In this document: positions 1 to 32,788 of the stretch, piece by piece
Numbering within the stretch: the first letter of the stretch is position 1
How the letters are laid out: each line of letters starts with the position of its first letter
Assembly (NCBI RefSeq): GCF_004010195.1
Contig: NC_057718.1
Location: 94,212,039-94,244,826 of the forward strand
Direction of reading: 5' to 3'
DNA length: 32,788 nucleotides
DNA from: Chiloscyllium plagiosum
Lineage: Eukaryota
Position numbers and translations under genes: made by a program
The notes under the pieces: model-generated
Told to the model about the DNA's origin: nothing
Seen by the model: only the letters and a program-made list of their open reading frames with translations
Databases searched by the model: none

Positions 1-517
1 ATCAGCCCCTTCAGCTGCTAACCTTACTGTTTTAACTCTCTGCCCTTCCACGTGAGTTTGCACTACTTCCTCATTAAGGTTATCTTCAGCCTTTATCTCC
101 AGCCTTTTAAGCCGACTTTCCTTTTTAAGGGCCAGTTTCTGAAGTTCAAACGCGCTCTCTTTTTCTCTCTGTTCTGTGCTCTTTTTCTTTCTCTTCTGCT
201 TCTCTCTTTTTCTCCCTCTCTTCTGCTTTTAATCATAACTCAAACTGTTTCGTTTCTGCTGCCCTTTCCTTATCTCTCACCTCTAACTCAAGCTGCTTCA
301 TTTGCAATTGAATTCTTGCCATCTCTACAGATTCTGATGGTTTCTCCAGCAAGTTTAATTGCTGAGCTACTGCTGTAATTATCTCTCCTTTCCTCACAGA
401 AGTAGGCAGGTCCAATCCCAGCTGCTCTGCTAAATCCTGCAGCTTGGTCTTATTCAGCTTTTGCAAAACTCTCAAAGTCACCGCACCCACATCCAGGAAA
501 CTTTAAGAAAGAGCCAT
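1..517 (-). pseudogene. Decayed gag N-terminus of a Gypsy-type (Gmr1-like) LTR retrotransposon; continues beyond the window start
   Basis: ATG at 517-515, about 100 bp downstream of the LTR. ORF 233-490 (LQKLNKTKLQDLAEQLGL...EMARIQLQMKQLELE) is followed by an E/K/R-rich coiled-coil stretch with stops and frameshifts. It resembles fish/shark Gypsy gag N-termini (recalled). Confidence 0.75.
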
Positions 518-597
518 TACCCTATCCCAAGCTTTGTCTACCCAGCCTAACAAACACCTGAAAAATAGGCACTAACACCTACCACTCACTATTTAAA

Positions 598-617
598 ATC
601 TCGCAAAGAGGCCCTTA
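598..617 (-). other. Degenerate primer-binding site, possibly tRNA-Pro type
   Basis: The minus strand reads TAAGGGCCTCTTTGCGAGAT 2 nt after the LTR end. It loosely matches the tRNA-Pro PBS TGGGGGCTCGTCCGGGAT with several mismatches. Confidence 0.35.
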
Positions 618-619
618 TC

Positions 620-1268
620 TGCTATGGGCTAGACCAGACCACTCAAAACATTCTTCCGCAGGCAACCCAGACCATAACTTTGCAATCTGTTTTGGTAAGT
701 GTACAGTGAAAATTAACCGGAGTAAGTTAGCTAGGTTGACTACCAGGTTTTAAAACAGAAAAACAGTTATTCACAAAATTACACAATTGAACACAAAGAG
801 CAGGATAAAGAACCCCTACAGAAGTCAGTCTATTTAAACTAAACTTAATTGTGCTGTTCCAAATATACACAACAGTCCCAATAAGCAAATCTTCTGAAAA
901 AAGACAGTAAAAGTGGAAAAAATGCTTCAGGGTTTAGAAGTGCAGGAGGACAGAGAGCGTAGCAACCCGTTTCCAAGCAGCTCACTGTTGAACTCCTAAC
1001 GAGTTCTAGACTGAACTGCTCAGCCAGAGAGCTGACCACGCCCCTTTCATTATACAGGTCACTTCTAAAACATGACCACTTTGGCCTGAAGTCTCATCAG
1101 TTTACATTTCAACAAAAAAGGCCTCTCAACATCCTTTTTCATCTCTGTACTAAACTAGTCACCTCGGAGCCAGGAGGGTTTTATGATCCCTCTGAAAGAA
1201 ACCAAGGGCACAGTAACCTTGAGAAAAAGAACAGCATTTAGAAACAAAACAGGACCAGCTTTGTAATA
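620..1268 (-). mobile_element. 5' LTR of the Gypsy-type element
   Basis: Ends are TGCTA...TAATA (decayed TGTTA...TAACA). It abuts the PBS-like site and gag. Its start (TGCTATGGGCTAGACCAGACC) and an internal CTACCAG..TTATTCA block are homologous to the LTR at 16765. Confidence 0.75.
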
Positions 1269-1287
1269 ATCTGTTTCCGTGCTGTAT

Positions 1288-1496
1288 AAAGTTTAAAAAT
1301 CACACAACGCCAGGTTATGGTCCAACAGGTTTATTTGGAAGCACTAGCTTTCGGAGCACTGCTCCTTTATTAGGTAATTGTCAACCACCTGATGAAGGAG
1401 CAGCTCTCCGAAAGCTAGTGTGCCTCCAAATAAACCTGTTGGACTATAACCTGGTGTTGTGTGATTTTTAACTTTGTACACCCCAGTCCAAATACA
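1288..1496. mobile_element. Penelope-like pLTR-derived palindromic element
   Basis: Inverted arms of ~90 bp (about 1283-1375 and 1387-1480) around a ~11-nt spacer. Flanking direct repeat TGCTGTAT at 1280-1287 and 1497-1504. Contains a hammerhead core. Confidence 0.8.
1386..1420 (+). ncRNA. Minimal hammerhead ribozyme motif (Penelope type)
   Basis: CAC-CTGATGA-A-GGAG(CAGCT)CTCC-GAA-AGCT-A-GTG. Stem I is CAC/GTG, stem II GGAG/CTCC, stem III the palindrome AGCT, and the cleavage triplet CUA. Confidence 0.75.
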
Positions 1497-1692
1497 TGCT
1501 GTATGGTTCTGTGACTCTATGACTCTATAACCGAGATATCTCAGGGGACAGAGAGATGGGCTTTCTGAATCTGTAAAGCTGAACAGTGTATTTCCATAAG
1601 AAACAATTCAGAGAATGTGCTAATATTGTATTGCACACCTTGACATGTTTATAACCTGCTTTTCATATTTATTGAAGCTTCAGTTGACTCAG

Positions 1693-1832
1693 TTAAAAAT
1701 CACACAACACCACCTGATGAAGGAGCGACGCTCTGAAAGCTAGTGTGCTTCCAATTAAACCTGTTGGACTATAACCTAGTGTTGTGTGATTTTTAATTTT
1801 GTACACCCCAGTCCAACACTGGCATCTCCGAA
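1693..1832 (+). mobile_element. Short Penelope-like pLTR-derived element with 13-bp TSD
   Basis: Same family as 1288-1496: a 20-nt inverted head followed by the forward unit. TCAGTTGACTCAG is duplicated at 1680-1692 and 1833-1845. Confidence 0.85.
1711..1745 (+). ncRNA. Minimal hammerhead ribozyme motif (Penelope type)
   Basis: CAC-CTGATGA-A-GGAGC(GAC)GCTCT-GAA-AGCT-A-GTG; the core is intact. Confidence 0.75.
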
Positions 1833-2013
1833 TCAGTTGACTCAGGTTTCTTTCCAGAGTTAAACTCATCAATGTCAGTGATACTCCACAAGAAGGGCAA
1901 GGCAAGTCATTTCAAGAAATTGGCTGGGTCCCCTGCAGCAACACTTTTGTGAAGAAGTAAAGAAAAACTATTGTGCCCTGCATGACCACCAAAAATGTTT
2001 CACCTCCATTTAA

Positions 2014-2329
2014 GCCTTTTTTCTCCAGGTCAGGGGAGTCCAAAACCAGAGGTTTAAGATAAGGGGGAAAGATTTAAAAGGGACATACTAGGGCAACATT
2101 TTCATGCAATGTGTGGTCCATGTTTGGAATGAGCTGCCAGAGGAAGTGATGGAAGCAGGTACAGTTACGCCATTAAAAAGGTATCTGGACGGGTACACGA
2201 ATAGGAAGGGTTTGGAGGGATATGGGCCAAACGCTGGCAAATAGGACTAGATTAATTTAGGATATCTGGTCGGCATGGACGAGTTGGACTGAAGGGTCTG
2301 TTTTTATGCTGTACACCTCTATCATTCTA
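2014..2329 (+). mobile_element. CR1/HER1 LINE 3' fragment
   Basis: Encodes a decayed GESKTRG...WNELPEEVMEAGT, followed by the 3' UTR GGTCGGCATGGACGAGTTGGACTGAAGGG and the tail. Confidence 0.9.
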
Positions 2330-2339
2330 AGCATACTCA

Positions 2340-2612
2340 CTGTTGCAATGTAGGAAGTGCAGTTGCCTGTTCGCACACAACAAAACCTCCTGAAACATAA
2401 ATGTGAAAATGTGATGCAGATTGTGTGATAAATATTGGCAATGGAACCTTTTCTATCCACCCAAACACGCAAATGGAGCCTTGCTTCAATCATCTCATCC
2501 AAAAAGATGCCATCTCGGACAGTGCAGCACCCCACCAGTACTACACTAGAGAAGCTGGCTTTAGTATTAGCTTTATAGTGGAACTTGAACTCAGGACCTT
2601 GCAGCTCAAAGT
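2340..2612 (-). mobile_element. Old Deu-domain tRNA SINE relic (SacSINE1-like)
   Basis: TCATCCAAAAAGATGCCATCTCGGACAGTGCAGCAC...GGAACTTGAACTC resembles the reverse complement of the Deu-SINE head and B box (recalled consensus). Confidence 0.6.
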
Positions 2613-3841
2613 ATTTTAATTGGTCAATGCATGCATGATTCTACCTGTAATGACCATATGGCTACAACTCTTCCAATACTTTTAGCACAGCAGTGCAATT
2701 TGTTGGACTCCTGACAGCTTCCAAGGAGTTGCCAGATTGGCTGACTCAACCACTGTAGCTTCTCATTGCACAGAATGATTGGACCCTATAATAAGTTACA
2801 TGTTCAGAAGCCAGTTTTTGTAAGTGTTTGAACAGCACATGGTAACAATTACTGATAGGATGGGTTCAGATAGCTCGTTCTGTTGTGGTAATCTGGCTAT
2901 TTATCCTTACTGACCTGTGGGACTGATTGTCATATGTAATGAAGAGAACTGAAGCCTCTGCTAAAATTCAAATGATCCTTCAAGTACAACTGTTCACCTT
3001 TGCTGATGAATACACTTGACAAAGTGAAAGGGACAATGAGAATGACCTGGAGTGCTGCTGGATAGTAATAGGATTTCTGGAGAATCCACATTGAATGTAC
3101 TTCAAATAGGCTGAGTGGATAAACATCAAAATAATGTGTTAGGCAGCAGAGAAAGAAAAAGGACATTCCTTTACTTTAAAGCAAATGTTACAGCAAATCA
3201 ATACAGACATACTGCCACGGAGGGGGGGGGGGCGTTGAGGAGGGAGGTGGGCAAATGAAGGATTTAATCAGTTCACAGCAGAGCTTCAAGGATGTGTAAA
3301 AGCAGATGAACACAATTAATGGGCCAGTTAGATAGTACTAATCAGCCACTTTCTACATTGTAACCTTGTTATTTTGACTGGATTCCTAGCTGTTTCTTTT
3401 CATATTTCTACAGCTGTATTGTTCTGTGATTGTAAATCTGCCAGGAGTGGGTGTTTCCTGGACAGAACTATGTGTTGTTATGTGGCTTGCTAAATTAGCT
3501 GCAAACTTGAAGGGAAAGCCCATAATTTCTGGCTGTTTTCACAAAATACCATGCTTGGAGTGGTGTTTCCTACGTGAAGGGAAATGATTATCAAGCCACT
3601 ACAATATGGATTGAGTGCACACACGCTCCTCATTTCCAATCCAGTGAGACACGAACTGAAAAGAAAAAGAAACATCCTCTTTTTAATTCCTCACAATTAA
3701 CCTTCTGCACACAAATGGCTTTCAGGACCGCACATAACCGAGCACCAGTCATTGATGCCAAGAGGAGTCCAGATACAAGGCAGTGAGTTTAAGATAACAC
3801 ACCAACCAGGAATGATTCAACAAAGAGGGATTTATGAAAAA

Positions 3842-4037
3842 TCAACTGCATTTATATCGCCCTTTTCACCACCACCAGATGTCCTGAAGTGCTCTGCAAT
3901 CATTTTTTAAGTTTACTGTGGGAAAGACGATAGCCCATTTTTGTGCAATAAGCTGCCACAAAGAATAACATGATAACGATTGGAGAATCTGTTCTTGTGA
4001 TGTTCATTGAAGGACATTTGTTAGTCAAGGCACCGGG
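3842..4037 (-). mobile_element. Deu-SINE/L2-type 3' tail relic
   Basis: AACTGCATTTATATCGCCCTTTTCAC...GATGTCCTGAAGTGCT is the reverse-complement counterpart of the tail at 29720-29780. Confidence 0.55.
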
Positions 4038-4070
4038 ACACACACACACGCACAGACAGACAGACAGACA

Positions 4071-4101
<31 letters not shown>
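4038..4101. repeat. (CA)n/(GACA)n compound microsatellite
   Basis: Seen directly. Confidence 0.97.
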
Positions 4102-4102
<1 letters not shown>

Positions 4103-4129
4103 GTGGGGCAGTGGTAACAAGAAAGGGGC

Positions 4130-4193
4130 AAGTCATGCCCCATAAGTTGGATTGAAGGGTCCATTTCCATGCTGTACAGCTCTATGATTCTAT
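4130..4193 (+). mobile_element. CR1/HER1 3' tail
   Basis: AAGTTGGATTGAAGGGTCCATTTCCATGCTGTACAGCTCTATGATTCTAT. Confidence 0.8.
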
Positions 4194-4561
4194 ATTGATA
4201 AAAGAGTTGAGTGCTTCCCTCTAGTCTTTGGATAGGGAAAGATTCCGGAAGGGAAATAAAAACTTTAGATTTACAATAAAACCCTTATTGGATGGCTCAC
4301 GGAAGATGTTACCTAGTATGGTGACAAAACGTCTGAAAATGAACCTTCCAGCTCAGTGAGCAAACCTACATCCAGACCCTTGTAAATCTCTGAGAATCTT
4401 TTGCTGCCTCATTCAAGGATGAGTCAACACATGGATAGCTTTATACTGAACAATCTGTTTAAAAAAAACACTGCCCAGATAGCTCACCTGCTTGACAAAT
4501 CAGCTGCACCTTTTGGATCAAATTAATCACCATTGTGGGCTTCTACTAACTGGACCCAGAC

Positions 4562-5075
4562 TCATAGAGTCACAGTGATGCACAGCACCGAAACAGACCC
4601 TTCGGTCCAACTCGTCCATGCCGACCAGATGTCCTAAATTAGTCTAGTCCCATTTGCCAGCACTTGGCCCATATCACTCTAAATCCTTCCTATTCATATG
4701 TCTATCCTGATGCCTTTTAAATGCTGTAATTGTACCAGCCTCCACCACTTCTTCTGGCAGCTCATTCCACATACGCACCACCTTCTGCGCAAACAGGATG
4801 CCCCTTAGGTCCCTTTTATATCTTTCCCCTCTCACCCTAAACCTATGCCCTCTAGTTCTGGACTCTCCCACCACAGGGAAAATACTTTGTCTATTTATCC
4901 TATCCATGCCCCTCATGATTTTACAAACCTCTATAAGGTCACTCCTCAGCCTCTGACACTCCAGGGAAAACAGCTCCAGCCTATTCATCCACTCCCAATG
5001 GCTCAAACCCTCCAACACTGGCAACATCCTTGTAAATCGTTTCTGAACCCTTATAAGTTTCACAACATTCTTCTT
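4562..5075 (-). mobile_element. CR1/HER1 LINE 3' fragment (ORF2 C-terminus and 3' UTR)
   Basis: ORF 4674-5063: RVQKRFTRMLP...LFSLECQRLRSDLIEV...GESRTRGH...WNELPEEVVEAGT. Confidence 0.93.
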
Positions 5076-5771
5076 ATAATTTATTTCAGTGCAAAGATAC
5101 TAAAAGGCACATTGTAAAATACCTTAACATTTTTGCATTGTCTAAAAATGCTGACTGCCATACGTTAAAATGTCTAACAAATGGTCTGAATTTTCTTGCT
5201 TTAAGAACATACATTAAATTATTTAAAATCAGGTTTTTACATGTGGTAGACTAGATACTCAATGCATCACACTGTGCTGCGATGTTAAATCAATTTTGAC
5301 TATTGCTTTGAAGAATGAGTCAGCACACTCCCTTCATCAGAGATGCACTGCAGGAGTATTGTGTCTGTGCATTATAAGGTTCACTATGGCAGCTCACTAA
5401 GCTTATTCTGACAGCACCTGACCTCATGCACCTTCCCCCACCTTCCTCCAGGAACCATCACAGGCTTGAGAGGGCCAAGAACAGAAATATCATGGAAAAT
5501 TTTCATTTGTTCAAGAGAAGAAACACGATTTTGAGCATAATTTGAACACAGGCAATCATTTATGCCTTTGCTTTGATGTCTGATTTATGCAAAGCTCTGT
5601 CAATTACCAATTTTGCCAACAAATATTTGAATTTGTAGAAGATTGTAGTTCATGGTTGCTTGAGGAGGGGATGAATCTTTGAATTCCACCCCACCCCCAC
5701 AAACACACCTCAATTGGCTGTAACAAAGAATTTTTAATACTCTTTTGCACAGAGCTATATCACACATAACT

Positions 5772-5965
5772 AAAGATGTGAAGGTGCCAGTGTTGGGCTG
5801 GGGTGGGCAAAACCAGAAGTCACATGACACAGGTTATAGTCCTACAGGTTTATTAAAACCACAACCTTTCAAAACGCTGCCTCTTCATCAGGTGAAAGTT
5901 TGTGATTTTAAGTAAATCAGTTGGACTGTAACCTGGTGTCATGTGACTTCTGACTTTGCCCACTT
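5772..5965 (-). mobile_element. Older Penelope-like pLTR-derived, partly inverted element with a decayed hammerhead core
   Basis: Related to 1693-1832. The minus strand reads CACCTGATGAAGAGGCAGCGTTTTGAAAGGTTGTG at about 5860-5894. Inverted arms CAGAAGTCACATGACAC / GTGTCATGTGACTTCTG. Confidence 0.7.
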
Positions 5966-6757
5966 CAACGAGAACGTAATACTAGTTGAACTTAAGGAAC
6001 CAATTACAAGGTTTTCTTGAATGAAAGAAAGAGGAATTTTATTAGTTACTGAATACTGAAATATCAAACACTCACAAAAACATAGGCACAAAGTTTAAAA
6101 GGGAGAGAGCCCAGTGCCAAGAGGAAGATCAAATATGTACAGTTGAAAAAGAATCCTTAAAATCCTTGAGGGTTAGGTTTTAACCTGAGACCAGGGTTGT
6201 TTATTTGGTGACTTTCATCCTCAGTTGTAGTGAAATATGTAGATATCTTGGAGTTCTCAGTGAATGGATACTTCTCTAATTTGCTTTTCACTGAGTGTTG
6301 CCACCTGAAAGGCTAAGAGAAAATATTAGCAAACTTTTTAGTTCCAATAATTTTCACCGAAAGCTATTGCCTGAAATGTAGATTATTTGTGTATTCTCAT
6401 GACTGGTTTCACTTTTTTCAGGTTGAATAATGCGCAGGCAACTTTCATCTTGATATGTGAAACTTTTGGAAAGGTAGGAGACAGAAATCTGAGCTGCAAT
6501 GCCTTAATATAATAGCACTAACTTTGGGGCTCAGATCGATTTTTATTTAGGAATGGTTTCACAAGCTTGGCTCAGTCTCCTCAGGTGATCATTGTGACCA
6601 TCTTAAGTGCTTTTTCTTTTTATCAAGCCGTTTCAGCTGATGGAGGTTTCCATGTGTTAAAATCATATGATGGGAGTCTAAGTAATTCATTGCCCATTGT
6701 TACCACTATCATAAGAATGAATAGTGTGTCAGGAGCTATGCTAAACAGGAACATCTG

Positions 6758-6843
6758 GAAGGAGGACTGCAGATGCTAGAGGTCAGAGTAAAAAAGTGTG
6801 GTGATGGAAAAGCACAGCCAGTCAGGCAGCATCTGAGGAGCAG
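6758..6843 (-). mobile_element. Penelope-like terminal repeat fragment (second family)
   Basis: GAGGACTGCAGATGCT...GGAAAAGCACAGC..CAGGCAGCATC is the reverse complement of 10770-10850. Confidence 0.65.
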
Positions 6844-6940
6844 TTGAGCTCAGAAGTTAAGCTCATAATGTGATATTCTAAAGAATACTTAACAAAAATC
6901 TAACACAGAAACATGGTAATGATGTTCAATGGATGATGAA

Positions 6941-7127
6941 TTATAGAGTCATAGTCATAGGGATGTACAGCACGGAAATAGACCCTTCGGTCCAACTCAT
7001 CCATGCCGACCAGATATCCCAACCCAATCTAGTCCCACCTGCCAGCACCCGGCCGGTATCCCTCTAAACCCTTCCTATTTACATACCCATCCAGATGCCT
7101 TTTAAATGTTCCAATTGTACCAGCCAC
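6941..7127 (-). mobile_element. CR1/HER1 3' end
   Basis: ATAGAGTCATAG tail and 3' UTR matching 4562-4740. Confidence 0.9.
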
Positions 7128-7189
7128 TTTATCACAACAGACACACCTCCAGCACCCCTCACCCACAGGCTGGAAAAGGATGGCTATAA

Positions 7190-7700
7190 GTTATTTATGC
7201 ATTATTTATTGTCACATATATCTAGAAAGATACAGTGAAAAATGTTCTGCTGACACAATCCAGTGGCATTTTGAGTTACACAAATAAAAATAAGAAATTA
7301 TATAAATAGACTTCATCTTTTGCACGATGGCTTTTTAAACACTGTTCCAGGGCTTCTACAAGGGCTCCTGGACCTGAAGGAGTTCCTATGCTACAGGCCT
7401 CCTTCAAACAGGAGTCCCTGCTCCAGGCACCACCTCTGCCATAGCAACATGCCACTGCTGCCTAGAGTCCCTGCTCCGGGCACCACTACCATCAGAGCTG
7501 AGGACCTGCTGAGTCCACGTTTCAGGACTACCACAACCATGGCTCATCGCTCCAGGTACTGCCACAGCCAAAGACCTGCTGAAGCCCTGAGTCCACTCTC
7601 CAAGCCTACTGTAGCCAGAGGCCTGGCTCTGGGCCACCATCACCACCACTGCAGCCGATGATGTGCCGAGTACACACTCCGGGTCTTCTGCAGTCAGGGG
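7190..7700 (-). mobile_element. Unclassified element with a Rex1/Babar-like 3' tail and a GC-rich body
   Basis: TTATTTATTGTCACAT...TACAGTGAAAA is the reverse complement of the tail at 8895-8935. The body carries short internal repeats (GAGTCCCTGCTCC, CTGAGTCCAC). The right boundary is uncertain. Confidence 0.45.
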
Positions 7701-7884
7701 TCGTTGGATATCCCAATCATGAATCAAAATCGAATATCAGTCAACATGGGGGTCAAATCACCCAAATGATCAATACTGAATCATTGCCAAGTGTAAGCCT
7801 AACCCCACCTCCCTCACCATCACAATAATTAGTTATGTGCTGCTACGGATTAAGAAGTTGCAATGTGGGATATGAGAAGAGAGA

Positions 7885-8350
7885 CTTTTTTTAAATTTAC
7901 TCATGCAAAGTGAGCATTATATTGGAGCCAGCATTTATTGCCCTAATTGCCCAGAGGGTAGTTAAGAGTCAACCTCATTGCAGTGGGCCTGGAGTCACAT
8001 GTAGGCCAGACCAGGTGAGAACAGCAGATTTCCACAAAAGGACATTAGTGAACCAGATGGGTTTTTACCAACAATCAACAATGGCTTGACAGACATCATG
8101 AGCCTGTTCTTTCCAGATTTCTATTTAATTCAAACTATGATTTTCAGCAGTGGGATTCAAACTCAGAACAATTCCTAGGATTCTGAATTAATAGTCTAGC
8201 AATAGGCTACTCCATGCATCTGCTATCTCTGTACCTCTAGGTGGTAGAGGTCATGGGTTTGGGAGATATTGTCAAAGGGCCTTGGTGCATCTTGCAGATA
8301 GTATCCATTGCTGCCACAATGTACCATTATAAAAGGAGTGAATGTTGAAT
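7885..8350 (-). mobile_element. LINE-derived repeat fragments (CR1/L2-group)
   Basis: CCAGCATTTATTGCCC is shared with 11530-11690. 8240-8320 is a reverse-complement match to 18640-18720. Confidence 0.55.
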
Positions 8351-8399
8351 GTGATGCTGATCATATGTGCTTTGTCAGAAGAAGAGATTTCACAATATC

Positions 8400-8945
8400 T
8401 TCCTTACAAAGTGCCTCTCTCCACATTTCCTTATCCTTTTATAGATGCACCATTGAAACATTCTATTTGGATTCATCACAGTTTGGTATGGCGACTGCTC
8501 TGCCCAGGACTGTAAGAGACTACAGAGAGTTGTGAATGCAGCCCAGACCAATCCTGCAAGCCAACCTTCCATCCATTGTCTCCATCTGCACTTCCCTCTG
8601 CCTCAGAAAGGCAGCCAACATCATCAGAGACCCCTCCCGTCCTGGTTATCATCTCTTCTGACCTCTTGCATCAAGCAGAAGATACAAAAGCTTAAACACG
8701 CACCAAAAGAATTCAAGAACAGCGTCTTCCCTGCTGTTGTCAGACTTCTAAAACAACCTCTCACATTTCAAATCTAATGATGATCTTGCTGTTTGTGCAC
8801 TTTCCTTGCAGCCGTAACTTTGTATTCCTCGTTCTGTTCTATCACCCTGTGATCTTTGTAGGGTATGATCTGCCTGTACTGCACGCAAAACAAAACTTTG
8901 CACTGTACCCAAGTACATGTGGCAATAATAAATCAAATCAAATAC
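8400..8945 (+). mobile_element. Rex1/Babar LINE 3' fragment
   Basis: Encodes FYRCTIE...ITVWYGDCSAQDCKRLQRVVNAAQ (DUF1891-like region) and FKNSVFPAVVRLL. Ends with AATAAA and an (ATCAA)n tail. Confidence 0.85.
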
Positions 8946-9294
8946 AAAATCCAAACATGAACAAACACAGTTTAAAAGAAACGCATTTTGAAGAGCTAAA
9001 AGTGGTTCCTTAATTCAGCAGGCTAGGTTTGTTGGCAATGAAACAATCAATCCTGAGGCTATTTTGCATAGTTAATACTCATTTATATTAATGATCGGAA
9101 AGACAGATTCCATTACTAAAACAAAATCATTCACCATGAGTTAATGAAAAGTCAACCTTTCTAAGTATGAATAAAATGAGAAAAATTTAACCCGCTCATC
9201 ACCATGGGGTTAAGAAATTGAATCATCCTTGTTTTCCTGGCTGACTTTACACACTGGAATTGGAATAAAACTATGCTGCCTATATCTCCACATG

Positions 9295-9400
9295 TACCAA
9301 GTCCAATCTATCTAACATTCCTGCACTCACTGACTTATTTTGGTTCATATTTTGTTGGCAATGGTCTCAATTCTAAAATTCTTGACTTTATATTCATCAG
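9295..9400 (+). mobile_element. Old L2 LINE relic
   Basis: Decayed IPALTDLFW...LNSKIL resembles the L2 ORF2 motif TPVLADLHWLP..RIDFKIL (recalled). Confidence 0.45.
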
Positions 9401-9493
9401 TATAAACCGTTAGTCTGTCTCATTGTTAATACAATGAGGATTTGCATGAGAAAGGTACAAACAGAGGAAACTTTGTTTGCAACAGCAGCCAAT

Positions 9494-10470
9494 TAGAGTC
9501 TTAATGCCATACAGCATGGAAACAGACCCTTCGGTCCAACCAGTCCATGCTGACCATGTTCCCACATTAAGCTAGTCCCACCTGCCTGCGCTTCGCCCAT
9601 ACTCCTCCGAACATTTCTTATTCATGTACTTATCCAAACGCCTTTTCAACATTGTAACTGTATCTTCATCCATCACTTCCTCTGGAAGTTCAATCCACAC
9701 ACAAACCACTCTCTGTGTAAATAAAATTGTCCTTTGTTTCCTTTTCAAACCTTCCCCCTCTCACCTTAAAAATATGCCTCCTAATCTTGAAATCCCTCAC
9801 CCTAGGGAAAAGACACCTACTACTCATCTTATCTATACCCCTCATGACTTTATAAACCTATATAAGGTCATCCCTCAACCTCCCACACTCCAGTGAAAAA
9901 AATCCCAACCTATCCAGCCTCTTCTTATAATTCAAACCTTTCATACCCAGCAACATCCTGTTAAATCTCTTCTGAGTCCTCTGCAGCTTGATGATATCCT
10001 TTATATAACAGGGCGGCACGGTGGCACAGTGGTTAGCACTGCTGCCTCACAGCACCAGAGACCCGGGTTCAATTCCCAACTCAGGTGACTGACTGTGTGG
10101 AGTTTGCACATTCTCCCTGTGTCTGCGTGGGTTTCCTCCGGGTGCTCCGGTTTCCTCCCATAGTCCAAAGATGTGCAGGTCAGGTGAATTGGCCATGCTA
10201 AATTGCCCATAGTGTTAGGTAAAGGGGTAAATGTAAGGGTATGGGTGGGTTGCGCTTCGGTGGGTCAGTGTGGACTGGTTGGGCCGAAGGGCCTGTTTCC
10301 ACACTGTAAGTAATCTAATCTAATCTAATCTAAAACTACACACAATACTCCAGAAGAGGCCTCACCGACGTCCTGTATCACCTCAACATGACGTCTCAAC
10401 TCCTGTACTCTCAAAGATCTGAGCAATGAAGACAAGTGTAATAAACACCTCCTTAAACAGCCACTCTACA
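9494..10470 (-). mobile_element. CR1/HER1 LINE 3' fragment, interrupted by an HE1 SINE
   Basis: Collinear with 4562-5075 and 20006-20643. Resumes after the SINE at about 10333 (AAAACTACACACAATACTCC). Confidence 0.88.
10011..10332 (+). mobile_element. HE1-type tRNA-derived SINE, full length
   Basis: A box TGGCACAGTGG, B box GGTTCAATTCC, V-domain-like core GGAGTTTGCACATTCTCCC, CR1-like tail and (TAATC)n. Confidence 0.93.
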
Positions 10471-10704
10471 CGTGAAACTTGAAGCCGTGCAAATTCCCTT
10501 TGACCTTTTCATCTTTGAAAACATTGAGCAGGATCTTCTGGACTTGGTCCCTGCTGTGAAAGGGATGCCATTTTCCAATTAGGAATTTGATTTCCTCTTT
10601 TGAGCTTTGCTGAGGTTCTTTCCCAGACAAATGGCATCAGATTCCTTGCATTGAGATTCCCATCCATTTCGGGAGACAAACCGAGATGCTCACCAGTTCT
10701 ATCG

Positions 10705-10852
10705 AAGCAAGGCGAATCGATGTTTCGGGCATGAGCCCTTCTAAGGCCAAAACGTCGATTCTCTTGCTCCTTGGATGCTGCCTGACTGCTGCGCTTTTCC
10801 AGCAACACATCATCGGCTCTGATCTAGAGCATCTGCAGTCCTCACTTTCTCC
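10705..10852 (+). mobile_element. Penelope-like pLTR-derived partly inverted element (second family)
   Basis: Inverted GAATCGATGTTTCGG / CCAAAACGTCGATTC. A partial hammerhead (GAAGGGCTCATGCCCGAAACATC) lies on the minus strand. Ends AGCATCTGCAGTCCTCACTTTCTCC. Confidence 0.7.
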
Positions 10853-10953
10853 GTGGTTGGAAGCAGCCAACGAGGACAGCAGCAAGACTGTGATCCATCC
10901 AACCCAGAGACAGTGTGTCCAAGACATCAGGAGCCAAACTCCACAATCTGATA

Positions 10954-11385
10954 TAAAATAAAGAACTGCATCTGTGGGAAATCTGAAACTAAAACAGAAA
11001 TTGCTGGAGAAACTCAGCAGGTCTGGCAGCATCAGTGTACAGAAAGCAGAGTTAACATTTCGGGGACCTGGTGAACCTTCTTCAGAGCTGATAGTCGCTA
11101 GGATGAGGTGGTCTATGTGCTGAAGATAGGGGCAGGAGTGTGCAAATCAGTGGAAACAGAGCCCACAGACAGAGCACATACCTTGTCATACACTGGGAGC
11201 GACAATGGAAGTAAAGACGGTGAACATGCGGAAAAATTAGAATGGGAATCCTGTTGGAGAGAGGAACAGAACATCTTCAAGGTAGGCACACCTGGAAAAG
11301 ATGCATTTAGTTAAACACTAAAATAAAACAAAGAACTATGGATGCTGGAGATGTGAAACAAAAATAGAAATTGCTGGAGAAACTC
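10954..11385 (-). mobile_element. Penelope-like terminal repeat fragments (third family), two copies
   Basis: AAAGAACT..GAT..TGG...TGAAAC.AAAA.AGAAATTGCTGGAGAAACTC occurs at about 10958-11015 and 11330-11385. The first copy continues into a decayed hammerhead at 11051-11088. Confidence 0.65.
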
Positions 11386-11529
11386 TACATTCTGCCTCAT
11401 GCAGAACAATATGACTTCAGACCATCTCGGTTCTTGTCTTTCCATCTCAGAAGACAACACTCATACTCACCCTCATTCTGGTTTTCCTCTCATACCCATG
11501 TCTAAAGATCACCCTTCACAAATTATTGA

Positions 11530-11690
11530 TTTATTCACTCATGGGATGTGGGTATCACTGGCTGGGTCAGCATTTATTGCCCATCCCAGGTTGACTGCTT
11601 GAGAAGGTGATGGTGAGTTGCCTTCTTGAACCGCTGCAGCCCATGTGCTATGGGTAGACCCACAAAGCAGTTAGGGAGGGAAATGTTGAC
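11530..11690 (-). mobile_element. LINE 3' fragment (CR1/L2-group)
   Basis: TTATTCACTCATGGGATGTGGG...CAGCATTTATTGCCCATCCC...CTTCTTGAACCGCTGCAG; related to 7885-7950. Confidence 0.55.
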
Positions 11691-12110
11691 CGACCTTCTA
11701 CTCCACATCCGCCACTAAGGACATTCACACTTCTCTGCTTTCTCCCCATGCAGGATAGGTGAGCATACAAACTCAAGGAATAACACAGTCGTTAGTAAGA
11801 GATGGATGCGAGAATACGGGGGTTTGGGGAAATCTCCTCTCCAGTCACAGGCACCGTTGTGACCCTACTGGAGATGTGTTTCCACCTGTGGCTGTGGCCT
11901 GGTTTGAGTTCCTGTCTTAGCTCGATGCCCTGACGTGGCGAGACACAGCATACTAGATGGAAGGAGTCTCTTAATTGCCTCATTAATTGGCTAATTTGGT
12001 TTCTGGCCACATCCAAGAGACAATTCTCATTCACCTTGGAATTTCCCCCAGGGAAAACAGGAAGAGGGTAGGATAACATCAGGACCCTGGCTCAGTGCAA
12101 GTGTTTCTGA

Positions 12111-12428
12111 TAGATTAGATTACTTACAGTGTGGAAACAGGCCCTTCAGCCCAACAAGTCCACACTGACCCGCCAAAGCGCAACCCATCCAGACCCATTC
12201 CCCTACATTTACCCCGTCACCTAACACTACGGGCAATTTAGCATGGCCAATTCACCTAACCTGCACATTTTTGGACTGTGGGAGGAAACCAGAGCACCGA
12301 GAGGAAACCCACGCAGACACGGGGAGAATGTGCAAACTCCACACAGACAGTCACCTGAGGTGGGAATTGAACCCGGGACTCTGGTGCTGTGAGACAGCAG
12401 TGCTAACCACTGTGCCACTGTGCCGCCC
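12111..12428 (-). mobile_element. HE1-type SINE, full length
   Basis: Reverse-complement match to 10011-10332 over its whole length. Confidence 0.93.
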
Positions 12429-12917
12429 ATTCTGGAATGTTCTGGAATGTTACATGATTCACCCACATTGAAGCCCACTTCCAGTTACCTGAGAAAACTT
12501 CAATTTCACCAAACCCTAATGTTGAAAGTTTAACTGTTTTCCTCCCCATATTCCTTTATCTTTTTCATGGAATATCTGACTCTTCCCAAGTATGTGATCC
12601 TATTGGGTGTAAGTCACCTTCTGCTGCCTCATCCATTGGGTTTCCTGGTGAATGGGCTTGGACTGTGTCTGTTGGAGATCTTCCATTTATACGGTCCATC
12701 GATCTCAGCTACACTTAATACGGTTGTCATATTCAATGTTCTGCTTGCCCTCAGCCAAGATTGATTGATCGCCCAGCACCAGTCCCATTCCCCTCAATAG
12801 CTGGACCCCCTATGGGAGAACACAAATTGCAAATCCTAACAGTGAGGCTGCATTGCCAATGGCCATCAAGTAACGCATCACTAGAAGACTGGCCTATGTG
12901 TGGAGCCACAGGAGATC

Positions 12918-13927
12918 AGGGAAGTACTAAACAAGTATTTTGCATCAGTGTTTACTGTGGAGTAGGACATGGAAGATACAGAATGTGGGCCAATAGATTG
13001 TAACTTCTTGTAAAATGTCCATATTACAGAGGAGGAGGTGCTGGATATCTTAAAATGCATAAAAGTGGATAAATCTCCTGATCAGGTGCACCCTAGAACT
13101 CTGTGGGAAGCTAGGGAAGTGATTGCTGGGCTTCTTGCTGAGATATTTGTATGATCGATAGTTATAGGTGAGGTGCTGGACGTTGGCTAACTATGTTACT
13201 ATTTAAGGAAGATGGTAAAGACAAGCCAGGAAACTATAGACTGGTGAACCTGACATCAGTGGTGGACAGGTTGTTGGAGGGAAGCCTGAGGGACAGGATT
13301 TACATGTATTTGGAAAGGCAAAGACTGATTATGGATAGTCATCGTGGCTTTCTGCATGGGAAATTATGTCTCACGCACTTGAGTTTTTTGAAGACGTAAC
13401 AAAGAGGATTGATGAGGGCAGAGTGGTAGACACGATCTATATGGATGTCAGTAAGGCGTTTGACAAGGTTCCTCATGGTGGACTGGTTAACAAGGTTAGA
13501 TCTCATGGAATACAAAGAGAACTAGCCATTTGGGTACAGAACTGACTCAAAGGTGGAAGACAGAGGGTGATGGTTGAGGGCTGTTCTTCAAACTGGAGGC
13601 CTGTGACCACTGGTGTGCCACAAGGATCAGTGCTGAGACCACTGCTTTTCGTCATGGGTCTCCTTCCTATTGGAAGGATGTTGTGAAACTTGAAAGAGTT
13701 CAGAAAAGATTTACAAGAATGTTGCCAGGGTTTGAGGATTTGAGCTACAGGGAGAGGTTGAATAGGCTGGGGCTGTTTTCCCTGGAACGTTGGAGGCTGA
13801 GGGGTGACCTTATAGAGGTTAATAAAATCATGAGGGGTTTGGATAGGATAAATACACAAGGTCTTTTCCCTGAGTTGGGGGAATCCAGAACTAGAGGGCA
13901 TGGGTTTAGGGTGAGAGGGGAAAGATC
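12918..13927 (+). mobile_element. CR1/HER1 ORF2 (RT) fragment with internal deletion
   Basis: LFKEDGKDKPGNYRLVNLTSVV, YMDVSKAFDKVPH and GVPQGSVL.PLLFV, then a jump at about 13655 to KLERVQKRFTRMLPG...GESRTRGH. Confidence 0.93.
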
Positions 13928-13928
13928 T

Positions 13929-14085
13929 AGCATGGCCAACCCACCCAACCTGCACATTTTTGGACTGTGGGAGGAAACCCATGCAGACATGGGGAGAATG
14001 TGTAAATCCACACAGACAGTCACTCAAGGGCTAAATTGAAATGGTGATATGAAGCAGCAATGCTAACCACTCAGCCACCATGCCA
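13929..14085 (-). mobile_element. HE1 SINE, 5' portion only
   Basis: TAGCATGGCCAA...TTTGGACTGTGGGAGGAAACC...TGCTAACCACT. Confidence 0.85.
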
Positions 14086-14294
14086 CATTTAAGACTGCGC
14101 CATAAGCTACACAACAATCTTTTGTATGGTGACAGTTATGCCCTTATTGATATATTAGTATGCTATAAATGTTGCCTGGCAGCACTTTTACAGATTCTAA
14201 CATTTTAGCTACAGAATGAAAATAAATGAAAGCAATTTAATAATTCACTCATGTCAAATGGATATCTTAAGTTTTGTCTATCTTAATCTCCAAT

Positions 14295-14390
14295 GACAAC
14301 AACTTGCCTTTATATTAACCTCAGAATTGTTAAATGGCCAAGGCACGTCACAGGTACAATTATCAAACAGGATTTGACACCAAGCCAGAT
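14295..14390 (-). mobile_element. L2-type 3' tail relic
   Basis: CAACAACTTGCCTTTATAT...TTATCAAACA...TTTGACACCAAGCCA is the reverse-complement counterpart of 23535-23615. Confidence 0.5.
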
Positions 14391-15067
14391 AGTAGATATC
14401 ATTTCGGAATAGAATTCGTTTTTGAGATCAATCAGTTTTAGACAGAGGTAGAAGAATCCAACCTGTGCCAAAAATGAATATGTATTAGCATTATACAAAT
14501 GATGGTTTTGTGTAGCTGGTGTAAAATTATACACGGAAGATAACTAAAAACAGTTACACTGTTGATAAGCAGCTTGTCTCTAAAGGCTTCAGAAAGATAA
14601 AACAAAAAAACCTAACAGAGACATACAATGGAATAAGACAACACATGCTAAACACATTCAAATTTATGCGTAAACATTTCATTAGGAGTGCATTTCATTT
14701 TCATGTTCATTTGGAGAGCTAGTCAACTCCAATTGTTCCTTTGAAATATTGACAATGCATTGAAAATCATTTTTGTTCCTGTGGAATAAAAATATCATTC
14801 TGTCAGAACTAAAGTATGCACATCTACACTCTGAGTAATGGTCGAAGTCCATACTAATCAATTGACTGCCATTGAAACACAAATACCAATCATTTCCCTA
14901 GTTAGAACCTGCATCTTGTGGGGCAGAAATTAATTCCAGGTACACTTGTGTGAGAGACACCTGAAACCAGCATGGAATTAGACCTCAAGGTTTATCCAAG
15001 CGCTGGTCACTTCCACATACATTTTAGTTAATATAGATACTAGGAGTGTCTACTGGGAGGGAGGAAA

Positions 15068-15340
15068 TGTGTGTGTGTGTCTGTATGTGTCCACATGTGT
15101 GTGTGTATGCGTTTGAGTGTGTGTGCGCTCGTGTGTGTGGCTGTGTGTATGTGTGCACGTGCGTGTATGTGTGCATGTGTTTGTGTGTGTGTGCGTGTGT
15201 GTGTATGTGCGTGTGTGTGCATGTGTTTGTGTGTGTGTGCATGAGAGTGTGTGCGTGTGTGTGAGTGTGTGCATGAGAATGTGTGCGTGTGTTTGTGTGT
15301 GTGCATGTGTGTGTGTGTGCATGTGTGTATGTGTGTGACA
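15068..15340. repeat. Imperfect (TG)n microsatellite, about 270 bp
   Basis: Seen directly, interspersed with GCAT/GCGT/GTAT units. Confidence 0.97.
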
Positions 15341-15372
15341 TGTAAGACCCAGCTCCTTACAAAACACACAAA

Positions 15373-15510
15373 CAGAGATTAGGAGTCGGCAATTCAACTG
15401 AGTTTGCTCTGACATTCAACGTGATCATGGTTGATTATCCATCTCAGTTCACTGTTCTCACTTCATACTCTTTGATACCTTTAGCCCTCAGAACTATTTG
15501 TAACTCCTTC
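15373..15510 (-). mobile_element. Old CR1-type 3' UTR relic
   Basis: TAGGAGTCGGCAATTC...CATTCAACGTGATCATGGTTGAT is the reverse-complement counterpart of 21205-21285. Confidence 0.55.
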
Positions 15511-15574
15511 GTGAAACTGCTTCTTTCAATGCCTTTCTGAGTTGGTTAAATTCAGCATGGAAAATAATTAATTT

Positions 15575-15685
15575 TGGTTCTTGCGTTGTAGTGGTCCCTA
15601 CTTCTTGTCCAGGAGACCTTGGTTCAGATCCCACATGCTGCAGAGGTGTGTAATAACATCTCTGAACATGTTGATTGGACAGTAT
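15575..15685 (+). mobile_element. Short tRNA-derived SINE relic
   Basis: A-box-like TGTAGTGG and B-box-like GGTTCAGATCCC, followed by a short body. Confidence 0.5.
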
Positions 15686-15956
15686 CTATTTTGATTCCCA
15701 GATAACCAACTAAATGCTCTCACAAGTGCATAATTAACAAGGACTGCAACTCATTCCTACCAAGTGCATTAGTGATGGCATTTTTTTCCTATTGCTTTTC
15801 TTTTCCCACTTCCTTAATTCAATCATGTCCTCTGTTGAGTCATAAAGTTAGAACAGTTGTGCTTACCGATACCTTGTCTAAAGATTTGGTATTCTGAAGA
15901 AAAAGGATATACTTACCTTCAAACATTACACTGAAGATTGACGCTGTTGAGGTGAA

Positions 15957-16096
15957 AGTGTCCTGTACTTCCCATGGGGTTGCCTACCAGTTAGCTCATG
16001 CTAAAACTTGATGTTATAATCCAGACTGAGCACTGTAACCTGCAGTGATAGACATAAGCAATATTTTGTGGCAGTTTGGTCTGGCCCATAACACAA
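15957..16096 (-). repeat. Inverted copy of the LTR head plus captured segment (copy 1)
   Basis: The reverse complement TTG-TGTTATGGGCCAGACCAAACTGCCACAAAATATTGCTTATGTCTAT... aligns to 16762-16938. Confidence 0.85.
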
Positions 16097-16764
16097 CCAG
16101 TGCCAGTTGATTGAATAGAATCCATCTCTCCCTCAGGAGATGAGAAAAACAAGAGGCAATCTTGCAAGGCAGTCATAAAATTCTCAAAGCAGTTGCTTTA
16201 CCCGAACAGTCGAAGCATCGTAAAGGATGCTCGAACCTCCAGACACGTCACCTACCCAGGTGATTAAGCAGTACCTGTCCTGTAGATGGCAGAGTTTGGC
16301 AATGGTGCTTTAGGCCATCCAAGAACCCATTAAGATAGAGTGGAAGCAAGTCACTCTCAAATCCAAAAAACATTCTTGGGAATTTTTCCAGGTTTTCTGA
16401 AGGATTCTGGTGAATCTACACTTGCCAGACAGTGTTTCAATGGGTAATAATCATGGGTGACAACACATTCTAGTATCTAACCTATTTTTTTATTTGCATA
16501 GGTTAGATACTCAATCCATTAATTTTTCCCACCCCAATTCACTTAAAATCACTTATCCAACTGGAAAATTTATTTCCTTTTTCATTTTGGTCACCTCTTG
16601 TCCACCTTGGTCAGTTACTCGATATTATTTCGCCAAAGCTGAGCACATTACATCAGTTACAGACAAACTGAGACTGTGCACTGTCAAATTTCATTGTTCC
16701 CCATTTGCCATTGTGCTATTGCAGTGATAAACTCAATAATCCCAATTGTGATCTCAATGCCTTG

Positions 16765-17510
16765 TGTTATGGACCAGACCAAACTCCCACAAAATATTGG
16801 TTATGTCTATGATTGCAAGTTTCAGCTTCTCCTATTGTTCTAATTTTAAAAAAAATCCAAGCTCAGTCTGGATTATAGCATTAAAAGTTAGCATAAGTCA
16901 ACTGGTAGGGGGCAACTCCGTGGGAAGTAAGGGATGCTGTCTTGTGTTCTGATTTTAAAGGAATTGCATTCCAGATGCAATTCAATCAATTCAAACTACC
17001 AGATTTAAAGCAAAACACACTTTATTCATCCACTAGTTAAAACACTGCAAAAGAAAGAAGAAATTGGAATAACATAACTCGGGAATAATAGATAGAATAA
17101 CTGTCACTAGTTAACTGAAACATCCCAGAAACACACTCTGGGTAAAAGGCACATTCAGAAAACAGATTGGCCTCACGTCCAACTCCTAAAGCACAGGAGG
17201 AAAAAAGAAAACATCAAGAGAAAATTCTGAGAGAGTGTAGCAGCTGGGAGAGCTCTACTGCAGCTTCCAACCCTGCTGAAACCCTCAGCAACAGCTGCCA
17301 CTGAAAAACTAAAAAACGAAACTGAAAATTCTGATTCTATGGGAGATTGATGACACTCAGTCAAGCTACTTCTATTGTTCCAAATTTTAAAAAAATCCAA
17401 AGCCTCACAAGTTATTTACTGTAGTGGTTCTGGTAGATTGCTTGGTATCTCTGCCTTAAAACCTCTTTCTGGAAAAACCCAGCACCTCATAAAGCTATAG
17501 CATTGTCACA
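16765..17510. mobile_element. Solo LTR (Gypsy-type) carrying a foreign insert at about 16796-16950
   Basis: TGTTA...TCACA ends, homology to the LTR at 620-1268, and no internal coding sequence adjacent. The flanks CTTG/CCCG are at best a decayed TSD. Confidence 0.7.
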
Positions 17511-18127
17511 CCCGCCATATTACTAGCTGGCTTTGGAATAAATGTTCATCACGTAATATTTTTTCTCTTTTGATATTTGCCTTCGAACCGGACAGAAACC
17601 TATAATGCTTTAAGTTTGACTTGTTGTTCTATGCTGTGTGTGTTAAGAAATGAAGGATACAGTATTGATTTCTTCTTAGCAGTGCTGGGGTTCCTGAAGG
17701 TTGTTGATCCATGCATTTTTCATGAGGGTTTACAGCCTTGCAGAAAGACCTGAGGTGAACAGTTCACTGCATTTGAAACAAAAGTCGAGGAGAAAAATAA
17801 ACTGCTGTTGCCTGGCAATAAGACATCTGATGCCACAGGGAGACAGAACCATAGCACAGTCCACAAGTTTAGATAAAGTGTACGTTTGTTTCAGAGAGAA
17901 GCAGCAACAAATAAAGTTTCAATTTAACTCATGAGAATCTGACTGAATTATATGTGGCATCCATCATTGCAGATAGAGCTCGTGAGCACACAGGTGTTTT
18001 TTTTAAATATACAGAAAGGTTCCTTGATAAATGTACACTTCTAAAAAAAGATAATAGAGTTTAGCTGCTTGCTCAAGCAACTCATGACCTTGGCTTAGAC
18101 TTGAATTTCCACTGCTGTTTTACTTTT

Positions 18128-18246
18128 ATAACATACGACAGCATCTCTCACTTCCCACGGGGCTACCTACCAGTTGGCCCATGCTAAAACTTAATGCTAT
18201 AATCCATACTGAGCACTGAAGCCTGCAGTGATAGATTTTAACTAAT
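18128..18246 (-). repeat. Third copy (likely source) of the ~110-bp local segment
   Basis: ACTTCCCACGGGGCTACCTACCAGTTGGCCCATGCTAAAACTTAATGCTATAATCC... is a direct match to 15957-16052 and an inverted match to 16796-16950. Confidence 0.85.
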
Positions 18247-18454
18247 TCAGTTTGTTTGTACTGCCTGCAGTAAGGTGCCTTTCCACAATAATAAGGATGC
18301 TTTGACGTCAATTCAACATTCCTGTAGATTGTCAAATACCATATTCAATGGTGGTTTGCAAATGTATGCAGGCTAAGTTGGACAGCTCCTCAAAATGACT
18401 GCAAGTATCGTAATACACATCTAATCATATTTGCTCAATGCAGTCACCTCAAGA

Positions 18455-19145
18455 CTACTCAAACCCTGTCCATCATCTACAAGGCACAAGTCAGGTGGAT
18501 GATGGAATACTGCCTACTTATCTGAATGGGTGCAGTCTCATCAACACTCAAGTAGCTGGACACCATCCAGGACAAAGCAGCCTGCTTAATTGGCAATACA
18601 TCCACAAACATCCACTGCTGATGCTCATTGGTAGTGGTGTGCACTATCTACAAGATGCACTGCGGAAATTCACCAAAGATCCTCAAAAAGCATCTTCCAA
18701 ACCCAAAACGATTTCTATTCGGGGCGGCACGGTGGCTCAGTGGTTGCACTGCTGCCTCACAGCACCAAGGATCGAGGTTCAATTCCAGCCTCAGCTGACT
18801 GTTTGTGCGGAGTTTGCATATTCTCCCCATGTCCGCATAGGTTTGCTTGGTTTCCTCCCATAATCCGAAGATGTGCAGGCCAGGTGAATTGGCTGTGCTA
18901 AATTGCCCACAGTGTTCAGGGATGTGTAGGTTAGGTGCATTAGTCAGGGTAAATATAGAGAATAGGGTAGGGGAATGGGTCTGGGTGGGTTACTCTTCAG
19001 AGGGTCGGTGTGGACTTGTTGGGATGAAGGGCCGTTTCCACACTGTAGGGATTCTATGATTTAGGACAAGGGCAACAGATAAATCATAACACCACCATGT
19101 GCAATTTCCACCCCTAGCCGATTACCATCCTGACTTGTAAATATA
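18455..19145 (+). mobile_element. LINE RT C-terminal fragment (CR1/L2-group), interrupted by HE1
   Basis: Encodes LSIIYKAQVR..MEYCLLI.MGA...KXLDTIQDKAA. Resumes after the SINE at AGGACAAGGGC. Confidence 0.7.
18722..19060 (+). mobile_element. HE1-type SINE, full length
   Basis: GGGCGGCACGGTGGCTCAGTGG head, B box, core and ATTCTATGAT tail. Confidence 0.92.
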
Positions 19146-20005
19146 GTATGTAGTATGTTAACTTTGTGTCTCAACTTCACTTCAATAATCTCTGTTTCTG
19201 AGCAGCTCTAACCATAACACTGCTCTGGAGGTCTCGACTGCACACATGGCCAATTATTCTATCGTGAGATTCATGGCACCTGTACTGATTGCGTGACGAT
19301 TACTGACACAATTCTGTCTCTTGGGCTCAACCAGGGGCAGCAGGAGCTCACTGGAGGGCAGCGGATGTTCCTGCATGTCTCATATAGAGGGGTGGACACT
19401 GGCCATTTTAGGGACACCCATTAGTGAAGCCAGCGATGAGGCTGAAGCAATTAATAGCGATGACAATCGTCAAACCTTAATCCTTCGTCTCACATTTAAG
19501 TTGACAGTGGGCTCTGTATTGTGTGTACAGCAAGCTAGTGATCTGTCCTCTAACACATCACTAGGATGTGGTGCTGACCTCCACATTCCCAACCTGCTGG
19601 AAGACAGCATTTTCTCCCATATCCTGACATTCTGCCCTTGCCCAAATTGGCGGCTTCTCTGCCAGCCAGCCCAGATTGCTGCCATCCATGCCAGGATGGC
19701 AATTTGAGACCCAGAGCTGCATCCTTGCCGATTGGAAGTCAGCAGTTTTCCACCGGTCACATTGCCATCATTGGAGAGCCATCCATGGAGCACCGCGATA
19801 GGCAAATGTACAGGAACCAAGGAAATGCTCCAGGGTGGCTAGTTGTGTTTTCTACTCAAAATGGCATGATCTCATTTAAACATTTGGTTTGTAACATTGA
19901 CGTTTGACGTTTGTCAGTGACAAACCGAAGATATGGTGCAGGATTGGTGGAGGTTGTGGAAATGTATTTGTAGGTTCCTGGCAGCACTTTCAGGAGTTAT
20001 AAAGT

Positions 20006-20643
20006 CAGAGAGTCATAGATCTGTACAGCACGGAAACAGACCCTTCAGTCCAACTCGTCCATGCTGACCTGATATCCTAAATTAATCTAGTCACATTTGC
20101 CAGCACTTGACCCATATCCCTCTATACACTTCCTATTCATATACCCACCCAGATGCCTTTTAAATGTTGCAATTGCACCAGTTTCTACCACTTCCTCTGG
20201 CAGCTCATTACATGCACTACCCTCTGGGTGAAAAAGCTGCCCCTTAGGTTCCTTTTAAATTTTTCCCCTCTCACCTTAAATCTATACCCTCTAGTTTTGG
20301 ACTCTCCTACCATGGGGAAAAGATCTTGACTATCTCATCCTTTCCATGTCCTTCATGATTTTAAAAATAAGATCACCCCTCATCCTCTGGCACTCCAAAG
20401 AAAATAGCCCCAGCCTATTCAGCCTCTTCCTATAGCTCAAACCTTCTAACCCTGGCGACATCCTTATAAATTTTTTCGGAACCCTTTCAAGATTCACAAC
20501 ATCCTTTCTCCATCAGGAAGACCAGGAATTAATGCAATATTCCAAAAGTGACCTAACCAATGTTCTATACAGTTGCAATGTGACCTCCCAACTCCTATAC
20601 TCAGTGCACTGACCAATAAGGATAAGCATACCAAATGTCTTCT
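20006..20643 (-). mobile_element. CR1/HER1 LINE 3' fragment
   Basis: Collinear with 4562-5075. Confidence 0.9.
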
Positions 20644-20799
20644 ACCTGAGATTCTTCAGAGTTCTTAAGACATCCAGGGAAGAGTAAAAAAGAGTTTGCA
20701 TCCTCCCTTCCATTTCCTTTTTGTCACAAAGGACCATGAGGCTGAATGTGCACAAGCCATTGAACATAACAGGGAGGGTTAAAATAGTGGCTATGAATG

Positions 20800-21290
20800 C
20801 ACATGGGAACCTAGACTTTCTAATGCATAGAGTATAGACATATGAAAGTTACACTGAGCCTTTTCAAAACACAGATTTGACCTCAACAACCTTATTGCAT
20901 CCAATTCTGGCCACTAAATTTTAGAGTCATAGAGTGACAGAGATGTGCAGCACAGAAACAGATCCTTCTATCCAACTCAGCCAAGCCGACCAGATATCCT
21001 AAATTAATCTAGTCCCAATTGCCAGCACTTGGCCCATATTCCTCTAAACCCTTCCTATTCATGTACCCATCCAAATGTCTTTTAAATGCTGCAATTGTAC
21101 CAGCCTCCATCACTTCCTCTGGCAGAGACTTTATGGATAGCTAAGACTGAGATGGATAGATCCTTGATCTGGACAGTAAAGGGCAGGAAAGTAGATGTGA
21201 GGAGTGTCAGATGAACCATGATCCTTTGGAATAGTGAAGCAGGCTCGAGGGGCCGAAAGGCCTACTCCTTTTCCTATTTCTCATGGTCAG
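20800..21290 (+). mobile_element. Older CR1 relic, interrupted by a younger CR1 tail
   Basis: Decayed IEY..EV.LSLFKT..RPQ..YCIQFW at 20825-20915, and a 3' UTR (GCAGGCTCGAGGGGCCGAAAGGCCTACTCCT) at 21130-21290. Confidence 0.6.
20922..21125 (-). mobile_element. CR1/HER1 3' end
   Basis: TAGAGTCATAGAG tail and 3' UTR as at 4562. Confidence 0.9.
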
Positions 21291-21369
21291 ATGGTTATGT
21301 TATAGAGGACAGTAAACTGTAAGATAATGCAAATATTTCCAGGGTCAGTCAAGTATAAGCCAGCTCCAT

Positions 21370-21600
21370 TTAGAAGCTCATCACCATGGTGACCATGATA
21401 GTCACTGGCAAAACAGTCCTGTCGCTGCTCATTGTTTGTAGTTGCCGTCATTAAGCAGTGTCATTTCATACACTGCACATTGCCAAGGTCCAGCTAAGGA
21501 AATTGGTCCCTGAACACCTTGAGTGGATATGACCTTTGGGAAAGAGCCTTTGCCTCTTCCTCCTCCCTCTTCCACAGCTCCTCCTGCTTTGTGTAACCTC
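21370..21600 (-). pseudogene. Decayed PIF/Harbinger transposase (HARBI1-like) N-terminus
   Basis: Translates as ALSQRSYPLKVFRDQFP*LDLGNVQCMK*, then after a frameshift QLQTMSSDRTVLPVTIMVTMVMSF*. This resembles recalled Harbinger motifs RPYPPRVFR...YL.LSEEQC.RR and RTALPVAVKVT.ALNF. Confidence 0.6.
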
Positions 21601-22719
21601 TTTCTGCAAGTCGCTGTATACTCAAAGGAAAATTCTCAAATGAGGTCAGCAAAATGTTGGGTGTATTGCTACCTGAGACAACCACAGAGAGCAACAAATG
21701 AGATTGGTATCATCCAGAAGAAAATGGCCAGCAACTTACCTGTGTACGGTTAATTATCTTTTTAAATAGAGCTGGTTGATGGGAGGGAGAGGTGGTAGTG
21801 GGGTCCTTCTTGCTACTAAGTGCATGTTCAGATGAGTGAGGTTATGTGAAAGTACAGTCTCAAGCCTCCAGAAGGGCCAGGTTGGTCTTGAGCCTGTATT
21901 GCAGTCTCATAGACCTTGTCAGCTGCCTACCCGACACACCTCCAATAGGGGGGGCACTACAAGTGTATGTCAGCCTGAGCATTATGATATCAAGTACACT
22001 CCATTACACAAGCCTGCCAACTCTGGCTGCAATTCTGGAATATTACGAGCACATGTAGCATCCAAGAAATTGGTGCTAACAAATCCACTTTCTTACCTAA
22101 ATCCTGAATAAATGTGGTGTTGCTCTCTCCATCTTGTGGGTTTCAATCCTCCAATTTGCTCAGTATTTAAAATATGTACAGAAGATAATAATCATAGAGG
22201 TGCAGATGAACTAGATTTAGTTTAATTTTAAATCTACAACATCATTCGTGAAATCTGCTCTGTGGTGTACATATGTTGATTCAGCGGAGTGCCTCATCAC
22301 TGTTGCATACCATGATCAGCTTTCTGAAGGTGTTCATGTTAAAACAAGAGCTCATTTAGCACAAATAAATGATCCAATTTATATTCCGGAATAGAGTTGG
22401 ATCATGACCTTTGTCTGTCTAATTTGGCTGCTGAGCACGCAATTGAATATCTAATGTTATGACTCATTCCTAAACTGCTTCTGTGTGAGGATTGGCATGG
22501 TCGTTAGAGCCAAAGCTGTTCTGAATTTCAGATGTTGCAAAAAAAAAGGAAGATGAACAACTTGCTTCATCAAGTGGTAAAGACTTACAATCTCATTTCC
22601 AGCAGCCTATCAGGGCCAAGAGAAGAAAGTCAAAGACTCACATCAACATTCTCAAACAGTATTGCCAATTACACTGTGGCAGTGGTTACATCTCTATTGT
22701 CTCAGAGGTTATATTTGAG

Positions 22720-22860
22720 AATGGAATTTTCATCCTTGTCCCAAATCATTTTACAGCCTCGCTCCTCCTGTGATCTCTTCCAACTGTCCAAGATCCTTGT
22801 GCCTGTTCATCTCCGGCCGTGATTTTATTTGTTCCACCCTGGATTCTGGAGTTCCTTGTC
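22720..22860 (+). mobile_element. Old L2 relic (continues at 23450-23620 after the CR1 insertion)
   Basis: TTTTCATCCTTGT..AAATC...GCCTCGCTCCTCC, with an L2-like tail TATGTTAAAGGC...GTTGCTGTTG at 23594-23616. Confidence 0.45.
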
Positions 22861-22861
22861 T

Positions 22862-23437
22862 GGAATCATAGAGTCATACCACACAGAAACAGCCCTTCGG
22901 TCCAACCAATCCATGCTGGACATAGTCCCAAATGAAACCCAAAAACAGGGTTCGAGCTCATATCTCTCCAAACCTTTCCTATTAATGTATTATCTAGATG
23001 TCTTTTAAACGTTGTCATTGTAACTAATATCCACCATTTGGAAGTTCATTCTACAAGCAAACCATCCTCGGTGTAAAAACTTTGCCTCACATCTTTCAAA
23101 ACTCCCTCTTCTCTCACCTTAAGATTGTGCCCACTGTCTTGAAAATTCTCTATCCTAGGGAAAAGACCATTAACCCTGTCAACTACATCGCATTATTTTA
23201 TAAACTTCAATAAGGTCACCCTTTGAACGCCTTACACTCTAGTGTAAAAAAAGTCCCAGCCTATCAGGCTTTTCTTTATAATGCAAACCTTCCATATTCG
23301 GCAACATCTTGCTAAATCTTTTCTGAACCCTCTCCAGCGTAATCATATCCTTCCCATAGTGGAGTGGCCAGAACTGGATACAGTGTTCCAGAAGAGGCTT
23401 CACCAATGTTCTACAAAACCTCAACATGACTTCCCCA
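22862..23437 (-). mobile_element. CR1/HER1 LINE 3' fragment
   Basis: ORF 23239-23505: EVMLRFCRTLVKPLLEHCIQFW...LERVQKRFSKMLP. Confidence 0.9.
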
Positions 23438-23716
23438 AGTGTAAGCCAATGTTCCTCCCTTTTCTCCTTTAAGGCTCTCCCAAAAGCCTCACTCTTTGGC
23501 CACACTATTGGTCAGTTTCCTTAATATCTCTTCTTGGCTCAGTGTTGAGCGTTGTTTGATAATACTTCCATGAGTTCCTCGGATTGTGCTGCTATGTTAA
23601 AGGCATGTTGCTGTTGCTACTGTTGCTTTGGGTTCAAGTCCCATCCTCTAGCTTTCTGAACCTTGTTCAGCTTGGCATTCCTGTGGACTACTAAAGAACA
23701 GCCACAATGTCTTTCG

Positions 23717-23864
23717 TAGAATATAGAACATGGAACATTACAGTGCAGTACAGGCCCTTCGGTCCTCAATGTTGCGTCAACCTGTGAAACTAATCTGAAG
23801 CCCACTAATCTACACTATTCCATTCTCATCCATATGTCTATCCAATGACTATTTAAATGCTCTT
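23717..23864 (-). mobile_element. CR1-type 3' end acting as host of the L1 insertion (resumes at 29449-29487)
   Basis: (TAGAACA)n-like tail and ACAGGCCCTTCGG. The sequence continues after the L1 as AAATGCCCTTAACGTTGGCGAGTCTACTACTGTTGC. Confidence 0.75.
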
Positions 23865-23873
23865 GGGGAGATC

Positions 23874-23885
23874 CAAGATGGCGGC
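23874..23885 (+). promoter_or_regulatory. YY1-type motif in the L1 5' UTR internal promoter
   Basis: CAAGATGGCGGC, 9 nt after the element start; matches the YY1 consensus. Confidence 0.6.
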
Positions 23886-24038
23886 GTCCTGTTAGGATCG
23901 TGTTTGCTGGGCTCCGCACTGCAACACCAACCTGACAGAGCCAGGATCCATCCCAAACACTTTACTGTGCGTAAAAACACAGTAAAGCAGGTAGAAACCA
24001 GAAAGAAAATGACTCACCCTTGTCCTTGCAGCTGGAGA

Positions 24039-24860
24039 ATGCCAAAGAAGGCAAAAAGCTCACCTGGGGCACAGGCCACAGCCCAGCCCACTGAAGCAGC
24101 AGGTTTGCTTCCTCACCAGGCCCTGGTTGAGAAGCTGGCCAAATATTGCGGGGTCCTGGGGAGGCAGATCCAGGAAAAAATCGAGGAGAAGCTGGCTCCT
24201 ATATATCTGCTATGCTGCAAGACTTGGGGAAAAAGGAACGATGAGCTCAAGCGCTGGGCTGCAGGGGGAGAGGCAGACGCTGACTCCTCCAAGGGCCAGA
24301 TTAAAGCACAGGTCCGTGGTCTGTTGGATCAGGTAGATGATCTCAAAAACCGATCTAGAAGAAAGAACCTGCGTATTGTTGGCATACCGGAGAGGACAGA
24401 GGGTGAGCGTCTGGTGGAGTTCTTCAAGAAGTGGTTCCTGGAGTTCCTTGGTTTGGGGTTGAGAAGGGAAGGATAACAATTGAAAAGGCCACCAGATCAC
24501 GCCACGAAAACCAGGTGGGGATCAGCGCCAATGCCCTGCCCTGGTGAGGGTTCATCATTATAAAGACAAGTGGAGGGTCATGGAAGCCTCGAGAGCCCAG
24601 GGGAGGGATTCGAGTGCATTAGTATGTAGCGGCTCCAGGGTCATATTTGTTCAAGACTTCTCGGTGGCAGTGATCCAGAAAAGGAAGTCCTACGATGGCA
24701 TCAAGAGGAGATTGATTCAGCTTGGGATCCAGTATTCTTTATGATAACCAGTGGTGCTTCGGATCAATCATTTTTGGATCCATTCATTTGTTTGACTCGT
24801 CAGAGAAAGCGAAGAACTTTGTGGACACGTTAACTTCAGTCGAACGGCCAAACAGACGTA
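24039..24860 (+). pseudogene. L1 ORF1p (Transposase_22-like RNA-binding protein), frameshifted
   Basis: MPKKAK... DDLKNRSRRKNLRIVGIPE, VRVHHYKDK, IFVQDFSVAVIQKRKSY, HLFDSSEKAKNFV. The end coordinate is approximate. Confidence 0.9.
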
Positions 24861-25377
24861 GAGGGCAGAACTGTTTGGGTTTGCTTTTCTTTAAAAAGGA
24901 CTTGATGGAGTCTCCTTTCTGATAATAAGTTGCATGAAATGATGTGGGTTGGATAGAGTATCTGTTTTTAATCTCTAAATTATGTTAAGGGATGGGTAAC
25001 ATATTTACTTTTAGTCTACTTGCCTATAGTACTAACCTTGCTTTTGGGTGTTTCTTTTTTCTCTACCGGGTGGTCGGTGAATGTTGCGTGACCCTAGCTG
25101 GTAGGAGTTGAGAGGGTGTTTGGGATGGTTAGTAGGGTTGTAGGATGTGTAGGCACTCCGTTTGAATCGGGAGTACATGCCTCCAATCAGTGCCTTTGGC
25201 GATTGTTTGTTCCCCTGGTTTTGCTGTGCATAGTTTTTGTAAGTTCTGTAGATTTGTTGGCTGTTGTTATTTTAGTCTGTGTAGTTTTTGGGATTTGTGG
25301 TTTCTTTTGCATTAAATCTCAGTGGTCTGTAGTTCGGGTTCTTCCTCTCTGGAGTCTAGATGGTGCTGTGGAAGGTT

Positions 25378-28300
25378 ATGGCTCAGGATGTGTTGAAGTC
25401 GTGCGCCTGAAATATTAGGGGGAGTCACTCACCTGTCAAGAGGAAGAAGGTACTTTCCAGCCTTTAAACGGAGAGGGTGGATGTTGCCTTATTACAAGAA
25501 GCACACCTGGATGATGCAGAGCATTTGAAGCTGCAACAGAAAGGGTATGACCGGGCTTATTTTTCATTTTTCAATACGAGGAGTAGAGGGGTGGCCATTT
25601 TAGTGAGAAAGAATCTCCCATTTAAGTTGTTAGAGTCTATTAAAGACACACATGGGAGATTTGTAATCATTAAAGCTTTGGTACATAGGGAAGAATATGA
25701 GGTCTTAAATGTTTACTATCCACTGGTCCACCCCCTTAAATTCTTGACAGACAAACATTCTAGACTAGTTAACCTTGCATCTTAACATATAATTGTAGGA
25801 GAGGATTTCAATTGTCTCGTAGACCCTACAGTAGACAGATTGCCCAAAGGCCGGCTCATTTCTGCTCTGCAATCTAAACAATTAAGGGATCTGTGTGCTG
25901 AATTGGGGTTGGTAGATGTTTGGAGGCACCTTCGCCCTGCTGGCAGGGACTTCACGTTCTTCTCGAACCCACATAAAGGCCATACAAGGATTGATCTCTT
26001 TCTGACCCCCACAGCACATCTGGGCTCGGTGGTGTCATGTACACTATCACTATTTCTGATCACGCCCCAGTGTATTCAACAGTGAACAGTAAGGATACTG
26101 TGGTAGGCTCGAGGCACTAGCGACTGGACCCCTTCATCCTTAAGGATACCAAGTTTATTGAATTGCTTTCTACTCAGTTCAGGGCTTTTTAGATATTAAT
26201 TCAGACTTGGTCAGTAGCCCATCCATCCTTTGGGAAACAGCAAAAGCCTATTGCTGAGGGTTGGTTATTTCCTATTCAGCCAGTAAGAAGCAATGGACGG
26301 GTGACAAGCAACGCTTGCTCGAGGTGCATCTGAAAATAGCTGAAAAGGCATATTTTGACAGGCTCTCACTGGTTAAACTGCAGAGGATCACGGCACTTCA
26401 GTCTATGCTGAACTCCATGCTCACATGGACAGCCAAAAGGGAGCTTACATTTGCAAGTCAAAGGCTGTTTGAGCATGAGGATAAGCCAGGCAAGTGCGTA
26501 GCACATCTTGCTAGGAAAAAGAGTGCCCCCCCCCCCGCCCCCCCAGGCCATTACCTTGATCAGAGAGGCCACTAGAAATTTGACCTACGATTCTAAAAGG
26601 ATTCATGCAGCATTCTGGAAATTTTACTCTGAATTTTATCAACCTGAAAGCTATGAGAGTGGGCAGGTTAGGATGGAGTCATTTTTTAAGAATTTGGACC
26701 TTCCAAGAGTGACCCCTGAACAAGAGTCTCTCCTCAATGCACCATTGCCAAAGCAAGAGGAGCAGGAGGCTGTGAGGCAGCTCCAGAATGGGAAGGCGCC
26801 AGGTCCTGATGGGCTCCCTACTGAGTTCTGTAAGGAATTTATAAGTAGGTTGTCAGGGCTGATGCTTGGTATGTTTACTGACTCTCACAGTTGTGGCCTC
26901 CTCCCACCCTCTCTAAGAGAAGTGAACATCTCTCTCATTCTTAAAAAAAGGGAAGGCCCCAGAGAATTGTGCTTCCAATAGACCCATTTCACTCCTGAGT
27001 GTCGACTTCAAAATTCTATCCAAGACTCTGGCATTAAAGCAAGAAACTGTATTGCCCTCCATCATTAAGGGGGACCAGACGGGGTTCATAAAAAGTCGCA
27101 GATCGGCGGATAATTTCAGGAGCTGACTTAACATAATCCAAGTAAGTCAACAACGATTGGTAATCTCCTAAGATGCGGAAAAGGCATTTGACAGAGTCGA
27201 GTGGCCATATCTCTTTCATACTTTGAAGCGGTTTGGCCTGGGAGAGACCTTTATCAGGTGGGTGAAGCTTTTGTACAGTGATCCTCTTGCTGTGGTCCTC
27301 ACCAATGGTATACAGTCAAGCAATTTTAATATTTGTAGGGGCAGTTGACAGGGCTGTCCCTTGTCACCATTGCTTTTCACATTGGTGATCGAACCGCTGG
27401 TGGAGGCAACACATAGGGATAACTCCAGAAGTGGGGACAAAGTCGCATAAGATCGCACTGCATGCAGATGGTGTTCTTGTCTTCTTATCAAACCCACAGT
27501 CTCAGTGCCATATCTGACACAATGCATCAATCTGTCTGGTGGCTTTTTGGGTTATAAGAGCAATTTTGCGAAGTCAGAGGCCATGTCCCTGGGTGGTCTC
27601 CCGAGAGTGCCTGATCCTGAGGGCGGATCTCGGTTCCCCTTTAGATGATTGCAGGAGGGACATCTCTACTCAGGTATATTTATTGCTCCCATTTTTGATT
27701 GGCTATTTGAAGCCAATTTTGCCCACTTATTCGACAGAATCAAGCAGGATTTTCGTTGATGGGAGGTGCTTCTGATATCTTGGTTAGGTTGGATAGCCCT
27801 CATTAAAATGAACATTCTGCCCCGCCTGTTGTATCCTATGCAAATGCTTCCTCTGCTTTTTACTAAGCAGATATTTAAAAACTGAATAGCTGGTTTAGTT
27901 CTTTTATCTGGTATTGCAAGCAGCCCCTAATTAAATTGACTAAATTGTATTTACCTTATCGACTGGGAGGAGTGGACCTCCCTGATATCAAAAACTATCA
28001 GTTAAGCTCATTGCTATTTTACGTGACTGATTGGGCCCAGGGGACCCTCACTCACTTTGGTTGGACATCGAAGTATCTCAGGTAAGCTGCCCCCTTATTA
28101 GCTTGTTGTTCTTAGAAAAAATGGGAACAGTTAAGGAATATTGTCATAGCCCAATAGTCATCAATACTGACAATGCGTGGAGGGCAATGCATCAGGGTGA
28201 GAGCAGTATTGCCAAAACATCATCTTTGACACCCATTGTTGGTATGCTGGGCTTTCAGCCAGGGATAACGAACTCTGGGTTTAAGCTATGTACAGCTAGG

Positions 28301-29162
28301 GGCAAATCTTGCCTGTGTGATTTATTCGAAGGGGACATACTGATGTCCCTTGACCAGTTGGCTCGGAAATATGAATTGCCAGTAGGGACCTCTTTCATTT
28401 CTTTCAAATTAGAAACTTCATACAAAAAGAGACCGCACTTCTAACTGATCCTTATAGGCCCGACATGGAGACGAGGGTGTTGATACTGAGGGTACATTAT
28501 CTGTTGACAATGCTTATCATCTATTGGGAGATGATCCCTCAAACGAGACCAAATGGCTCTGTAAGGTATGGGAGGGGGAGCTGGACATTGAGATCGCTTC
28601 TGAAATATGGGAGGATATCTGGGAAAATACAAGAAGGATCTCGATTTGCAACAGGATCCATGCCTTCCAATTGAAGATTCTCCACAGGGTCCCTCTGGTC
28701 CCAGACTGCCTTGCTAAATTTAAAGTGTGAGAATATCCAAAGTGTCCTAAATGTAAAGTGAGCGTGGGCATGATTCCTCACTGTCTTTGGTCCTGCCACA
28801 GACTATGGGCATACAGGAGCGCTGTGGTAGGTGAAATAGAATAGGCTTTGGGGACGGAGGTGGAGATGAACCCAGTACCTCTTCTTCTTGGCTTTGTTAA
28901 TTCACTTTCATTAGATGCACACAAAAGAAGGCTTTTCAGTATCCTCACTTTGTGTGCCAGAAAGAACATTCTATTAGGGTGGGTGTCGGACAATCTCCTG
29001 GGGCTGGCAGGCTGGCGTAAGCTAGTCATGGAGCACATCCCCTTGGACTTTCTTACGAGTATGGTGCACCATAAAACTGAGAACTTCTATAATTCGTGGC
29101 GGACCTCTTTGGACTACCTGGGTACAGATTTGTCCACCATACTAATTAGAGCTTTTATATAG
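25378..29162 (+). pseudogene. L1 ORF2p (APE endonuclease, reverse transcriptase, CCHC), multiply disrupted
   Basis: DVALLQEAHL, GEDFN, RIDLFL, ISDHAPV; KAPGPDG, RPISLL, DAEKAFDRVEW, QGCPLSPLLF, LHADG (mutated YADD); CPKC..HCLWSC. Many stops and frameshifts. Confidence 0.95.
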
Positions 29163-29509
29163 CCATGGCAATTCTATGTAGTGAATCTAGTATCCAGAGA
29201 GGAGGAACTACAAACATATGAATATGTGCAAACATATGCGCTCGATGATCAAGGACTATTGCTTTGTTTTGCTGAGCTGTGTTATGGTTATTATTATTAT
29301 TACTGTTAAGACTTTTCTTTTTTAGCTTAGTTATTAGTTTATATTTATTTAAGTAGCAGGCTTTTTAAAATATTAGAATGAATTGTTTGACTTTTGTTAT
29401 ATTCAAAAGAAAAAAATTCCTTTTTTTTAATAAAAATATATTTTTAAAAAATGCCCTTAACGTTGGCGAGTCTACTACTGTTGCAGAGTTTGTGTTTCCA
29501 TTGAATTAA

Positions 29510-29780
29510 GGGCACCTCTGCCATCTCAGGAAATTGTAAAAAATCCAATAGTACTATTTTGAAGAAATACTGTTTTCCCATGAGTGCAGGTCAATATTTA
29601 TCCTTCTATCTATATCAGGACAACAGATTATCGTTATTGCTCTTTGTGGGAAATGAGATGTGCAAACTAATAGACCCATGGCCCAAAGGGATTCCATTTC
29701 AAAAGCATGTTATTAATTGGAAAGCGCTTAGGACCCTCATGAGGGCATGAAAGGTACTACATAAATGAAAGTGTTTTTTC
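29510..29780 (+). mobile_element. Deu-domain SINE relic
   Basis: AAAATCCAATAGTACTATTTTGAAGAA...CAATATTTATCC...TTTGTGGGA...TGAAAGGTACTACATAAATGAAAGT resembles the recalled Deu-SINE consensus. Confidence 0.6.
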
Positions 29781-30872
29781 CTGTCTTTTGTCATGCAATG
29801 AGACATTACGGTGGTCAATGTGTTAACATAGGAAAGCCCGCCCACTGGGAGGGTGTATCTGAAAATGTCATGAGTAATATCATCGAATTTCTGACACTCA
29901 GCTCTGCCATTTCTAGCTTTCTCAATCCGTTGTCACAAATTTTTACTTTTATTATGCTTGATTATAAGTAGAAGAATCACGATTTGGTTGCCATTTAGCA
30001 GAATTTTGCACATAATTTACATGAAAGTGACATGAAAACCAAAGATAACAGAATCTAAATGATAAAAGGAATCTTTGTGGTGTCTGGACTATTAACTACA
30101 AATGACTTAGATTTGATAATAATTAAATGTCCTGAGCTCTCAAGCCAGTCCTTTCTTTGATATCAAATATCATGCAATGATTCCATCCAAGGTACCCTGA
30201 CTTGCTGAGAGTGCTTCTGACTCTATTAGACTGTGTATATATGAGCTTTCTCTTTTCTCATTATTCTGACCCCAATGCAGAACTCAGCGAGAGTGACAAA
30301 ACCTCAGGGGCTGATTAACACTCAACTGAATGGTGATGCAGCAGGTCAGATGAGATTTCACACTGAAGCACTTTTCACTGCATCGCAATTGTACTGCTGC
30401 CAACAGTGCTGTGCTCCCTTCCTCCAGACATCAAGACAGCTTCCATAAAAATGCCACCTGGTATTTAACGCTAGATCAAGCTATCAATTTGTACAGTCAT
30501 GTATAAACTCACAATGTGCTTCTGGGCTGAGTGCTATTAATCATTCTATTAAACAACAATTATCAGAGGCTAACAAAAAAAGATAATAATTCCCCCATGC
30601 AGAAAAAAACAACAATTTACATTCATAGCTTTTATCATGGTGCATGCTCAGGGTTGCAATCCTCCACTGACTCTCATTAGTGTATGCAAATCCTTTGCTC
30701 GCAAGGACTGCTAAAGTCAAATTGTATTGCTAACATAAAAATCCACCCGCTTTTCAGATTCATTAGACAACCCTTCAGAAAATTCAGCTTAGATGGGCAG
30801 GTCATGTCTTTTTGTATGGATAAGTGTAGAAAGCCCAAGCATATTTTTTAAGAGGAGCTGTCTCAAGGCAGG

Positions 30873-31185
30873 TAGATTAGATTAGATTCTCTACAGGCCC
30901 TTCAGCCCAACAAGTCCACATGGACCTTCCATAGAGTAATCCACCCAGAACCATTCCCCTACCGTATATTTACCCCTGACTAGAGCACCTAACACTATGG
31001 GCAATTTAGCATGGCCAATCCACCTGACCTGCACATCTTTGGAAACCAGAGCACCCGGACGAAACCCACACAGGCACGGGGAAATTATGCAAACTCCTCA
31101 CAGATGGTTGCCTGAGCCCAGATTCGAACCCTGGTCCCTGGTGCTGTGAGGCAGCAGTGCTAACCATGGAGCCATTCTGCCGCCC
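30873..31185 (-). mobile_element. HE1-type SINE with small internal deletions
   Basis: (TAGAT)n tail and head ...GGCAGCAGTGCTAACC...TGCCGCCC. Confidence 0.9.
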
Positions 31186-31218
31186 ATCAAGATGCTCAAT
31201 ACAAACAATAAAAAAAAC

Positions 31219-31880
31219 CCCACCCCAACACACACAAACGAAGCTGCATCAGGACACTATTCAAAAGGGCCACAACACACTGCAGTACACCAGGACTGCA
31301 AAAAGAAGAAGAGGAACACCTATACAAGGTATTCTCCAAAAACGGATACCCACGCAACTTCATCAGCAGATTCCTAAGAGAAAGACCACGGAACGAGGAC
31401 ATACCACAACCAAAGGACTAGCCACACTACCATACATCAGGAGCATCTCGGAACTGACTGCCAGACTACTGCGACCCCTAGGACTCATAATGGCACATAA
31501 ACCAACAGCCACGCTCAGACAACAACTCACCAGAACGAAGGACCCGATACCCAACATGAGCAAGACGAATGTAGTGTACAAAATACCATGCAAGGACTGC
31601 ACAAAACACTATATAGGACAAACAGGAAGACAGCTAACAACCCGCATACATGAACATCAACTAGCCACGAAACGACACGAACAGCTATCCTTAGTAGCCA
31701 CAGACCACTATAAACACCGGAGGAAACATCAAAGAAGTGCTTCGCAGGAGGCTCCCAAGCACTGATGATGTCGCCTAGCCAGGGGACGAAACGTTTGCAA
31801 CAAAAACTTCCAGCTCGGCGAACAGAACCACAGCAACGAGCATCCGAGCTACAAATCTTCGCACAAACTTTGCACAAACT
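31219..31880 (+). mobile_element. Penelope-like element 3' fragment: RT thumb, linker, GIY-YIG endonuclease (frameshifted and internally deleted) and pLTR
   Basis: PNTHKRSCIRTLFKRATTHCS...NGYPRNFI; TLPYIRSISE; NVVYKIPCKDCTKHYIGQTGRQLTTRIHEH. Deletion junction near 31700. Confidence 0.93.
31759..31798 (+). ncRNA. Minimal hammerhead ribozyme motif in the Penelope pLTR
   Basis: GCA-CTGATGA-T-GTCGCCT(AGCC)AGGGGAC-GAA-ACGT-T-TGC. Stem I GCA/TGC, stem II 6 of 7 bp, palindromic stem III ACGT, triplet GUU. Confidence 0.8.
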
Positions 31881-32465
31881 TACGAGTGAGGGGTACATGG
31901 CCTTAAGAAAACAGGAGAACAGGAGCAATTAATTTAGGCAGGGAGTGGCAGATGGAATTAGACTCCAGGATATATTCAAAGATAATCTGTCAAAAGCACA
32001 TTTTTGTCTTGAACATCAGAGAAGCTCAAGAGGGCAAGGAGAAAAGGAATTAAGGGAGGTTGGGTCGTTGTAACGATTCTGTAATGAGTTACATACTGCA
32101 GTGGGACTGATCCACCACTTCTAGAATGTCAGCTTGAGGCTGACAGTTTTTTGAATATACAATAAGAATCAAATTGTAGATTATCCAGCCAAAGATCAGC
32201 AAAGTAGCGAGATGTTAGCAGGTTAAGGATGTAATGCAGGCAGAGCTATAAGCAGGATAAGCTTCTCCTTTCCACCGCTGTCCCTTTCTGACCCCTGGCT
32301 CTGCAACCCAAGGACCTGCTCCCGTCCTCATTAGCTGATTCTGCAATCCCTATCTCCAGTTCCTGAATCTGTGCTGACTGAACCTGACCCTTTGATCCAC
32401 CAACTTCCCTGACTGAGTCACTCCCTCAATCCCGATTCAATGACCCAAGTATTTATAGAACCTGC

Positions 32466-32580
32466 AACATAGAACGATAAAGCACAGAAAGGTCATGATA
32501 TCGGGCCAATCATAACTCTAAATTAAATTAATCCCTTCGGCCTGCCCTTGGTCCATATCCCTCCAATCCTTGCATATTCA
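32466..32580 (-). mobile_element. CR1-type 3' end relic
   Basis: AACATAGAAC tail...GGTCCATATCCCTCCAATCCTTGCATATTCA. Confidence 0.6.
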
Positions 32581-32788
32581 GGATTCTGGGTAATCCAAGA
32601 TAGAAGATTGGAAAAATTTCTGGCTGTAAGAGCTGCTCCTTTTTTTGAGGTATTTTAGGTTTTGGAGGTGATTTCCTCGAATCCCAGGAGCAGCAATTAC
32701 TGTTTTATATGCTGTTCCATTGTTTTGGAACTTTGGAAAAAAAAAGTCAAAACAACAGCAGTTTTAAAAGGGAGAAGCGCAGACAAAG
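32581..32788 (+). mobile_element. Start of an unclassified interspersed repeat running off the window
   Basis: Abruptly truncates the CR1 relic. Begins GGATTCTGGGTAATCCAAGATAG, resembling the ATCCAAGATGG head of the L1. Confidence 0.35.

What the first reader, a model, noticed from the sequence alone, without database searches (positions are those of the whole stretch)
1288..1845. Tiny non-coding, hammerhead-carrying Penelope derivatives with their own target-site duplications
Seen: two elements of about 210 and 140 bp, 200 bp apart. Each consists of an inverted piece plus a forward unit beginning at an intact hammerhead core (1386-1420, 1711-1745). They are flanked by direct repeats TGCTGTAT (1280-1287/1497-1504) and TCAGTTGACTCAG (1680-1692/1833-1845). 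Established: Penelope-like element pLTRs carry minimal hammerhead motifs with a palindromic helix III, and their insertions often have an inverted 5' pLTR fragment. Inference: these are independent insertions, either extreme truncations of the parent element or a non-autonomous ribozyme-bearing family. In both copies the forward unit starts within a few nt of stem I, hinting that the ribozyme fold sets the truncation point.
Basis: partly seen in the sequence, partly recalled or inferred. Interest (0 to 1): 0.7.

Follow-up and report, generated by a model that had tools for sequence, protein, structure and literature searches.

The report
Shark Penelope retroelement end-piece insertions
The two small elements are real, old, separate insertions of the end piece of a very abundant Penelope-like jumping gene in a shark genome, a known kind of thing, with one extra twist: the piece carries a working poly(A) signal, which suggests that such stubs are copied from the very start of the element's RNA.

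Summary
Observation confirmed. Both elements, their duplications and hammerhead motifs are where stated; a third, older copy lies at 5782-5963. They are end-only insertions of a very abundant Penelope-like element (PLE) of a carpet-shark genome (over 100,000 contigs laid in each of 3 DNA runs), apparently shared by three species labels. Inverted arms end at the family's tail-less end and forward arms at the tailed end: the published 'inverted copy + tail + TSD' pattern. All 3 forward arms start within 8 nt upstream of the hammerhead core, 30-36 nt before the cut site, so cleavage does not set the 5' end, and a fold-induced stall predicts the other side. New here: family RNA is polyadenylated 13-15 nt behind a hexamer lying between hammerhead and tail (1,439 of 4,034 laid reads). 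My best model: stubs are copied from the tail near the RNA's start up to its 5' end ('strong-stop'-like). No coding parent or start site could be shown. New member of a known kind.

The parts
1278..1287 (+). Left target-site duplication of element 1 (8 bp exact at 1280-1287, 10 bp with one mismatch), inside a pre-existing repeat tail
1288..1381 (-). Inverted arm of element 1: from the tail-less end (equivalent to 1475) to 8 nt upstream of the core; hammerhead core mutated; lacks a 2-nt insert that the forward arm has
   Evidence: tail-less end class
1382..1494 (+). Forward arm of element 1; starts 7 nt upstream of C3; tail shortened by about 15 nt
   Evidence: loose end at 1491
1386..1420 (+). 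Minimal type I hammerhead motif, copy 1: helix I 3 bp, helix II 4 bp, G10.1-C11.1, palindromic 4-nt helix III, predicted cut after 1417
   Evidence: consensus
1429..1434 (+). Polyadenylation hexamer AATAAA of copy 1
1495..1504 (+). Right target-site duplication of element 1
1680..1692 (+). Left 13-bp target-site duplication of element 2; its last 2 letters also match the inverted arm
1693..1712 (-). Short inverted arm of element 2 (20 nt), outer end at the tail-less end (equivalent to 1471-1473); 4 letters (1709-1712) fit both arms
1709..1835 (+). Forward arm of element 2; starts 1-5 nt upstream of C3; full tail; last 3 letters shared with the right duplication
1711..1745 (+). Minimal hammerhead motif, copy 2: helix I 3 bp, helix II 5 bp, G10.1-U11.1 wobble, predicted cut after 1742
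1754..1795 (+). Polyadenylation module: hexamer ATTAAA 1754-1759, poly(A) addition site at about 1772-1774 (seen in family RNA, not shown for this locus), G/T-rich stretch behind it
1800..1835 (+). 'Tail': optional 35-40-nt 3' extension between the two end classes of the family
   Evidence: loose ends at 1472/1473/1475 and 1835
1833..1845 (+). Right 13-bp target-site duplication of element 2
5782..5963 (-). Third, older element of the same kind (about 79% to copy 2): forward arm 5894-5782 starting 1-3 nt upstream of C3, inverted arm 5895-5963; no duplication found

Best explanation
Each element is a single, dead-on-arrival insertion of the terminal module (pseudo-LTR end plus tail) of an endonuclease-bearing Penelope-like retroelement. 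The element's protein nicks both target strands 10-13 bp apart; each nick primes reverse transcription at one of two internal start sites on the element RNA, the tail end (forward arm) and a site 35-40 nt upstream (inverted arm); the two cDNAs meet head to head, are joined through 2-4 nt of microhomology, and repair leaves the duplication. The forward arms are short and start just upstream of the hammerhead because the template ends there: the module carries a poly(A) site upstream of the tail, so a normally terminated transcript has a tail only in its first, 5' copy of the module, and copying from there runs off the RNA's 5' end after about 130 nt, much like retroviral strong-stop DNA. The hammerhead is a passenger in these stubs. 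Shown: anatomy, duplications, two end classes, abundance, 5' clustering (roughly), polyadenylation of family RNA. Inferred from published PLE biochemistry: two-strand nicking and two internal start sites. Inferred only: that the RNA starts 8-12 nt upstream of the core, and that a coding parent with this terminus exists.
For: Duplications and restored target. Family ends fall in two classes, 1472-1475 and 1835, in the listed loose ends of the three DNA runs (e.g. X1: 490, 689 and 740 contigs); the outer ends of the two inverted arms map to 1475 and 1471-1473, the forward arm of element 2 to 1835. This is the inverted-copy-plus-tail pattern (PMC8557442 passages; PMC3846280) and the two-start-site result of PMC11167929. 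Inverted arms are 94, 20 and 69 nt with three different junctions. Forward arms start at -7, -5 to -1 and -3 to -1 from C3, not at the cut. Loose ends that run upstream through the core keep a common consensus for 18 letters (to -12) and then turn A/T-rich like flanks, agreement 0.47 (507 contigs, X6) and 0.50 (609, X14); a toy model gives 0.83-0.94 for ends spread evenly along one long parent and about 0.50 for ends within those 18 letters. Poly(A) at one site in 1,439 of 4,034 laid RNA reads, genomic sequence behind it not A-rich (4 A in 20). PLE start sites lie inside the pseudo-LTR (PMC2377424 passages). In vitro, hammerhead cleavage is not needed for insertion.
Against: No parent with RT and GIY-YIG domains and this terminus was found: no genome is held, pattern scans gave 0, a protein search with an antisense frame gave 0. 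No start site was mapped; one search lists no place where many molecules begin or end, and that library reads 3' ends. Longer upstream sequence exists in RNA (520 reads at 1711, agreement 0.86; 506 reads at 1367, agreement 0.59, a different sequence), so not all copies stop at -12; these may be parent or host flank. Contigs are not copies, several parent subfamilies diverging at -12 would also blur the consensus, and only 24 of about 2,040 loose-end rows were shown. The poly(A) reads may come from a few host genes rather than from element transcripts. The region just upstream of the core is partly complementary to the module's 3' part, which could by itself attract the junction of element 2. 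Inverted arms of elements 2 and 3 stop well short of the supposed RNA end, and other terminal families in the window have copies truncated inside or behind their motif.
Confidence: 0.55

Rival explanations
1. A dedicated non-autonomous mini-family: short copies with an internal promoter are themselves transcribed (start at the unit's 5' edge) and re-mobilised in trans by a PLE protein, as SINEs are by LINEs.
For: Very high abundance; sharp 5' edge; internal promoter in Penelope; non-autonomous PLE derivatives are in print (MRC1 in PMC8557442; monomers in bioRxiv 10.64898/2026.07.22.740005).
Against: The family's RNA is cut and polyadenylated upstream of the tail, so a lone short copy would mostly make tail-less RNA that lacks the start sites; longer upstream sequence exists in RNA; arms differ per copy. 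No depth over the unique flanks of these two loci in the RNA run.
Confidence: 0.18
2. One reading: the hammerhead fold, or a protein bound to it, fixes the 5' edge, for instance by protecting the RNA from 5' decay or by releasing the polymerase once it has passed the motif.
For: 5' ends hug helix I in 3 of 3 copies; two copies of other terminal families in the window seem to start 2 and 13 nt upstream of their cores (6-bp duplications only, weak); the anole hammerhead is protein-assisted.
Against: A simple stall or cleavage predicts starts 3' of the core; helix I is 3 bp and the hammerhead fold is not the minimum-energy fold; start sites of PLEs lie in the same repeat anyway.
Confidence: 0.12
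3. Ordinary heavy 5' truncation of a long template, with junctions drawn to this spot by microhomology between the two cDNAs and by ascertainment (only copies with a whole motif get noticed).
For: 2-4 nt fit both arms at the junctions of elements 2 and 3; copies of other families truncate at other places, one about 570 nt upstream inside the ORF; strong 5' truncation is typical of PLEs.
Against: Element 1's two arms end within 1 nt of each other without such homology; the third copy was not ascertained; with ends uniform over 150-3,000 nt, two free copies fall in a 13-nt zone with probability 0.008 to 0.00002; loose-end agreement fits a sharp edge.
Confidence: 0.12
4. Monomers of a non-LTR retrozyme that replicates through self-cleaved circular RNA.
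For: Type I hammerhead; retrozymes are reported in one cartilaginous fish and linked to PLE repeats.
Against: No head-to-tail array: the two units have their own duplications and a unique spacer; units do not begin at the cut site; minimal, not canonical, motif; tail and inverted arm are PLE insertion marks.
Confidence: 0.03

Closest known systems
Insertion units of endonuclease-bearing Penelope-like elements: pseudo-LTR, adjacent inverted 5'-truncated copy, optional 30-40-bp tail, 8-10-bp TSD (Arkhipova et al. 2013, PMC3846280; Craig et al. 2021, PMC8557442)
   Same: Inverted arm without tail, forward arm with tail, duplication of similar size, strong 5' truncation, microhomology joins.
   Different: Here nothing but the end module is present (140-210 bp), at very high abundance, with 5' ends bunched at the hammerhead; the coding parent was not seen, so the clade is unassigned.
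Minimal hammerheads (min-HHR) of metazoan PLE repeats (Cervera and De la Pena 2014, PMC4209133)
   Same: Core CUGANGAH...GAAA, extra base before helix II, short helix I, palindromic helix III; mostly single motifs from truncated PLEs, and opposite-strand pairs 100-700 bp apart are described. The turtle motif in Fig. S3 has the same helix III letters and an AAUAAA just downstream.
   Different: No shark motif in the searched supplement file (0 hits); opposite-strand cores here are about 25 nt apart; copy 2 has a G-U closing pair.
Anole PLE PAc in vitro (Frangieh et al. 2024, PMC11167929)
   Same: Two internal start sites of reverse transcription that bound the tail; cleavage of both strands; hammerhead not required.
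   Different: Different family; the paper assumes multi-copy mRNA as template and, in the parts read, does not deal with poly(A) sites or fixed 5' ends.
Animal non-LTR retrozymes (Cervera and De la Pena 2020, PMC7229834; Li et al. 2026, bioRxiv 10.64898/2026.07.22.740005)
   Same: Short, non-coding, type I hammerhead, related to PLE repeats; dispersed monomers exist.
   Different: Retrozymes are head-to-tail arrays with canonical motifs that yield circular RNA; these elements are single, tailed, partly inverted insertions.

Membership tests
Endonuclease-bearing PLE insertion | Inverted 5'-truncated copy directly adjacent to the forward copy | tested here: met
   3 of 3 elements
Endonuclease-bearing PLE insertion | Optional 30-40-bp tail, present at one end only | tested here: met
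   Two end classes 35-40 nt apart; inverted arms tail-less, forward arms tailed
Endonuclease-bearing PLE insertion | Target-site duplication of about 8-13 bp | tested here: met
   2 of 3 elements; none found for the old third copy; no empty allele seen
Endonuclease-bearing PLE insertion | Parent with one ORF encoding telomerase-like RT and GIY-YIG endonuclease ending in this terminus; clade (Neptune or Penelope/Poseidon) | not testable with these tools
   No genome held; 0 matches. The GIY-YIG fragment at 31262-31762 ends in a different terminus
Minimal hammerhead of metazoan PLEs | Conserved core, extra base before helix II, helix II of 4 or more pairs, short helix I, palindromic helix III | tested here: met
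   Copies 1 and 2 against the consensus of Fig. S3
Minimal hammerhead of metazoan PLEs | G10.1-C11.1 pair | tested here: inconclusive
   Met in copy 1 and in the family majority (C in about three quarters of depth at 1734); G-U in copies 2 and 3
Minimal hammerhead of metazoan PLEs | Self-cleavage as a dimer | not testable with these tools
   Needs a bench assay; published rates are low
Non-LTR retrozyme | Head-to-tail array with a hammerhead in at least two consecutive units | tested here: not met
   Separate duplications and unique spacer 1505-1679; family-wide arrays not tested
Non-LTR retrozyme | Self-cleaved monomeric or circular RNA | not testable with these tools
   Poly(A)-primed library only
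MITE or other DNA-transposon derivative | Fixed terminal inverted repeats at both ends | tested here: not met
   Arm lengths 94, 20 and 69 nt, and a one-sided tail beyond the palindrome

The most novel reading that the evidence does not exclude
The terminal repeat of this PLE family is organised like a retroviral U3-R-U5: RNA start just upstream of the hammerhead, poly(A) site behind it, priming sites (tail) further down. Ordinary transcripts can then be primed only near their 5' end, and the mass of 130-bp stubs in shark genomes are integrated 'strong-stop' products; full-length copies need read-through or a strand jump between the two R regions. That would explain pseudo-LTR and partial-tandem formation, and it means the family has scattered working poly(A) sites through the shark genome.
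Probability: 0.3. Interest if true: 0.65.

Novelty: new member of a known kind. Interest (0 to 1): 0.3.

Why it matters
The elements themselves are ordinary relics, and the scan has met the family over a hundred times in this genome. What could matter: how PLEs make their pseudo-LTRs, tandems and inversions is an open question in the papers read, and a family with very many junctions, a sharp 5' edge, two 3' ends and a mapped poly(A) site makes the template question testable by one start-site experiment and one breakpoint table. A mobile, working poly(A) module at this abundance should also shape shark transcript ends and should be depleted on the sense strand of introns.

Tried and rejected
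Whole genome: none held, so the genome-wide breakpoint table could not be made. Pattern scans of viral and metagenome contigs: 0 and 0; the second metagenome scan and the prokaryote genomes were not used. Rfam: 4 weak matches, none a hammerhead, none near the finding. Run search: no RNA holder listed; RNA came from a same-label raw run. No pile-up of read starts or ends at the predicted cut (table 6): uninformative for a poly(A)-primed, fragmented library. The RNA joint 1417 to 1745 (39 reads) is read as a 2-nt length variant laid across two copies, not as splicing or circularisation. No joint that skips either element is among the 15 shown of about 1,590, so no empty allele was seen. Antisense-frame protein search to fish for a parent: 3 candidates, none scored. 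The window's GIY-YIG fragment as parent: rejected, its terminus differs. Bacterial promoter scan: not applicable to a vertebrate. Folding z-scores of the two forward units: not above chance. Motif search in paper texts and in the supplement of PMC8557442: 0; supplements of PMC11167929: 0 hits. Lunse et al. 2017 is not held. PMC12602865 (passages) had nothing on termini. Look-ups of earlier notes by sequence and by relatives gave nothing.

Full report
Setting. The window is repeat-rich vertebrate DNA. The closest relatives of a GIY-YIG fragment at 31262-31762 (Pfam E 0.005, below the cut-off; best hit 89% identical) are named from Chiloscyllium, Rhincodon and Stegostoma (5 of 150 listed hits looked up), so the host is very likely a carpet shark. 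No whole genome is held.

Observation. Both direct repeats are exact at the stated places. Among 5,000 random pairs of 25-nt flanks, 38 share 8 or more letters and 1 shares 13. The 8-bp repeat extends to 10 bp with one CpG-type mismatch, and the flanks of element 1, with one copy of the repeat, align without gaps across the junction to 7 other places in the window (77-87% over 30-45 nt): element 1 landed in an older repeat tail (CR1-type by my recall). Element 1 is an inverted arm (1288-1381) and a forward arm (1382-1494); element 2 an inverted arm of 20 nt (1693-1712) and a forward arm (1709-1835). A third, older element on the minus strand (5782-5963) has the same build with a 69-nt inverted arm and no detectable duplication. 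A relaxed minimal-hammerhead descriptor finds 5 sites in the window, three of them these forward arms, against 0 in each of 20 shuffles. Copy 1 meets the consensus of Fig. S3 of PMC4209133 in full; copy 2 has G10.1-U11.1; the motif in the inverted arm of element 1 has two core changes.

Abundance and age. Laying three DNA runs with different species labels on 1130-2010 at 85% likeness placed 116,781, 109,792 and 125,208 contigs. Contigs of organisms B and C cover the spacer and reach into both elements (1466-1720 with 4 differences, 1464-1720 with 9, 1809-1995 with 10, 1813-2008 with 9, 1204-1312 with 9). Only the right junction of element 1 has 31 letters on both sides; the others have 20-28 on the element side, so sharing of element 2 and of the left junction is likely rather than proven. 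No empty allele is among the 15 joints shown of about 1,590. These are old, probably fixed relics.

Two 3' ends. Listed loose ends with flank-like consensus sit at 1472, 1473 and 1475 and at 1835 (the last listed for X1 and X6), 35-40 nt apart in the unit; those at 1491 show the part of the tail that element 1 has lost. The outer ends of the inverted arms map to 1475 (element 1) and 1471-1473 (element 2); the forward arm of element 2 runs to 1835. This is the published pattern: an inverted 5'-truncated copy next to the forward copy and a 30-40-bp tail at one end only (PMC8557442, passages; PMC3846280, parts 1-3 of 5, with 8-10-bp duplications). PMC11167929 (parts 1-2 of 4) shows for an anole PLE that the tail lies between two internal start sites of reverse transcription, that both target strands are cut and extended, that hammerhead cleavage needs protein and is not required, and that no RNA reads end at the cut site. 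PMC4209133 (parts 1-2 of 4; supplement file 2, parts 1-2 of 3; file 1 could not be searched) already describes single motifs from truncated PLEs and opposite-strand pairs. The kind of object is therefore known.

5' ends. The forward arms start 7, 1-5 and 1-3 nt upstream of C3, while the predicted cuts lie after 1417 and 1742, 28 nt downstream of C3; both arms of element 1 end within 1 nt of each other. Leaving one copy aside as ascertained, two more in a 13-nt zone have probability 0.008 to 0.00002 for ends uniform over 150-3,000 nt. Genome-wide, contigs that leave the mutated inverted arm at 1367 keep one consensus for 18 letters (to 12 nt upstream of C3) and then turn A/T-rich, with agreement 0.47 (507 contigs, X6) and 0.50 (609, X14); pure flank rows give 0.33-0.37. 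My toy model gives 0.83-0.94 for ends spread evenly along one long parent, 0.59 for an exponential of mean 20 nt, and about 0.50 for ends within the 18 letters with no more than about a tenth running on. It ignores parent subfamilies and contig collapse, and 24 of about 2,040 loose-end rows were visible, so it supports a sharp edge but does not measure it. Against a strict edge: 520 RNA reads carry a shared 24-letter consensus upstream of 1711 and 506 carry a different one; either may be parent or host flank. Cleavage, or a stall at the fold, would leave units that begin downstream of the core; helix I has 3 pairs and the units fold no better than shuffles.

RNA. From about 2% of one poly(A)-primed single-cell run of organism A, 4,034 reads lay on the stretch, only 72 at 99% or better and none on the unique flanks at 1520-1669 and 1850-2010: they come from other copies. 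Orientation is about 11 to 1 and 7 to 1 in the two deepest bins, in the sense of the hammerhead-bearing strand. Four of the six listed loose-end rows are poly(A) or poly(T) runs of about 70 letters (313, 416, 306 and 404 reads, 1,439 of 4,034); after mirroring the inverted arm they all point to 1772-1774, 13-15 nt behind the hexamer at 1754-1759 and in front of a G/T-rich stretch. The genomic letters behind the site are not A-rich (4 of 20), so internal priming is unlikely. The number of loci behind these reads is unknown, and they may be host transcripts. Still, the module holds a working poly(A) site between the hammerhead and both 3' end classes.

Mechanism. A transcript that ends at that site has no tail in its last repeat. 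Its only priming sites are then in the first repeat, near the 5' end, and PLE transcription is known to start inside the pseudo-LTR (PMC2377424, abstract and passages; PMC6765202, passages). Copying from there yields about 130 nt if the RNA starts just upstream of the hammerhead. Two such cDNAs, one from each nick and each start site, joined head to head, give exactly these elements; early stops give the shorter inverted arms. The anatomy, end classes and poly(A) site are shown; two-strand priming is taken from the anole work; the start site and the parent are inferred. I put the PLE-insertion reading at about 0.9 and the whole model at 0.55; rivals are a self-propagating short family (0.18), a fold- or protein-protected edge (0.12), microhomology-guided ordinary truncation (0.12) and a retrozyme (0.03). 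The 2-nt difference between the arms of element 1 matches two common variants of the family and may mean two template RNAs, or later slippage.

Novelty. The family is a new member of a known kind. The scan has noted it before on other DNA of this genome (113 of 187 notes fit the look-up), including the 5' clustering and the idea that the template starts there; I had written that idea down, before seeing them, and a repeat is not independent evidence. Two word look-ups for polyadenylation found no note holding all words. Paper searches (listings only unless named above) showed no paper on this shark family or on a strong-stop reading of PLE stubs; the whale-shark genome paper only lists Penelope as present (passage). 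Retrozyme papers: PMC7229834 (passages) and bioRxiv 10.64898/2026.07.22.740005 (parts 1-3 of 5; its supplements, which hold a cartilaginous-fish family list, were not seen). Repbase, Dfam, Lunse et al. 2017 and the 2005-2006 reviews were not available, so a prior description is possible.

Verdict. Real, well explained, mostly ordinary; interest 0.3, with a 0.3 chance of a mechanistic point worth 0.65.

Noticed in passing
window 31190-31880 (+): 5'-truncated copy of a second PLE family: C-terminal ORF fragment with GIY-YIG motif, stop codon inside a different minimal hammerhead (C3 at 31762), truncated about 570 nt upstream of it. Not the parent of the finding.
   Followed up: partly
window 4287-4375 (+): 89-bp end piece related to the 31762 terminus (73% over 70 nt), degenerate hammerhead, starts 13 nt upstream of the core, flanked by a 6-bp repeat (weak).
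   Followed up: partly
window 10954-11087 (-): 134-bp end piece of another terminal family with a degenerate hammerhead-like motif, starting 2 nt upstream of the core, flanked by a 6-bp repeat (weak); a shorter relative without the motif at 11323-11385.
   Followed up: partly
window 10690-10850: Diverged fold-back of a further family with hammerhead-like pieces on both strands, forward part starting inside helix II; a relative without the motif at 6762-6842 (-).
   Followed up: partly
window 1288-1494: The two arms of element 1 differ by a 2-nt insert just behind the cut site that marks two common family variants; could reflect two template RNAs in one insertion.
   Followed up: partly
window 1833-1838 equivalent, family tail end (loose ends at 1491 and 1835): The family's tail ends in an ATG followed by a few shared letters; it may be the start codon of the unseen parent ORF.
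   Followed up: no
window 23799-29162: Long decayed L1/Tx1-like element (ORF1-, endonuclease- and RT-like fragments in the ORF list; label recalled) with many breaks.
   Followed up: no
window 2091-2329, 4565-5099, 13503-14039 and others: Many CR1-type LINE and SINE 3' fragments (labels recalled); their tails served as target for element 1.
   Followed up: partly
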